Source: an uncultured delta proteobacterium (GTDB lineage: Bacteria > Myxococcota_A > Polyangia > Polyangiales > Polyangiaceae). Taken from it: a stretch of 64,000 nucleotides of DNA. A program made the position numbers and the translations under genes. Location: assembly GCA_963782055.1 (NCBI GenBank), contig CAWAIF010000003.1, forward strand, positions 5,632,001 through 5,696,000, given 5' to 3'. The notes below the pieces were generated by a model, which was not told where the DNA came from, did no database searches, and saw nothing but the letters and a program-made list of their open reading frames with translations. Shown here piece after piece: positions 1-64,000 of this stretch (position 1 is the stretch's first letter; each line of letters begins with the position of its first letter).

Positions 1-7
1 AGGACGT

Positions 8-34
8 GGGGAGGACCGCCCGCGCGCAGGGGCT
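8..34 (+). repeat. Truncated copy of the ~180-bp hairpin repeat family
   Basis: GGGGAGGACCGCCCGCGCGCA matches the same stretch in the copies at ~3041, ~5537 and ~37622. It is joined directly to the GGGGCT end motif. Confidence 0.75.
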
Positions 35-49
35 AGCATCTCTTCCGTC

Positions 50-200
50 ATGCGCCCGGCGATCCGAACGGCGCCGGCGCCCCCCGTGGCCCGCGTACAC
101 CACGGCGAGCGACGAGAACCTCGTCATCGACACGCCTATCACGACCGCGACCGCCCTGAAGAACGACGCGTGCGACTTCTGAGATACTATCGAGAAGTAG
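50..200 (+). pseudogene. Internally deleted relic of a carboxylesterase paralogue
   Basis: 56-200 aligns to 4622-4767: GDPNGAGA/WPAYTTASDENLVIDTPITTATALKNDACDF*DTIEK* versus GDPNGDGAVAWPAYTAANDEDLVIDTPVSTATGLKKARCDFWDTIEK*. There is a 1-nt frameshift near 85 and TGG>TGA at 180-182. Confidence 0.9.
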
Positions 201-277
201 CGATTGGGGCACCACGCCCCCGGCCGCGAGGCCGTCGCTCGCCTCGAGAGCCGCATTCTTGTTGGCGCAACCAGTAA

Positions 278-1123
278 CTAGTCCAGCACCTCCTCAGCAC
301 CAGCCAATAGCCGGTCCAATGCCGCCTCCTCACACTGATTGGAGATGGCCTCCAAATATGTACCAACCGGCGGGAAGACAAAGCGGCCAGCAACCTCAAC
401 CAACCGCGCAAGGCCCGCATCCCCGCACCTGACGCGCAGCGCCAGCGACGCACCAACACGGACACCGATACTAGCTTTCGGATTCTCCACGACATACCAC
501 AGGGCCTCGCGCAACACTCCAGGGGTACGATACGTACCGTCCGCGTCGCGCGCACCGATCACGCGCATGTCGCGAATCCACTGCGAGGCGGATCGTCCAC
601 CGCGTGCAAGACCATCGACAGGAGCGACATCAGACCAGGCCTGATACGTGTCGAAAGCAGCACCCAGTTCGTCTCCAAAGCGCCTGAGTTGGCCTAGCGA
701 CGTTGGCCCTGTAGGCTCCTTCTTCAGCAACCAGGCCCAGCGCTCCTGAGTCGGCGAATGCAATGGATACCACGCGAGACGGGCACCATCCTTGAAGTGC
801 ACTACTACGATGCCGGGTACCGATCGATGCACCGCCGCCAATGCCCCGAACGGTACGAAGCGCATGGCACCCAGCGTCTGGTACTGGAGTAGCCCGTCGA
901 CACCAATCACAACGGTCACTTGACGTTGCGCGCGCCGCGCAGACCACGCCAGAAGCAGTGCCACGTCCAGAAGCATCAATGTCGTCGCAAAGGCATCCCC
1001 TACGCGTTGTACAACGACAAATATGGCGGCAGCCAGAACCAGCATCAGCCAATCCCATCGATCGCACCCTGCGCTCCGGCCTGCGCCGACGAGGTGCGCT
1101 CCCCGCGCTCCCCTGCTTCTCAC
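278..1123 (-). CDS. Hypothetical membrane protein (cassette gene B): two N-terminal TM helices, a beta-rich middle and a helical C-terminal domain
   Basis: 281-aa ORF whose GTG start overlaps the upstream stop (the true start may be nearer 1044). Composition is more AT-rich than the flanks. The C-terminal domain is homologous to 54064-54400. Confidence 0.75.
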   Translation of the reverse strand: MRSRGARGAHLVGAGRSAGCDRWDWLMLVLAAAIFVVVQRVGDAFATTLMLLDVALLLAWSARRAQRQVTVVIGVDGLLQYQTLGAMRFVPFGALAAVHRSVPGIVVVHFKDGARLAWYPLHSPTQERWAWLLKKEPTGPTSLGQLRRFGDELGAAFDTYQAWSDVAPVDGLARGGRSASQWIRDMRVIGARDADGTYRTPGVLREALWYVVENPKASIGVRVGASLALRVRCGDAGLARLVEVAGRFVFPPVGTYLEAISNQCEEAALDRLLAGAEEVLD

Positions 1124-2152
1124 GATCGCGGTCCGATCGGACTGCCGGTGTCGTCCGGATTAGGATATTCGTGGAACGAGTGAGGGTTGCCGCCTCCGGT
1201 CCCCTCTGCCGGGTCGGGAAAGTAGAGGTCGACTCGCCGCAACCTGCCGCGTGGCCCTCCCACACCTCCTCCATCCGGATCATCCGGTGAGGGCATCTCC
1301 TCACTCGCATGGGGTCCGCCAACCCCGCCGCCACCTGAAGGGTCGTCAGGAGCCGGCATGGAGCCCGGTACGTGCGGATTCGCCTTGTTGTAGCCCACGG
1401 CCAGACCAATCCCAACTCCGGCTAAGGCGCCAACCGCGACGAGGTCGGGGTTCCCGGTAGCCAGGGTCGCCAGTGCCCCGAGCACCGCTCCCGCGAAGGC
1501 GTCGTGGATTGCCTCCTTCGGGATATCGGGCGAGCCATGCGGGAGAGATCCCTTGAGCGCGATCGCTAGGACGCGCGCCTCGTGTGCGAGGCCGGTGTCG
1601 TCCCCCCACCAGTTCGGGTGTGGGCCGCCCCGCCCGGGGCTGCCCCGGTTGGGGTCGTACCCGTGCCCGAGCAATCCGAGCCACTTCATCACCTCCCGCC
1701 GCTGCTTCTCCAGGTGCGCGTGCACGTCCGGCAGGTCGTGCGACGGGTGGCGGTAGCCGCCCCGTCGGGTCGAAGCCTGGCAGGTCGTGCAGGTGCCCGA
1801 ACATCTCTCCGATGATAGCAGCCGGATCGCCCTTGCCCAGCGTGCCGCCGGGGTTCGACGAGATGGGGATGTTCCCGCCGAAGTAGTGCTTGGAGATGTG
1901 GTCGATCACCTTGCCGATGTCGCTCGGGCCGGGCAGGCCTGACCCCGGCGTGTGGGTCCCGAAGTCCCCTCCGCCCAGCCCGAAGGGGCCTCCGAAGTGC
2001 TTCGCGATCTGGCCGATCAGGTCGCCGAGTGAATCGCCCCCCGTGCCGCCGATGACCTGCCCGCTCGGGAGCACGACGCCGGTGCCTTCCTCCGGCGGCC
2101 GCCAGTTGACGCGGCGAGGGCCGGTGTACTCCGGCTCCGGCACCTCACTCAT
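1120..2152 (-). pseudogene. Cassette gene A: Gly/Pro-rich protein (~343 aa reconstructed) split by a +1 frameshift, either real or a sequencing error
   Basis: ATG at 2152 (MSEVPEPEY). Removing one base from the CCCC run at 1760-1763 joins ...HDLPGFDPT to GGYRHPSHDLPDVHAHLEK... in the 1120..1725 frame. Confidence 0.75.
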
Positions 2153-2158
2153 CCCGTA
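1843..2158. repeat. 316-bp dispersed direct duplication, copy 1 (5' part of gene A)
   Basis: Colinear with 54495-54810. I counted 12 mismatches by eye and no indels. Confidence 0.95.
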
Positions 2159-2163
2159 CGCTC

Positions 2164-2583
2164 TCACCCGAACCTCGCGGGTGAGACGCGGTTCGCCGTC
2201 ACCAGCACGCGGAAGGTGACGTCCCAGGGGCCGCTTGTGCCCTGGGGGCTGAGGCGCCAGCGCACCCACGTGCCCAGCGGAACGGCGGGGTTGTTCACGA
2301 GGAGGGTCTTCGGCAGCGCCCCGCTGGACGTGTACGGGCCGGTGCCGGCCGCGATACCCGTCACCTGCATCATCGACTGAAACAGCGCCTCGTCCTTGCT
2401 CGGGGCGGTGTCCAGGTAGAAGTCGACGCTGCCTCCGCTCTGGTAGGAGACCTCGCGCACGTCGAGCCAGAGCACCAGATCCTGGAAGGAGCTGAAGCCC
2501 ATCCAGTCGCGCTCCGTCTGCTTGATGTCCGCGATGTTGCTGCCGCGAATGGTGATCCAATCCTGAAGGACGTAACCGTACAT
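2164..2583 (-). CDS. Hypothetical beta-rich protein (139 aa), paralogue 2
   Basis: AAGGAG RBS before the ATG at 2583 (MYGYVLQDWITIRG). Shares TIRG, FQD, TAPSKD, NP.VP.G.W.RW.L and WDVTFR motifs with the upstream ORF. Confidence 0.85.
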   Translation of the reverse strand: MYGYVLQDWITIRGSNIADIKQTERDWMGFSSFQDLVLWLDVREVSYQSGGSVDFYLDTAPSKDEALFQSMMQVTGIAAGTGPYTSSGALPKTLLVNNPAVPLGTWVRWRLSPQGTSGPWDVTFRVLVTANRVSPARFG

Positions 2584-2597
2584 GGTGGTCTCCTTGG

Positions 2598-2976
2598 TCA
2601 GCAGAGGGTGTTGCCGGTGGCGAGGATGCGGAAGGTGACGTCCCAGGTGGCCGCGGGCGCATTGAGCTTCCATCGCGTCCAGGCGCCGATGGGGACGCCG
2701 GGGTTGGCCACGAGCAGCACGTTGCCGGTGTTGAGGCCCACGCCGAAGGACGTGGCCACCTGCGGGCTCACCGCCGTGAGAAACATCGCCGGGTCCTTGC
2801 TCGGCGCCGTCTCGATGCTCATCATCGTCGGGGAGTTCGTCATCTCCGCGACGTCGACGAGGAACGTGATGTCCTGGAAAGGGCCCGTGAAGAGCCACTG
2901 CCCCACGTCCTGGATGACGCTCGTGTTCGCGGCGCCGCGGATGGTGAGGCTGGGGAGGCGGGCGCACGCCGTCCAC
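2598..2976 (-). pseudogene. Hypothetical beta-rich protein, paralogue 1, with a degenerate 5' end
   Basis: The frame encodes LTIRG...TAPSKD...WDVTFRILATGNTLC. There is no in-frame start at the position matching its paralogue's start, the GTG at 2976 is out of frame, and the hairpin repeat abuts at 2982. Confidence 0.65.
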
Positions 2977-2981
2977 AGCCG

Positions 2982-3164
2982 GTCACCAGCGCCCAGGACA
3001 TCCTCCCCGCCCGAGCGAGCGCGAGCGAGCGATGGGCCAGGGGAGGACCGCCCGCGCGCACGGCTCACGCGCAGCGCGCGCAGGCCGCGACCGCCGTCTC
3101 CATCGTGCACCTGGTCGCGGCCGAGCACGCGAGCATGAGCCGGAGCACGGGCGCGAGGAGGGGC
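2982..3164 (+). repeat. ~180-bp nested-hairpin dispersed repeat (REP/MITE-like), full copy
   Basis: Near-identical to 5480-5672. Internal inverted repeats: TCCTCCCC/GGGGAGGA, CGGCTCA/TGAGCCG and GGCCGCGACC/GGTCGCGGCC. Confidence 0.9.
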
Positions 3165-3180
3165 TACTATCCTTCCCGAC

Positions 3181-4767
3181 ATGCTCCGCTCGTCTCTCGC
3201 CCTCCCCTTCCTTCTCCTCGCCCTCGCCCTCCCCGCCTGCAGCTCCACCCCGGACGCGACGTCCCCCCCGCCCGACGGCCCCGTGGACATCACCACCGAC
3301 AAGGGCCCCGTCCACGGCTCCCTCGGCGACGGCGCGCGCGCCTTCCTCGGCATCCCCTACGCCGCGCCGCCCGTCGGGCCGCTCCGCTTCCTCCCGCCCA
3401 CCGAGGCGCCCGCGTGGACCACCCCGCGCGACGGCGCGCAGTTCGGGCCGAAGTGCCCGCAGCTCGGCGTCGACGGCAAGTCCCTCGCGCCGGAGACCAG
3501 CGAGGACTGCCTGTACCTCAACGTGTGGACGCCACGCGCCGACGTGAAGGACGCCCCCGTCTTCGTGTGGATCCACGGCGGCGGCTTCACCATCGGCTCC
3601 GGCAGCAATCCCCTCTACAACGGCGAGAGCCTCGCGCGGGAGACGGGCGCGATCATCGTCACCATCAACTACCGCCTCGGACCCCTCGGCTTCCTCTCGC
3701 ACACCGCCTTCGCCGCGGAGGAGGGCGTCGCCACCTCGCCGAGCCCCGGCCTGCTCGATCAGCAGGCGGCGCTGAAGTGGGTGCAGCGCAACATCGCCGC
3801 CTTCGGGGGCGATCCGCAGGACGTCACCGTCGCCGGAGAGTCGGCGGGCGGCATCAGCGTGTGCGCCCAGCTCGCCATGCCCGGGTCGAAGGGCCTCTTC
3901 CAGCGCGCGGTGATCGAGAGCGGCCCCTGCTGGGGCGCCTTCCCCTCCAAGGCGACCGCCGAGGATCAGGGCGACCGCCTCGCCGCCGCCGTCGGCTGCA
4001 CCGATCCCGGCACCGTCGCGGCCTGCCTGCGCGGCAGGTCGGTCGAGGAGATCCTCGGCGCGCTCCCCGGCAAGGCCGCGTACTTCGACGCCAAGGGCGA
4101 CTCCTACGGCCCCGTCGTCGACGGCACGGTGCTGCCCAAGGTGCCGATGGACGCGCTCGCCGCGGGAGAGGGCGCCGGCGTGCCGACCATCCTCGGCACC
4201 AACGTCAACGAGGGACAGCTCTTCGTCTTCCTCTACCAGACCTCCTTCGGCGCGCCCCCGACCGCCGCCGACGTGCGCGCGTCGCTCGGGAGCATCTTCG
4301 GGGCGAGCGTGGTCGACCAGATCGCGGCGCAGTATCCCGTCGACACCGATCCGCCGCAGGCCTTCACCGACATCATCACCGACGGCGCCTTCGCCTGCCC
4401 CACCCGCCGCGCCGCGCGCGCGCTCGCCGCCGGCGGGGTCCCCGCCTTCCTCTACCAGTTCACCTGGCCCTTCAAGGTGGGCGCCATCTCCGGCCCGGTG
4501 ACCTCCCACTCCTTCGAGGTGCCCTTCGTCTTCCGCAACGCGTACGTGGGCACCAAGCTCGACGACGCCGACGTGGTCGTCTCCGACGCGATGGACGGCT
4601 ACTGGTTCCGCTTCGCCCGGACCGGCGATCCGAACGGCGACGGCGCCGTCGCGTGGCCCGCCTACACCGCGGCCAACGACGAGGACCTGGTGATCGACAC
4701 CCCGGTGAGCACCGCCACCGGGCTGAAGAAGGCCAGGTGCGACTTCTGGGACACCATCGAGAAGTAG
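3181..4767 (+). CDS. Type-B carboxylesterase/lipase family lipoprotein
   Basis: Motifs FLGIPYAAPP, SEDCLYLNVW, WIHGGGF, NYRLG and GESAGG nucleophile elbow. Lipobox-like LPAC. Confidence 0.95.
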   Translation: MLRSSLALPFLLLALALPACSSTPDATSPPPDGPVDITTDKGPVHGSLGDGARAFLGIPYAAPPVGPLRFLPPTEAPAWTTPRDGAQFGPKCPQLGVDGKSLAPETSEDCLYLNVWTPRADVKDAPVFVWIHGGGFTIGSGSNPLYNGESLARETGAIIVTINYRLGPLGFLSHTAFAAEEGVATSPSPGLLDQQAALKWVQRNIAAFGGDPQDVTVAGESAGGISVCAQLAMPGSKGLFQRAVIESGPCWGAFPSKATAEDQGDRLAAAVGCTDPGTVAACLRGRSVEEILGALPGKAAYFDAKGDSYGPVVDGTVLPKVPMDALAAGEGAGVPTILGTNVNEGQLFVFLYQTSFGAPPTAADVRASLGSIFGASVVDQIAAQYPVDTDPPQAFTDIITDGAFACPTRRAARALAAGGVPAFLYQFTWPFKVGAISGPVTSHSFEVPFVFRNAYVGTKLDDADVVVSDAMDGYWFRFARTGDPNGDGAVAWPAYTAANDEDLVIDTPVSTATGLKKARCDFWDTIEK

Positions 4768-4768
4768 G

Positions 4769-5308
4769 ATGCGCACCGGCCGCCCCGAGACCTCGCGGAT
4801 CGTGGCCGTCGCCGTGCTGCTCGCGGCGATCGGGTGTCGCGACGCCCCGTCGAAGACCGACGGCGCGGCGAGCGTTGCTCCTCAGCCGAGCGCGGCCCCC
4901 TCCGCACCGGCCGTGGCGACGGGCGCGTCGCCGAGCGACGCGGGCAGACCCGTGCCCTCCAACGTCGTCTACGAGCGCTTCGAGGACCTCGGCCCCAGCT
5001 ACCGCCTCCGGCACTACGGCGTGCGCTCCTCCGGCTTCGAGGCGATCGCCCACTACACCGCCCTCCTGCACGGCCAGGAGGTGCTCACCTCCGGCGTGGG
5101 CTTCCACAGCCTCTCGCCCGACGGCGCGTACGTCGTCTACGAGGCCGACGGGCACGTCTGGCTGCACGGCGCCGCGTCCGATCGCAAGGTCTCCATGACG
5201 CCCACGCCCTTCGTGCTGCCGACCCGCGCGACGTGGGACATGGCGCACCGGAAGGTGACCGTCACCTTCACCGCGCCCACGCCGCCGAAGACCGCCGCGC
5301 TGTTTTGA
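4769..5308 (+). CDS. Hypothetical lipoprotein
   Basis: Starts 1 nt after the esterase stop. Signal peptide ends LLAAIGC. Codons are GC3-biased. Confidence 0.8.
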   Translation: MRTGRPETSRIVAVAVLLAAIGCRDAPSKTDGAASVAPQPSAAPSAPAVATGASPSDAGRPVPSNVVYERFEDLGPSYRLRHYGVRSSGFEAIAHYTALLHGQEVLTSGVGFHSLSPDGAYVVYEADGHVWLHGAASDRKVSMTPTPFVLPTRATWDMAHRKVTVTFTAPTPPKTAALF

Positions 5309-5479
5309 GAGGGGGGTCGAAGTCATCTCCCGGGCCCGGCCCCAACCCGAAGCTCCCTCGCGCGTTCCTGCCCATGGTCGGGCGGAGGCCATTCGCGGGG
5401 GAGGGCTTCGTCCCCTGCCGTTCGCCATCGGGGGGACCGGGCACGGGCACGGGAGCTGGCACATGATCGTCGGTAGCCC

Positions 5480-5672
5480 GTCACCAGCGCCCAGGACATC
5501 CTCCCCGCCCGAGCGAGCGAAGCGAGCGATGGGCCGGGGGAGGACCGCCCGCGCGCACGGCTCACGCGCAGCGCGCGCAGGCCGCGAGCCCGTCACCACC
5601 GTGCACCGCGGTCGCGGCCGAGCACGCGAGCATGAGCCGGAGCACGGGCGGAGGAGGGGCCCACCCCCCTCT
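5480..5672 (+). repeat. Hairpin repeat family, full copy between convergent genes
   Basis: GTCACCAGCGCCCAGGACATCCTCCCCGCCCGAGCGAGCG...GAGGAGGGGCCCACCCCCCT, matching 2982-3164. Confidence 0.9.
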
Positions 5673-5683
5673 CCCGCTCTCCT

Positions 5684-6673
5684 TCACCCCCCCGGCGCGA
5701 CGTCCAGGAACGCCACCATCACGTACTCCTCCGCCGTCTTCTTCGGCCCGTCCGTGCCGGTGAGCGACCGGTAGTGCGCCTTCACCTTGCGCTTCTTGTA
5801 GCTCGAGTAGATGAACTGCGGCCCGCCCCACGACGGGAGCCACGAGTCCGCCTTGCGTCCCACGATGCCGCGCGCCTGCTCCTGCGAGACCACGCCCTGC
5901 TCGCTGTGCTCCAGGTGCTCGCGCAGCTTGCGGATCTCCTCGTGCGAGATGCCGAAGAGGAACTCCTCGAACGCGGAGAGCTCCTCCGGCGGCACGTCGT
6001 CGGAGTCGACGAAGTGGTCGAAGAAGCTGTGGTCGGTGGTGGAGGCGAGGAGGCGGAAGAACTCGCTGGTGCCCTTGAGGGTGCCGAGCACCGGCCGCAC
6101 CTTGTCGCGCGCGACCCACACCGACTCCAGCACCGGGGCGAAGTCGTCGATCTCCGCGTCCAGCCGGTGCTCCCAGATGTGGAAGAGCTCCCGCGCCGCG
6201 TGCTCCTTCACGTTCCGCTTGCCCGCGCGGTCGGTGAGGATGGCGATGAAGAGCTCCTCGGCGAGCTTGCTGTAGATGGACTGCCCCGCCTCGAACTGCA
6301 CGCGCTCCAGCAGTTCTGGCGGGGCGAGGGCGTGCTCCAGCGCGTAGCCGAGCCCCTTGAAGAAGTTGATCTTCACAAGGAGGTACGCGTTGCCGAGCAC
6401 CGCCTTCGTCGGCACGTGCATGTCCAGGTCGTAGTCGGGGACGCGGCAGAGCAGGTCGACCAGCTTCTCGCTGGAGACGCTGTGGCCGCCACGCGACTCG
6501 TGCGCGAGGCCAGGGCAGTCGAGCACGAGCTGCGCCGCGCGCCCGAGCCGGTCGAGCCCTTCCCGCACCGCAGCCACCTCCTCCGGCGTCCGTTGCGCGA
6601 GCAGTCCGAGCGCGGCGTCCACCGTCCCGCGCTCCCCGTCATCGAAGAAGAACCACCCCGTCATCGCCCGCAT
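5684..6673 (-). CDS. Hypothetical helical cytoplasmic protein
   Basis: 329-aa ORF with normal amino-acid composition and codon bias. No family recognised. Confidence 0.8.
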   Translation of the reverse strand: MRAMTGWFFFDDGERGTVDAALGLLAQRTPEEVAAVREGLDRLGRAAQLVLDCPGLAHESRGGHSVSSEKLVDLLCRVPDYDLDMHVPTKAVLGNAYLLVKINFFKGLGYALEHALAPPELLERVQFEAGQSIYSKLAEELFIAILTDRAGKRNVKEHAARELFHIWEHRLDAEIDDFAPVLESVWVARDKVRPVLGTLKGTSEFFRLLASTTDHSFFDHFVDSDDVPPEELSAFEEFLFGISHEEIRKLREHLEHSEQGVVSQEQARGIVGRKADSWLPSWGGPQFIYSSYKKRKVKAHYRSLTGTDGPKKTAEEYVMVAFLDVAPGG

Positions 6674-6756
6674 GCAGAAGCATAGCGCCTTTGGGAGGGA
6701 TCACGGGCGGAGCGGAGACAGAAACCCCGATCTCCACAACTCCCGTGATGCCTCGT

Positions 6757-8025
6757 TCACGGTTCCCGGTAGAACCTCGGGACACGGCGCGACACCGCGC
6801 ACAGCACCTCCCACGCGATGGTGTGCTCGTGCTCCGCCAGCTCATCGGCGGTGATCGCGTCCTTGCCGAGCGGGCCCTCCTGCGCGCCGAGCACTACCGC
6901 CTCGTCGCGCACGCTCACGCCCGGGTGATCGGTCACGTCGATCATGGTCATGTCCATCGACACCGCGCCGACGATGGGCGCGCGCTTGCCGCGCACCAGG
7001 ACGTGCCCCTTGTTGGTCAGGTGACGGGAGAGGCCGTCGGCGTAGCCCATGGGGATCGTCGCGACGCGCGTGGTGCGCGGGGCATGCCAGAGCGCGCCGT
7101 AGCCCACCGGGGAGCCGGCCGGGATCTCGCGCAGGCTGACGATCTCGCTGCGCACGCGCATGACCGGGTGCAGGTCGGTCGCCAGCGAGCTGCCCTCGGC
7201 GCGCGGCGCCACGCCGAAGAGGGCGATGCCGGGCCGCACCGCGTCGAGGTGCGCCTGATCGCGCAGCAGCGCGGCGGTGTTGGCGGCGTGCCGCACCTCC
7301 GGCCGCACGCCGTGCTTCGCGAGCAGCGCGGTCGCCTCGTCGAAGCGAACCATCTGCTCGGTGGTCTCCTCCTCCGTCGGCGCGTCGGCGCACGCGAGGT
7401 GCGTCATCAGCCCGCGCACCCGCACCTCCGGGAAGTCGGCCAGCGCCTCGGCGAAGCTCGCCAGGGCCTCCGTCCGCACGCCCAGGCGCGCCATGCCGGT
7501 GTCCACCTTGAGGTGCACACCCACCGGGCCCTGCACGTGCCCGCCGCGCACCAGGCGCGCGAAGCCCTCCACGTGCGCGAGATCGTAGACGACGGGCGTG
7601 AGCCCGCGCGCGAGCACCTCCTCGTGCGCGCCGCCGTAGTAGCCGCCCATCACCAGGATGGGCGCGGTGATCCCCGCCTCGCGCAGCTCGACCCCCTCCT
7701 CCAGAAGGGCGACGCAGAAGCCGTCGGCGCCGGCGCGCTCCAGGGTGCGCGCCACCGCGGGGGCGCCGTGGCCGTAGCCGTCCGCCTTGAGCACCGCCCA
7801 CACCTTCGCGCCCTTCGCGTGGCGCTTGACCACCCGCAGGTTCTGGCGCAGCGCCTGGAGGTTCACCTCCGCGCGGGTGGGGCGCACGGCGTCGGCCGGG
7901 GCGGCACGACGCGGCCGGAGCACGCGGGTGTTGCCCGGGAGCTGCGAGGCGGAGGACGACGGCGCCGGCGGGAGCGCCACGGCTGAGGCAGAGGCGGACG
8001 CCGGCGGGGGGTTGCTGCTCTTCAC
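6757..8025 (-). CDS. alr: Alanine racemase
   Basis: AVLKADGYGHG PLP-lysine motif, HLKVDTGMARLG, VRPGIALFG, GYADG, VSMD. Confidence 0.97.
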   Translation of the reverse strand: MKSSNPPPASASASAVALPPAPSSSASQLPGNTRVLRPRRAAPADAVRPTRAEVNLQALRQNLRVVKRHAKGAKVWAVLKADGYGHGAPAVARTLERAGADGFCVALLEEGVELREAGITAPILVMGGYYGGAHEEVLARGLTPVVYDLAHVEGFARLVRGGHVQGPVGVHLKVDTGMARLGVRTEALASFAEALADFPEVRVRGLMTHLACADAPTEEETTEQMVRFDEATALLAKHGVRPEVRHAANTAALLRDQAHLDAVRPGIALFGVAPRAEGSSLATDLHPVMRVRSEIVSLREIPAGSPVGYGALWHAPRTTRVATIPMGYADGLSRHLTNKGHVLVRGKRAPIVGAVSMDMTMIDVTDHPGVSVRDEAVVLGAQEGPLGKDAITADELAEHEHTIAWEVLCAVSRRVPRFYREP

Positions 8026-8118
8026 GGGTACTACTCGCTACCGGTACCCCAAACGAAGCGCAAGCGAGACCGCTTCCAGGAACCCACCTTCACGCCGGCG
8101 CGGGTATAGTCGGGTCTC

Positions 8119-10575
8119 ATGGGCCACCAGGTCCACGCGCAGACACCCACCGAGACGGCCGCGACCTTCGACGAGGTCCGGGCGAGGGTGGTGCACCGGC
8201 GCGTGCGCACCTCCGTACGCCTCGTCGCCGGCTTCTACCTCGTCAACATCCTGGTCGGACCGCTCGCGGCGCCGCCGCAGGTGCGCGGCGCGCTGATCCT
8301 GCACCTGGGCGAGATGTTCGCGACCGCCCTCGCCAGCGCGCTCGTTCTCTCGCGGGCGCACAAGCCCTGGCAGGTGGAAGCCAACTTCGCCGTCACGGCC
8401 ACCATCCTCATGACCATCTCCGGCATCGCCCGGACCCCGCCGTACACGCTGTCCATCACCGCGGGGGCGTCCTTCGTGCTCCTCGGCGTGCTGGGCGTCG
8501 CGACCAAGCTTCCCCTGCGCTCCGCCGCACCGATGTTCGCGGCGAGCTGGCTGGCGCTCTACGTCGAGTCGAAGATCGCCGGCAGCTCCATCTTCATCCC
8601 GCTCTTCGCCGCCGCGTTCGGCTACGTGATGCTCTGCTTCCACGCGCGATCGCGCGACAGGCTGGAGCGCGAGGGGTTCGAGGGACGACAGCGCCTCGCC
8701 GAGGCCAACGAGCGCCTGCGCGCGTCGGACGAGGCGCGCTCGCGACTGTTCATCAACCTGAGCCACGACTTCCGGACCCCGCTGGCGGTCATCGCCGGCG
8801 AGGCGGAGCTCCTCGCCGCGCGCGCTACTGAGGGGGAGGACGCGGCAGCGCTGGCGCGCGTGCGGCGCAACGCCGCCGCGCTCGCCGACCTCACCGATCA
8901 GCTCCTGGAGCTCGCGCGGCTGGAAGCAGGCAGGACGCCGTGCATCCGCGCGCCGTTCGACCTGCCCGCTCTCGCGCGAGACGTGGCGCTGCAGCTTCAG
9001 CCCTCGCGCGGCAACGCGCGCGTGGTGGTGACCGGAGAGCCGACGCTCACCGTGAAGGCAGACCCCACGCACGTGCGGCGCGTGCTCGGCAACCTGGTGG
9101 CCAACGGGCTGCGACAGGTGGAGCGCCGGGGCGGGACGGTCACGCTGACGCTCTCGCGTGACGGGCACGAGGGTGGCGCGGGCGTGGTGGAGGTGAGCGA
9201 CGACGGCGACGGGATCGCGCCCGAGCGTCGGCTGGTCATCTTCGAGCGCTTCGCCTCCTTCGACGCGGCCGGGAGCGTGGCGTCGGGCATCGGGCTGCCG
9301 CTGGCGCGGGAGCTCGCCGCGCTCAACGGTGGATTGCTCGTGCTGCTCGAAGGTGTGGCGCGCACCACGTTCCGGCTCCGCCTCCCTTCCACGGGCGAGG
9401 CGGCCACCCCCTTCCCGCTCGCGCCGCAAGACGTCGCTGGCCACGCGGCCGGGGGGGACCCGCCGGAGGCGAAGCGTGAGCGGCCGGCCCTGCTCGTGGT
9501 GGAGGACCATCACGAGATGGCCGCCGTCCTGACCCGGGTGCTGGCGGCGAAGTTCACGGTCCGCCTCGCCACGACGATGGGAGAGGCGCGCGCGGCCCTG
9601 GCCGGGGCGCTTCCGCGCGCGGTGGTCTGCGATGTGATGCTGCCCGACGGCGACGGCTACGGCCTGCTGGAGTGCCTGCGCGACCGCGACGACCTCGTGC
9701 CCTTCGTCTTCGTGTCGGCGCTCGGACAACCGGCGGAGCGCGCGCGGGGCCTGCGCGCGGGGGCGGACGACTATCTGGCCAAGCCCTTCTCCGGCGAGGA
9801 GCTCGTCGCGCGCGTCGTGCGCGCCGTCGAGCGCGCCGAGGCGCGGGAGCGGGCGCTCGCCGCCCAGCGGCAGGACTTCCTCGCTGAAGTGCACGACGGT
9901 GTGAGCGCCAGCCTGACGCGGGCCGCGCTCGCGCTGGAGTCCAGCGGGGCGCGCCCTGCGCTCTCGCACCCGCCGGATCCCGACGCGACCTCCGACGCGC
10001 TCGCTGCCGTGCGTGACGGCCTCGCCGAGGCGCGCGCGATGATGACCCTCCTCGAGGCGAGGCACGAGGACTGGTCCGCCGTCGCGGCGGACGTGCGACG
10101 TGAGACCGCCGACGTGTGCGGGCGTGCTGCGCTCACCGTGCGCTTCGACATCACGAGCGACGACGATCGTGCCCGCCTCTCGCCGGCGGAGGCCCTCACC
10201 GTGCGGCGCGTGGTGCGCGAGGCGATCACCAACGTCCTGAAGCACGCGGGGGCGCACGCCGTGGAATGCACGCTGGGACTTCGCCACGGCCAGGTGCACG
10301 CGCGGGTGGAGGACGACGGCCGCGGCGTCACCACCAGCGATCGCCCTGGCCGCGGCCTGGGCATCCTCGCGCGAAGGGTGGGCCGCCTGGGCGGGATCAC
10401 GGCCTTCGGGCTGGTACCCGGCGGCGGCGGCTTCGTCGAGGCCCGCTTCCCTCTCGCGGGCTCTGCCCTGCCCACATCGGCCGACGACATCGCCACCGAG
10501 CACGCAGGAGCTGCGCCCTCGCGCAGGCCCGCCCCCCTCCTCTCCTCCCGCGAGGGAGAGGGGGCGGGAGGATGA
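8119..10575 (+). CDS. Membrane hybrid histidine kinase: TM-HisKA-HATPase-REC-HisKA_3-HATPase
   Basis: SHDFRTPL H-box, NLVANG, DDGDGI, receiver DVMLPDGDG/AKPF, second H-box EVHDGVS, EAITNVLKHA, DDGRG. Confidence 0.9.
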   Translation: MGHQVHAQTPTETAATFDEVRARVVHRRVRTSVRLVAGFYLVNILVGPLAAPPQVRGALILHLGEMFATALASALVLSRAHKPWQVEANFAVTATILMTISGIARTPPYTLSITAGASFVLLGVLGVATKLPLRSAAPMFAASWLALYVESKIAGSSIFIPLFAAAFGYVMLCFHARSRDRLEREGFEGRQRLAEANERLRASDEARSRLFINLSHDFRTPLAVIAGEAELLAARATEGEDAAALARVRRNAAALADLTDQLLELARLEAGRTPCIRAPFDLPALARDVALQLQPSRGNARVVVTGEPTLTVKADPTHVRRVLGNLVANGLRQVERRGGTVTLTLSRDGHEGGAGVVEVSDDGDGIAPERRLVIFERFASFDAAGSVASGIGLPLARELAALNGGLLVLLEGVARTTFRLRLPSTGEAATPFPLAPQDVAGHAAGGDPPEAKRERPALLVVEDHHEMAAVLTRVLAAKFTVRLATTMGEARAALAGALPRAVVCDVMLPDGDGYGLLECLRDRDDLVPFVFVSALGQPAERARGLRAGADDYLAKPFSGEELVARVVRAVERAEARERALAAQRQDFLAEVHDGVSASLTRAALALESSGARPALSHPPDPDATSDALAAVRDGLAEARAMMTLLEARHEDWSAVAADVRRETADVCGRAALTVRFDITSDDDRARLSPAEALTVRRVVREAITNVLKHAGAHAVECTLGLRHGQVHARVEDDGRGVTTSDRPGRGLGILARRVGRLGGITAFGLVPGGGGFVEARFPLAGSALPTSADDIATEHAGAAPSRRPAPLLSSREGEGAGG

Positions 10576-10576
10576 G
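10532..10576. repeat. CCTCTCC..GGGAGAGG hairpin repeat (second family)
   Basis: CCTCCTCTCCTCCCGCGAGGGAGAGGGGGCGGGAGGATGAG, similar to 12334-12374. Confidence 0.55.
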
Positions 10577-10594
10577 CTCGGGTTCCCGGAGCGC

Positions 10595-10819
10595 TCAGTG
10601 CGCCGAGCGGATGCGATGCCCGCTGAGCGGCAGATGCCACAGCGGCGCGAACAGACACACGTCGAACACCCCCGCGAAGAAGGGGATCAGGCCGACAATC
10701 GCGAGCACCGAGCCGGCGGGGCCGCCGAGCCAGCCCAGGCCGAGGTACATGAGGAAGACGCCGGCGATCACCCGGATGACCCGGCCTGTCGGCGACGCCA
10801 TGAAGTGGACGAAACGCAT
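10595..10819 (-). CDS. DUF2892/YgaP-like small membrane protein
   Basis: MRFVHFMASPTGRVIRVIAG...VGLIPFFAGVFDVCLFAPL, with a GGAGG RBS. Confidence 0.85.
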   Translation of the reverse strand: MRFVHFMASPTGRVIRVIAGVFLMYLGLGWLGGPAGSVLAIVGLIPFFAGVFDVCLFAPLWHLPLSGHRIRSAH

Positions 10820-10912
10820 GGGACACCTCCTGCTCCTTCGCGCTGCACCCGCCGTGCCACTCGCGTGAGCACGGCGGCGGCGTGCTCGCACGGGGCGTGC
10901 TTCCTCCATCGC

Positions 10913-11548
10913 ATGGTCGACTCGCTCCTCGCGCAGGCGGTGCTCCTCTGGTCGGTCATCGACCCGATCGGCACGCTCCCGGTGTTCCTGCGGGAGGCGC
11001 GCGGGCTCGAGCCGCGGGAGGCGCGCAAGCTCGCGACGCAGGCGGTGGCCTTCGCGACGGGGGTGCTCGTCTTCTTCGTCGTGCTCGGCCAGCTCCTGCT
11101 GGAGGCGATGGGGATCTCCCTCGAGGCGTTCCGCATCGCGGGCGGGGTCCTGCTCTTCCTCTTCTCACTCACGATGGTCTTCGGCGAGAGCAAACCGAGC
11201 CAGGAGCTGCGGCTCGCGGACCAGAAGCGCACCGCGGGGCGCGCGCTCTACCCGCTCGCCGTCCCGTCCATCGCCTCGCCAGGTGCGCTGCTCGCCGCGG
11301 TGCTGCTCACCGACAACCATCGCCACGCGTGGACGAGCCAGGCGACGACCTCCCTGATCATGCTCGGCGTGCTCCTCGTCACGTGGCTGCTCCTGCTCGT
11401 CGCGCGTCCGCTGGAGCGGGTGCTCGGACTGGCAGGCACCGAGATGGTGAGCCGCATCATGGGCATCCTGCTGGCGTCCCTCGCCACGCAGCAGATCCTC
11501 GTCGGCATCGCGCGCTTCTTCCATCTCCCGGGGGCCGAGGCCGGATGA
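10913..11548 (+). CDS. MarC family membrane protein
   Basis: VIDPIGTLPVF, FRIAGGVLL, PLAVPSIASPGA, SRIMGILL. Confidence 0.92.
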   Translation: MVDSLLAQAVLLWSVIDPIGTLPVFLREARGLEPREARKLATQAVAFATGVLVFFVVLGQLLLEAMGISLEAFRIAGGVLLFLFSLTMVFGESKPSQELRLADQKRTAGRALYPLAVPSIASPGALLAAVLLTDNHRHAWTSQATTSLIMLGVLLVTWLLLLVARPLERVLGLAGTEMVSRIMGILLASLATQQILVGIARFFHLPGAEAG

Positions 11549-11569
11549 CCGCCGCTCGGGGCGCGCCGT

Positions 11570-12139
11570 TCACTTCGGCGGACCGGGAACCCAGCCACCC
11601 TTCGGCACCTCGTCGGGCGCGAGGGGGACGCGCAGGAGCACCTCCTTCACGCACGCCACCAGCCCTGGCGGGAGGTCCTTCGCCTTCACGCGGACCTCCT
11701 TCGCCACGCCGTGCGCGTCGTACCGGATGCGGATGTCCTCGATGGACCCGCTCATCGACGGGTTGGAGGCGAGGGCCCTGCGGTAGCATGCGCGCATTCC
11801 GGACATCGCCTGGGCGAGCACCCGCTCGGCGGAGCTCTTCGCAGGCCCGGAGGGGAGCCAGGCGAGGCCGGTCGCCGGCGCGGTGGGGGGCGGCGTCGCA
11901 CTCGCCGAGGGCGCGGGCGCGGCCGACATCGCGGGCGCGGCCGACGACGCCGCAGCGGACGGCGGAGCCGTACCCGCGTCGTCACCGGCCGCGGGAGCCG
12001 CCGACTTCCCCGCTCCGGCATCCCCCGCCTCGACGCTCGCGATCGCCGGTCCGCCCGGGCTCGTCTGCGGCGCCGCAGCGGGAGCCGCCTCTCCCTGACA
12101 GGCCACGAGCACTCCGATCAGCCCCAGCATCGCCCGCAT
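11570..12139 (-). CDS. Lipoprotein with an Ala/Pro linker and an AgmX/PglI-like C-terminal domain
   Basis: MRAMLGLIGVLVAC lipobox. MRACYRRALASNPSMSG...VACV pattern. Confidence 0.75.
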   Translation of the reverse strand: MRAMLGLIGVLVACQGEAAPAAAPQTSPGGPAIASVEAGDAGAGKSAAPAAGDDAGTAPPSAAASSAAPAMSAAPAPSASATPPPTAPATGLAWLPSGPAKSSAERVLAQAMSGMRACYRRALASNPSMSGSIEDIRIRYDAHGVAKEVRVKAKDLPPGLVACVKEVLLRVPLAPDEVPKGGWVPGPPK

Positions 12140-12160
12140 CCCTCCCACCCTACCACGCCC

Positions 12161-12338
12161 CCCTCCATCTCTTCTCCCCCTCCATACTCTTCTCCCCCTC
12201 CATCTCTTCTTCCCCCTCCATCTCTTCTCCCCCTCCATCTCTTCTCCCCCCTCCATCTCTTCTCCCCCTCCATCTCTTCTCCCCCTCCATCTCTTCTCCC
12301 CCTCCATCTCTTCTCCCCCCTCCATCTCTTCTCCCCCC
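12161..12338. repeat. Polypyrimidine tandem repeat, about 10 x 17-18 bp (TCCATCTCTTCTCCCCC)
   Basis: Ten TCCAT-anchored units counted. C-run length varies and there are no spacers. Confidence 0.95.
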
Positions 12339-12409
12339 TCTCCCTCGTAGGGAGAGGGGGGCAGGGGGGGTGAGGCGGTGAGGGGGGCGGGGGGGGTGAG
12401 GCGGTGAGG
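12334..12409. repeat. CCCCTCTCCC-N5-GGGAGAGGGG hairpin repeat with a duplicated G-rich tail
   Basis: Inverted repeat CCCCCTCTCCC/GGGAGAGGGGG, followed by two GGGGGGTGAGGCGGTGAGG units. Confidence 0.7.
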
Positions 12410-12410
12410 C

Positions 12411-14795
12411 TCAGTTGGGCGGAGGGGGCGCGTCGCAGTGGCCCGCGCTGCACACCAGACCCGCGCAGCAGTTGCCGTCGGTGGTGCAGTTGTCACCCTC
12501 GCCGCCGCACCCCTTCGGCGTCGAGCCGCACGCCAGCCCGCCGTCGCCGGACGACTCGCAGTAGCCGCCGCAGCACTGATCGCCGGTCTCGCAGCTCGCG
12601 CCGTCCTGCTCGCACGGGTCGAGCACCCAGAAGCTACGGAAGTTGCCCGCCGTCAGCTCCTGCGCCGGCAGGTAGAACGCCGGGTGGCTCGGGTCGGTCC
12701 CCGGCTTGCCGTTGACGTCGAAGGCCGCCACCCAGAGCTTCTTGGTCATCGGGTTCTGCGCGTACGGCGTGAAGGGCACGCCGTTCGTGCTGCTGCACCA
12801 CGGGTTGATGGTGGCCACGCTGCCGTACAGCCTGCGCGAGGTGAAGGCGACCCAGATGTAGCCGCCGGAGACGATGGGCGCGACGGTGGGGTCGAACTGC
12901 AGCGTCGCGTCGTCGTCGTGGTGGTCGGGCCCGGTCGGGAGGTAACCCTTGCCATTCGCCGCGTCGAGGCGGTGCGCGGTCTTGGTGGCGAGGTCCACCC
13001 ACCACAGCTCGGCGCGCGCCCCGTCCAGGTTCGGGCAGTTGGACCAGCTCGTGTCCATGCCCTTCATCGCCGTCGTCCCGGCGAAGTAGCCGTTGGACTG
13101 CGTGACCAGCTCGAAGACGACGGCGTCGTCGTTCGGCGTGAAGAAGGGGGCGACGGCGACGCATCCCGCGCAGGTCGGCGTGTAGAGCGTGCGGAGGTTG
13201 GAGAAGGTCTTGGTGCTCTGGTCGAAGTCGGCGACCGCGAGCGACTTGCCGTCCCCCGACTTGCCGTCCTTGCCCGGGCCGCCCGTGTAGAAGGTGAAGA
13301 CGACGTGCTTGCCGTCGGGGGAGAACTCCGGCAGCGCCGCCCCGAGCTGGCTCGTCAGGGAGAGCTGCTGCTGGATCTGGGCCGGCGTGACCACCGCGCT
13401 CCCGCCCGGCAGCGCGAAGATGCCGCTCGGCGTGGTGGTGGCCCCCTCCAGTCCATCGGGGCTCCAGGGCGCCGCGGAGTCGGAGAAGTAGAGCGACCCG
13501 TCGGGGCTGATGCCGCCCCACGTGTAGAGCCCGGTCGTCTTGGGGAGCCATGCGCCGGGAGGGGCGGGGTTCTGCAGGTCGTAGTAGACGTCGTAGTCCT
13601 GCCCGTTGCCCGGGTAAAAGTCGTCCTCCGCGATCAGGTTGGAGCCCTTCGCCCCCACCGAGTGACAGACCTGGCACCGCGTCTTGGAGGTGACGAGGTA
13701 CGGGTCGGTGGCGCCGTGCTTGATGGCCAGCACCGAGCCGCCGATCTCGTTGCTCCAGTTGCTCGTCGAGAGGCGCGTGCCGTAGCTGCCGTAGTAGACG
13801 GTCCCCTTCAGCTCGCCGGTCGCGACGTCCCACGTCTGCGTGATGGGCCCGTAGCCCTGGCCGTTCTTCGCGATCGTCAGGCTGAGGATCAGGTGATCGC
13901 GCTGCCCGTTGATCACGCCGCCGGCGGTGTCGGTCGCCATCTTCCAGACGTCCTGCGGGATGGGGTGACGGATGAAGCTCGTCCCGGTCTGCTGCAAGAT
14001 CGCCGGCCGCGCGAAGGTCCCGGAGTAGGTGAAGGAGCCGCTGGTGGTCGTCAGATCGATCTTGATCGCGTCGGCGTCTCCGGTGGACCAGCTCCACTGC
14101 AGCAGCGGCGCGAGCAGGCCGCGCGGCCACACCGTCCCCGCGTACGGGTAGAGGAGGCCGAGGTTCTGCGCCTTGCCGTCGCTGGCAGGGTTCTTCAGGG
14201 CGTTGAGCGTCGCGTTGTCGGTGACCGCGCCGCCCAGGCCCTCGCCGCCGACGCCGCCGATGCCCCCGCCCTTCAGGAGGTCGCCGGGGTTGGTCGCCAC
14301 CTGCCCGGTCTCGTTGCCGGTCGCTCCGTTCTGGTCGGTCGTGAGCTTGACGAGCACCGCGCGCTGGACGGTGTTGCCGCCGTAGCTGGCGACGACGTGA
14401 ACGAGCCCGCCGGTCGTGCCGATCGGGGCGAAGGTGGTGGTACTGCCGCCCGTCGGCGCGACCGTCGCGGCCTCCCCGCGGTCCACGGTCCACGTCGCGT
14501 TGATGGGGCTGCCGTTCAGCGTCGCGGTGTACGCGACGGTCGGCGTCTGCTGCCCGGCCTGGACGGTGATGGTCTGCATCGCGTTCGGCTGCACGTCGAA
14601 GGCCTCCGGCGCGGCCTCGTTCCCGCCGTCGCAGCCAAAGGGACAGCCGCCGTCGAAGTCCGCCTCGAGCGAGGCGTCGGTGGACGCGTCGTCGTCGAAG
14701 GTGCCGAGTCCGTGATCGCCGCACGCGAACACGGCGCTCCCCGCCACCGCGATCGTCAGCGGCACCCACCAGGCTCGAAAGGAGAAACCACTCAT
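12411..14795 (-). CDS. Large lipoprotein with a TolB-like beta-propeller region and a Cys-rich C-terminus
   Basis: GGAGG RBS before MSGFSF; AVFAC lipobox. SPDG and P.FSPDGK propeller repeats, a CQVCH motif, and a C-terminal CC..C repeat. Confidence 0.85.
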   Translation of the reverse strand: MSGFSFRAWWVPLTIAVAGSAVFACGDHGLGTFDDDASTDASLEADFDGGCPFGCDGGNEAAPEAFDVQPNAMQTITVQAGQQTPTVAYTATLNGSPINATWTVDRGEAATVAPTGGSTTTFAPIGTTGGLVHVVASYGGNTVQRAVLVKLTTDQNGATGNETGQVATNPGDLLKGGGIGGVGGEGLGGAVTDNATLNALKNPASDGKAQNLGLLYPYAGTVWPRGLLAPLLQWSWSTGDADAIKIDLTTTSGSFTYSGTFARPAILQQTGTSFIRHPIPQDVWKMATDTAGGVINGQRDHLILSLTIAKNGQGYGPITQTWDVATGELKGTVYYGSYGTRLSTSNWSNEIGGSVLAIKHGATDPYLVTSKTRCQVCHSVGAKGSNLIAEDDFYPGNGQDYDVYYDLQNPAPPGAWLPKTTGLYTWGGISPDGSLYFSDSAAPWSPDGLEGATTTPSGIFALPGGSAVVTPAQIQQQLSLTSQLGAALPEFSPDGKHVVFTFYTGGPGKDGKSGDGKSLAVADFDQSTKTFSNLRTLYTPTCAGCVAVAPFFTPNDDAVVFELVTQSNGYFAGTTAMKGMDTSWSNCPNLDGARAELWWVDLATKTAHRLDAANGKGYLPTGPDHHDDDATLQFDPTVAPIVSGGYIWVAFTSRRLYGSVATINPWCSSTNGVPFTPYAQNPMTKKLWVAAFDVNGKPGTDPSHPAFYLPAQELTAGNFRSFWVLDPCEQDGASCETGDQCCGGYCESSGDGGLACGSTPKGCGGEGDNCTTDGNCCAGLVCSAGHCDAPPPPN

Positions 14796-14974
14796 GACAG
14801 ACCTCCGCCTTTGCGGGTGAGGTCGACGCCGGCGCGCCGGACGGGTCACCGCGGGCGGATTACTTCGCGTTACATCGGCCGCCGGGGTCTGGTGGACCGG
14901 GGCGCGGGCGCGGCACTCTTGGGGTGCGTGACCCGATCGACCCCTCCCGGTCGACTGGGCCGGCATGGGGCAGG

Positions 14975-15580
14975 ATGAGCGCGACCTCGACATTTCACGC
15001 AGTGGCGGACGGCCCGCGGCAGGAGACCCTGCTGGCGCGCGCGGCCGCGACCGGCGATCGCGCCGCGCTGCGGGAGGTGCTGCACCTCGTCGGTGCCGCG
15101 GTGCTGGGTGGCGTGCGCTCGGTGGTGGGACCCGCGCACCCCGATCTGGACGATCTGGTGCAGGAGTCGCTGATCGGGGTGGTGCAGGCGCTCGCTTCCT
15201 TCCGCGGGGACGCGTCGCTCGTCCACTTCGCGCGGCGCATCGCGGTGCGGCGCGCGATCGACGGGCTCCGGACGGCCATCCGGGCGCGGCGGCGGCACGC
15301 CGACCTGTCGCAGGCACCGGAGCCGGCGGTGCCGGCCCCCAGCTTGCTCGAGCGACGACAGGGCAAGTGGCGGGCGCTGCTCGCCGAGCTGCCGGCGGCG
15401 CAGGCGGAGGCGCTGGTGCTGCGCGCGGTGGAGGGCTGCTCGGTGGAGGAGATCGCGACGATCACCGGCGCGCCGGCGGAGACGGTGCGCAGCCGGCTGC
15501 GCCTCGCCAAGAACGCGCTGCGCGCGCGCATCGCGGCCGACCGGAGCTTCGCCGATTCTGATCGTGGAGGGGCGCGATGA
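14975..15580 (+). CDS. ECF sigma-70 factor
   Basis: DDLVQESLI and FRGDASL (region 2); EEIATITGAPAETVRSRLRLAK (region 4). Confidence 0.92.
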   Translation: MSATSTFHAVADGPRQETLLARAAATGDRAALREVLHLVGAAVLGGVRSVVGPAHPDLDDLVQESLIGVVQALASFRGDASLVHFARRIAVRRAIDGLRTAIRARRRHADLSQAPEPAVPAPSLLERRQGKWRALLAELPAAQAEALVLRAVEGCSVEEIATITGAPAETVRSRLRLAKNALRARIAADRSFADSDRGGAR

Positions 15581-16344
15581 TGGAACGTGACGCCCTCGAG
15601 GCCGCGCTGGGCGACGCCCTGCGGCCCGCCCGCGCGCCCGAGCCGGGCGACGCCGAGCTGCTGCGGCGCCTGGTCGACCGGGTCGTCGCGGCACCGCCCG
15701 CGCCGCGGCCGAGCCTGCGGCTGCGCCTGCTCGGTGCAGGTGGCGTCGGGCTCGCGGTGGGCGCCGCCGTGCTCGCCGGGTTGCTCCATCGCGCGCCGCC
15801 TCCGGCGAGGCCGGTGGAGACGCGCGTCACGCCGGTGACGACGGCCTCCCCGCCGCCAGCGACCGCGCCGGCGACGACCGCGCGCGCCGCCACGCCGGAC
15901 ACGGACCTCCTCCCCGCGCCGACGGCGCCGGCCGTCACCCCGAGCGCCCCGCGCGAGGCGATGCCCACCGCGGCGGAGCTCTTCGCCCGCGCCAACGGCG
16001 CCCGTCGCCAGGGCCGCGACCCGGAGGCCGTCGCCGGCTACCGCGCGCTGCAGCGCGCCTTCCCCTCCTCGCCGGAGGCGGTGGCCTCGCACATGTCCCT
16101 GGGCCGCCTCCTGCTCGACGACCGCTCCGATCCCGCCGGCGCCCTCGCCCAGTTCGACCGGTACCTGGCCAGCGGGTCGCACCGCGAGCTACGAGAGGAG
16201 GCGCTGATCGGCCGCGCGCTCGCCCTGGGTCAGCTCGCGCGGTCAAAGGAAGAGCGACAGGCATGGAAGGCGCTGCTGCAGGAGTACCCGGGGTCGATGT
16301 ACGCCGACCAGGCACGCGACCGCGTCGCCGCGCTGGGCGGTTGA
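15577..16344 (+). CDS. Putative anti-sigma factor: single TM, Pro/Thr linker, C-terminal TPR domain
   Basis: ATGA overlap with the sigma gene. TPR-like segments ending FPSSPEA and YPGSMYA. Confidence 0.8.
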   Translation: MMERDALEAALGDALRPARAPEPGDAELLRRLVDRVVAAPPAPRPSLRLRLLGAGGVGLAVGAAVLAGLLHRAPPPARPVETRVTPVTTASPPPATAPATTARAATPDTDLLPAPTAPAVTPSAPREAMPTAAELFARANGARRQGRDPEAVAGYRALQRAFPSSPEAVASHMSLGRLLLDDRSDPAGALAQFDRYLASGSHRELREEALIGRALALGQLARSKEERQAWKALLQEYPGSMYADQARDRVAALGG

Positions 16345-17432
16345 GACCTCTCGTCGTCCTCTGCGTCTTCGTGGCGGTGCTGGTGCAGGCGGGGGCGGCC
16401 CTCGCGCGGGAGCGCACCGTGCGGGTCATCGTCGCCGGAGACCCGCGCGAGGCGCGGGATCTGGAGCTGCTGGTGCGCGACCTGCTCGTGCGCCTCGGCG
16501 CGAAGGTGGAGGTGAGCTCCGCCGCCACGATCGATCCGGCGGCGGTCGTCGAGAAGCCGCCTTCGTTCGCCCCCGCCCTCGCGCGCGTGTGGATTGATTC
16601 GAGGCCCCCGGACCACGCGATGCTCTACCTCGTCGACCAGACGTGGGAGCGCGTGCTGGTGCGGCGCGTCGCGCGGGACCCTGCGCACCTGGAGGTCTGC
16701 AGGGAGGACGTGGGCCACATCCTGGAGACGGCGGTGGAGGCCATGCTGGCCGGGGCGAAGATCGGTGTCGAGCGCGCGACGCTCCGGCCGCCGCCGCCGT
16801 CGGCGACGGCCCCCGCACGCGCGCCCCCGCCGCAGCGACGACCGCCGCGACGACGACCGCCGCGACCGAAGCCGCGGCGCCCGCGCCCTCCGCGCCGGCA
16901 CACCGAGCTGCGCGTCGGGGTGATCACGCAGACGACCCTCTTCTCCGCCGAGCTCCCCCTCGCCCAGGCGATCGGCGTGTCGGCCTCTCTCGAGACACCC
17001 TGGCGCGCCGGCAGCGCGGCGCGCGCCGGGGGCTGGATGACCCTCACCTACCGGTTGCCCTCGCGCACCACGGCGCTGCCCCTCGGCGTGCGGCTGCAAG
17101 GTCTGGAGGTGCGGCTGCTCGGACGCGTCGCGCTGCCCGTCTCGCCGGAGCTCCGCGTGGAGCTCGGGTTCGGCCCGGGTGTCGACGTCATCGACGCGAC
17201 CTCGGTCGCCAACCGCCCGGGCGCGACGCTCACCGCCCCCAGCGCCGACGTGTCCTTCCTCCTGCGCGGCGCCTTCGGCGTGCGGTGGCGCCGCCTGCTC
17301 GGGCTCCTGCTCGTGGCCGACGCCGACCTCACCCCGCGCGACTACACCTTCGTCCAGGGAGGCCGGCGCGCGGTGGCCCTCTCTCCCTTCGTCGTGCGTC
17401 CGAGCCTCGTCCTGGAGGCGGCCTTCCGCTGA
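16341..17432 (+). CDS. Secreted or outer-membrane hypothetical protein
   Basis: TTG start overlapping the upstream stop. Signal peptide, and alternating beta-strand pattern in the C-terminal half. Confidence 0.7.
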   Translation: MRPLVVLCVFVAVLVQAGAALARERTVRVIVAGDPREARDLELLVRDLLVRLGAKVEVSSAATIDPAAVVEKPPSFAPALARVWIDSRPPDHAMLYLVDQTWERVLVRRVARDPAHLEVCREDVGHILETAVEAMLAGAKIGVERATLRPPPPSATAPARAPPPQRRPPRRRPPRPKPRRPRPPRRHTELRVGVITQTTLFSAELPLAQAIGVSASLETPWRAGSAARAGGWMTLTYRLPSRTTALPLGVRLQGLEVRLLGRVALPVSPELRVELGFGPGVDVIDATSVANRPGATLTAPSADVSFLLRGAFGVRWRRLLGLLLVADADLTPRDYTFVQGGRRAVALSPFVVRPSLVLEAAFR

Positions 17433-17473
17433 CCGGCGTCCGCCGGCCGAGGTGATACGCTGCGTGGAGCTGC

Positions 17474-18436
17474 ATGACTCGCCGCCTCGCTCCCCTTCTC
17501 CTCGGCGGCGCGCTCACCGCCGTGGGCTTCGCGCCCGGCTGCTCGGTCTCCAGCTCCGATGCCTGCGATCACCTGCTGCAGGCCCTCCTCGACGGGACGC
17601 GCTGCGGCGGTTACGCCAAGCCGCTCTCCGACACCGATCGCGCCCGCTGGCGCACCTACTGCGAGAGCGTGCTCGCCCTGCCCGACCAGGGCGAGACGGC
17701 CTCCATCATCGACGCGTGCGCCGCCGAGGAGGAGGACGCCTCGTGCGACGCGACGCACGTCGACGCCTGCGACCGCGGGCAGACCGGCACCCGGGCGGTC
17801 GGCGCGCCGTGCACGCAGAGCTCGCAGTGCGCGAGCGGCCGCTGCGAGGCCTCCGGCAAGAGCGACGGCTGCGGCACCTGCGGCGCGACCTCCCTCGTCG
17901 GCCAGCCGTGCACCATCGGCACGGCGTGCACGCCGGGCGACGCGTGCGATGCCAAGACGATGACGTGCGCCACCAAGGTCTACCTGGCCGAGGGGCAGAC
18001 GTGCGACGGCTACGGCCTGCGGTGCGACGACGGCCTCTACTGCCAGGGCGCGACCAAGACCTGCCAGCCGAAGGGCGGCGAGGGCGCGGCGTGCGCCGGC
18101 AACGGCGCGTGCAGGAGCGGCTTCGCCTGTAGCCAGTCGGTGTGTACCGTGCTGCCCGGCGTGGGCTCGCCGTGCCTCAACGGCGCGTGCGGCGCGGGGC
18201 TCGTGTGCGACTCCGGCGGCCACTGCATCACGCCGGCCTTCGCCGAGCCGGGGCAACCCTGCGGGCCGGACGTCTTCTGCCGTGTGGGGAGCTGCTCGCC
18301 GGGCTCGCCGTCGACGTGCCCCACCGTCATCGCCGACGGCCAGCCGTGCGACGTCGCCGACTTCTCGCAGACGTGCGACACCTTCGCGAGCTGCGTGAGC
18401 GGGGTGTGCCAGCTGGCGGTCTCGGCCTGTCAGTAG
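17474..18436 (+). CDS. Cys-rich repeat lipoprotein
   Basis: FAPGC lipobox. Repeated G..C...C..GL.C modules. Confidence 0.85.
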   Translation: MTRRLAPLLLGGALTAVGFAPGCSVSSSDACDHLLQALLDGTRCGGYAKPLSDTDRARWRTYCESVLALPDQGETASIIDACAAEEEDASCDATHVDACDRGQTGTRAVGAPCTQSSQCASGRCEASGKSDGCGTCGATSLVGQPCTIGTACTPGDACDAKTMTCATKVYLAEGQTCDGYGLRCDDGLYCQGATKTCQPKGGEGAACAGNGACRSGFACSQSVCTVLPGVGSPCLNGACGAGLVCDSGGHCITPAFAEPGQPCGPDVFCRVGSCSPGSPSTCPTVIADGQPCDVADFSQTCDTFASCVSGVCQLAVSACQ

Positions 18437-18550
18437 TCCCGGCTGGGCCTCGGCCCCCGGCCGGAGCCCCCCGGACGGCCGGGGCCGGACAGACTGGTCC
18501 GTGCAAAGTGCACGTGATTGAGGTCGGGCGGCGGATTGTGCGACACTGTC

Positions 18551-19162
18551 ATGATGCCGCGACCCGACCCGAGGGTGGACCCCGAGTCCCTCGCGCCCCC
18601 GCCGGAGAAGTCCGCGCGCAGGCGCGATCCGCGGGTCGACCCGGAGTCGCTGGTCCCGCCCGCGCGCCCCGACCCGCGCGTCGACCCGGCGTCGCTCGCT
18701 CCTCCACCCGAGCCCGAACCGGAGCAGGTGCAGGAGCAGGTGGGGTCTGCCACCATCGCCGACCCGCGCGTCGCGGCGGTCGAGCCGCTCGTCGACGCCA
18801 ACGACTGGCGCGCGGTCGCCGCGAAGCTGGGCCCCCTCGCCGACGCCGGCGACCTCCCGCCCAACCTGGGCCTGATCGCCGCCATGGCCCACAACGAGAT
18901 GGCGCGCGAAGGCAGCGACGAGGCGCGCGATCTCGCCACCCGGTGCACCGGCGCGGTCCTGGGCGTCGCGCCGGAGAGCGTCATCGCCCGCGTCGTCGCG
19001 CGCCGCCTGCTGCGCAAGAACCCGGTGCGCTTCCGCGAGCGCCCGGCCCCGCCCCCGCGCACGTCTGCGATCATCATCGTCATCGGGCTCGTCGTGAGCA
19101 TCCTCGTCGGGCTCATCGCCTCCGGCGAGCTCCGCGTCCTGCTCCGCGCCGTCACCCGCTGA
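18551..19162 (+). CDS. Hypothetical protein with N-terminal DPRVDPESL repeats and a C-terminal TM anchor
   Basis: Three R.DPRVDP.SL.PP repeats. Hydrophobic tail IIIVIGLVVSILVGLI. Confidence 0.75.
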   Translation: MMPRPDPRVDPESLAPPPEKSARRRDPRVDPESLVPPARPDPRVDPASLAPPPEPEPEQVQEQVGSATIADPRVAAVEPLVDANDWRAVAAKLGPLADAGDLPPNLGLIAAMAHNEMAREGSDEARDLATRCTGAVLGVAPESVIARVVARRLLRKNPVRFRERPAPPPRTSAIIIVIGLVVSILVGLIASGELRVLLRAVTR

Positions 19163-19174
19163 CGAGCGCGCGCG

Positions 19175-21019
19175 TCACTCCGCCCGCTCCGCCTCCTTCT
19201 CGGCGAACTGCAGGCGATGGAGCTTCGCGTAGAACCCGCCCAGCGCGAGCAGCTCCTCGTGCGTGCCCTGCTCCACCACGCGCCCCTTGTGCAGCACCAC
19301 GATCCGCGACGCCGCCTTGATGGTGGAGAGCCGGTGCGCGATGATCAGCGATGTCCGCCCCTCCAGCACCGCGTCCAGCGCCGCCTGCAGCCGCGACTCG
19401 GTGTCGGAGTCCACGCTCGCCGTCGCCTCGTCCAGGATGAGCAGTGGCGCGTCGCGGTAGAGCGCCCGCGCGAAGGCGATGAGCTGCCGCTCCCCCGCGC
19501 TGAAGTTGGCGCCGCGCTCGTCGACGCGCATGTCCAGGAAGGCGTCGCCGTCCTGGTCGGCGCGGTGGCGGAAGAGCTTCACCGCGCCGATGCGCTCCAC
19601 CGCCTGGCGCGCCCGCTCGCGATCCGGCTCGGCGTCTGTCATGGCGATGTTGGAGAGCAGCGTGCCGGAGAAGAGGAAGACGTCCTGCGGCACCACCGAG
19701 AAGAGCTCGCGCAGGGCGTGCCGCGGGTAGCGCCGGACGTCCTTGCCCTCCACGCGCACCACGCCATCGTGCACCTCGTAGAGGCGGAGCAGCAGGCCGC
19801 TGATGGTCGTCTTGCCGGAGCCGGTCGCGCCGACGAGGGCGATCTTCTCCCCCTGCTTCGCCTGCAGGCTCACTTCGCGCAGCACGGGGACGCCCGGCTT
19901 GTACTCGAAGTTCACGTGGTCGAGGGCGATCGCCTCCCCCTCCGGACCGTCCGCCGCGCACTCGTCGGCGTCCACGTCCTGTTCGACGTCGGTCTGGTCC
20001 AGGAGCTGGAAGATGCGCTCGGCCCCCGCCATCGCGCTCTGAAGGATGGTGTAGCGCTGCGAGAGCAGGCTGATGGGCTCGAAGAACTGCTTGATGTACC
20101 CGGTGAAGGTCACCACCAGCGCGAAGGTGGCGACGTGCGCGCCGCCGCGGTGAATCGCCACCCAGAGCAGCACGCTGGCGATGCACAGGATGCCCACCAT
20201 CTCGATCGCGGCGTCGAGGACGGCCTCGTAGAAGACCGAGCGCTTGTTGGCGTCGCGGTAAGACCGGTTGATGACGTCGAAGTCCTCGGCCATCGCGACC
20301 TCGCGCCCGTAGGCCTGCACGACGGCGATGCCGTTGACCTGCTCGTTGAGGAAGGCGTTGAGGCGCGCGGTCTTGGCGCGGATCTCGCGGTAAGCCTGCC
20401 GCGACCGCTTCCGGACGAAGGCGACGATGATCGCCACCAGAGGCAGCGTGGCGAAGGCGATGAGGGCGAGCTCCCAGTCGAGCGCCGTCATCACCACCAC
20501 GATCCCGGCGAGGGTGACGAAGTCCCCCATCGCGTTGAGCACGCCGGAGGCGAAGAGCTCGCCCAGGGCGTCGACGTCGTTGGTGGCGCGCGTGACCAGG
20601 CGGCCGACCGGCGTCTTGTCGAAGAAGCGCAGGGTCATGCGCTGCAAGAAGTGGAAGATGTGCGCCCGCAGATCGGCCATGGCGCGCGCACCGGCGAGCT
20701 GCATGGCGTACATCTGGCCGAAGCTGACGAGCTGCCCCACCACCACCAGCCCGGTGAGGAAGAGGCCATCGCGCAGCAGGCCTCCCGAGTCGCGCGCCCC
20801 GGCCTGGCGCACGACGTCGCCCATCACCAGCGGGCGCAGCAGGCCGACGGCGGACATCACCAGCAGCGAGGCGAGCGAGAGCGCGAGGAAGCGCGCGTGC
20901 GGCCGCACGAAGGGCCACATCCGCCGGAGCATCCGCGCGTCGTAGGTCGCGGCGACCATGTCCTCCTCGTGGAAGGCGCGCAGCTTGTCGGAGGCGCGGG
21001 TGGAGGTCGCGGCGCTCAC
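19175..21019 (-). CDS. ABC exporter subunit (TMD+NBD), half of a heterodimer
   Basis: GATGSGKTT Walker A, FSAGERQ signature, LILDEATA Walker B. GTG start overlaps the partner's stop. Confidence 0.93.
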
Positions 21020-22818
21020 TCGGCCACCTCCAGCGAGGAGAGCTCGGCGAGCTCCCGCGCGACGCGCTGCTCCTCGGCGAAGGTGGCGTAGAGGCCGCCC
21101 TTCGCGACGAGCTCGTCGTGGGTGCCGCGCTCGACGATCCCCCCGGCGTCCAGCACGACGACGGCGTCGCACTTGGCCGCCGCCGCGACGCGGTGGGTGA
21201 CCAGGATGACGGTGCGGCGCTCCGCCTGCCGCTCGATGGCCTCCAGGATCGCCGCCTCCGTCTTGGCGTCGACGGCGGAGAGCGGATCGTCCAGCAGCAG
21301 GATGCGCGGCTCCCACGCGAGCGCCCGGGCCAGGGCGATGCGCTGCCGCTGCCCGCCGGAGAGCTGCACTCCGCGCTCGCCCACCACGGTGTCGAACTGC
21401 TCGGGCAGCTCGAGCGTCTCCGACAGGACCTGCGCCTCCCCGGCGGCCTCCTTGATGCGCTTCATGCTCTCCGGCGCGTCGGGGTCGTCCATGGAGAGGC
21501 CGACGTTTCGCGCCACCGTCGTGGAGAAGAGGAAGGCGTCCTGCTGCGCGTAGCCGAGGAGACCGCGCAGGTCGGATATCTGCATTTTACACACGTCGAC
21601 GCCGTCGATGAAGACGGTCCCCTCCGGGGTCGGCAAGAGGCGCGCGACGAGCTGCGCCAGCGTCGACTTGCCCGACCCGGTGCGCCCGACGATGGCGAGG
21701 GAGCGGCCGGCGCCCACCTCGAAGCCGACGTCGTGCAGCACCTGCCGCGACCCGTAGGCGAAGGACAGCCCCTTCACCGCCATGGAACCCGGGGCCTGCG
21801 GCGGGGCCGACTCCTCACCCTCCTCGATGTCGGGCTGGGCGTCGAAGACCTCCTTCAGCCGCGCGAAGCACGCGCGCCCGCGCTGCAGGATGGAGACGGA
21901 GAAGCCGAGCGCCACCACCGGCCACGTCATGCGCATGAGCGCGAGCTGGAAGGCGAAGAAGTCGCCCTTGGTGAGGCCCCCGTGCGTGGGGTCGCGGAGC
22001 AGGAGGGTGCCGCCGTACCAGAAGAAGACGAGCACCGCGATGGCGCTCGACGCGCCCAGGGTCGGCATCATCGACCCGCGCAGGCGGGCGAGCCCCAGGC
22101 TCGCGTTCAGGTAACGGCGGTTGGCCTCGTCGAAGCGGTCGCGCTCGCGCGCCTCCATCGCGAAGCTGCGCACGACGCGCACCCCGGCGAGGTTGCCCTG
22201 CACCAGCGACGCCAGGTTGCCCAGCGCCTCCTGCGTCTGACGCGTGCGCGTGAAGAGCGCGCGGGAGAACTGCCGCGTCGCCAGCACCACCAGCGGCACC
22301 GCCACGAAGGACGCGAGGGTGAGGCGCCAGGAGATCGTCGCCATGACCTGGAGCGCGCTGGTGAAGGCGAAGATCACGTTGACCACGTTCAGCACGCCGA
22401 AGCCGAAGAGCAGCCGCACCTGGCCGAGATCGTTGGTGGCGCGGCTCATGATCTCGCCCGCCGACATGCGCCGGTAGAAGCTCACCCCCAGCGTGTGCAG
22501 GTGGTCGAGCAGCTTGCGGCGCAGCTCGTACTCGACGTCGCGGCCGGCGTTGAAGAGGAAGTAGCGGCTCGCCACGCGCGCGAAGAAGGCGACGAGCGCG
22601 AGCGCGAGCATCGTGATGGCGGGCTTCCACGCGGCCGTCGGGTCGGCGCCGAAGATGGCGTCGATGGCCGCCTTGGAGCGCCAGTCGATGCGGTTCATCG
22701 CGAGCTGGAAGGCGCCGAGGAAGCAGGTGCCCAGCCCGTACGCGGCGAGCTGGCGACGCAGGTGTCCGCCGAGCGTCCTGGGGATGGTGGCGGGGTCGAC
22801 CGAAGGCGCGCGCGTCAC
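21016..22818 (-). CDS. ABC exporter subunit (TMD+NBD) with a non-canonical Walker B
   Basis: [27 protein letters not shown] (Asp in place of the catalytic Glu, as in heterodimeric exporters). Confidence 0.93.
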
Positions 22819-23696
22819 GATTGCGGCTTCCGGTGCGACGACGACAGCACGGGCCGGCGGCCGGAGGCGGGGACGAGCTGCGCGAGATCGACGCGCACGG
22901 CGAGCAGACCGAAGAGCACGCGCGCGCCGCCGCGGCCGTCCAGCTCCTGCACCACACCCGACTGGCCGGCGAACGGGCCCTCGGTCGCGCGGACCGCGGC
23001 GCCCTTCTCGATGGCGCCCGCCCCACGCGCGCGCGAGCGCGACGCCAGGATGGGGCGGCGACGCAGCGGCGGCCGCCGCGCGTGGCCGGCCTCGCGCACG
23101 GCCTGCCACAAGGCACCGAGGGAGACGGCCACGTCGGCCAGCGCGCTGCTCGCCGACTTGCCGCCGAGCTGCGCCTCGCCGCGCGCCATCCGCCAGCCGA
23201 CGACGAAGGAGCGCCCGCCCTCCAGCCCCTCCCGCGCCAGACGCTCCACGTCGGCCACGACCAGGTCGTGCGCGGGCCGCGCCTCGGCGCCCTCCGGCCC
23301 GGCGCGCACCGGCTCCGGCAGCGCGTCCCACGCGCGCGACACGTGCTCCGCCGCGCCGCCGAACGCCTCCGCCCACCGGCGCGCGCGGTCCCCGTCGACG
23401 ACCAGCACGACCTCCACGCCCGTGGCCTCGATGCGCAGCCGGATGCGCTCGCCGGGCGGTCCGCCCACGTCGGCGAGCACCACCGCCTGGGCGGCGTCCT
23501 CCTGGTCGGCGGCCGCCGTCAGCTCCAGCCCCATCGCGGCGACGCGCTCGATCACCCTGTCCGCCCAGGCCTGCATGCGACGAGCTACCTCGACGCGCGC
23601 GGCGCCGTGGGCTGACGAGCGCCCGGTCTGGGCGTCGAAGTCGGCGCGCGACAGCGAGAGGACCGCGGGCGCGCGCGCCTGAGAACGCGTGCTCAT
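22815..23696 (-). CDS. Protein with a C-terminal NusG-like KOW domain
   Basis: [22 protein letters not shown]...ARVLFGLL. Start at 23696 is inferred. Confidence 0.75.
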
Positions 23697-23908
23697 GGGG
23701 GCAGGTTCCGGGTCCGCCGCGCCCGCGTGGAGCGTCGGGTCGGACCCACGGTCGAGGAGGTTCGGCGCATCCACGTTGCGGGTTCGAGGGGGCGAAGTCA
23801 ACCGGAGCAGCGGCACCGCCGCGTTACCATGAAACATCGACATTTCAAATACTTGACTCACATATTGACGCAGTGCGTCTCGATGCGCATGTTCTTCGTC
23901 GAGGTTTG

Positions 23909-24022
23909 ATGATGCACACGCCTGCTGGAGATGCCGCGCGCGAGCTTCTCGTCGCCACCTTCTTCGGGCTGGCGCTCGCCGCGCTGGCCGTTTCGTACGC
24001 CGCCTGGACGCTGCCGCACTGA
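23909..24022 (+). CDS. Putative 37-aa single-TM small protein
   Basis: GAGG RBS, MMHTPAGDAARELLVATFFGLALAALAVSYAAWTLPH, with an AT-rich upstream region. Confidence 0.5.
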   Translation: MMHTPAGDAARELLVATFFGLALAALAVSYAAWTLPH

Positions 24023-24093
24023 CGCCGGAGCGCACAACCGGGGGCGCCGGCGTGTTTGCGCCTTTTCCCGGTGCGGGCCTTGCTCTACAAGAG

Positions 24094-25224
24094 ATGTCTC
24101 CCGTGCCACGGACGAAGAAGACAGCCGGCAAGACCGAGCGAGCCACCACGTCGCGCAAGCCCAGAGCGGGTTCGCGCCGAGAAGCGGAGGAGCGCCCGGA
24201 GGGCTCGGAGGAGGCCGAGGGCGAGGGCCAGGAAGACCTCGCCGAGCCCGCCGAGAGCGAGCCGGAGATCGAGGACGAGGAGGAGGAAGAGGCCGCCGAG
24301 AGCACCGAGGACGGTGACGGCGAGACGGCCCCCGCGGTGCCGGTCACGCCCTCGAAGGACACGTCCCTCGCCCGCTTCGACCCGATGGCGGCGTACCTGC
24401 GCGAGGTCCAGCGCCACCGGCTGCTCACCCCGGAGGAGACGCACGACCTCGCCGTCAACTTCGTCAACAGCCAGGACCCACGCATCGCCGCGCAGCTCGT
24501 CACCGCGAACCTGCGCCTGGTGGTGAAGATCGCCTACGAGTACCGGCGCGCCTACAAGAACATCATGGACCTGGTGCAGGAGGGCAACATCGGCCTCATG
24601 CAGGCGGTCAAGCGGTACGACCCGTACCGTGGAGTGAAGCTCTCCTCCTATGCGGCGTGGTGGATCCGCGCGTACATCCTGCGGTTCATCCTCAACAACT
24701 GGCGCCTGGTGAAGCTGGGCACCACGCAGGCGCAGCGCAAGCTCTTCTTCAACCTGCGCAAGAAGCGGGCGGAGCTGCAGGCGATGGGCATCGAGCCCAC
24801 CAACGAGGAGATCGCCAAGCGCCTCAACGTGCCCGAGCACGACGTGGCGGAGATGGACCTACGCCTCACCTCCAGCGAGAAATCGCTGGACGCGCCGGTG
24901 GGCGACTCGGAGGGCCGATCCATCGCCAAGGTGGACATGATCCCCAGCGTCGGCGAGGGCCCCGAGGCGCTCATGGCGGACGAGGAGCTGCAGGCCCTGC
25001 TCAAGGACAAGCTCGCAGAGTTCCGCAAGACGCTGGTGGGCAAGGACAAGGAGCTGGCCATCTTCGACTCGCGCCTCGTCTCCGACGATCCGCTCACCCT
25101 GCAGGAGCTGGGGGACAAGTTCGGCATCTCGCGAGAGCGCGTCCGGCAGCTCGAACAGCGGCTCACCCACCGGCTGCGCGACTTCCTCCGCGCCGAGATG
25201 GGCGACGCCGCCGAGCTCGCATAG
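24094..25224 (+). CDS. rpoH: RpoH (sigma-32) family RNA polymerase sigma factor
   Basis: DLVQEGNIGLMQAV, SYAAWWIRAYI, RpoH box QRKLFFNLR, GISRERVRQLE. Acidic N-terminal extension. Confidence 0.9.
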   Translation: MSPVPRTKKTAGKTERATTSRKPRAGSRREAEERPEGSEEAEGEGQEDLAEPAESEPEIEDEEEEEAAESTEDGDGETAPAVPVTPSKDTSLARFDPMAAYLREVQRHRLLTPEETHDLAVNFVNSQDPRIAAQLVTANLRLVVKIAYEYRRAYKNIMDLVQEGNIGLMQAVKRYDPYRGVKLSSYAAWWIRAYILRFILNNWRLVKLGTTQAQRKLFFNLRKKRAELQAMGIEPTNEEIAKRLNVPEHDVAEMDLRLTSSEKSLDAPVGDSEGRSIAKVDMIPSVGEGPEALMADEELQALLKDKLAEFRKTLVGKDKELAIFDSRLVSDDPLTLQELGDKFGISRERVRQLEQRLTHRLRDFLRAEMGDAAELA

Positions 25225-25275
25225 CGCCGCCGCGCGGCGCGCGGTATGGTGAGGCGCGAAAGGGGGCCTTTCGAT

Positions 25276-26367
25276 ATGACCCTGTTGCGTGCTTGTGCTT
25301 GCGGATGGTTGCTTTGCGTGGTGGCGGTGGGCTGCGGGGGTGAGGTCACCGGGGCGAGTGACGGCGGCGCCGACGCCGGAAAGGACGGCGCGCTCCCGTC
25401 GAAGGACGGCGGCGGGTCCGAAGGCGGGCCGACCGAGGCGGGCCCCCCCACGAGCGACACCTACACCTTCGCCATCGACAAGGTGTACCTCGGCGAGGCG
25501 CCGCGCGGCGGCGGTCCCCCCAGCTCCACGGCGTGGAAGGACTTCGGCGTCAACCTGGACAGCAAGACGACGGACAGCAGCTCGACCGACGTCTGCACGC
25601 TCACCGCCGGCGCGTCGAAGAACAACCAGGTCGACGGCAACCAGGGCATCGACAACGCGTGGGGCGCCATGCTGTTGCCCATCATGCAGAGCGCCGCCAG
25701 CCAGAACACCCCGTCCGCCATCGAGACCGACTTCATCGATCAGGGCGGCTGGACGCTGCTGCTGCAGGTGAAGGGCCTCTCCGACGACCCCGCGCAGACG
25801 GCAAACGGGTTGACCGCGCAGGTCTTCGTGGGCGCCCGCTACAACAATGGCGTACCCGCCTTCGACACCTCCACCGACTGGCCGGTGCTCGCCACCTCCC
25901 TCGCCGATGGGAACACCCTGGAGGGCGGCTCCAAGATCGCGTTCGCGTCGGCGAGCATGTCCGGCGGGACGTTCCGCAGTGGCCCCGGATCCAGCCCGGT
26001 CGTCGTCGACGTCTCCGTCGGCACCTCCCCGCTGGAGTTCCAGATCCACGACGCCGTCATCACCTTCGATCACGCCGACCACGCCGACGCCGTCAACGGC
26101 ACCATCGCGGGCGTGCTGGACACCGAGGAGTTTCTCACCGAGCTCAAGCAGGTCGCGGGCCAGATCACGACCGCCCTGTGCGGCTCGGCGTTCGACGGCG
26201 TCGCGCAGCAGATCCGGCAGGCGCAGGACATCCTGCTCGACGGGACCAACACGCAGGGCGTGCCGTGCACCGCCATCTCGGTGGGGCTGGGCTTCGAGGC
26301 GAAGCTCGTCGCCAATCCCACCGAGGTGTCGCCGGCGCCCCCGCCACCGCCCGACCCGTGCCAGTAG
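25276..26367 (+). CDS. Hypothetical lipoprotein
   Basis: VAVGC lipobox, D/G/A-rich linker, strong codon bias. Confidence 0.85.
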   Translation: MTLLRACACGWLLCVVAVGCGGEVTGASDGGADAGKDGALPSKDGGGSEGGPTEAGPPTSDTYTFAIDKVYLGEAPRGGGPPSSTAWKDFGVNLDSKTTDSSSTDVCTLTAGASKNNQVDGNQGIDNAWGAMLLPIMQSAASQNTPSAIETDFIDQGGWTLLLQVKGLSDDPAQTANGLTAQVFVGARYNNGVPAFDTSTDWPVLATSLADGNTLEGGSKIAFASASMSGGTFRSGPGSSPVVVDVSVGTSPLEFQIHDAVITFDHADHADAVNGTIAGVLDTEEFLTELKQVAGQITTALCGSAFDGVAQQIRQAQDILLDGTNTQGVPCTAISVGLGFEAKLVANPTEVSPAPPPPPDPCQ

Positions 26368-26417
26368 CCGCCGCCGACTTCCGTCCGGGCGGCGCGCGCT
26401 CGTAGTACAAGGGCTCG

Positions 26418-27260
26418 ATGTCCGACGTCGAACGCGGCGCGCTGCACGTGGTGGCGACCCCCATCGGCAACCTCGCCGACGTGACCCTGCGCGCGCTGGC
26501 CGTGCTCCACGCGGCGGACGTGATCGCCGCGGAGGACACGCGCCACACACGCAAGCTGCTGTCGCACCACGGCGTCGCCGGCAAGGAGCTGGTGGCGCTG
26601 CACGCGCACTCCACCGGGCGGGACGTGGCGCGGCTGGTGGAGCGGCTGCGCGCCGGAGAGACGGTGGCGCTGGTGACCGACGCGGGGACCCCGGGCGTGA
26701 GCGATCCGGGCGACGCCCTGGTGCGCGGGGCGATCGAGGCGGGCGTGCGCGTGGTCCCGGTGCCGGGCGCGAGCGCGGTGCTCGCCGCGCTGGTGGCGAG
26801 CGGCCTGGGCACCGGCGGCGCCTTCCGCTTTCTGGGGTTCCTCCCGCGCTCCGGGACGGAGCGGGAGGAGGCGCTCGGCCGCGCCGCCTCGACGCCGGAG
26901 CCGGTGGTGCTCTTCGAGGCCCCCGGACGCGTGCACGATACGCTCGCCGACCTGGCGCGCGCGACGCCCTCGCGACCGGCGTGCGTGGCGCGCGAGCTCA
27001 CCAAGGTGCACGAGGAGCTCACGCGCGGGACGCTCGACGAGCTGGCGGCGGACGCGCGGGAGTGGCGGGGCGAGGTGGTCGTCGTGCTCGGCCCGCACCA
27101 CGCGGCGGAGGCGGCGGTGGACGACGCCTCGCTGGACGTGCGCATCGCCGAGGAGCTGGAGCGCGGCGAGCCCACGCGGCGCATCGCCGAGCGCCTCGCC
27201 GCGTGGAGCGGCCGGCCGAAGCGCGAGGTCTACGAGCGCGTGGTGCGGATGAAGAAGTAG
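26418..27260 (+). CDS. rsmI: 16S rRNA (cytidine1402-2'-O)-methyltransferase
   Basis: VATPIGNLADVT, AAEDTRHT, DAGTPGVSDPG, ARELTKVHEE. Confidence 0.96.
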   Translation: MSDVERGALHVVATPIGNLADVTLRALAVLHAADVIAAEDTRHTRKLLSHHGVAGKELVALHAHSTGRDVARLVERLRAGETVALVTDAGTPGVSDPGDALVRGAIEAGVRVVPVPGASAVLAALVASGLGTGGAFRFLGFLPRSGTEREEALGRAASTPEPVVLFEAPGRVHDTLADLARATPSRPACVARELTKVHEELTRGTLDELAADAREWRGEVVVVLGPHHAAEAAVDDASLDVRIAEELERGEPTRRIAERLAAWSGRPKREVYERVVRMKK

Positions 27261-27352
27261 CCGCGAGGGTATCACCCAACTCTTCGACTGCGCATTTCGC
27301 CAAGTCGTCAATGGGTGTAGTCTCCTGACGTCTACGCGCACCGCGGACTCCG

Positions 27353-27949
27353 ATGGACGACGATCGCCTCCTCCCCCCTGCCCCGCCGCCTTCCTCCGGC
27401 TCGCTGCGGCTCCCCTCCACCGAGTCGGACTTCTGGGCAGGCCTCTTCTTGGACCTGACGGTGCGCATCGAGTGGCTCGGGCAGGCGCTGGACGCCGTGC
27501 CGAGGGAGGACACCTCGGCGGCCTCGCTCGCGAGACTTCGCGACTACGCCGACGCCCTGGGCGATCTCCGCGTCGCGCTCGAGCGCGTGCAAGGCCACCG
27601 CGCCGACCCGCGCCTCAAGCCGCTCTTCTCGCTGGAGGGGACGCTCGCCGGGTATCTCAGTCGCCTCTACGGGTGGTGCGAGGAGATCGGGGACGACTTC
27701 GAGCGCATGGCCGTCGCCCTGCGCCGCCGCCAGCCGACGTCTGTCGTCTTCTCGCACAAGGCCGTCAACGCTTCGTACGCGCACTTCGACGCCCTCGTCA
27801 CCGGCATGCGCCACGCCACCGAGGTCTCGCGCGAGCTGCACGGCGGGAAGGACGCCCGCGCGTGGGCCGCCTTCGACGAGCGTCTGGAGGAGCTGATCTG
27901 GGCGACCGAGTGGGTGCACATGACGCTCGCCCGTCCGCCGGGGGCCTGA
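27353..27949 (+). CDS. Hypothetical helical protein
   Basis: 198-aa ORF with normal composition. Confidence 0.75.
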   Translation: MDDDRLLPPAPPPSSGSLRLPSTESDFWAGLFLDLTVRIEWLGQALDAVPREDTSAASLARLRDYADALGDLRVALERVQGHRADPRLKPLFSLEGTLAGYLSRLYGWCEEIGDDFERMAVALRRRQPTSVVFSHKAVNASYAHFDALVTGMRHATEVSRELHGGKDARAWAAFDERLEELIWATEWVHMTLARPPGA

Positions 27950-27983
27950 GGCGCGCGGGGCGCTCCGCTGCTATCCTGCCGGC

Positions 27984-28538
27984 GTGCGCGTCGCCCTCGC
28001 CGTCCCCATCCTCGTGCTCGCGGCCGCCTGCTCCGCGCCGCCCGACACGTCCGGCGACCCGGGCGCGACGGACGCCGGCGACGACCGGGGCGGCGACGAC
28101 GCCGGCGCCGCGCCGGACAGCGCGGGCAGCGACGCCGACGCCGCCCCCGACGCCGCCGACGCGGGCTGCTTCCTGAGCAGCGCGGGCGTGTGGGGCGAGT
28201 GCATGTCCACCGCCGACTGCGCCGCGCTGGGCGATCACACCTCGACGCCCGGCTACTGCCCCGGCCCCGCCGACATCCAGTGCTGCACGAAGGCGCCCGA
28301 CGTCGCCGACAACCCGCCGGTCCCCGCCGGCTGGAAGCTCATGGCGCAGGCGGACGTCACCTCCGAGATGACGACCTGGGCCGTCTCCATCCTGCACGAT
28401 CCGACGACCTACCCGATGTTCTCGACGACGACGAAGACCTTCGGCGGTCTGCTGGTGATGGCGCGCGTGGAGTGGCACCCGCCCGACTTTCAGAACGGCG
28501 TGGTGCATCGCGGCGTGACGCTCTACACGCAGGGCTGA
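27984..28538 (+). CDS. Hypothetical lipoprotein with a six-Cys mini-domain
   Basis: LAAAC lipobox. C..GEC....C....GYCPGPADIQCC. Confidence 0.8.
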   Translation: MRVALAVPILVLAAACSAPPDTSGDPGATDAGDDRGGDDAGAAPDSAGSDADAAPDAADAGCFLSSAGVWGECMSTADCAALGDHTSTPGYCPGPADIQCCTKAPDVADNPPVPAGWKLMAQADVTSEMTTWAVSILHDPTTYPMFSTTTKTFGGLLVMARVEWHPPDFQNGVVHRGVTLYTQG

Positions 28539-28590
28539 CCGCGAACGGCGCCGCGGACGCGCGGCGGTGAGCTCCCTCCAGCTCGGGGGG

Positions 28591-29322
28591 TCACGTCGCG
28601 TGGCCGAGGGCCGCGTCGATCGACGCCGGGTTGAACCCGACCATCACCTTGCCGCGCACGTCGATCACCGGGATGGACCCGCCGCGCAGCCCGTTGGCGC
28701 GCAGCTTCGCCTGCATCTCGCGGTTGGCGGTGCCGTCCTTCTCGATGTCCTTCTCCACGAAGGGGATGCCCTTGGAGGAGAGGTAGCGCGCGGCCTCGTG
28801 GCAGGCGCCGCACCACGAGGCGCCGTAGATGATGACCGCGGGGCGGTTCTGCGCCGTGTCGTGGGGGAGTCCGCCGGTCGCGCTGCCGGGCTGCGACCTG
28901 GGCGGACCGGCGTCGGCGGGCGGGGGCGCGGCGCTGGCGAGGGTGGGCCCGTGCTTCTCCCGCCGGGCGACGGCCAGCTTCTCGAAGTCGTCGCGCGTCA
29001 TCGTGGTGACCGGGTACGTCCCGTCGGGCTTCACCTGCCGCAGGTCCGCCACGTAGACCTTGTCGGCGTGGGTGCCGTCGTCCTTGTTGGGATCCACCAC
29101 GCGGACCGCATCGCGACCCATCATGGGGACGTCGCCCACCTTCTGCTCGACGTGGAAGTCGCCCTTGTCGTCGATCCAGGTCAGGAGCAGGCCCTGGGTG
29201 GAGTCTCGCACCACCATCGACGCGCCGGGATCGGGGCTGGCCGCCTCGGTCTTCTTCTTGTGGCACCCGGCGACGAGCAGCGCGACGGCGAGCGCGAGGG
29301 CGAGGCGCATCCACCACCGCAT
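28591..29322 (-). CDS. Lipoprotein with a C-terminal glutaredoxin (NrdH-like) domain
   Basis: LVAGC lipobox. IIYGASWCGAC, GSIPVID, GFNP. Confidence 0.88.
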   Translation of the reverse strand: MRWWMRLALALAVALLVAGCHKKKTEAASPDPGASMVVRDSTQGLLLTWIDDKGDFHVEQKVGDVPMMGRDAVRVVDPNKDDGTHADKVYVADLRQVKPDGTYPVTTMTRDDFEKLAVARREKHGPTLASAAPPPADAGPPRSQPGSATGGLPHDTAQNRPAVIIYGASWCGACHEAARYLSSKGIPFVEKDIEKDGTANREMQAKLRANGLRGGSIPVIDVRGKVMVGFNPASIDAALGHAT

Positions 29323-31262
29323 CAGTCCGCCTCCGACAGCTTCGTCCACTCCGCCATCATGGTGTCGACCTTCCGGGACAGAGCCTGCTCCGCCTGAGCC
29401 ATCTCGGCAAGTTTCGCCCAGTCACCCCCGGGATCTTGCTTGAGGCGGTCGCGCATGACGCCGAGCTCCGCCTCCGCCAGGGCGATGGCGTTCTCCAGCT
29501 CGGAGATGCGCTTGACCCGTCGCTCCTTCTCCCGGGCGGCCTGACGCTGCGCCTCATACTCCTTCTTACGGGCGGCGGGGTCCTTCGCTCCCTCCGGCGG
29601 CGCGGTGTGGGCCGGGGGCGGCGCCGACTTCTTGCGGGGCGGCGGCGCCGCCTCCTCCGGCGCCATGCGTGTAGACTGCACGAAATCGCGGTACCCGCCC
29701 ACGAAGACCTCCGCCTTGCCGTCGCGCACGCTGACGACGCGCGTCGCCACGTTCTCCAGGAAGCGGCGGTCGTGGGAGACGAAGATGACCGTCCCCTCGA
29801 AGCCGACGAGCGCCTCCTCCAGGATCTCGGCGGCGGGGATGTCCAGGTGGTTGGTGGGCTCGTCCAGGAAGAGCAGGTTGCGCGGCTCGAGCAGCAGCTT
29901 CGCCAGGGCGAGGCGCGAGCGCTCCCCGCCCGAGAAGCCGGACACGACGCGCAGCGGGTCGTCACCCCAGAAGCGGAAGCGGGAGAGGTACTCGCGCGCC
30001 TTCTCCACGGTGTAGTCGCCGCGGATGGTGCGGATCTCCTCCACCGCGCTGAGCCTCGGGTTCACCTCCCCCAGGTGCTGATCGAAGTAGCCCTCCTGCA
30101 GGTTGGTGCCGCGCTTGACGGTGCCGGTGTCCTCCGGCGCCCCGCGCCCGGCGAGGAGGTTGATCAACGTGGTCTTGCCCGCGCCGTTCGGGCCGACGAC
30201 GCCGAGACGCTCGCCGCGCCGCACGAGCAGCTCCAGCCCATCGAAGAGCACGCGGCCGCCGCGCTCGGCGCGCAGGTCCTTGCAGTCGAGGACGATGTCC
30301 CCGGAGCGCGCGGCGGGCGCGAAGCGGAAGCGCACCCGCTCGGCCACCTGCCACACGTCCTCCGGCCGCTCCACGCGCTCCAGCTTCTCCAGCATCTTGC
30401 GCCGGCTCTGCGCCTGCTTCGTCTTCTGGCCGGCGATGTTCTTGCGGATGAAGTCCTCGGTCTTGCCGATGAACGCCTGCTGCCGCTCCATCAGCGCGCG
30501 CTCGCGGGCGAGGTCCGCCTCCCGCGCGACGGCGTAGTCGGAGTACCTGAGCGGGTAGACGCGCAGCCCGCGGGACCCGAGCTCCAGCGTCTCCGGGCAC
30601 ACGTTGTCCAGGAAGGCGCGGTCGTGGGAGACGACGAGCACCGCGCCCCGGTAGCCGACGAGCCAGCTCTCCAGCCAGGAGATGGTGTCCAGGTCGAGGT
30701 GGTTGGTGGGCTCGTCCAGCAGCAACAGGTCCGGCTGCTGGGCCAGCACCAGGCCGAGGTTGAGCCGCCCGCGCTCCCCGCCGGAGAGAGAGGCCACGGG
30801 GCGCTCCAGGTCCGTCTGCGCGAAGCCGAGCTTCTGCGCCAGGATGGAGACCTCCCGCTCCAGCTCGTCCCCGCGCTCCACGTGATAGCGATCGGTGAGG
30901 TGAGCGAGGTGCTCCAGCGCCTTCGCCTCGCCGGAGGCGGCGTCGTGCTGGGCCTTGTGCAGCTCCTCGCGCAGCGCGAGCACGTCGCGGAAGCCGGAGA
31001 GGAAGGCGCCGAGCACGTCCCCCTTCGCCTCCACCTCGTGCGACTGCCGGTAGTAGCCGACGCTCGTCCCCTTCTTGATCACGCACGAGCCGCCATCGGG
31101 CTCCATCTCGTGCATGATGAGCCTCAGCAGCGTGGACTTGCCCGCGCCGTTGGGCGCGACCAGGGCCGCGCGCTCCCCGAGCGCGAGGCTGAAGGTCACC
31201 TTCTCGAAGAGCGTGCCGCCGGCGAACCCGAAGCGCAGGTCGGCGACCTGGAGGACGGTCAT
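29322..31262 (-). CDS. ABC-F family ATPase
   Basis: Two NBDs (PNGAGKS/T, SGGER, LDEPTNHLD twice), no TM segments, C-terminal coiled coil. Confidence 0.95.
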   Translation of the reverse strand: MTVLQVADLRFGFAGGTLFEKVTFSLALGERAALVAPNGAGKSTLLRLIMHEMEPDGGSCVIKKGTSVGYYRQSHEVEAKGDVLGAFLSGFRDVLALREELHKAQHDAASGEAKALEHLAHLTDRYHVERGDELEREVSILAQKLGFAQTDLERPVASLSGGERGRLNLGLVLAQQPDLLLLDEPTNHLDLDTISWLESWLVGYRGAVLVVSHDRAFLDNVCPETLELGSRGLRVYPLRYSDYAVAREADLARERALMERQQAFIGKTEDFIRKNIAGQKTKQAQSRRKMLEKLERVERPEDVWQVAERVRFRFAPAARSGDIVLDCKDLRAERGGRVLFDGLELLVRRGERLGVVGPNGAGKTTLINLLAGRGAPEDTGTVKRGTNLQEGYFDQHLGEVNPRLSAVEEIRTIRGDYTVEKAREYLSRFRFWGDDPLRVVSGFSGGERSRLALAKLLLEPRNLLFLDEPTNHLDIPAAEILEEALVGFEGTVIFVSHDRRFLENVATRVVSVRDGKAEVFVGGYRDFVQSTRMAPEEAAPPPRKKSAPPPAHTAPPEGAKDPAARKKEYEAQRQAAREKERRVKRISELENAIALAEAELGVMRDRLKQDPGGDWAKLAEMAQAEQALSRKVDTMMAEWTKLSEAD

Positions 31263-31348
31263 GGGATCGGGGCATGGTTAGCACATCGGGGCGCCCCCGA
31301 GACGCCGCCGTCCCGGGCCGCGCGGGATCGAGGAGCACGAACGCCGAT

Positions 31349-31738
31349 CTAGCGACGCAGCTCGGCGAAGCGAGCATACGCCGCGTCGACGGACTCGACG
31401 AACGACAGCGGGGTCCCGGTCGCGAGGGCGAGCGCCGAGCCGATCATCCGGACCGCGGCGGACGGCGCCACCGCCAGCGCCCGCTCCAGCCCCGCCTCGC
31501 GGAGCGTGCGCAGCAGGTCGGAGCCGGGTCCCCGGACGTCCGGCGAGTACGACTCCACGTCCCTCGTGTCGAAGAGGGCGAAGCGCGGGCGGCGGGCGGC
31601 GACGACCGACCGCACCTCCGCGACGGTCGGCTCGAGCAGCGCCCCCGTGACGCGCCCGGAGAACCGCATCACAATCGTCTCCGCATCCCGCCAGTTGGTG
31701 GATATTGCGGACTCGGCGATGGGCCGCGAGGACGACAC
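31349..31738 (-). CDS. STAS/SEC14-like small protein
   Basis: Alpha/beta pattern ALFDTRDV...ALAVAPSAAVRMIG...SFVESVDAAY. Start uncertain. Confidence 0.6.
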   Translation of the reverse strand: MSSSRPIAESAISTNWRDAETIVMRFSGRVTGALLEPTVAEVRSVVAARRPRFALFDTRDVESYSPDVRGPGSDLLRTLREAGLERALAVAPSAAVRMIGSALALATGTPLSFVESVDAAYARFAELRR

Positions 31739-31820
31739 GGACTGAACGGTACCATGCAGGGGGCCAGACGGGAGCGCCCGGCGTGGAAGTGGACCCGCAG
31801 GCGCCCCGGCGGGAGCCCGC

Positions 31821-31898
31821 GCCGTGATCTGGTTCTCCGACCTCCGCGGCTTCACCGAGATGTCCTCGCGCCTGCCGCCGGCGGAGATCGTCGCCACG
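31821..31898 (+). pseudogene. Fragment of a class III adenylate/guanylate cyclase
   Basis: AVIWFSDLRGFTEMSSRLPPAEIV matches the first metal-binding motif. No further cyclase motifs follow. Confidence 0.7.
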
Positions 31899-31945
31899 CG
31901 CGGGCCTCGCAGGACCTGCGACGCCGGAGCGGATACCCTGGCACC

Positions 31946-32440
31946 ATGCCGGGTCCATACGCGCGGACGATGTTACGTGTATCATGCATGCTTCTGGCGG
32001 CGGCCTGCGCTCCGCGCGCCGCGCCCCCTCCACCCGCCGCGCCCGCTCCTGCACCGGCTCCCCCTCCAGCTCCGGCCCCGGCGCCCGCGCCCTCACCCTC
32101 ACAGTCTGCGGCCTCGCCCGCGGCCGCGGCGGCGAGCGACGGCTCCGTGGACCACTCGCCCTTCCCCGGCACGTCCCCGCCGCCCGCCGCGCCCGCGTCG
32201 CTCACGTCGACCGCCCCTTGCGTGCGCGACGCCGAGTGCGTGATCACCGACTGGGGCGGGTGCTGCGCGCGCTGCCCCGCCGACCCGCGCGCGACGAGCC
32301 GCGCCGCGCTACACGAGCGCCACGAGGTCTGCAACCGCGTGCGCTGCGCCCGCGACGAGCAGGCCTGCGCGCCGACCGTCGACCCGAGCGCCTACCGCGC
32401 CGTGTGCCGCGCCGGCAGGTGCGGGGGCGTCGCGCGGTGA
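31946..32440 (+). CDS. Hypothetical lipoprotein with a Pro/Ala linker and a Cys-rich domain
   Basis: LLAAAC lipobox. C..D.EC.....GCC..CP module. Start at 31946 or 31970. Confidence 0.7.
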   Translation: MPGPYARTMLRVSCMLLAAACAPRAAPPPPAAPAPAPAPPPAPAPAPAPSPSQSAASPAAAAASDGSVDHSPFPGTSPPPAAPASLTSTAPCVRDAECVITDWGGCCARCPADPRATSRAALHERHEVCNRVRCARDEQACAPTVDPSAYRAVCRAGRCGGVAR

Positions 32441-32505
32441 CGGCGGACGAGGAGCCCTCCCCACCGGTGAACGTCGCGCCCCCGCTCGGTGCTACGCTCT
32501 CCCCC

Positions 32506-33327
32506 ATGCGCATCGCCCACCTCGCCTTGCTGGCGCTGCTGGTTGCATCCTGCAAGAAGACCACCGGGGAGACCCGCACGGTCGACATCGCGGCCGACGC
32601 GCAGGGCACGCCCTCCAAGCCGGTGAAGGTCGACGTCTCCATCGCCGCGGGCACCCTGAAGATGGTCGGCGGCGGCGGGCACGTCGTCGGCGGCAGCGCG
32701 CAGTCCAACGTCAAGGCGCTGGACCCCAAGGTCACCACCACACCGGACTCGGTGACCATCGTCCAGGGCTCGAAGGACGCCGACCCGGCGCCGTACAGAG
32801 GCCTCGTCGCCGACTGGAGCCTGCAGCTCGGTCCGACGCCCATGGACCTGGTCGTCAACGCGGGCGCGGGGAAGACCGACATCCGCCTGGGCTCCTCCCC
32901 CGTGCACAGCCTGGCGGTGCACGCCGGCGCCGGGACGGTGAACGTCGACTGCGACGAGAAGAACCCGGTGTCGGCCGACGCGATGACCATCGACGCCGGC
33001 GCGGGCGCGGTCGACGTGAAGGACCTGGGAAACTTCGGCGCGGCCAAGCTGAGCGTCCACACCACGGTGGGCTCCGTCAACGTGGACTTCGGCGATCACG
33101 TCGACCGCGAGATGACCCTGGACGTCGGGAGCGCGGCGGGCTCCATCACCGTCCACGTGCCCGCCGGCGTCCCCGCGCGCGCCGACGTCACCGACGGCCC
33201 GGTCAAGGCGCCCGGCTGGACGCACGCGGGCGCGGCCTACGTCACCGCGGGAGGGGCGACGTCGCCGCGCCTGACCGTGCACGTCAAGGCGGTCGCGGGC
33301 ACCGTCACCCTGATCGCGGGGTCCTGA
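32506..33327 (+). CDS. Lipoprotein with a toast-rack/adhesin-like beta-solenoid (DUF2154/DUF4097-like)
   Basis: LLVASC lipobox. Repeated AGAG.V.VD units. Confidence 0.75.
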   Translation: MRIAHLALLALLVASCKKTTGETRTVDIAADAQGTPSKPVKVDVSIAAGTLKMVGGGGHVVGGSAQSNVKALDPKVTTTPDSVTIVQGSKDADPAPYRGLVADWSLQLGPTPMDLVVNAGAGKTDIRLGSSPVHSLAVHAGAGTVNVDCDEKNPVSADAMTIDAGAGAVDVKDLGNFGAAKLSVHTTVGSVNVDFGDHVDREMTLDVGSAAGSITVHVPAGVPARADVTDGPVKAPGWTHAGAAYVTAGGATSPRLTVHVKAVAGTVTLIAGS

Positions 33328-33331
33328 CCGC

Positions 33332-33724
33332 GTGATCGCCCTCGTCCGCTCGGCGATCGTCGCCATGTACCCCCGCACCGACGCCCTGCCCGGCGCCGAG
33401 GATTGCGATCTGGATGCCTTCCTCGTGCGCTTCCGGGAGGACACCACGCCGCTCATGTGGCTGGGCGTCGTGCTCGGCGCGGTGCTCTTTCACCTCTCGC
33501 CGGTGGTGACGGTCTTCGTGCCGCTCCCCGCGTTCCTCTTGCCGCCGTCGCTGGCGGACAGGCACGCGCACAAGATCACCACCACCAACGTCTACCTCCT
33601 CCGGCAGGCCGTCTTCCTGGTGAAGCTCGCCGCGGGGCTCGCGTGGGGCACGCACCCGGAGGTGCGCCGGCGCTTCGCCCTCCCCCCGCTCCCGCCCGAC
33701 CCGGGCACGTGGAGGAAGTGGTGA
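33332..33724 (+). CDS. Small partner protein of the GMC oxidoreductase
   Basis: Overlaps the GMC start (GTGA). AMYPRTDALPGA resembles the N-termini of dehydrogenase small subunits. Confidence 0.7.
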   Translation: MIALVRSAIVAMYPRTDALPGAEDCDLDAFLVRFREDTTPLMWLGVVLGAVLFHLSPVVTVFVPLPAFLLPPSLADRHAHKITTTNVYLLRQAVFLVKLAAGLAWGTHPEVRRRFALPPLPPDPGTWRKW

Positions 33725-35238
33725 GCGGCGCGCACGTCGGCTACCGCGCGCGCGGCGACGCGGACCTGCGCGCGGAGGCGGACTACGTCGTCGTCGGCTC
33801 CGGCGCCGGCGGCGCCACCGCCGCCGTGACGCTCGCCCGCGGCGGCGCGAGCGTGGCGCTCGTCGAGGCGGGCGCGTGGCGCGATCCGGAGGACTACCCC
33901 TCGAGCGCCTACGGATCCATGCGCGATCTGATGGACGACTGGGGCAGCCAGGTGACGATGGGCCGCGCCCTCTGGCCGGTGGTCCAGGCGCGCACCATGG
34001 GCGGCACCACCGTCATCAACAGCGCCATCTGCGTGCGCACGCCCGAGGACATCTTCGACCAGTGGGAGCGCGACCACGGCATCGGCGGCCTGCGCGATCG
34101 CGTGTGGGCCGCGCAGGACGTGATCGAGCGCGAGCTCTCCGTGGAGGAGGTGCCCGCCGCCGCGCGGGGCCGCTCCAACCTCCTCGCGAAGGCGGGCGCC
34201 GACGCCCTCGGCTGGTCCGACTCGCACTACCTCCGCCGCTACGTGAAGGGCTGCGAGGGGTCCGGACAGTGCGTGCAGGGGTGCCGCAAGGGGCGCAAGC
34301 AGAGCCTCAACCTCAACTACGTGCCGGAGACGCTCGCGCGCGGCGGACTCGTCGTCTCCTCCGCGCCCGTCGGGCGCGTCCTCACCGAGGGCTCCCGCGC
34401 CGTGGGCGTCACCGGCCGCTTCCGCCACCCGGCCACGCGCGCGGAGGGCACCCGCTTCGTGGTGCGCGCGCGCAAGGCGGTCGTCGTCGCCGCCTCCGCG
34501 ACGCACAGCCCGGTGCTGCTCATGCGCTCGGGCATCCGCGGCCCGGCGCTCGGCAAGTTCTTCCGCGCGCACCCGGGCACCGGCGTCTTCGGTTGCTACG
34601 ACGACCCGGTCGACATGAACATCGGCGCCACGCAGGGCTGGGCGAGCATCGCCTTCCGCGAGTCGCCGGGGCTCAAGCTGGAGACGCTCGCCATCCCGCC
34701 GGAGCTGGTGGCCAGCCGCTTCTCCGGCGGCGGCGCCGAGCTGATGAAGCGCCTCGCCAGGTACCGCCACGTGGCGATGTGGTGCCACGCGGTGCGCGCG
34801 GAGTCGACGGGCACGGTGGGCACCAGCCTCTTCGGCGCGCGCCCCGTCGTGCGGTACACCCTGGACCGCGCCGACATGGAGCGCTTCCGGCGCGGCATGC
34901 ACCTGCTCGCGCAGCAGCACGTGGCGGCGGGCGCGAAGGCGATCATCCCCGGCATCGCCGGCATGCCCTTCGAGCTCGCCGCGGACGAGATCGACGTGCT
35001 CGAGGACGCCCCGCTCGACCCGCGCCGCTACATCGCCATCCTGAGTCACCTCTTCGGCGGCTGCGTGATGGGGCGCGACGCCCGCACCAGCGTCACCGAC
35101 GCTCGTGGCCGCGTCCACGGCATGCCGAACCTCGTCGTCGCCGACGCGTCGGTCATCCCCACCAACCTGGGCGTCAACCCGCAGCACACCATCATGGCTC
35201 TTGCGTCCACCTTCGCCGCCGACCTGCTGAACGCGTGA
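33721..35238 (+). CDS. GMC family oxidoreductase
   Basis: VVVGSGAGG, MGGTTVINS, CEGSGQCVQGC, HLFGGCVMG, GVNPQHTIMA. Confidence 0.93.
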   Translation: MSGAHVGYRARGDADLRAEADYVVVGSGAGGATAAVTLARGGASVALVEAGAWRDPEDYPSSAYGSMRDLMDDWGSQVTMGRALWPVVQARTMGGTTVINSAICVRTPEDIFDQWERDHGIGGLRDRVWAAQDVIERELSVEEVPAAARGRSNLLAKAGADALGWSDSHYLRRYVKGCEGSGQCVQGCRKGRKQSLNLNYVPETLARGGLVVSSAPVGRVLTEGSRAVGVTGRFRHPATRAEGTRFVVRARKAVVVAASATHSPVLLMRSGIRGPALGKFFRAHPGTGVFGCYDDPVDMNIGATQGWASIAFRESPGLKLETLAIPPELVASRFSGGGAELMKRLARYRHVAMWCHAVRAESTGTVGTSLFGARPVVRYTLDRADMERFRRGMHLLAQQHVAAGAKAIIPGIAGMPFELAADEIDVLEDAPLDPRRYIAILSHLFGGCVMGRDARTSVTDARGRVHGMPNLVVADASVIPTNLGVNPQHTIMALASTFAADLLNA

Positions 35239-35285
35239 CGCGCGGCGACCTCCGCCCCTTCTGCGCTATGCTGGGAGCAGGTGCC

Positions 35286-36872
35286 ATGAACCAGCCTCTC
35301 CGGTTGACGCAGGCGATCCTGGTCGTGGTGGTGGTGGCCAGCGGGTGCGCGCAGTCCAGCACCACGCCGCCGGGTGACGACGCGCAGGCGCCGCTGCCGG
35401 AGGCGGGCGCGCCGCCCGCGGACGCCGCCGCCGACGCGTCGTCCGATGTCACGCCGGTCGAGGCGAGCACCGGCTCCTGCACCGACGGCATCAAGAACGG
35501 GCAGGAGACCGACGTCAACTGCGGGGGCCCCGACTGCAAGCCATGCGACGACGGCAAGTCGTGCTCGATCGACACCGACTGCACCGCGGGCCTGTGCACC
35601 GCCGGCAAGTGCGGCCCGCACTCGTGGCTGGTGGAGTCGAGCGGCAACAACGTCTCGATCCCCGGCGACCAGACGTGGGTCCCCGCGGGGCTCAGCGCCA
35701 CGACCACCCTCTACGCCAGCAGCCTGGTGCTCATGCGCTGGGCCGGCACCCTGCGCTTCGCGGGCGGCGGCAACGGCCTCTGCCACGTCGGTCAGCGCTT
35801 CGTCGTGGACGGCAACCCGACAGGCAACGCCACCTGGGGCAACGCCATCACGGTGATGCGCAGCGCCACGCGCTGGCACGAGTCCTTCAGCGACATGATC
35901 GCCATGCCGCTGGCCGCCGGCGCACACACCATCTCGGTCGACGCGACGAACGCCAACGGCTACGGCACCTGCTACCTGGACGGCGACGGCGGCCTGCCTT
36001 ACGACCGCTCGCGCCTGGAGATCGCCGCCTACGACCCGCAGAGCGCCTGGTACGCGGAGTCGACCGGCGAGACCGGCGCGCGGGCGTCGGGCAGCGGGTG
36101 GACCGACATCCCCGGCGTGACGGTGAGCTTCACGCTGGGCGCCGCCGACCACGTGCAGATGTCCATGGCCGGCAGCGAGCTCGGGCAGGGGTCCGGAGAG
36201 GCGCACTGCGCGTACCGGCTGGTGGTGGACGGCACGCCGCTCGGGGATCCCAACCACGGCCAGGCCATCTCGGTGGACGACGTGGGCGGTGGGTGGTGGG
36301 CGCCGGTCGGGATCGACTACGGCGAGGACATGGCGTCCGGCGCGCACACCGTCAAGGCGCAGGTGGCGACGACCGCCGCCACGGGCGGCACGTGCAACGC
36401 CGGCCAGGGCAACCAGGACTACGCCAAGTTCCGGCTCTTCGTGGACGCCAGCCCGCAAGGGGGACTGGCCACCAGCGTGGAGTCCGCCGGCGGGGCCGAC
36501 ATCCTCGGCTCGACCAGCCAGTGGGTGACCATCGGCGGCCTGAGCGCCACCTTCGACGTCACGACCCCGCGCCACCTGCTGCTGGACTTCGCCGCGACCG
36601 AGCGCACCCTCTCCGGCTCCGGCCACTGCGCGTGGCGCTACGTCGTCGACGGCACCCCGCTGGGCGACCCGAACCACGGACAGGCGATCAACGTCGGCGA
36701 CGGCGCGACGACCTGGTGGACCCTCACGCCGCTCCTGTGGGGCCAGAACTTCGACGCGGGCAGCCACACGGTGAGCGTGCAGCTCCGCAACAGCTCCACG
36801 TCCGGCGACTGCGGCACCAACGGCGACGGCCTGGCGTACGGGCGAGCCCGGCTGCTCGTGCGAGCGCCGTAG
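35286..36872 (+). CDS. Lipoprotein with a Cys module and three tandem beta-domains
   Basis: VASGC lipobox. CTDGIKNGQETDVNCGG repeat, then three ~138-aa repeats with VVDG.P.G....G.AI. Confidence 0.88.
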   Translation: MNQPLRLTQAILVVVVVASGCAQSSTTPPGDDAQAPLPEAGAPPADAAADASSDVTPVEASTGSCTDGIKNGQETDVNCGGPDCKPCDDGKSCSIDTDCTAGLCTAGKCGPHSWLVESSGNNVSIPGDQTWVPAGLSATTTLYASSLVLMRWAGTLRFAGGGNGLCHVGQRFVVDGNPTGNATWGNAITVMRSATRWHESFSDMIAMPLAAGAHTISVDATNANGYGTCYLDGDGGLPYDRSRLEIAAYDPQSAWYAESTGETGARASGSGWTDIPGVTVSFTLGAADHVQMSMAGSELGQGSGEAHCAYRLVVDGTPLGDPNHGQAISVDDVGGGWWAPVGIDYGEDMASGAHTVKAQVATTAATGGTCNAGQGNQDYAKFRLFVDASPQGGLATSVESAGGADILGSTSQWVTIGGLSATFDVTTPRHLLLDFAATERTLSGSGHCAWRYVVDGTPLGDPNHGQAINVGDGATTWWTLTPLLWGQNFDAGSHTVSVQLRNSSTSGDCGTNGDGLAYGRARLLVRAP

Positions 36873-36881
36873 AGAAGAGCG

Positions 36882-36980
36882 CGAGAGGGGGTGGGCCCCT
36901 CCCCGCCCGGGTTCGGGCCCGTGCTCGCGGGCGCCCTCCTCTCGGTGTCGCGCTCCGCGCGCCACACGGGGAGGGTGGTG
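36882..36980 (-). repeat. Internally deleted, inverted copy of the hairpin repeat family
   Basis: 36941-36974 is the exact reverse complement of 37589-37622. 36885-36902 mirrors 37740-37757. Confidence 0.85.
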
Positions 36981-36993
36981 CCCGGAAGGGGCG

Positions 36994-37491
36994 TCAGCGG
37001 CGCCTTCGGTACGCGCGCGCGACGTGCAGGTGGCGCCCCGCGCAGTCCGGCTCGCGGAACGGGGCGCGCTTCACGGCGGCCAGGGCGCAGCGCGCGATGC
37101 GCGGCCCCCAGCCCGTCGAGGCCTCCCACAAGATGTCCGTGATGGTCCCGTCGGCGCCAACGAGGAGACCTATGCCGATGGGAGGCTCGTGGTCGGACCC
37201 GTGGCGCGTGCTCTCGCTCTCGCCGATGGCGCGGTGGTGCGGGCCGACGCATCGGTCGAACGCGGGGGCGAGGCTCGCTTCGAAGCGTGCGCGCGCGGGC
37301 TCGCAGGTGTCGGCGGGCTCCTCGACCACCGCGCCGGCGTCCTGCGCGCCGTCCCCTGGCGAGCCGACGTCCGGTGACCCGGCGTCCGGCGCAGCCGGCC
37401 CGGCGGCGGCGCGCGCGAGCTTCGCCGGCGCGACGCGCGGGGGCGCCGCTGGCGGTGAGGCGGCGCACGCGGTCAGGCAGAGGAGGAGCAT
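36994..37491 (-). CDS. Small lipoprotein with an AgmX/PglI/TonB-C-like domain
   Basis: LCLTAC lipobox. FDRCV...LLVGADGTI...ARCALAAVKRAPF. Confidence 0.65.
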   Translation of the reverse strand: MLLLCLTACAASPPAAPPRVAPAKLARAAAGPAAPDAGSPDVGSPGDGAQDAGAVVEEPADTCEPARARFEASLAPAFDRCVGPHHRAIGESESTRHGSDHEPPIGIGLLVGADGTITDILWEASTGWGPRIARCALAAVKRAPFREPDCAGRHLHVARAYRRRR

Positions 37492-37581
37492 CGCTCTCAC
37501 CCGAGGAGCTACGCGCGATGCCCCGGGTACGTTCCCTCCCTCGGCGAGCCCGCGCCGACGCCAAGGCCGGACGCGCGCGGC

Positions 37582-37757
37582 GCACCCTCCTCCCCGTGTG
37601 GCGCGCGGAGCGCGACACCGAGGGGAGGACCGCCCGCGCGCACGGCTCACGCGCAGCGCGCGCAGGCCGCGACCGTCGTGACCATCGTGCACCCGCGTCG
37701 CGGCCGAGCACGCGAGCATGAGCCGGAGCACGGGCGCGAGGAGGGGCCCACCCCCTC
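37582..37757 (+). repeat. Hairpin repeat family copy with a variant first stem
   Basis: 37622-37757 is nearly identical to 3041-3164 and 5537-5670. It abuts the ATPase stop codon. Confidence 0.9.
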
Positions 37758-39056
37758 CTACTTCACCGCCTGCTGCAGCAACGTCACCGTGTCCCCGAAC
37801 GCCACCCCGTCCTTCGGGTCCTGCTTCAGGAACTGCTCGATCTTCGGCATCCGGGCGATGGCCTCGTCCAGCTCCCTGTCGCTGCCCTTGGCGTACGCGC
37901 CGAGGGTCACCAGATCGCGCTTCGACTCGTAGACGCCGAGCATCGCCCGCAGGCGCCGCGCCGCCGCGCGATGCTCCTTGCTCACCACCGCGTCCATCAC
38001 GCGCGAGAGCGACACCGTCACGTCCACCGCGGGATACCGGCCGCGCGCGGCGATGCCGCGGTCGAGCACCACGTGGCCGTCCAGCACGCCGCGCACCTCG
38101 TCGGCGATGGGCTCGTCCATGTCACCGCCCTCCACCAGCACGGTGTAGATGGCGGTGATGGACCCGCGCTCGCCCTGGCCGGAGCGCTCCAGCAGGCGCG
38201 GGAGCATGGCGAAGACGCTGGGCGGGTAGCCGCGGCGCGCGGGCGGCTCCCCGGCGGCGAGGCCCACCTCGCGCTGGGCGCGGGCGAAGCGCGTCACCGA
38301 GTCGCACAGGAGCATCACCCGCTTGCCCTGATCGCGAAAGTACTCGGCGTAGGCGGTGGCGACCTGCGCGGCGCGCAGCCGCTCCAGCGCAGCGACGTCG
38401 CTCGTCGCCACGACCACCACGCTGCGCGCGCGGCCCTCGGCACCGAGGGAGTGCTCCAGGAACTCGCTCACCTCGCGGCCGCGCTCGCCGACCAGCGCCA
38501 CCACGACGACGTCCGCCTCCACGCCGCGCGCGATGGCGCCGAGCAGCGTGCTCTTGCCGACGCCCGACCCGGCGAAGAGGCCCACGCGCTGCCCCTCCCC
38601 CAGGGTGAGCAGGCCGTCCAGCACGCGCACGCCGGTGGCGATGGGGCGGTCGACGGGGCGACGCGCGAGCGCCAGCGGGGGATCGCGATCGACCGGGACA
38701 GGCTCGCCGGACTCCAGCGAGGGGCCGCCGTCGATCGGGCGCCCCAGGCCATCCACCACGCGGCCGAGCAGCGCGTCGCTCGCACGCACCGTGAAGGCGC
38801 CGCCGGTGGCCTCGACCACGTCGTCCGGCCCCACGCCGACGAGGGCGCCGAGGGGCATCGCCACCGCCTCGCCCTCGGCGAAGCCGACCACCTCGCAGGC
38901 GAGCGGCTCGCCACGGCGGCGGATGTGGACCACGTCGCCCACGCGCACGCCGGGCAGCGCGAAGCGCACGGCGAGGCCCGTCACGCCGACGACGCGACCC
39001 GTCGCGCGGAGGGTGGGCGTCGCCGCCAGCCTGGCGCGCAGGGCGTCAGCGTCCAT
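37758..39056 (-). CDS. fliI: FliI/YscN(SctN) family type III export ATPase
   Basis: GQRVGLFAGSGVGKSTLL, VGERGREV, DSVTRFARAQRE, GYPPSVF, DGHVVLDR, YPAVDV. Confidence 0.93.
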   Translation of the reverse strand: MDADALRARLAATPTLRATGRVVGVTGLAVRFALPGVRVGDVVHIRRRGEPLACEVVGFAEGEAVAMPLGALVGVGPDDVVEATGGAFTVRASDALLGRVVDGLGRPIDGGPSLESGEPVPVDRDPPLALARRPVDRPIATGVRVLDGLLTLGEGQRVGLFAGSGVGKSTLLGAIARGVEADVVVVALVGERGREVSEFLEHSLGAEGRARSVVVVATSDVAALERLRAAQVATAYAEYFRDQGKRVMLLCDSVTRFARAQREVGLAAGEPPARRGYPPSVFAMLPRLLERSGQGERGSITAIYTVLVEGGDMDEPIADEVRGVLDGHVVLDRGIAARGRYPAVDVTVSLSRVMDAVVSKEHRAAARRLRAMLGVYESKRDLVTLGAYAKGSDRELDEAIARMPKIEQFLKQDPKDGVAFGDTVTLLQQAVK

Positions 39057-40270
39057 CAGCCCTGGACGGCGCGCTTGGCCCCGGAGACGGGCTCGCCCTC
39101 GGCCGAGTCGGGCTCGCCGCCGCCGAGCTCCACCTCCAGCTCTTGCAGGAGCTTGCGCGCGCGCTCGGTCAGCGCGGTGGGGACCATCACCTGCACCTGC
39201 ACCACCAGCGCGCCGCGGCCGCGGCCATCCAACCGCGGGACGCCGTGGCCGCGCAGGGTGAAGTGCTGCCCGGGCTGCGTGCCCGGCGGTACGGAGAGCG
39301 TCACCGTCGGGTGCGACGCACCGTGGCTCGCCTCACCGTTGGCCTTCTCGCCGCTGGCCTTCTCGCCGTTCGGCTTCTCGCCGCTGGGCTTCTCGCCGGC
39401 CGGCGGGGGACGCGCGCCGAGCGTGGGAACCTGCACCTCCGCGCCGAGCGTGGCCTGCAGGAAGGGGATGGTCACGCGGGTGAGGAGATCCACGCCGTCC
39501 CGCTCGAAGCGCGGGTCCTCTTCCACGTCGATGTCCACGTACAGATCGCCGTTGCCGTTCGGCCCGTGCAGACCCTGCCCCGGGACGCGCAGGCGCTGGC
39601 CGGCGTCCACCCCGGCGGGGAAGGTCACGATGACCTTCCTCACCTTCTGCACCGCGCCGCCGCCGTTGCAGGTCTTGCAAGGGCTCTTGATGAAGACGCC
39701 GCGACCCTGGCACTTGGCGCACGGGGCGGTGAACATCACGAAGCCGCGCGCGTTGGAGACCTGGCCGGTGCCCCGGCACATGGGGCAGCTCTCCGGCTTG
39801 GTGCCCTTCGCCGCGCCGGAGCCCTGGCAGTCGTCGCACGGGGCGGGAGCGCGCACCGCCACCTCCCGCTTGCACCCGAAGGCGGCCTCCGCCAGGGTGA
39901 GGCGCTGCTGGACGCGCAGATCACCCCCGCGCCGCGCGGCGGTGCGACCGCCGAAGCCGAAGCCGCCGGAGAACATCTCGGTGAAGAGGTCCTGCATGTG
40001 GGCGAACATGTCGCCCAGGCCATCCATCCCTGCGCCGCCGCCCTCCAGCCCGGCGTGGCCGAAGCGATCGTAGATGCCGCGCTTCTGCTCGTCGGAGAGG
40101 ACCTGGTAGGCCTCGTTCACGACCTTGAAGCGAACCTCCGAGGCGGGGTCGCCCTGGTTACGGTCGGGGTGGTGCTTGAGGGCCTCGCGCTTGTACGCGC
40201 GCCGGATGTCGTCGCACGACGCTTCTCGCGACACCCCCAACACCTCGTAGTAGCACTGCTTTTCGCCCAT
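39056..40270 (-). CDS. dnaJ: Chaperone DnaJ (class A)
   Basis: J-domain with HPD, G/F region, four CxxCxGxG repeats, C-terminal domain. Confidence 0.95.
   Translation of the reverse strand: MGEKQCYYEVLGVSREASCDDIRRAYKREALKHHPDRNQGDPASEVRFKVVNEAYQVLSDEQKRGIYDRFGHAGLEGGGAGMDGLGDMFAHMQDLFTEMFSGGFGFGGRTAARRGGDLRVQQRLTLAEAAFGCKREVAVRAPAPCDDCQGSGAAKGTKPESCPMCRGTGQVSNARGFVMFTAPCAKCQGRGVFIKSPCKTCNGGGAVQKVRKVIVTFPAGVDAGQRLRVPGQGLHGPNGNGDLYVDIDVEEDPRFERDGVDLLTRVTIPFLQATLGAEVQVPTLGARPPPAGEKPSGEKPNGEKASGEKANGEASHGASHPTVTLSVPPGTQPGQHFTLRGHGVPRLDGRGRGALVVQVQVMVPTALTERARKLLQELEVELGGGEPDSAEGEPVSGAKRAVQG
39323..39397 (-). repeat. 15-bp in-frame tandem repeat inside dnaJ
   Basis: Encodes GEKPS-GEKPN-GEKAS-GEKAN-GEASH. 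Confidence 0.85.
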
Positions 40271-40626
40271 GTGCGCGTCACCGCCAAGGAAGGCTGCCGC
40301 TCCCGCAAAGTAAGTCGACACCCTACGCTGTCAACGGAATCAAGCCAAGTGGGCGGCATTTGGTGGGTGCGCGGATGGCCCCGCTCCAGCTGGCGCATCG
40401 CGCGCGACCGACCGCTAGCATGCTGACAGTGGCACGCGCCCACCGGCGCGCAGGCAGCGAGGGCGGCGGAGGCCCCGCCTGTGCTCCGATGTGCGCGGAA
40501 TTTTTCAGCGTGCGGGGTATGCGGCGGTGCTCTAGAGTTTTGGCTCGGCGGTCGCGCGTCGTGGCGCGCGCGGCCGGCCGCCTGTGCCTCGCGGGGCGCG
40601 GGCTCACCTTTGCTTCGGGAGGCATC

Positions 40627-42438
40627 ATGAGGGTTCGCTGGCTCGCGATCGGCTCGGTCCTTTGCCTGGGCGCCGTGACGGCGTGCGGGGGCGGCAACGG
40701 CAGCACGTTCGGCGACGGAAGCAACGCGTCGGTCGGTCCCGACGGCGGCGGCGTACCGGGCGACGACAGCGGCGACCCGTTCGGCAACGTCGACGGCGGC
40801 GGCGACGGCGGCGGCAAGAAGCTCGGCTGCAGCGGCGACCTGCGCGACGTCATCGACGAGCAGGGCGTCGTGCAGATGACCTGCCCTGTCGACGAGGGCT
40901 GCGCCGGCGGCAAGTGCGTGCCCGCGTGCGACGCCGCCGCCGCGAGCAAGGGCAGCGTCGGGTGCGACTACGTCGTGCCGACCCCCTCCTTCTACGCCAA
41001 CATCAAGCCGCCCTGCTTCGCCGTCTTCGTCGCCAACAACTGGCCGAAGGACGTGAAGCTCACCATCACCCGCGGCGGCACCAGCTACGACGCCACCCAG
41101 TTCGGCCGCATCCCGCAGTCGGGCACGCCCGCCACGAGCTGGCCCGCGGTGCCCTCCACCGGCGTGCCGCCGGGGAAGGTGGCCATCCTCTTCATGTCCG
41201 ACGACCCGAACTCGACCAACGCCGGGCCGCTCACCTGCCCCATCGCGCCGGCGATCCGCCAGACCTACGGCACCGCGATCACCGGCTCCGGCAGCGGGCC
41301 CAGCATCACCGGCCGCGGCGAGGCGTGGCACATCGTCGCCAACGTGCCCATCACCTCGTACGACATCCTGCCCTACGGCGGCGCGAGCTCGTACCTGCCG
41401 AGCGCCGAGCTGCTCTTCCCGACGACGGCGTGGGGCACCAACTACTTCGGCATCGTCCCGCTGCGCGGCTCGTCACAGCCGCAGTGGGGTCAGATCGTGG
41501 CCTACCAGGACAACACCAAGGTCACCGTCTTCCCCAACGTCAGCCTGCCCTCCGGCACCAACGTCGTCGCCGCCCCCGCCAACCAGCAGACCAGCTACAC
41601 GCTGAAGGCCGGCGAGTACATCCAGTGGCAGGAGTCGAACGAGATGAGCGGCACCGTCATCCAGTCGACCAACCCCATCGGCTTCTTCGGCGGCCTCGGC
41701 TACGACTGCTACAAGTCGAAGACCTCGACCGGCGGCGGCTGCGACTCCGCACACCAGGAGGTGCCGCCCGTCGCAGCCTTCGGCTCGGAGTACGCCATCC
41801 CGCCGTACACGACGCGCATGCCGAGCAAGCAGGATGAGTCCATCCCGTACCGCTTCGTCGGCGCGGTGAAGGGCACCAAGCTCACCTACAGCCCGCAGAT
41901 CGCCGGCGCCCCGGCGACGCTGGACGTCGGGCAGGTCGCCGACTTCGAGGCGACCGGCCCGTTCGTCGTCAAGGCGCAGGACAACGACCACCCCTTCTAC
42001 GTCGGCCAGATCATGACCGGCTGCAACGTGACCGGCGGCGGCAGCCTCGGCGACGAGGAGTACGTGGACATCCTGCCGCCCGCGCAGTTCCTCACCAAGT
42101 ACGTCTTCTTCACCGACCCGACGTACCACACCACCAACCTGGTCTTCACCCGCGTGAAGAACGGGAGCGGCTTCCACGACGTCAAGCTGGACTGCGCGGG
42201 CACGCTCACCGGCTGGAAGCCGCTCGGCGGCACGGGCAACTACGAGATCACCAACATCGATCTCATCCGCAACGGCACCAAGAACGGCACGTGCGACAAC
42301 GGGCCGCACTCCGCGACGAGCGACGGCCCCTTCGGCATCATGGTCTGGGGCCTGGACACCTACTCCTCGTACGCGTACCCGGCGGGCGGGAACATCGCGC
42401 CGATCAACACCGTCGTCGTCCCGCCGCAGCCTCATTGA
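40627..42438 (+). CDS. IgGFc-binding-protein N-terminal-domain lipoprotein
   Basis: GGAGG RBS, AVTAC lipobox. SVGCDY, LLFPTTAWG.NY, IVAYQDNT.V, SYAYPAG. Confidence 0.85.
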   Translation: MRVRWLAIGSVLCLGAVTACGGGNGSTFGDGSNASVGPDGGGVPGDDSGDPFGNVDGGGDGGGKKLGCSGDLRDVIDEQGVVQMTCPVDEGCAGGKCVPACDAAAASKGSVGCDYVVPTPSFYANIKPPCFAVFVANNWPKDVKLTITRGGTSYDATQFGRIPQSGTPATSWPAVPSTGVPPGKVAILFMSDDPNSTNAGPLTCPIAPAIRQTYGTAITGSGSGPSITGRGEAWHIVANVPITSYDILPYGGASSYLPSAELLFPTTAWGTNYFGIVPLRGSSQPQWGQIVAYQDNTKVTVFPNVSLPSGTNVVAAPANQQTSYTLKAGEYIQWQESNEMSGTVIQSTNPIGFFGGLGYDCYKSKTSTGGGCDSAHQEVPPVAAFGSEYAIPPYTTRMPSKQDESIPYRFVGAVKGTKLTYSPQIAGAPATLDVGQVADFEATGPFVVKAQDNDHPFYVGQIMTGCNVTGGGSLGDEEYVDILPPAQFLTKYVFFTDPTYHTTNLVFTRVKNGSGFHDVKLDCAGTLTGWKPLGGTGNYEITNIDLIRNGTKNGTCDNGPHSATSDGPFGIMVWGLDTYSSYAYPAGGNIAPINTVVVPPQPH

Positions 42439-42565
42439 GAGGATGTGAACTTCATTCACATCCCTCTCAAGACATGTCGCAGGGGCGGCACGCGCCGCCC
42501 CTCCCCGGCCCTCTGCTACGCGTCGGGCGTTGCGGCGCGCGCCGCCCCTCACGCGCGCCGGCCGC

Positions 42566-43306
42566 CTACTTGAAGTTCTGCGTCGCCCAGCCACCCGCCC
42601 CGCCCAGCGTGCTGAACCCACACGCGGCGTAGCTGAAGTAGTCGGCGGCCATGTTCAGGTAGTGGCCGCACTCCGACCCGTAGTTGCCGTAGAAGTCGCA
42701 GGTCGAGGTGCTCTGGCAGTTGATGATGGCCTGGGTGAGCTGCGGGCCGTTGCACGCTGCACAGCCCTTGCAGTTCGCCTGGTTCTTCTCCGCCCACATC
42801 GAGTCGAGGCACTTCACGGTCGCGGCGGCGGAGGTCCCGTAGCCCTCGCACTCGTCCTGGGCGTTGCCATTGCAGGTGGGGTACTTCTTGCTCTTCCAGG
42901 CGAGGTGGGGGCTTTTGTTGGTCTGGTCGTAGGTGGCCTGCTGGTCCATGCAGGTGTCGATGGCGGGGCTCTCCCAGAGCTTGTAGGCCGCGTGGCTCTC
43001 GGTGGCGCGCAGCTTGTTGATCTCGTTGATGCACGCCGTCCGCGCCGCGGCGAACCCGTCGCCGGAGTCGGCGACGATGGTGCCGGAGTCCTTCGCGCCG
43101 GCGTCGACCTGCGTGCCCGAGTCCTTCGACGTGCCGGCGTCGTTCGTGGCGCCGTCGTCGGTGGTGCCCGCGTCGTCGGTGCTGGCGCCATCATCCTGAC
43201 TGGAGGCGTCGCCGTCCCCGAACCCGGTGCCGCTGCCGCTGCACGCGGCAGCGTTGAGGAGGAGCGCGAGGACGAGTCCCCCGCGAGCGAGAGCGAAGTG
43301 CTTCAC
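42566..43306 (-). CDS. CAP/SCP-like domain lipoprotein, Cys-rich
   Basis: NAAAC lipobox. INKLRA, CGHYLNM, AACGF, ATQNF. Confidence 0.8.
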   Translation of the reverse strand: MKHFALARGGLVLALLLNAAACSGSGTGFGDGDASSQDDGASTDDAGTTDDGATNDAGTSKDSGTQVDAGAKDSGTIVADSGDGFAAARTACINEINKLRATESHAAYKLWESPAIDTCMDQQATYDQTNKSPHLAWKSKKYPTCNGNAQDECEGYGTSAAATVKCLDSMWAEKNQANCKGCAACNGPQLTQAIINCQSTSTCDFYGNYGSECGHYLNMAADYFSYAACGFSTLGGAGGWATQNFK

Positions 43307-43473
43307 GAGCGACTCCTTTCGAGTCCGGCGAGCCCAGCCGGAACTCCACCAAATTAGCTCGACAGGCGACGCCGGGCACGTTCAATCGCCACGCGATCAC
43401 GTGCCCGGACGCGCGCGGCGCTCGCCTTCTGCCCGGACTTCACTTCTGCAGTGCAGCGCGATGTCGCGCGGCG

Positions 43474-45054
43474 TCACGGCTTGGGCGCGGCGGCGGCGTC
43501 CCCTCGGTCGACGTAATCCGACGGCGACGTCGCGTCCTCTCCTCGCGCCACACCCATCGCGTCGAGCAGCGCCGTCGCGAGCACGGCGACGACGAGGTTG
43601 ACCACCAGCGCCCAGAGCGCCGCGTACCCGGGGACGGTCAGCCCGCCGAGCTTGACGGCGAAGATGGTGGAGGTGAAGCCGCGTGTCGCGCACATCCAGG
43701 TGCCCACGGCCATCCCCACCGCCCAGCCGGCGAGCAGGCCGAAGCGGTGCAGGCGCGCGGTGTACAGGCCGAGCACCAGCGCGGGCAGCGTCTGCAGCAC
43801 CCACACCCCGCCGAGGAGCTGGAGCTGGATGGCGTACTTCTGCGGCAGCAAGATCACGAAGGCCAGCGCGCCGAACTTGACCACCAGCGAGCTCAGCTTG
43901 GCGGCGCGCGCTTCCTCGGCGCCGGTGCAGCGCGGGCGCAGGTACTCCTTGTAGACGTTGCGCGTGAAGAGGTTCGCCGCGGCGATGGACATGATCGCCG
44001 CCGGCACCAGCGCGCCGATGGCGATGGCGGCGAAGGCGAAGCCGGCGAACCACGCCGGGAAGCTGTGAAGGAACAGCGCCGGGACGGCGAAGTTGGGCCC
44101 GTACTTCTCGAAGAGCGGCGCGTACTCCGGCATCGACCCGACCTTCGCCGCGACAGCCATGTAGCCGAGCAGGGCGATGAGGCCGAGGAGGAAGGAGTAC
44201 GCCGGCAGGATGGCGGAGTTGCGACGGATGACGTCGCGCCCGTTGGAGGAGAGCACGCCCGTCACCGAGTGCGGGTAGAGGAAGAGCGCCAGCGCCGAGC
44301 CGAGGGCGAGGGTGGCGTACGCCCCGCTCATCCCCAGGTTGCCGCCGTGCGGCGCGGCGAACACCAGCTTGTCGACCGCCACCGCGTGGAAGATCTTGCC
44401 GTAGCCCCCCAGCCGCGCCGGGATGACGATCACCGCGGCGAGCACGGCGATGTAGATGATGGTGTCCTTGACGACGGCGATCATCGCCGGCGCACGCAGG
44501 CCGCTGGAGTACGTGTACGCCGCGAGGATGACGAAGGCGACGATGAGCGGCAGGTCCGCGGCCAGCCCGCCGGAGCCCCCCAGACCCATCGCGCCGAGCA
44601 CCACCTGGATGCCGACGAGCTGCAGGGCGATGTACGGCATCGTGGCGAGGATGCCCGTGGCCGCGACGGCCAGCGCCAGGGTGCCGCTGCCGAAGCGCGC
44701 GCGCACGAAGTCCGCCGCGGTGATGAAGCCGTGCTTGCGCGACACCGACCACATGCGCGGCATCACCACGAACACGAAGGGATAGGTGATCACGGTGTAC
44801 GGGAGCGCGAAGAAGCCGATGGCGCCGGCGCCGTACACGAGCGCAGGCACCGCGACGAAGGTGTACGCGGTGTAGAGATCACCCCCGAGCAAGAACCATG
44901 TGACGACGGTGCCGAAGCGCCGGCCGCCGAGTCCCCACTCGTGGAGCTGGTCCATGTCGCCGCGACGCCACCGCGCGGCGACGAAGCCGAGGACGGTGAC
45001 CAGCGCGAAGAGCAGGGTGAAGACGACGAGCGCCGGGACGTTGGGCCCGCTCAT
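43474..45054 (-). CDS. mctP: Sodium:solute symporter, MctP-like monocarboxylate permease
   Basis: EWGLGGRRFG, GGDLYTAYTF, SGLRAPA, IGALVPAAIMSIAAANLFTRN. Confidence 0.88.
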   Translation of the reverse strand: MSGPNVPALVVFTLLFALVTVLGFVAARWRRGDMDQLHEWGLGGRRFGTVVTWFLLGGDLYTAYTFVAVPALVYGAGAIGFFALPYTVITYPFVFVVMPRMWSVSRKHGFITAADFVRARFGSGTLALAVAATGILATMPYIALQLVGIQVVLGAMGLGGSGGLAADLPLIVAFVILAAYTYSSGLRAPAMIAVVKDTIIYIAVLAAVIVIPARLGGYGKIFHAVAVDKLVFAAPHGGNLGMSGAYATLALGSALALFLYPHSVTGVLSSNGRDVIRRNSAILPAYSFLLGLIALLGYMAVAAKVGSMPEYAPLFEKYGPNFAVPALFLHSFPAWFAGFAFAAIAIGALVPAAIMSIAAANLFTRNVYKEYLRPRCTGAEEARAAKLSSLVVKFGALAFVILLPQKYAIQLQLLGGVWVLQTLPALVLGLYTARLHRFGLLAGWAVGMAVGTWMCATRGFTSTIFAVKLGGLTVPGYAALWALVVNLVVAVLATALLDAMGVARGEDATSPSDYVDRGDAAAAPKP

Positions 45055-45278
45055 CGCGGCTTGCTCCGCGTGGCGTAGTAGACCCCCGCGGTGATGAGCG
45101 CGCCCACGGGGATCCAGAGAAACTGGTACCAGTAGAAGAAGGGCACGCCGAACAGCTCCGGGTCCAGCCGGAGGTAGAGCGGCACCGCCAGCGTGCCGAC
45201 GAAGGGCACGAGCAGCAGCAGGTACCAGCCCCAGGGCTCGCGGGGCACGCGCTCGGGGTCGGCGGGGCGCTGCGCCAT
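45051..45278 (-). CDS. DUF3311 family small membrane protein
   Basis: PELFGVPFFYWYQFLW. ATGA overlap with the symporter. Confidence 0.88.
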   Translation of the reverse strand: MAQRPADPERVPREPWGWYLLLLVPFVGTLAVPLYLRLDPELFGVPFFYWYQFLWIPVGALITAGVYYATRSKPR

Positions 45279-45330
45279 CGCGCCGAGAGTGCCAAAGGGT
45301 GCCCGCCCTGGCAACCGGCCGCCGGCCCGC

Positions 45331-45966
45331 TCAGTCTCGCAAGAGGCCCCGTCGCGTCGCCTCCCGGACGGCCTCCGTCTTGGAGCAGACGTGGAGCTTG
45401 TCGTAGATGCTGCGGATGAAGCTGCGGACGGTGTTGGTGGAGATGCCGAGCATCTCGCCGATCTCGGCGTAGGTGGAGCCGTGGGCGAGCAGCTCGGTCA
45501 CCTCCAGCTCGCGGTCGGTCAGCGCGACCTCCGGCGGCGTCGCGGTGGGGCGGGCGAAGGTGCGGAGCACGCGCCGCGCGATGCTCGGCGACATCGGAGA
45601 GCCACCGGCGAGGACCTCGTCGATCGCGCCGAGGACGCGCCCGATCAGGTCGTCCTTGAGGAGGTAGCCGAGCGCGCCGGCGCGCAGGGCGTCGAAGACG
45701 TGGGCGTCGTCGTCGAAGACTGTGAGGACGATGGCCGCGGGCGGTGCGGCCTGCTCGCGGAGCGCCTCGAGCACCTGGGTGCCGTCGCCGTCGGGCAGCC
45801 CCAGATCGAGCAGCAGCACCTCGGGGCAGAGCGCCCGGGCCATGGCGATCCCCTGCGCGGCCGAGCCGGCCTCGCCGGCGAGCGTGAAGCGACCGGACGC
45901 CGAGACGAGCGCCGCGGCGGCCGCGCGGACCCGAGGGTCGTCGTCGATGATCAGCACCGCGGGCAT
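45331..45966 (-). CDS. NarL/LuxR family response regulator
   Basis: IIDDD, LLDLGLPDGDG, GYLLK, LTDRELEV...ISTNTVRSFIRSIYDKL. Confidence 0.93.
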   Translation of the reverse strand: MPAVLIIDDDPRVRAAAAALVSASGRFTLAGEAGSAAQGIAMARALCPEVLLLDLGLPDGDGTQVLEALREQAAPPAAIVLTVFDDDAHVFDALRAGALGYLLKDDLIGRVLGAIDEVLAGGSPMSPSIARRVLRTFARPTATPPEVALTDRELEVTELLAHGSTYAEIGEMLGISTNTVRSFIRSIYDKLHVCSKTEAVREATRRGLLRD

Positions 45967-46002
45967 CCCCCCATGATGCCCCAGGTCCCGTGCCGAACGC
46001 AC

Positions 46003-46016
46003 CGCATGATCATGCG
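46003..46016. promoter_or_regulatory. Perfect 14-bp palindrome in a divergent promoter region
   Basis: CGCATGATCATGCG lies between the response regulator and the lipoprotein operon. Confidence 0.4.
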
Positions 46017-46097
46017 ATGTGCGCCCACGGCGTCTTTTGGCACCGTGCGAACGTGCCGGGCCGGCGCCCGCACCATGACACGAAGGAAGGTTGCCCG

Positions 46098-46556
46098 ATG
46101 ACGCTTCTTCGCAACACGATGGCCACGGCACGACACACCCGGGTCGTGGCGACATGTGCCCTGCTCGCGGCCGGGACCGGCTGCGCCTACAGGCAAGTGG
46201 ACGCGACCTGCGCCAACGTCCCCAACCCGGTACTCCTCGGCCCGGTGGACCGGGTGCGGGGTCACCACGCACCGGAGAACGCCCCCAAGGTCGCCGAGGT
46301 GGACGAGGAGGTCGCCGAGGCGCTGACGACCTCCTCCCATCAGGAGGGCGACTACGACGTCACCACCACCTCCCACACCCGCGAGGGCGCCAACAAGATC
46401 TCCTTCGCCGTGGTCGACGCCACGCAGGGGCAGAAGACGGAGGACGTGCGAGTGACCGATCTGCACGCCGGGGCGTGGGTGTTTTTCCCCCTCGCCGCCG
46501 TGAAGAACAAGTTCTGGGTGGGCGTCGAGGGCGACGCCGTGAAGGTGGTCCAGTGA
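46098..46556 (+). CDS. Hypothetical lipoprotein
   Basis: AAGGAAGG RBS, AGTGC lipobox. Confidence 0.8.
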   Translation: MTLLRNTMATARHTRVVATCALLAAGTGCAYRQVDATCANVPNPVLLGPVDRVRGHHAPENAPKVAEVDEEVAEALTTSSHQEGDYDVTTTSHTREGANKISFAVVDATQGQKTEDVRVTDLHAGAWVFFPLAAVKNKFWVGVEGDAVKVVQ

Positions 46557-47194
46557 AGCTCCACGTCAAGATCGGGGCGGTCGCCGCCCTCGCCGCGCTG
46601 CCTGCCCTCGTCGGCTGCGCCGGCGCGCGGACCAGCATCGTCGCGCCCGCCTCGCAGTACCCCGTGTCCCTCTCGCGCGGCATCCGCGACACCGATGGCA
46701 CCCTGGTGCCGGCGTCGCGGCGCAAGATCGTCGGCCACTTCAAGGCCAAGCGCAAGGCGTGGGCGATGCTCTACTCCTTCCTCAGCCTGACGCCGAGCAA
46801 GGACGTCTCCGACGACATCAACCAGCAGATCAAGGCCGCGCACGGCGACGCGATCATCAACCTGGACGTGGCCTCGGCCACGTGCGGCATGAACTTCGTC
46901 CCCTTCTTCGACTGGCTGCCCATCTGGCCGGGCTGCTCCAACGTCGAGATCACCGGGGACATCATCCAGGTCCTCCCGGCGGTCGCCAGGCTCACCCCGC
47001 CCCCGGCGCCCGCGCCCGTCCCGGCGCCTCCCCCGGCCGCCACCACACCGCCGCCGCCGGCGGACACGGCGCCGCCGCCGGCGGACGGCGCCGCCCCCGC
47101 GCCGGCCGCCTCCGGTGGGACCGGCGCGCCGTCCCCCGCCGCGGTCGCCGACGACGCGGCCGCCGCCACCACCGCAGGAGCCACCACGCCATGA
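46553..47194 (+). CDS. Hypothetical lipoprotein with a Pro/Ala tail
   Basis: GTGA overlap, LVGC lipobox. Confidence 0.8.
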   Translation: MKLHVKIGAVAALAALPALVGCAGARTSIVAPASQYPVSLSRGIRDTDGTLVPASRRKIVGHFKAKRKAWAMLYSFLSLTPSKDVSDDINQQIKAAHGDAIINLDVASATCGMNFVPFFDWLPIWPGCSNVEITGDIIQVLPAVARLTPPPAPAPVPAPPPAATTPPPPADTAPPPADGAAPAPAASGGTGAPSPAAVADDAAAATTAGATTP

Positions 47195-47478
47195 AGACGC
47201 CCGTACTGCTCGCCCTCGTCACCTTCGCGCTCGCCGGGTGCGGCGGCGGCGCCTTGCCCGCCCACCCCGCGATGCCCATCACCGCCGTGAGCGACCAGGC
47301 CGACGAGTGGCTCTACGACAACTGCCAGGTGAGGAAGGTCGCCAAGCTGGACAACGAGGACGTGGAGCCGACCGCTCAGGCGGCGGGCTCCAACTTCGTC
47401 GAGGTCGTCTACGCCGAACCGGGAGAGTCGGACGTGGTGATGTTCGCCTGCAAGGAGCGACTGCCCAGCAGCCTCTGA
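47191..47478 (+). CDS. Small hypothetical lipoprotein
   Basis: ATGA overlap. MKTPVLLALVTFALAGC. Confidence 0.8.
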   Translation: MKTPVLLALVTFALAGCGGGALPAHPAMPITAVSDQADEWLYDNCQVRKVAKLDNEDVEPTAQAAGSNFVEVVYAEPGESDVVMFACKERLPSSL

Positions 47479-47500
47479 CGTCGCGCGCGGGGGCCGCGCG

Positions 47501-48790
47501 TCACGCGACGGCCTTCGACGCCAGCGGGATCGTCGCGACGATGCGCGTGCCGCGCTCGCCGCGGCGATCGATGCTGATCGCCCCGCCGAGCGCGGCCACG
47601 CGCTGGCGCATGTTGCCGAGTCCCCTGCCCTCCCCCGGGGCGATGTCGGAGATGCCGACGCCGTCGTCCTCGACGGTCACCGTTACCCCGCAGGCGTCGA
47701 CGCCGACGCGGAGCCACCACCGCCGCGCCCCCGCGTGGCGCACCGAGTTGCTCAGGGCCTCCTGCACCAGCCGCACCACCGCCAGCGACACCACCGGCTG
47801 CGTCGGCGCCGACGCGTCCGCGTCGAGCACGACCTCCAGCGCCACGCCGGCCGCGCCGCACACGTCGGCGCAGTGCCGGCGGAGGCGCGACAGGATCGCC
47901 TCCCAGGACGGCTCCTCCGGGTCGAGGCTCCAGAGCGCGAGCCGGAGGTCGGTCAGCCCGTCCTGGAGGGTGTCCTCCAGCGCCGCCAGCGGGTCGGGGG
48001 CGCCGGGAGCGCGCTCGCGCCGGGCGAGCTGCGTCATCAGGCGGGCGGCCGTGAGGTTGGCGCCGATGCCGTCGTGGAGCTCCATCGCGATGCGGCGGCG
48101 CTCCTCCGCCGCGCGCGCCCTCTCCTGCGCCAGCTCCAGCTCGGCGATGCGACTCCGCATCGCCTCGCGCTCCGCCTCCCCCTCCAGCGCGCGGTCGGAG
48201 GCGGTCGCCGCGATGTTCCACGTCATCATCGCCAGGCCTCCCACGGCGAGGCAGCCCGCCGCCACCGGGAGCGCGGGGCCGTGTGCGGCGAGGAGAACCG
48301 CCACGGCGGAGAGCGGCGCGAGGCCGAGCAGGACGCCGTCCCGCAGGGTCTTGCCGGCGGAGCTGGCCTGGACGACGCAAAGCGCGAAGTAGGGGAGCCA
48401 CCAGACCGACGCCACGCGCCCGCCCAGACCCACCAGCACCGCAGCCCCGTTGGCGAAGAGCGCGGTCTCGACGGTGTCGGCGACGCGATAGGCGCGCGAG
48501 GACCAGCCGAGCGCGCGATGGACCGAGAAGGTGCCCCACATCGCCGCCAGCATCAGCAGGGCATAGACGGCCGTTTCGCGAAAGGGCGTGCCGAGCAGGG
48601 GCTCGGCGCCCGGGATGAGCGGCAAGCACCCCAGCCCGGCGAAGAGCACCGACGCCTGGGCGAGCGTCACGGGGTTGCGGAGCTCCTCGTGATGGTGCTC
48701 GTCGCGCGCGCGTCGCCGGGCCTCGAGCGAGAGTCGGTCGTCCACGATCGACCACAATCGCAAACTTTGCGTTAGCGCGTCAACAGGCAT
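47501..48790 (-). CDS. Membrane sensor histidine kinase (HisKA_3)
   Basis: EERRRIAMELHDGIG, QEALSNSVRHA, EDDGVG, GRGLGNMRQR, and multiple TM helices. Confidence 0.92.
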   Translation of the reverse strand: MPVDALTQSLRLWSIVDDRLSLEARRRARDEHHHEELRNPVTLAQASVLFAGLGCLPLIPGAEPLLGTPFRETAVYALLMLAAMWGTFSVHRALGWSSRAYRVADTVETALFANGAAVLVGLGGRVASVWWLPYFALCVVQASSAGKTLRDGVLLGLAPLSAVAVLLAAHGPALPVAAGCLAVGGLAMMTWNIAATASDRALEGEAEREAMRSRIAELELAQERARAAEERRRIAMELHDGIGANLTAARLMTQLARRERAPGAPDPLAALEDTLQDGLTDLRLALWSLDPEEPSWEAILSRLRRHCADVCGAAGVALEVVLDADASAPTQPVVSLAVVRLVQEALSNSVRHAGARRWWLRVGVDACGVTVTVEDDGVGISDIAPGEGRGLGNMRQRVAALGGAISIDRRGERGTRIVATIPLASKAVA

Positions 48791-48816
48791 GTATGGGGCG
48801 GACCGCCCCGCCCGCT

Positions 48817-49680
48817 TCAGAGCGCCCAGCGCGCGCGCAGGTACTCCTCGATCCCCGTGCGCTGCGTGTCGTCCAGGTACGCGGCGTAGACGACGATCTC
48901 CGCGACATCGGCGTTCGCGTAGGGCAGGGCGGTGTCGGGCGCCGCCGGCGGCGGCATGATGCCGCCCAGAAAGAGCGTCAGACCGTCCGGCGCGGCCGGC
49001 AGCTTCGTCGCGAGCTGCTCGGCGAGCTTGCCGTCCACGAAGGTCTGCGCCTCCCCGTTGCCGTAGCGCGTCTCCAGCAGCTCGAAGCGCGCGGGGTCGA
49101 CGGGCATGTGCGGGTTGACCTCCTGATCGATGAAGAGGCCAAAGCCGGTGCCCGCGTCGCTCGTCACGTTGACGTCGTACGGAAAGATGACGGAGGGCGT
49201 CGTGCCGTAGCTCGCCTCGAAGCGGAGGATGCTCTGCGGGTAGCCCTTCGCCACCACGAAGGCGGTCAGGCTCGCCGCGCCCGGCCCCGCCCAGTTGACC
49301 TGGAGCACCTGGGCCTGGGACGAGTCGAAGCGCACGACCGGCTTCCCCGCCTGGACGCCGGGCACCAGCGTGGGCTGCTGGGGGCCGGAAGGCGCGGTGC
49401 CCACGTGCTTGTCCAGCGTCTGGTCCACCCACTGGGTGACCGGCCCTTGGCCCGTCTGCGTCGTGTAGACGCCGCGATCGGCGGTGAACCACGCGGCGAG
49501 GCCGGGGACGGCGGTGGGTGTCGTCGGCCCGCCGTCCTCGAAGGACGCCTCCACGGGGCCGGCGTCGGGCGCGGCGCCGTCGGCGAGAGTGGCGTCGTCG
49601 AAGGAGGCGCCGATGAGGGAGGCGCAGCCGCACGCCGCCGCGCATGCGAAGAGGACGAGGGCCCGACCCGCCCGCACCAT
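48817..49680 (-). CDS. Lipoprotein with a LamG/concanavalin-like domain
   Basis: Lipobox. LAAWFTAD.G, VTQWVDQ, GKPVVRFD, DVAEIVVY...IEEYLRARW. Confidence 0.8.
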   Translation of the reverse strand: MVRAGRALVLFACAAACGCASLIGASFDDATLADGAAPDAGPVEASFEDGGPTTPTAVPGLAAWFTADRGVYTTQTGQGPVTQWVDQTLDKHVGTAPSGPQQPTLVPGVQAGKPVVRFDSSQAQVLQVNWAGPGAASLTAFVVAKGYPQSILRFEASYGTTPSVIFPYDVNVTSDAGTGFGLFIDQEVNPHMPVDPARFELLETRYGNGEAQTFVDGKLAEQLATKLPAAPDGLTLFLGGIMPPPAAPDTALPYANADVAEIVVYAAYLDDTQRTGIEEYLRARWAL

Positions 49681-50633
49681 CAGAAGCGCCCCCGCGCGAC
49701 GACGCCCGCCGGCGAGAAGGAGACGGCCACGCGCGGCGCCGGGTGCTTGATGCTGCCCACCACGAAGAGCGTCGCGCCAGCGCCGATCAGCAGGGCGCCG
49801 GCGATGAAGGTGGCGGTGCTGGCGGCGGCCCACGCCGCCCCGGACTGCGCGGCGTCGTAGCCGATGGCGTTGCACACGTTGGACGCCGAGCAGTTGTGCG
49901 ACTGGGTGTCCTTGCGGTCGACGGCCAGCACGCCCGTGAGGCTCCCGGCCCAGAGGCTTGCCACGCCGACGCCGATCGACACCACCCCGGCGACGCGAAG
50001 GACGGGGCTCGCGTGGCGCGCGGCGGGGTGAGGCTGGTTGGGCAGCACCTCCTCCAGCGCGTCGCCCGCGTCGACGTCCAGCCGCTTGGTCTCGCCCTCG
50101 GCGAAGCCCACGTGGTAGCGCGCGCCGCGGTACCCCACGGCCGTCACCAGGATCTGGTGCGCCCCCTTGGCGAGGTAGATCGGGCCCTTCTTCGGATCGA
50201 GGGTGGCGCCGTCGAGGGTGACCACCGCGCCCTCCGGCGCGGTCGACAGCAGGTGCACCTCCAGCCGCGCGGCGTGGCCGCGGATGCGCTCCAGTCGCTC
50301 GCGGGCGTGGGTGAGGCGGTCGTCGTTCGGCGCCATGCGCGAGATGGCGGTGCGGTAGTAGTCGAACGCGCGCTGCAGGTCGCCCTGGTTCTCCTCGCAG
50401 TCGCCCAGGTTGAGCAGGGTGCCCACGGCCGGGTCCAGACGGAAGCTCTCCTCGAAGTCGTGGCATGCCTCCCCGTACTTGCCCTCCTCGGCCGCCTGCC
50501 GGCCTTCCCGGAAGAGGCGATCGGCCTCCGCCGCGGCCGCGTGGTCGGCCCGCGCGAGGGCCGGCGCGGTCAGCGTCGCGGCCAGGGCGAGGAGACCGGC
50601 CGCCCACGCCCCGAGCGCGCGCGGCCTGCTCAC
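49680..50633 (-). CDS. TPR/PEGA-like secreted protein
   Basis: LFREGR...ACHDFEESFRLDPAVGTLLNLGDC. C-terminus GVVARGRF. Confidence 0.85.
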   Translation of the reverse strand: MSRPRALGAWAAGLLALAATLTAPALARADHAAAAEADRLFREGRQAAEEGKYGEACHDFEESFRLDPAVGTLLNLGDCEENQGDLQRAFDYYRTAISRMAPNDDRLTHARERLERIRGHAARLEVHLLSTAPEGAVVTLDGATLDPKKGPIYLAKGAHQILVTAVGYRGARYHVGFAEGETKRLDVDAGDALEEVLPNQPHPAARHASPVLRVAGVVSIGVGVASLWAGSLTGVLAVDRKDTQSHNCSASNVCNAIGYDAAQSGAAWAAASTATFIAGALLIGAGATLFVVGSIKHPAPRVAVSFSPAGVVARGRF

Positions 50634-52126
50634 CTCCGCCGGTCGAGCCAACTCTTCTTCGCGGTCTTGACCGCCGGGTGGAGGTGGACGGGGACCCGCG
50701 GCGCGACGGAGGCGTCCGCCTCCACGGCCGTCGCCTCGGCGGTGGCGCTCTCGACGACGGCGGGAGGCACCTCGACGGTCTGGACGGGGGGCGGAGGGGA
50801 CGGCGTGACGTCGTCGCTGGCGGGGAGCTGCGGCGTGACGCTCGCCGGCGCGGCCGCCGCCGTCGCCGTCGCCACGGGCGGAGCATCGCGCCGACTGCGC
50901 AGGACGAGGACGGCGGCGAACACCGCCACCGCCAGCACCACGCCCGACGCGACCGCCAGGAACACGCGCGCGGTGCGGTGGTTTCCCTTCTCGGTCACCT
51001 CCACCGGCCCGAAGGTGGCCTGACGCCCCGGGCCGGACGGCGCCGTGATCTGGGTCGGCGCCTCGCGCAGCTGGTAGCTGCCCGACGGCAGCGCCGCGCC
51101 GAGCGGCCGCAGCGCCCCGGAGCCCAGCGCGGCCCCGAGCGGCCCGGACGCCGGGGCGGGCGCCATCGCCGCGATCTCCGCGGGCAGCATCGGGTCCACC
51201 GGCGTCGCGATGCGGAAGGCAGGCAACACGCCGCCCCAGGAGATCGCCATCATCGCCTCGCGCAGGGCGGCCTGCATGGCGCGGGCGTCGTGGAAGCGCC
51301 CCTCCTTGGTGAAGGAGAGCGCGGTGTCGACCACCTCGCAGAGCGGGGTCGGGACGTCCGGGGCGACGCGGGAGAGCGACACCGCCGGCAGCGTGGCCGC
51401 GGCGACGAGCTGCTCGTTGGCCGTCTCCGCCTCGTGCACGACGCGCCCGGAGAGCAGGTAAAAGAGCGTGGAGCCGAGCGCCCACACGTCGCTCGTCGCG
51501 TCCATCTCGTTGGCGCGCCCGCGCGCCTGCTCCGGCGGCATGAAGGCGGGGGTGCCCATCATGGTGCCGGTGCGCGTGCCGGTGTCACCGATGCCGGTCA
51601 CGTCACGCACGCGCGCGATGCCGAAGTCCAGGACGATGACGCGCCCGTCCTGCGTCAGGAAGACGTTGTCCGGCTTGATGTCGCGGTGGACGATGCCGTG
51701 GTCGTGCGCGGCGGCGAGCACGTCCAGCACCGCGTCGCCGATCGCGGCCACGTCCTGCGGGGGCAGGCGTCCCCCCAACCGCGCGGCGCGCGCGGCGGAG
51801 GTCTCGCCCTCCAGCAGGTCCATCACCAGGAAGGCCGAGCCGTCGTCGGCCACGTCGTCGTCGATGACCCGGGCGACCCCCGGGTGCCCGACGGCGTTGC
51901 CCACGTAGCCCTCCCGGGCGAAGCGGCGGCGCACCTCCTCGTTCATCGAGAGCTGCGTGTGCAGCATCTTGATGGCGACGCGGCTGCCGTTGTTCTTGTG
52001 CGTCGCCGCGTACACCGCCGCCATCCCTCCCAGGCCCAGGACCCTGTCGATGCGCCACTTGTCCTTGACGGTGGCGCCGACCCTGGCCTGGACCATCGCG
52101 ACGACGGATTGGTGAATGCTCGGCAT
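50630..52126 (-). CDS. Hanks-type Ser/Thr protein kinase with a TM helix
   Basis: LGLGGMAAVY, VAIK, HRDIKPDN, DFGIA, GTPAFMPPEQ, DVWALG. Confidence 0.95.
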   Translation of the reverse strand: MPSIHQSVVAMVQARVGATVKDKWRIDRVLGLGGMAAVYAATHKNNGSRVAIKMLHTQLSMNEEVRRRFAREGYVGNAVGHPGVARVIDDDVADDGSAFLVMDLLEGETSAARAARLGGRLPPQDVAAIGDAVLDVLAAAHDHGIVHRDIKPDNVFLTQDGRVIVLDFGIARVRDVTGIGDTGTRTGTMMGTPAFMPPEQARGRANEMDATSDVWALGSTLFYLLSGRVVHEAETANEQLVAAATLPAVSLSRVAPDVPTPLCEVVDTALSFTKEGRFHDARAMQAALREAMMAISWGGVLPAFRIATPVDPMLPAEIAAMAPAPASGPLGAALGSGALRPLGAALPSGSYQLREAPTQITAPSGPGRQATFGPVEVTEKGNHRTARVFLAVASGVVLAVAVFAAVLVLRSRRDAPPVATATAAAAPASVTPQLPASDDVTPSPPPPVQTVEVPPAVVESATAEATAVEADASVAPRVPVHLHPAVKTAKKSWLDRRR

Positions 52127-52270
52127 GACCGGGTACCAGCACGCTGGCAGCCGCCGCGTGGGCAACTCCCCCCGCCAGCATAGAAACGATACCTCTCCTT
52201 GCGGCCGGAACGAACCCGAAACGACCCCCCTCGCCCCGGGCATGGCGGAAAATTCCGCGGTTTCGCGGGG

Positions 52271-53983
52271 TCAGCGTTGCCCGGGCGTCAGGCTATCTTC
52301 CTTGCTCAGCTCGGCGATGAGGACGGCCTGGCGCTCCAGCTCGGCGCGCGCGTGCTCCAGCTCCTCGCCCGACTCCGCGCGGCGTCGCTCGGCGTGCTCC
52401 TGCGCGAGCGCCTGACGCAGCACGGAGAGCTCCTCGCGGAGCGACGAGAGCTCGGCGTGCTCCGGCGGCTCATCGCCCGCGGCCTCCGCGACCGCCACCT
52501 CCGCCGGAGGGGTCACCGGCGACGGCGCCGATTGCGCCACCCGCCGGTGCGCCTCCAGCAGCGCGCGCTCCAGCTCCCCCGCACGCCACGCGCTCGCCTC
52601 CAGCTCGCTCCGCTGCCTCGCCGCGACCAGGGCGAGTGCGTCCAGCTTCTTGCGCAGCTCCTCGTTCTCCTGAAGCAGCTCGGGCGCGACGGCGGGCTCC
52701 GCGGGCGCGTGGCCGTGCGTGAGCTCCTCCAGGCGCAGCAAGAGCTCCCGGATGATCTTTTCGCGCCGCGCCGCCTCGCGCTGCAGCACGCGGACCGCCT
52801 CGCCGCGCCCGGCGAGCTTGGCCTCCAGGCGGTGCAGCTCCGCCTCGTACGCCTCGTCCGGCTCGTCCGGCTCATCCGGCGGGGGCGCCTCGCGCAGGAC
52901 GTCCAGCTCCGCGGCGAGCAGCGCCGCGCGATCGTCGCGATCCCGCAGGGCGGTCTCCAGCTCGGAGACGCGCGCGTCGCGCTCGGCCGCCCACGCCTCG
53001 AGCTGACCGAGCCGCTCGCGCAGGGTGACGATGGTCTGCTCGGCGAGCTCCACGCCCGCCTCCAGCGCGCCAATCCGCTCCCGCGCGATGGCCTCGCCCG
53101 GCTGCACCGCGGCGAGCTCCACCGCCAGCCGCTCGCGCACCTGCTGCTCGTGCGCCAGCGCGCGCTCCAGGCGCGAGGCGCGGTCGTGCTCGGCCTCCAG
53201 CGCCATCCCCGCGCGCCGCGCCTCCTCCACCACGCGCGCCTGCTCCGCTTGCCCCTCCACCATGTCGGCGAGCTGCGCGCGCAGGGTGTCCGCCCGCAGC
53301 CGCGCCTCCGCCAGCTCCACGGTGAGCGAGGTGTCCGACGCCGGGGCGGTCTGCGGCGGCGCGGGGAGCTGCACCACCGCGTACGGGTCGAGCGCCACGT
53401 CCCCCTGCGAGGCGAGCGCCACGAAGGCGTGCGGCGCCCCCGCCGGCGGGGCGAGCTGCGTGTCGACGCGCACACCCTCGACCTCCGCCACCCCAAGCTC
53501 GGCGATGGTCACGCCGGAGAAGGGCATCTCGGCGAGCATGCGCACCGACTGGAACTGCAGCGAGAGCATCTCGTACAGGTCGTAGTAGTCGAGCGACGCC
53601 TCCCCCGACTCCGCCGTCTCCCGGTTGCGCGCGGCGCAGAGCACCGCGCCCTCCGGCCCGACCACCCGGCGCAGCCGGGAGAGCAGCGCCGCCGGCTCCG
53701 GCACCGAGGCGAGATCGGGCACGATGGCGAGGTCGAAGGCGCCGTCGCGCACGTCGAAGTCGCCGTCGGGGAGCGTGCGCAGGCTGACGGTGCGGTCCTC
53801 CGGCGCCGCCTGGGCGAGCGCCCGCTCCGGCACCGGGTCGTAGACGTGCACCAGCCGCGCGCCCATCGCCACGAGCGTCTCGTGCAGCCCCACCGACGAG
53901 TCCCCCACCAGGAGGACCCGGTTCCCCTCCACGAGGGGCTCGGCGTAGACAGAGAGCGCGAAGGGCAAGGAGGGGCTCGCCAT
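52271..53983 (-). CDS. Methyltransferase-like N-terminal domain plus a long coiled coil
   Basis: DGAFDLAIV...LRRVVGPEG class I MTase-like motifs, followed by an E/L/A/R-rich heptad region. Confidence 0.75.
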   Translation of the reverse strand: MASPSLPFALSVYAEPLVEGNRVLLVGDSSVGLHETLVAMGARLVHVYDPVPERALAQAAPEDRTVSLRTLPDGDFDVRDGAFDLAIVPDLASVPEPAALLSRLRRVVGPEGAVLCAARNRETAESGEASLDYYDLYEMLSLQFQSVRMLAEMPFSGVTIAELGVAEVEGVRVDTQLAPPAGAPHAFVALASQGDVALDPYAVVQLPAPPQTAPASDTSLTVELAEARLRADTLRAQLADMVEGQAEQARVVEEARRAGMALEAEHDRASRLERALAHEQQVRERLAVELAAVQPGEAIARERIGALEAGVELAEQTIVTLRERLGQLEAWAAERDARVSELETALRDRDDRAALLAAELDVLREAPPPDEPDEPDEAYEAELHRLEAKLAGRGEAVRVLQREAARREKIIRELLLRLEELTHGHAPAEPAVAPELLQENEELRKKLDALALVAARQRSELEASAWRAGELERALLEAHRRVAQSAPSPVTPPAEVAVAEAAGDEPPEHAELSSLREELSVLRQALAQEHAERRRAESGEELEHARAELERQAVLIAELSKEDSLTPGQR

Positions 53984-54063
53984 GGGAGGCCGGAGCGTAG
54001 CGAAAACCCCTCCCGCGCGAAACGGTCCCCTGCCCGCCCGCCATCACCGGCGCCTTTTCACGC

Positions 54064-54804
54064 CTAGCCCTCCAGCTCCTCGAGCTGCGCGGCGATGGCG
54101 TCCTCGTCGCCGTCGATGGCCACGCGCAGTCCCTTCCGGAGCGCATCGGACGCGGACGTCTCGATGATGCCCGCGACGCGCGCCTTCCCTTCCGCGTCCA
54201 GCAGCGCCCTGAGCGCAACGACCGCGGCGACGCGCCGGGGCGCGGACGCCTCCGGACTCTCCAGCACCCGCCACGAGGTGTCCGGGGGTACGGCGGCGAC
54301 GCGGTAGTGAGCGTGCACCGGGCTTGCGAGCCCGGCAAGCCGGTGAACCCATCCGCGCAGGTTGGCGCCGTCCCGATCGAGAGCATGGACCGATTCGGTC
54401 GGCGCACGGCGAGCGTGTGCTTCGAGGCGGCGGAGTAGGTCACGAGATAGTGCATGGAGGCCCGGATCCCGGTCGAGGGCTTCCAAAAGCGTGATGCCGC
54501 CGGGGTTCGACGAGATGGGGATGTTCCCGCCGAAGTAGTGCTTGGAGATGTGGTCGATCACCTTGCCGATGTCGCTCGGGCCGGGCAGACCCGACCCCGG
54601 CGTGTGCGTCCCGAGGTCCCCTCCGCCCAGCCCGAAGGGTCCCCCGAAGTGCTTCGCGATCTGGCCAATCAGGTCGCCGAGTGAATCGCCCCCGGTGCCG
54701 CCGATGACCTGCCCGCTCGGGAGCACGACGCCGGTGCCTTCCTCCGGCGGCCGCCAGTCGACGCGGCGAGGACCGGTGTACTCCCGCTCCGGCACCTCGC
54801 TCAT
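54064..54804 (-). CDS. Chimeric ORF: gene A N-terminus (103 aa) fused in frame to a gene B-like C-terminal domain
   Basis: MSEVPEREY...ISSNPGG is shared with 1843-2152. L.R.G....W...YR...V.....W.V.E.P.AS...RV.A..ALR is shared with 278-620. Confidence 0.8.
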   Translation of the reverse strand: MSEVPEREYTGPRRVDWRPPEEGTGVVLPSGQVIGGTGGDSLGDLIGQIAKHFGGPFGLGGGDLGTHTPGSGLPGPSDIGKVIDHISKHYFGGNIPISSNPGGITLLEALDRDPGLHALSRDLLRRLEAHARRAPTESVHALDRDGANLRGWVHRLAGLASPVHAHYRVAAVPPDTSWRVLESPEASAPRRVAAVVALRALLDAEGKARVAGIIETSASDALRKGLRVAIDGDEDAIAAQLEELEG

Positions 54805-54810
54805 CCCGTA
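54495..54810. repeat. 316-bp dispersed direct duplication, copy 2
   Basis: About 96% identical to 1843-2158. Confidence 0.95.
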
Positions 54811-54861
54811 TGCGTGTTCCTGCGCAACCTCGAGGGGCGGGCCATCCGCGGGGGAGGGCCC

Positions 54862-55051
54862 GTTACCAGCGCCCCGAACATCCTCCCCGCCCGAGCGAGC
54901 GCGAGCGAGCGATGGGCCGGGGGAGGACGCGTGCGCGCAGGGCCCACGCGCAAGCTCGCGCGCGCGCCGGAGCCCGTGCACCCTGCACCCATCGACGGCG
55001 CGCGCGCGAGCGAGCATGGGCCCGAGCACACGCGAGGAGGGGCCCCCCCCT
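54862..55051 (+). repeat. Hairpin repeat family, diverged full copy
   Basis: GTTACCAGCGCCCCGAACATCCTCCCCGCCCGAGCGAGCGCGAGCGAGCGATGGGCCGGGGGAGGAC...GAGGAGGGGCCC. Confidence 0.88.
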
Positions 55052-55062
55052 TTCCCCTTCTT

Positions 55063-56778
55063 CTACGCGATCGCCTGCAGCGGACTCCCCGGGAACAGGA
55101 TCTCCGCCGCGACCCGGCTGGACAGCGAGCAGATGGTCATCGTCGGGTTGTAGCCGCTCGACGTCGGGAAGAGCGCCCCGTCAGAGCAGTACAGGTTCTG
55201 GATGTCGTGGAAGCGGCCGGTCGCGTCGCACACGCTGGTCTTCGGGTCGGTCCCGAAGCGCAGCGTGCCCATGACGTGCGCGCTCGCCGGTACGTCGTCG
55301 AGCGGCGGGTTGGCGGCCCAGCGCGCCCCCGCCGCGCCCATGATCTCCACCAGCTTCGGCGCGTAGAACTTGCTCGCCGAGAGCTCGAAGTCGTGGTTCT
55401 TGTACGTCACGCGCGGCGCGGGCTTGCCGAACACGTCCACCACCGCGGGGTCCAGGTCCACGCGGTTGGTGGCCTGGGGCGCGTCCTCCGCCTGCATGGT
55501 GAAGACGATGATGCGGTCGCGGAAGGGCGACTGCCGCATGAGCGACTTGAAGCGCACGCCGTCGAACTTGAGCAGCAGGCGGGAGAGGATGTCGGCGTAG
55601 TAGCCGCCCTCGTCCACCGGTCCCTCGCTCCCGCTGATCTCCACGATGCCGCCGAGGGGGTGCTGCGCGTCGTTCGGCTTGCCGCGGAAGTCGGCGAAGC
55701 CGTGGCACACGGTGCGCCCGCGGTGACCGTGGAGGCGGTCGTTGAAGATGCCGACGGCGTTGGTCTGCAGGTGGAACATCAGGTTGCGGCCGACCATGTC
55801 GCTGGAGTTGCCCAGGCCCGGGCCGCCGGGGTCGGACATGAGCAAGAGGCGCGCGTCCTCGATGGGGCTCGCCGCGAGCACGTACTGGCCGGCGGTGTAG
55901 ACGACCGTCTTGGCGTCCGGCCCCACGCACTCGACGCCGGTGATGGTGTCCTTCGGCCCGTTGGTGAGCAGCTTGACCGCGCGGGTCTCGGTCATCATCA
56001 GGCAGTTGCCGGAGAGCAGCGCCTTGCGCAGCATGGAGACCGCCGGCGCGCCCTTGGCGTTGATGGGGCAGCCGAAGTCGGCGCAGAAGCCGCAGTCGTT
56101 GCACGCCGGGCGGCCGTCGTACGGCATGGAGTTGACCGCCGTCGGGTACGGGAAGGCCGTGTAACCCAGCTTCGCCAGGCCCTTGGCGGCGATGTCGGCC
56201 ACGTACGCCTTCACGCCCGGCGGCATGGGGAACGGCCCGCTGCGCGGCGACTCGAAGGGATTGGTCCCCGCCTCGCCCTGCACGCCCAGCTCCTTCTCCG
56301 CCCAGGTGTAGAAGGGCTCCAGGTCGGCGTAGGTGATCGGCCAGTCAGCGAATGTTGTATTCTGCACGCTTCCGGCGAGGAGCGTGCCCATCATGAAGTC
56401 CTGCTCCTCGTAGCGCGGCATCTTCAGGTCGGCGTGCACCGCGCCGCCGCCCACGTGCTTGGGCAGGCCGTTGACGTCGCCGACCATCAGCCGGTCGCCG
56501 TCCTGCGTGGAGGTGCGCCAGCTCCGCGGATCCAGACGCGTGTCCGGGTCGATGAAGGATCGCCGCCGGTACTTCACCTCGTCGCCCGAGTGCCGCGGCA
56601 CCGGCTGCTGGTTGGGGTCGTCGATGTGGTCGAAGTGGTTCTCCCCCGCCTCGAGCACCAGGACCTTCTTGCCGTGCTTGGTGAGCAGGTAGGCCATGGG
56701 ACCGCCGCCGGCGCCGCTGCCGATGACGATCACGTCGAAGCTGGTGAGGGCGGAGTTGCCGAAGACGGTGGTGGTCAT
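55063..56778 (-). CDS. GMC oxidoreductase (gluconate 2-dehydrogenase flavoprotein-like)
   Basis: IVIGSGAGG, CNDCGFCADFGC, VGRNLMFH, AHVMGTLRFG, GYNPTMTI. Confidence 0.93.
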   Translation of the reverse strand: MTTTVFGNSALTSFDVIVIGSGAGGGPMAYLLTKHGKKVLVLEAGENHFDHIDDPNQQPVPRHSGDEVKYRRRSFIDPDTRLDPRSWRTSTQDGDRLMVGDVNGLPKHVGGGAVHADLKMPRYEEQDFMMGTLLAGSVQNTTFADWPITYADLEPFYTWAEKELGVQGEAGTNPFESPRSGPFPMPPGVKAYVADIAAKGLAKLGYTAFPYPTAVNSMPYDGRPACNDCGFCADFGCPINAKGAPAVSMLRKALLSGNCLMMTETRAVKLLTNGPKDTITGVECVGPDAKTVVYTAGQYVLAASPIEDARLLLMSDPGGPGLGNSSDMVGRNLMFHLQTNAVGIFNDRLHGHRGRTVCHGFADFRGKPNDAQHPLGGIVEISGSEGPVDEGGYYADILSRLLLKFDGVRFKSLMRQSPFRDRIIVFTMQAEDAPQATNRVDLDPAVVDVFGKPAPRVTYKNHDFELSASKFYAPKLVEIMGAAGARWAANPPLDDVPASAHVMGTLRFGTDPKTSVCDATGRFHDIQNLYCSDGALFPTSSGYNPTMTICSLSSRVAAEILFPGSPLQAIA

Positions 56779-57641
56779 GCGAACTTCGTCCCCCCGAGGG
56801 CCGCGACCAGGTTGTCGATGAAGGCGATGGTGTCTGCGCTCATGGGCTCGGGATCGGGGTCGGGGTTGGGCGTGGAGACCGGCGCCTCCGGCCGCTCCAC
56901 GTACTTGGCGTCCTTGGTGCTCCACACGCTGTAGCCGAGCGGCTGCTGATCGCCCTCGTAGTGGGTGAGCTTCCACCCGGTGAGGTCCTTGTTGCCGCCG
57001 TACTCCGGCGCGCCGAAGGCGCCCTCGGTCACCAGGGCGATGATCAGGTTCTTGAAGGTGATCTCCAGCGTGGCGAAGTAGTCGAGCAGGTCCTGCTGCG
57101 GGAGCGAGTCCAGCGGGCCGGGCGCGTTCTTGATCGCCTCCGCCAGGCCGGTCTTCATCCGGTCACGCAGGCCGACGACCGGGCCGAGCAGCGCCTCGTT
57201 GGGCGCGCCGCCCGGCAGCCCGGAGGAGCCGTAGAGCTCGAGCACCCACGCGGTGTGCTTGACCAGGCCGAGCGGGACGAAGGTGGCGAAGTCGTTCGGC
57301 GGGAAGTTGGTCGACGGATGGCCGGCATCGTCGGGGAAGGGCGCGCGGCCGGAGAAGGGGCCCCCGGCGAAGATGAAGGGCGTGACGGTCGTGTCGTCGA
57401 AGGCGGTGAGCAGGCGCTCGATGTACGCGACCGCGCCGAGGTCGGCGCCGCCAGGCGTGTCGTCCACGGGGATGACGGCGTTGGCCAGCGCGGTCAGGGC
57501 CCCGCGCTCCTCCGCGGTGAAGTACCCGGTGGCCGGCGGCGGCTGCACCTGGGTGCTGGAGTCGCACCCGACGGGGAAGGTCGCGGCGGCCGAAAGGGCG
57601 CCGAGGTAGCGCAGGAGTTCGCGGCGGGAGTGCGTGGCCAT
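56775..57641 (-). CDS. Gluconate 2-dehydrogenase subunit 3-like protein, putative Tat lipoprotein
   Basis: SRRELL twin-arginine motif plus PVGC. ANAVIPVDDTPGG, EGAFGAPEYGGN...GW. Confidence 0.88.
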   Translation of the reverse strand: MATHSRRELLRYLGALSAAATFPVGCDSSTQVQPPPATGYFTAEERGALTALANAVIPVDDTPGGADLGAVAYIERLLTAFDDTTVTPFIFAGGPFSGRAPFPDDAGHPSTNFPPNDFATFVPLGLVKHTAWVLELYGSSGLPGGAPNEALLGPVVGLRDRMKTGLAEAIKNAPGPLDSLPQQDLLDYFATLEITFKNLIIALVTEGAFGAPEYGGNKDLTGWKLTHYEGDQQPLGYSVWSTKDAKYVERPEAPVSTPNPDPDPEPMSADTIAFIDNLVAALGGTKFA

Positions 57642-57695
57642 CGCTCCCCATGATAAGCGCGCCCCCCTCCGGCGCGCCCAACTTTCCGGTGGCGC

Positions 57696-59474
57696 TCAGG
57701 CGGCGATGCGCGCGCGCCGGGCGTTGGGCGGAGCGCGCCGGTCCTCGCCCGCGTAGGCGGGCGCCGGCAGGGCGAGGCGGCGGTCGTGCAGCAGCTCGGC
57801 GAGGGCGACGACCCGGGCGCACGCGCTCCGGGCCCCGGGCAGCTCGGGCTCCAGCCGGTAGACCTTCTCCTCCGGCTTGCGGCCGGGGAGAGGCCGGGCC
57901 GACGGGCCGACGTACGCCGCCATCTTGGCGGCGGCGAAGCTTCCGTCCTGCACACGGACGAGGAGCTCGAAGGCGGGGGCGTAGGTCGCTCCCTCGCGCC
58001 GCCAGCCCACGCCCACCTCGACGCCCACGACCCCCGCCATCGCCGCGCGGGGCAACGTCAGCACGCGCACCTCGTCGGCCTCGTCGGCGCCCTGCGGGAA
58101 GCGCGCCCACGGTGTGACGCGCAGGTCGTCGCGCGCGTGGAGCGCTTGGTGGACCCGCCGCAGCGGCGCCGCGGCCCGGCGCGCACGCGGCAGCACGTGG
58201 AGCGAGGTCCCGGTGAAGAAGATCGGCACCAGCACCAGCGCGTCGATGGCCACCAGGAAGGGCGCGGCCGCGGCGAGGTGACGCGACGCCACGCCCAGAG
58301 CCACCAGCGCCGCGATCACGCCGACGAGCACCAGCCGCCCGGTGCGCGTGGTCGCGTCCAGCCCGTCGCCGGGCTCCCGCGTGCGAGCGAACACCTCCTC
58401 CGGGCGCAGGGCGAGCCACTCCCCGGGCCCGCGCGCCGCCCGGGGAGGCGTCGTCGCCCGCAACGCCAGCGCCGCCAGCGCGAGCGCCACCAGCGCCGCG
58501 CCGGAGAGCAGCGACCCGCCCGTCTGCGCGTGCACGCCGAGGGCGAGGCTGACCGACGCCACCGCCACGCGCAGCGCGGCGGGCAGGCGCAGCGGGCCGC
58601 GCGCCTCCGCCCCGGCCCTCGCGCAGCGCGCGGCGAAACCCCGCTGCTTGGCGAGCGCGAGCGCCGCCAGGATCACGCCGGCGAGCGCGGCCCCGAGCCA
58701 CGGCAGCCAGGGCCTGGAGGGAGCGAGCGGCGTGACGGCCGGCGACGGTGGGCGCAGCGCGGGATCCTTCAGCGCGGGCAGCGCCTTGGGATCGATCCGC
58801 GCCACCCACGCGGCCGACTCCCCGCGCGCGACGTGCGGGCGCAGCAGCTCCAGCTCGTCGCGCTCGGTGGTGCGGCGCAGGGTCGCGAGCATCCCCACCG
58901 CCGCAGGGTCGTCGCCGTCGTCGGACGCGGCGCGCGGCTCGGTGGGGGCGGCGGGCAGGTCGAACACGACGCGCATGCCGTCGGTGCCCTCGCTCATGGG
59001 CGGCGTGGCGAAGCGGAGACGGTAGAAGGCGCCGCTTCGGGTGAGGCGGCGCCCCGCGAGGCCGAGGGCGTAGCGGAGCTCGAAGGTGTACTGCCCGCGC
59101 CGCAGGCCCTTGACGTCGTCCACGGTGGCGTGGACCACGCCCTGCTCGTCGCGCACGACGAACAACGAGAAGGTGCGACCGTCGTCGGCGGTGACGGTGC
59201 CCTGCTCCTCGAACCGCGCGTCCTCGTCGAAGCCGGAGATCTCCGCGGTGCGGAAGGTGCCGGCGAGCACCTTGTAGACGATGCGGTGGACGACGTGCGC
59301 CGCGCCGTCCGGGTCGACGGTGACGCGCACGTCCACGCCGCCCAGGTGCACCTCACGCCACCCGCTGTCGGCGGCGGCGGCGGGACGGGAGACGGCGAGC
59401 AAGGCGACCGCGGCCAGGAGGAACGCGAGGACGGCGGCGGCACGTGCGGACCGGGCGGGGCGGCCGGAGGGCAT
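57696..59474 (-). CDS. Membrane protein with a DUF2207-like extracytoplasmic N-terminal domain
   Basis: Signal peptide, DVRVTVDPDGAAHV, YTFELRY, and several TM helices. Confidence 0.7.
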   Translation of the reverse strand: MPSGRPARSARAAAVLAFLLAAVALLAVSRPAAAADSGWREVHLGGVDVRVTVDPDGAAHVVHRIVYKVLAGTFRTAEISGFDEDARFEEQGTVTADDGRTFSLFVVRDEQGVVHATVDDVKGLRRGQYTFELRYALGLAGRRLTRSGAFYRLRFATPPMSEGTDGMRVVFDLPAAPTEPRAASDDGDDPAAVGMLATLRRTTERDELELLRPHVARGESAAWVARIDPKALPALKDPALRPPSPAVTPLAPSRPWLPWLGAALAGVILAALALAKQRGFAARCARAGAEARGPLRLPAALRVAVASVSLALGVHAQTGGSLLSGAALVALALAALALRATTPPRAARGPGEWLALRPEEVFARTREPGDGLDATTRTGRLVLVGVIAALVALGVASRHLAAAAPFLVAIDALVLVPIFFTGTSLHVLPRARRAAAPLRRVHQALHARDDLRVTPWARFPQGADEADEVRVLTLPRAAMAGVVGVEVGVGWRREGATYAPAFELLVRVQDGSFAAAKMAAYVGPSARPLPGRKPEEKVYRLEPELPGARSACARVVALAELLHDRRLALPAPAYAGEDRRAPPNARRARIAA

Positions 59475-59609
59475 GTCCTACATCTACCCACCCGCTCCGG
59501 ATGGGCCAAGATTTGGCGGGCGCGCCCTCCTCCCCCACGCTGTGCCCTCCCTTCGGCGCCAGGCTGTCGTATTCTGCGCGGGACCTGCCTCCCGGGTTGT
59601 TTCACCTCG

Positions 59610-60836
59610 ATGTCCGCGATTTCTCCCACCGCCGGGGCCGCGAGCGCCAGCCGCTCAGCCACCAGACCCACGCTGCGTGGCCTGCTCGGTCTCGACCTGC
59701 TCGACAACCGCTACCCCGCGCTGCACGGCCTTCGCTTCCTGGCGATCCTCAGCGTGGTGCAGTTCCACGTCACGTCCATGTTCGCCTTCGACGAGCACCT
59801 GCCGCTCGCGCACGGCTTCGTCGCCTCATCGCTCACCATCTTCTTCGGGATGGACCTCTTCTTCGTCCTGAGCGGCTTCCTCATCGGCTCCATCCTGCTG
59901 CGCTCGCTGCAGGCGCCCGGGAAGAAGCGCATCCGGCGCTTTTATCTGCGCCGCATCTTCCGCACCTTCCCCGCGTACTACGTGGTGCTCACCGTGCTGG
60001 CGCTCATCGGGCCGCTCACGGTGATGCAGCGTCACAACCTGATCTACGAGTACGCCTACCTCACCGACTTCAGGGTCATCACCCGCTTCGACCTGGTGAT
60101 GCTCTGGGGCTGGTCGCTCGCGCTGGAGGAGCAGTTCTACCTCGCCGTGCCGCTGCTCTTCTTCGCCCTGCTGCGCCTGAAGAGCGACCGCGCGCGCATC
60201 GCGCTGCTCACGTGCCTCTTCTTCGGCGGCCTCGCGTCGCGCCTCTTCATCTGGCACCACTACGGACCCTGGTCGGACGAGGGCCTCTACGGCGCCATCT
60301 ACTTCCGGACCTACACCCGCTTCGACACGCTGATCGCGGGCATCCTGCTGGCCTTCGTCCACGACCGCCACGGCCCCGCCATCGCCGTGTGGCTCCAGAA
60401 GCCCTTCCACCGCGCGCTCCTGGCGATGCCGTCGCTCGCATGCCTCTACCTCCTGTTGCGCCCGTGGATGTTCGGGTGGCCGGCGGTCCAGCTCGTCCAC
60501 GTCTTCGCGTGGGGCACGGTCACGAGCATCATGTACTTCTGCTTCCTCTTGCTGCTGCTGCACGGCGGCCAGGGGTGGGTGAGCCGTGCCCTGTCGCTCC
60601 CGGTGTTCCGCAGCCTGGCGACGCTCGGTTACGGCGTGTACCTCGTGCACATCCCGCTCTGCACGCTGCTCATCCTGCCGCTTGGCGTGACGCTGACCGC
60701 GTACCACGTGTCGATGGCGCTGGTGTGGCCGCTCTCGGTCGCCGCGCTGATGCTCGCCTCGCTCGTCGTCGCCTACGGGATGCACCTCTTCATCGAGAAG
60801 CCGGCCCTCGCGCTGCGGCAGCGCCTCGCCGCGTGA
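59610..60836 (+). CDS. Acyltransferase-3 (OafA-like) membrane O-acyltransferase
   Basis: LHGLRFLAI, GMDLFFVLSGFLI, FYLRRIFR, WSLALEEQFY, YGVYLVH, IEKP. Confidence 0.93.
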   Translation: MSAISPTAGAASASRSATRPTLRGLLGLDLLDNRYPALHGLRFLAILSVVQFHVTSMFAFDEHLPLAHGFVASSLTIFFGMDLFFVLSGFLIGSILLRSLQAPGKKRIRRFYLRRIFRTFPAYYVVLTVLALIGPLTVMQRHNLIYEYAYLTDFRVITRFDLVMLWGWSLALEEQFYLAVPLLFFALLRLKSDRARIALLTCLFFGGLASRLFIWHHYGPWSDEGLYGAIYFRTYTRFDTLIAGILLAFVHDRHGPAIAVWLQKPFHRALLAMPSLACLYLLLRPWMFGWPAVQLVHVFAWGTVTSIMYFCFLLLLLHGGQGWVSRALSLPVFRSLATLGYGVYLVHIPLCTLLILPLGVTLTAYHVSMALVWPLSVAALMLASLVVAYGMHLFIEKPALALRQRLAA

Positions 60837-60851
60837 CCTCGCTCGCCGCCG

Positions 60852-62591
60852 TCAGGGGTTGAACGGCTCGCCGAAGCCCGGCGCCGGCGGCGGGGCGTCG
60901 TGATACCCGGACTCGCTCTCCACGACCCAGAGCATCGACGGGTCGTCCAGGTCGCGGTCGAAGGTGAAGCGCACCGCGGGTGGGCGCCCCTGCGAGGAGC
61001 GGAGGATGGTCGCGCGCATGCCGGGCAGGGTGACCTGATCGCCCACGCGCAGGGGAGCGTCGTCGGAGCGGAAGAGATCGTCGCGGCCCTCCGGGAACAC
61101 CTCGTGGTGCTTGGCGGCGATCACGTCCAGGGTGTGGGCGTCCCTCCGGATGGCCAGCACGTGCCCGGTGAGCGCCAGCACGCGCCAGTGCGCCGGCGGC
61201 TTGCCCCCCGGGTTCATGACGAGCGCGCCGTAGAGCACCGTGAGCCAGGTGGCGCGCGGGAGGATCACGTCGACCTTCTCGGGGTCGGCCACGCGGTGCT
61301 GGAGCCACCGCGCGTGGTCGGCGAACTGCACGGCGTCGTGGCGGATGTCCCACGCGGCGACGAAGGAGGTGACCGGCGCCTCCACCAGGTGGGCGAACCC
61401 CAGCAGCACCGCCACGATCCCCGTCCACTCGGCTGCGCCGCGACGGGGCTCCTCCTTCGCGGGGAACCACGCCCGCTCGAGCACCAGCGCGACGAGGGGC
61501 GCCACCCCGAGCACCCCCACGCCGACGAGACGCGCCGACGGCAGCACGGCGAGGAGCGGCAGGAGGGCCAGGCTGGACCCGAGGAGCAGCCACTTGCCCG
61601 CCTGCCGGCGTGACGCGTCCAGGCCGGCGAAGGTCCGGCGGATGGGGACCCAGAGCAGCACCACCAGCACCACGGCGAGCCCGAGCAAGGCCCAGAGCGC
61701 GCCGGGCACGTAGACCTCGTCGAGCCAGGTGTCGAGGAGCAGGGTGGCGAGCCGGCGCGGGGCGGTGCTCAGGTAGAGCATCGGGTCGTGGAGGGGATCC
61801 CGGTAGAAGCCGGACCCCACGGTGCCGCAGTGCAGCGCCGCGCGGACGGCGAGGTAGGCGACAGCCGGCAGGAGGAAGGGCAAGACGCCGGCGGCGCGGC
61901 GCAGCAGCCCGTCACGCCGGACGAGCTCGATCGCCAGCACGTACCCGCCGAAGCAGAGCGCGTACTCCCCTCCGAGGAGCGCCACGGCGAAGAAGGCGGC
62001 GGCGAGGGCGGCGCTCCGCAGCGACGCCGCCTCCCGCCAGCGCAGGTAGGCGGAGAGACCCAGCGCGCCGAACGCCAGGGAGACCAGCGCCTCGCGGTTG
62101 GCCAGCCACGCCAGGGGCATCGCGTGACAGGGAGCCACCGCGAAGATGGCGGTGGCCAGCCACGCGGTGCGCCGGTCGAACAGCCGGCGGTAGAGCGCCC
62201 GCGCGGCCAGCACCGCCGCGGCCCACCAGAAGAGGGAGTGGAGGTGAGGGACGAGCGGGGCCCGGAAGAGGCGGTAGTCGAGCCAGAGCAGTCCGCTGGT
62301 GAGGGGGCGGAAGAAGCGGATGGTGAGCTGCGGGTGGCTCCACCAGGGCACCAGGCCACGAGCCATCAGCAGCGTGCGGTCGCCGTTCCCCACGAAATTG
62401 TAGAGATCGAAGGGGTTGCGCGAGACGGGATAGGTCCCGTGGACCATTGCGCTGTGCACGTAATCGTCCAGCATCAACGGCGTGGCGACAGCCGGGAGGA
62501 AGGCCACCAGCCCGACCAGGAAGATGGCGGCGTCGGCGAGCCAGGGGTGGCGCTGCCAGGGGGATGGTCGCGGGGGCGGTTGACGGGTCAT
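60852..62591 (-). CDS. Polytopic membrane protein, GT-C-like (TMTC-type motifs)
   Basis: DDY after TM1, FFRPL, H..SL, AIFAVAP.H, W...RE. Confidence 0.7.
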   Translation of the reverse strand: MTRQPPPRPSPWQRHPWLADAAIFLVGLVAFLPAVATPLMLDDYVHSAMVHGTYPVSRNPFDLYNFVGNGDRTLLMARGLVPWWSHPQLTIRFFRPLTSGLLWLDYRLFRAPLVPHLHSLFWWAAAVLAARALYRRLFDRRTAWLATAIFAVAPCHAMPLAWLANREALVSLAFGALGLSAYLRWREAASLRSAALAAAFFAVALLGGEYALCFGGYVLAIELVRRDGLLRRAAGVLPFLLPAVAYLAVRAALHCGTVGSGFYRDPLHDPMLYLSTAPRRLATLLLDTWLDEVYVPGALWALLGLAVVLVVLLWVPIRRTFAGLDASRRQAGKWLLLGSSLALLPLLAVLPSARLVGVGVLGVAPLVALVLERAWFPAKEEPRRGAAEWTGIVAVLLGFAHLVEAPVTSFVAAWDIRHDAVQFADHARWLQHRVADPEKVDVILPRATWLTVLYGALVMNPGGKPPAHWRVLALTGHVLAIRRDAHTLDVIAAKHHEVFPEGRDDLFRSDDAPLRVGDQVTLPGMRATILRSSQGRPPAVRFTFDRDLDDPSMLWVVESESGYHDAPPPAPGFGEPFNP

Positions 62592-62670
62592 CCGGACGGC
62601 CAGAGTCTCATTTGCGACTCTACCAGACCGAGGGTTGTCTCGGCCGTGGGGCTCGCGTAACGTCAACTCC

Positions 62671-63009
62671 GTGAAACTCGCCTCGCCTGCCTTCGCCTTT
62701 CGCCTCGCCGCCGCCGCGCTGCTCGCGGCGTGCGCCACCTCCGCCGGCACAGACGACACCGCCCTCGACGCCGGCAAGCCGGTGGACTCGGGCAAGATCG
62801 GGCAGGACGGGAACGTGAACCAGGACTCGGGTGGCCAGGACGCGGGCGACACGTGCGTCCCCACCTGCGCGACGGACCTGGACTGTCAGGACAGCTGCCA
62901 GGCGCCGAGCATCGGCATCTCGTGCTGCGACACGGCGACGAGCACGTGCTACACGGACAACTCGGGGCAGTGCCCGGCCGACTACGACGCCGGTAACGCC
63001 CCCGACTGA
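62671..63009 (+). CDS. Small Cys-rich lipoprotein
   Basis: LLAAC lipobox, with eight further Cys in the C-terminal domain. Confidence 0.75.
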   Translation: MKLASPAFAFRLAAAALLAACATSAGTDDTALDAGKPVDSGKIGQDGNVNQDSGGQDAGDTCVPTCATDLDCQDSCQAPSIGISCCDTATSTCYTDNSGQCPADYDAGNAPD

Positions 63010-63074
63010 CCGCCTGACCGCGCCGCCGAGGCGCGCGGCAACGCCCCGCCCGGGGCCGGCATCGGAACTGCAGC

Positions 63075-64000
63075 GTGGCGACCACCGCGGCCATACCCCA
63101 GCTCGCACGGCCCAAGCGCGTTCCCACCAACAAGTGGTTGGTGACGATCTCCATCACGTTCGGCACGCTGATGGGCGCGATCGACTCGTCGATCGTCAAC
63201 GTCGCGCTGCCGCACATGATGGGCTCGCTGGGAGCGACCATCCAGGAGATCACCTGGATCTCGACGGGCTACATCATCGCCACGGTCGTGGTGATGCCGC
63301 TGACCGCCTTCCTCGGGCGCCTCTTCGGGCAGAAGCGCGTGTACATGTTCTGCCTCGCCCTCTTCTTGCTGGGCTCGGCGCTCTGCGGGACGGCGCGCAC
63401 GCTGCCCGCGCTCGTCGTCTACCGCGCGCTGCAGGGCTTCGGCGCGGGCGCGCTGCAGCCCACCGAGCAGGCGATCCTCCGCCAGACGTTCCCGCTGGAG
63501 GAGCAGGGCATGGCGATGGCCCTCTTCGCCCTCGCCGTCATGCTCGGGCCGGCCGTCGGGCCGACACTCGGCGGGTGGATCGTCGACAACTACTCCTGGC
63601 CGTGGATCTTCTACGTGAACATCCCGGTGGGCCTGCTCGGCCTGACGATGGTCGCCACCTTCGTCCACGAGGACGAGGACATCGTCGCCAAGAACCGCGA
63701 GCTGGCGGAGCGACAACGCAAGAACATCGACTGGGCGGGTATCGCCTTCATGGTGGTGGGGCTGGTCGCCCTGCAGTACTTCCTGGAAGAAGGCGAGCGG
63801 GACTACTGGTTCGAGTCCACCGAGATCCGCATCGCCTTCGCCGTCGCGCTCATCGCGCTCTCCGCCTTCGTCGTGCGGGAGATGACGTGCGAGACCCCCG
63901 CGGTCAACCTGCGCCTCTTCAAGGACCCGGTGTTCCTCTCCGGCACCCTGATCGGCGGGCTGATGTTCGCGCTGCTCATGGCGACGATGTTCCTGCTGCC
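63075..64000 (+). CDS. DHA2 (EmrB/QacA) MFS efflux permease, runs off the window end
   Basis: Manual translation gives AIDSSIVNVALP, WISTGY, RALQGFGAG, GPAVGPTLGGW, WPWIFYVNIPVG. Absent from the ORF track because there is no stop. Confidence 0.92.
   Translation, partial: MATTAAIPQLARPKRVPTNKWLVTISITFGTLMGAIDSSIVNVALPHMMGSLGATIQEITWISTGYIIATVVVMPLTAFLGRLFGQKRVYMFCLALFLLGSALCGTARTLPALVVYRALQGFGAGALQPTEQAILRQTFPLEEQGMAMALFALAVMLGPAVGPTLGGWIVDNYSWPWIFYVNIPVGLLGLTMVATFVHEDEDIVAKNRELAERQRKNIDWAGIAFMVVGLVALQYFLEEGERDYWFESTEIRIAFAVALIALSAFVVREMTCETPAVNLRLFKDPVFLSGTLIGGLMFALLMATMFLL

Follow-up and report, generated by a model that had tools for sequence, protein, structure and literature searches.

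Polymorphic toxin systems join a conserved trafficking part to an exchangeable effector part, and the adjoining partner gene changes together with the effector. Orphan and tandem cassettes with traces of recombination are typical of them, the variable slot holds a recognised toxin domain, and the cognate partner neutralises the toxicity. Polyangiaceae are abundant soil predators, and a search of the open-access literature for this family together with polymorphic toxins returned a general review only.

The closest works-like analogue of the locus reported here is the umbrella (Umb) system of Streptomyces, a polymorphic toxin with degenerate tandem repeats, small partners, targeting lectins and an adjacent immunity gene; the excerpted description lists helical ALF repeats, UmbB and a trypsin-like UmbA, and places the system only in Actinobacteria (PMC11062931). 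In Caulobacter, the hydrophobic effector of the Cdz system is Gly-zipper-like and has a transmembrane immunity gene beside it; in the excerpt, CdzC and CdzD measure 84-86 aa, and next to them lies a type I secretion system (PMC5380434). SitA/SitB/SitI, a myxobacterial polymorphic toxin, has an upstream accessory gene, cognate immunity and several cassettes per genome, and SitA is described, again in excerpt, as a lipoprotein with a C-terminal nuclease that is moved via outer-membrane exchange (PMC5562445). The available part of a review of myxobacterial genomics (PMC8538405) holds no description of the system analysed here, and we found no account of this arrangement in the main texts of the open-access literature.

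The locus lies in a window of 64,000 nucleotides, the whole stretch analysed (G000:C3:5632001-5696000), of a host genome of 7.6 Mb and 72% GC, and its features are collected in Table 1. We interpret A and B as probably a cassette of a polymorphic toxin-immunity system whose trafficking module, made of jelly rolls, would be new; it is distributed in Myxococcota and mainly in Polyangiaceae. The system appears to be a real and so far undescribed variant of polymorphic toxin systems, of which the window carries two damaged cassettes. The initial annotation had proposed a two-gene unit, resembling effector/immunity loci, in which a constant module of gene A is joined to variable modules and followed by a membrane partner, gene B. 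The modular design with a membrane partner has support from four copies in this genome and from related loci; the two-gene unit did not hold. Two genes upstream of A, U1 and U2, which had been overlooked, belong to an unnamed family of single jelly rolls (here family U), and the defining element of the system is the upstream jelly-roll array together with a C-terminal tag, not the A/B pair. In agreement with the first reading, neither A nor B matches any named family at cut-off.

Table 1 Features of the cassettes in the window
Feature	Position	Strand	Basis or remark
Duplicated 3' end of neighbouring carboxylesterase gene	56..200	+	82% identity to window 4622-4767
Candidate immunity/partner gene B1, 281 aa	278..1123	-	Transmembrane hairpin at the N-terminus, then a PH fold and a helical C-terminal domain
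Gene A C-terminal tag, four degenerate P-x-P-D/E-D-(G)n-P-R/H repeats	1120..1365	-	Alignments and profile
Gene A variable middle	1366..1610	-	Hydropathy; Gly/Ala-rich hydrophobic hairpin at about 1395-1500; candidate membrane-active effector
Gene A constant N-terminal part	1611..2152	-	Paralogue comparison, purifying selection; opens with tag-like PEPEYTGPR
U1, 139 aa, single jelly roll	2164..2583	-	Model pLDDT 87; fold match
U2 remnant, jelly-roll paralogue	2598..2948	-	87% identity to intact U2 at G000:C3:6009192-6009566
REP-like palindromic repeat, cassette boundary	2961..3164	.	About 52 clusters genome-wide
Deletion hybrid A::B	54064..54804	-	A codons 1-103 (54804-54496) and B C-terminal domain (54495-54064)
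REP-like palindromic repeat	54846..55045	.	Immediately upstream of hybrid, occupying the place of U1

Both window copies appear to be decayed or silent cassettes, and not two intact A/B pairs. In the first, A and B overlap by GTGA as described (stop of A 1122-1120, GTG of B 1123-1121). Gene A was taken for a single ORF from 2152 to 1120, a reading we had to abandon, as the run at 1763-1760 is GGGG in the window and GGG in two intact paralogues, an apparent +1 frameshift by one extra G. The one read contig without the extra G agrees with copy c3 at 6/6 diagnostic letters, and the share of words present did not exceed 9% in any sequencing run. The upstream gene of this cassette is 5'-truncated, with about nine first codons of U2 swapped for the end of the palindromic repeat, and the carboxylesterase 3'-end duplicate travels with the cassette. 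The second copy is an in-frame ORF of 246 codons in which the hairpin, the tag and the membrane part of B are missing, and it is a deletion relic of another cassette. Its B-like part is distant from B1, as noted at first (35% over 74 aa), and 57-60% identical to B3 and B4, the B proteins of other cassettes of this genome; it is part of the fusion, not a separate gene.

Between the first 103 codons of A and their second copy at 54496-54804 there are 12 differences, of which 9 are synonymous and 3 nonsynonymous. The suspected selection on the protein is confirmed by a pN/pS of 0.11 (binomial p=5e-4), and the ratio stays at 0.11-0.28 in 6/6 pairwise comparisons of the four genome copies of this part. 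The compositional shift also stands, with GC3 at 0.90 in the N-terminal part of A vs 0.63 in its C-terminal repeats and 0.64 in B; the host median, 0.96 over 4118 called genes, is biased upward because the gene caller was trained on high-GC3 genes.

The genome holds four N-terminal copies of A and a tag-only fragment at C3:1179345-1179602. In whole copies, the constant N-terminus leads into a hydrophobic Gly-rich hairpin that is unrelated between copies and then into C-terminal P-N/D-P-E/D-(G)n-P-R repeats, and the membrane protein B comes next. Between the intact A3 (394 aa; G000:C3:6003168-6004352) and A4 (354 aa; G000:C3:6007497-6008561), identity is 90% across residues 1-182, falls to 26% in the middle, where the shuffled baseline is 25%, and is 69% for the C-terminal repeats. 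When the middle of the window A is compared with those of the other copies, its identity is little or no higher than a shuffled baseline. The constant part thus extends over about 170-190 codons instead of the 103 first delimited, and the variable part is the middle and not the 3' end, as the C-terminus of A is conserved too. From 0.90 in the constant part, GC3 falls to 0.49-0.63 in the middles of A4 and A3, and each middle has a hydrophobic Gly/Ala-rich stretch. The glycine-zipper-like stretch seen earlier in the window A is indeed present as a hydrophobic Gly/Ala hairpin; Pfam Gly-zipper models match A3 alone, under their thresholds. A word-indexed search with A4 gave only the copies of this genome among up to 8000 candidates and matched 1/201 family genomes, and the ESM Atlas returned no usable match for A.

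The complete cassette set of this genome is at C3:6006219-6009566. Upstream of A, U1 and U2 are whole at c4, reduced to a 3' fragment of U1 at c3 and absent at the hybrid. Copies c3 and c4 stand in tandem, separated by a 671-bp duplicate (94%) of the 3' end of a host gene, a repeat and a DUF559 gene, and a second, decayed U1 3' end lies ahead of A in c4. Judging from these tandem copies, fragments and duplicates, cassettes were probably added from relatives by recombination.

Like Cdz, A has a Gly-zipper-like hydrophobic hairpin and an adjacent transmembrane candidate immunity gene, B. Unlike the Cdz effectors, A is about 350-400 aa long and has a constant N-terminus and a tag, its slot is used by enzymes too, and no ABC exporter was seen beside the cassettes of this genome, G031 and L075.

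Family U comprises 106 matches to U1, including itself, from 128 candidates, none with a Pfam domain. The U1 model is a single jelly roll (pLDDT 87), for which the best fold match among 48,161 chains is the BPP-1 cement protein (3j4u_H; Z 9.2, rmsd 2.7, 109 aligned), followed by the Carin1 capsid protein (8cjz_B; Z 8.1) and XepA/YomS (7.7 and 7.5); a Z of 8 or more counted for only two chains. XepA and YomS form pentamers and XepA is cytotoxic, in the excerpt of PMC6834076, which makes them a precedent for pentameric, cytotoxic jelly rolls of phage origin. In ESM features, U1 adjoins clusters of phage hypothetical proteins (0.95-0.97), one of them with Bbp16 in 21% of its members. Neither the viral contigs nor the 50,697 phage records that were searched yielded a U relative. 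Foldseek of the PDB with U1 gave nothing at E<=0.001, the U profile had just two chance-level matches among PDB sequences, and 4/106 members weakly match phrog_427 of PHROGs, whose function is unnamed. Like the phage cement or decoration proteins of the Bbp16 type, U is a single jelly roll of 120-140 aa. Unlike phage jelly rolls, to which its identity is 15% or less, it forms ordered arrays of paralogues outside recognisable prophages, and unlike phage cement proteins it is not in a phage head module, since bacterial host genes flank the arrays.

With the present genome counted, U occurs in 24/383 family genomes and 13/401 phylum genomes, usually in arrays of 3-9 genes whose subfamily order is kept between arrays (tree of 137 domains from 31 of the loci). 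The U1-type subfamily is most often the terminal one, adjoining the cargo. The present genome has U2 and U1 only, vs the usual five or more subfamilies. Usually a domain of about 230 aa is fused to one of the U members or comes after it, with a match to Laminin_G_3, a LamG-type lectin, in 3/6 cases tested; the LamG alignment matched no PDB sequence. A sigma-54 promoter was considered as a general feature of the arrays and dismissed, the motif being upstream of just 1/20.

Behind these ordered arrays lies an exchangeable slot, which contains a cargo without export signal, often tagged, and a partner gene that differs from one cargo to the next. Lysozymes, peptidases, helical domains and hairpins like A occupy it, each with its own lipoprotein-like or membrane partner, and most occupants match no Pfam family. 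Lysozyme cargo is also found at L103 and an S8 peptidase at L177, one cargo has an HExxH-like motif (read by eye, with no family match), and lanthipeptide and radical-SAM peptide maturases take the slot in G161 and L099; a FAD oxidase and DMFA2-like and beta-lactamase-like proteins are less toxin-like. Cargo and partner vary together, at 48% and 58% identity between L070 and L109, and also in the G025 pairs. Extra cassettes are tandem, each opening with a whole or partial U1-type gene. G182 illustrates this exchange of modules with three cargoes whose N-termini are unrelated, namely a phage-type lysozyme (PF00959, E 5e-30) and two proteins without family; two of the three are 94% identical over 255 C-terminal residues and the third is 86-91% identical over the last 57. 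A different small, partly lipoprotein-like gene stands ahead of each cargo, and the U1-type gene is repeated ahead of the second cassette. L064, which is the same stretch as G575:C16 and is counted once, has the same repeated cassette unit.

An A-type hairpin adjoins B in G000 (3 cassettes), L075 and G031. The metagenome contig L075 has the order U1, A homologue (P0121), B homologue, and in G031 an A-like hairpin-plus-tag gene followed by B lies about 3 kb from an array of six U genes. P0121 and P0141 are 96% identical over 191 residues, whereupon identity falls to 21% in the hairpin, against a baseline of 24%, and reaches 46% for the tag; the switch point between constant and variable parts is the same in this second, independent metagenomic lineage. 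P0139 has an A-type N-terminus, a helical middle and the tag; its contig is equal in length to that of a U1 homologue, with which it is presumably co-located. IS elements, DUF559 genes and REP-like repeats surround the loci.

With SitA the system shares the cassette logic and the presence of several cassettes per genome. Hydrophobic N-terminal segments reach threshold in 0/107 U proteins and 0/17 motif-bearing cargoes, vs 10/19 partners. Unlike SitA, A3, A4 and the 17 motif-bearing cargoes lack both a lipobox and a hydrophobic segment at the N-terminus, and their variable part lies elsewhere than at the C-terminus. The genes upstream of the cargo are signal-less jelly rolls.

The tag is common to otherwise different cargoes. 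A profile built from seven C-termini matched 26 proteins among 1.84 billion, the first four listed being its own source sequences; their N-termini are diverse, with Gly-rich hairpins in many. The motif P[ND]P[ED]x occurs in 14/28 regions downstream of U (within 3.5 kb of the terminal U, with >=2.5 kb of sequence present), in 1/16 upstream regions and in 30/5696 called host genes. Without this genome it is present in 12/26 downstream regions (Fisher p=0.014); the tag p-values are overstated because several of the genomes and contigs are kin or duplicates, some regions come from one locus, L085 and L097 are near-identical, and the regular expression was picked after inspection of the data. In a partly independent test with 12 candidates scored per genome, the profile matches 5/383 family genomes, all of them U-positive. 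Two of these five, G575 and G692, lie outside the main sources of the profile; their tag matches and U arrays are on different contigs, and the gene adjoining the tag encodes a small two-helix membrane protein that the B profile does not match. In the short proteins P0119 and P0140 the repeats extend almost throughout, both coming from contigs of ~1 kb and possibly being fragments.

Repeats, small adaptors and lectins are what the system has in common with Umb, the jelly rolls being the candidate binders of the repeats. Compared by description, it differs from Umb in its linear Pro/Gly/Asp-rich C-terminal repeats, its jelly-roll accessories and a variable part that is central or N-terminal. 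No Pfam or NCBIfam match of the ALF, UmbA or UmbB type was obtained in the proteins tested, and the related loci are labelled Polyangiaceae, Polyangiales, Myxococcales or delta proteobacterium, whereas Umb is found in Actinobacteria. In defining features that were tested, the system departs from both Cdz and SitA, and it occurs outside the known range of Umb.

The partner B1 was modelled at a mean pLDDT of 64 as a membrane hairpin, a PH-fold domain whose matches to PH/FERM-F3 folds reach a Z of 10.5, and a tail of helices; Foldseek of the PDB with the whole of B gave nothing at E<=0.001. B proteins have 2-4 predicted membrane helices. The N-terminal parts of B1, B3 and B4 are mutually at shuffle-level identity, while B3 and B4 are 59% identical over their last 110 residues, with 84% DNA identity over the last 190 bases, an anchor that B1 does not have. 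The expected co-occurrence of A and B held in part: the A-type hairpin with B recurs in L075 and G031, but B relatives are present in 111/201 family genomes, often in multiple copies and mostly without A, for which reason we regard B as a recruited rather than a dedicated family member. Stand-alone copies of B in this genome are host-like (GC3 0.93-0.97), and the tag motif was found within 1.5 kb of 0/28 other top B loci.

Set against the general features of polymorphic toxins, the system has constant and exchangeable parts and an adjacent partner that changes, as seen in the B N-terminal parts and in the co-variation of cargo and partner. Orphan or tandem cassettes are represented by c3/c4, the U1 fragments, the deletion hybrid, the tag-only fragment, G182 and L064. 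A recognised toxin domain, lysozyme, is present in related loci, and A3 has only the sub-threshold Gly-zipper. Against the toxin-immunity reading are the wide occurrence of B on its own, the 14/28 slots without the motif, the occupants that are not obvious toxins, the missing family match for A at cut-off, the separate contigs of tag matches and U arrays in G575 and G692, the reduction to two U subfamilies in this genome and the lack of exporter genes beside the arrays.

We infer that cassettes are exchanged by homologous recombination between constant flanks, the left one being the 3' end of U1 with the N-terminus of A and the right one the tag with the 3' end of B. The U proteins would assemble into a heteromeric carrier that binds the tag repeats, recognises glycans on the target surface through its lectin domain and brings the cargo to the envelope of bacteria that are competitors or prey. 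At this site, the hairpin of A, as a putative toxin, would permeabilise the inner membrane of the target unless bound by the cognate B, its predicted immunity protein. Release could be by lysis or vesicles. More tentatively, and as a possibility we would not put at even chances, the cement-like jelly-roll heteromer may be a particle that needs no classical secretion system to bring repeat-tagged cargo to bacterial rivals or prey. About five jelly-roll subunits, one with the lectin, would then form a ring or shell, and any cargo tagged with P-N-P-E-D-(G)n-P-R could be loaded, be it a pore-forming hairpin, a lysozyme or a peptidase; such a particle would be a myxobacterial counterpart of the umbrella toxins, derived from a domesticated capsid protein and with a portable loading tag. 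No exporter genes were seen among the called genes beside U arrays or A/B cassettes, and in this genome (97% complete) a T6SS Hcp was not found and the one phage-tube match is sub-threshold. Complex prediction of two U1, two U2 and the A tag, scored 0.00 both times with the partner fold uncertain and without controls, speaks neither for nor against binding.

The U arrays could also build a surface appendage or coat, a fibre or lattice, possibly glycosylated, that displays enzymes and adhesins, with A and B as a self-recognition or adhesion pair. TPR-type family-2 glycosyltransferases flank many arrays (L070, L127, L175, L176, L178, L180 and L185), the arrays include a lectin fusion, and several cargoes are hydrolases or oxidases of use in predation. 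We nevertheless hold this to be unlikely, as the resemblance of U to Ena2A endospore-appendage subunits (Z 7.3) is at background level, and partners that change one-to-one, orphan cassettes in tandem and peptidoglycan hydrolases next to lipoprotein-like genes favour immunity over display. Less plausible still is that the U genes are phage genes for capsid decoration, domesticated or in decay, at a hot spot of insertion, where repeat- and IS-driven shuffling brought A and B together as unrelated passengers. The cement protein as top fold match, the phage clusters nearest in ESM features, the mobile and repeated elements (IS elements, DUF559 genes, REP-like repeats) around the loci and the abundance of lone B genes all fit such an origin. 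However, U relatives are absent from the viral contigs and phage records searched, no phage structural genes were seen by eye among the gene calls beside the arrays, and the ordered subfamilies, the enrichment of the tag and the U1-A-B order repeated in three independent sources argue against it.

The nearly repeat-only P0119 and P0140 and the maturases behind U genes in G161 and L099 would suit repeats that are cores or modification sites of ribosomal modified peptides, with A as a multi-core precursor and B as an exporter or receptor in the membrane. This is highly improbable in our view: no maturase was seen beside the A/B cassettes of this genome, L075 and G031, the repeats are also fused to lysozyme and further folded domains, and the two short proteins may be fragments. 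We give the least credence to an intracellular toxin-antitoxin or anti-phage suicide module in which the U arrays act as decoys or sensors for phage capsids. It would account for the absence of an export signal in A and U, for the likeness of U to a capsid protein and for the frequent neighbours of the loci, which by their motifs appear toxin-antitoxin-like; yet PADLOC matched 0 of 10 proteins, and lysozyme cargoes with lipoprotein-like partners indicate action outside the cytoplasm.

The toxin-immunity reading remains the one we favour. A protein family (U) and a repeat tag, both unnamed, are defined by the locus together with a slot for exchangeable payloads, and one genome supplies intact cognate and non-cognate A/B pairs for testing. 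If U carries tagged cargo, it would be a new protein-delivery platform, in which a phage-type fold serves conflict between bacteria, and new antibacterial domains could be drawn from it.

Two RNA-library contigs, probably from a single data set, cover positions 1450-1662 with 4 substitutions and 2 gaps at a depth under 3, which is not proof of expression. An Rfam search of the window gave no match. Last, the DNA of the repeat upstream of the hybrid folds with z=-3.3, and 0/200 shuffles were equally stable.

The cassettes of cargo gene A and the membrane gene B, its candidate partner, are bordered by a palindromic repeat of ~200 bp, and the same type of repeat cuts off U2, the truncated member of the single-jelly-roll (U) proteins in the window. 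This repeat forms about 52 clusters across the source genome, where its frequent neighbors are genes for DUF559 endonucleases (about 19, counting whole and partial copies), and it may mobilize the A/B cassettes. At two cassettes, the 3' end of the neighboring host gene is duplicated, which is the pattern expected if DNA from a relative had integrated.

A tag-like unit opens the N-terminus of A (window 2152-2117), as it does in the tag-bearing proteins P0121 and P0141 and the cargo of locus L082, so the cargo may be flanked by the tag on both sides. B belongs to an unnamed, multicopy family, present in 111 of the 201 family genomes, with an architecture of a membrane hairpin, a PH fold (often doubled) and a helical tail.

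Positions of the repeats, duplicated gene ends, B-family loci and genes near U loci (L, related loci or contigs; G000, source genome; C3, contig carrying the window)
Feature	Position	Match
Palindromic repeat	window 2961-3164	
Palindromic repeat	window 5475-5662	
Palindromic repeat	window 37621-37749	
Palindromic repeat	window 54846-55045	
Esterase 3'-end duplicate	window 56-200	82%
Dehydrogenase-like 3'-end duplicate	G000:C3:6005452-6006122	94%
B-family copies, source genome	G000:C3:858644, 4136980, 4167040	
B-family loci elsewhere	L137-L164	
Four related 380-410-aa proteins	L048:10194-22045; L046:12289-14126 (G025)	
Basic helical protein, 200-225 aa	L042:10579-11256; L044:4200-4877; L075:3012-3644; L064 upstream	
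Sigma-54 activator/response-regulator-like neighbors	L052:17474-18451; L201:13695-14795	

In genome G025, two near-identical seven-gene U arrays are surrounded by four related proteins without a family match, each with a lipoprotein-like neighbor; these are another cargo class, which lacks the tag. At a contig end in G044 (L206:7647-8862), a Cys-rich domain of 350 aa is joined in frame to a U domain, a possible carrier-cargo fusion. The basic helical protein recurring near several U loci likewise matches no family.

Genes for sigma-54 activators and for response-regulator-like proteins lie beside several arrays, but of 20 arrays only 1 had a sigma-54 promoter motif upstream. Another recurrent neighbor of the arrays, also in distant families, is a family-2 glycosyltransferase of the TPR type (L070, L127, L175, L176, L178, L180 and L185); one of these enzymes is fused to a sulfotransferase. 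U or its cargo may be glycosylated. At two loci, peptide-modification genes lie directly behind U genes: L054:14806-17466 encodes a LanL-like lanthipeptide synthetase, whereas at L099:1587-2926 an HExxH hydroxylase is paired with a cyclophane-type radical SAM protein.
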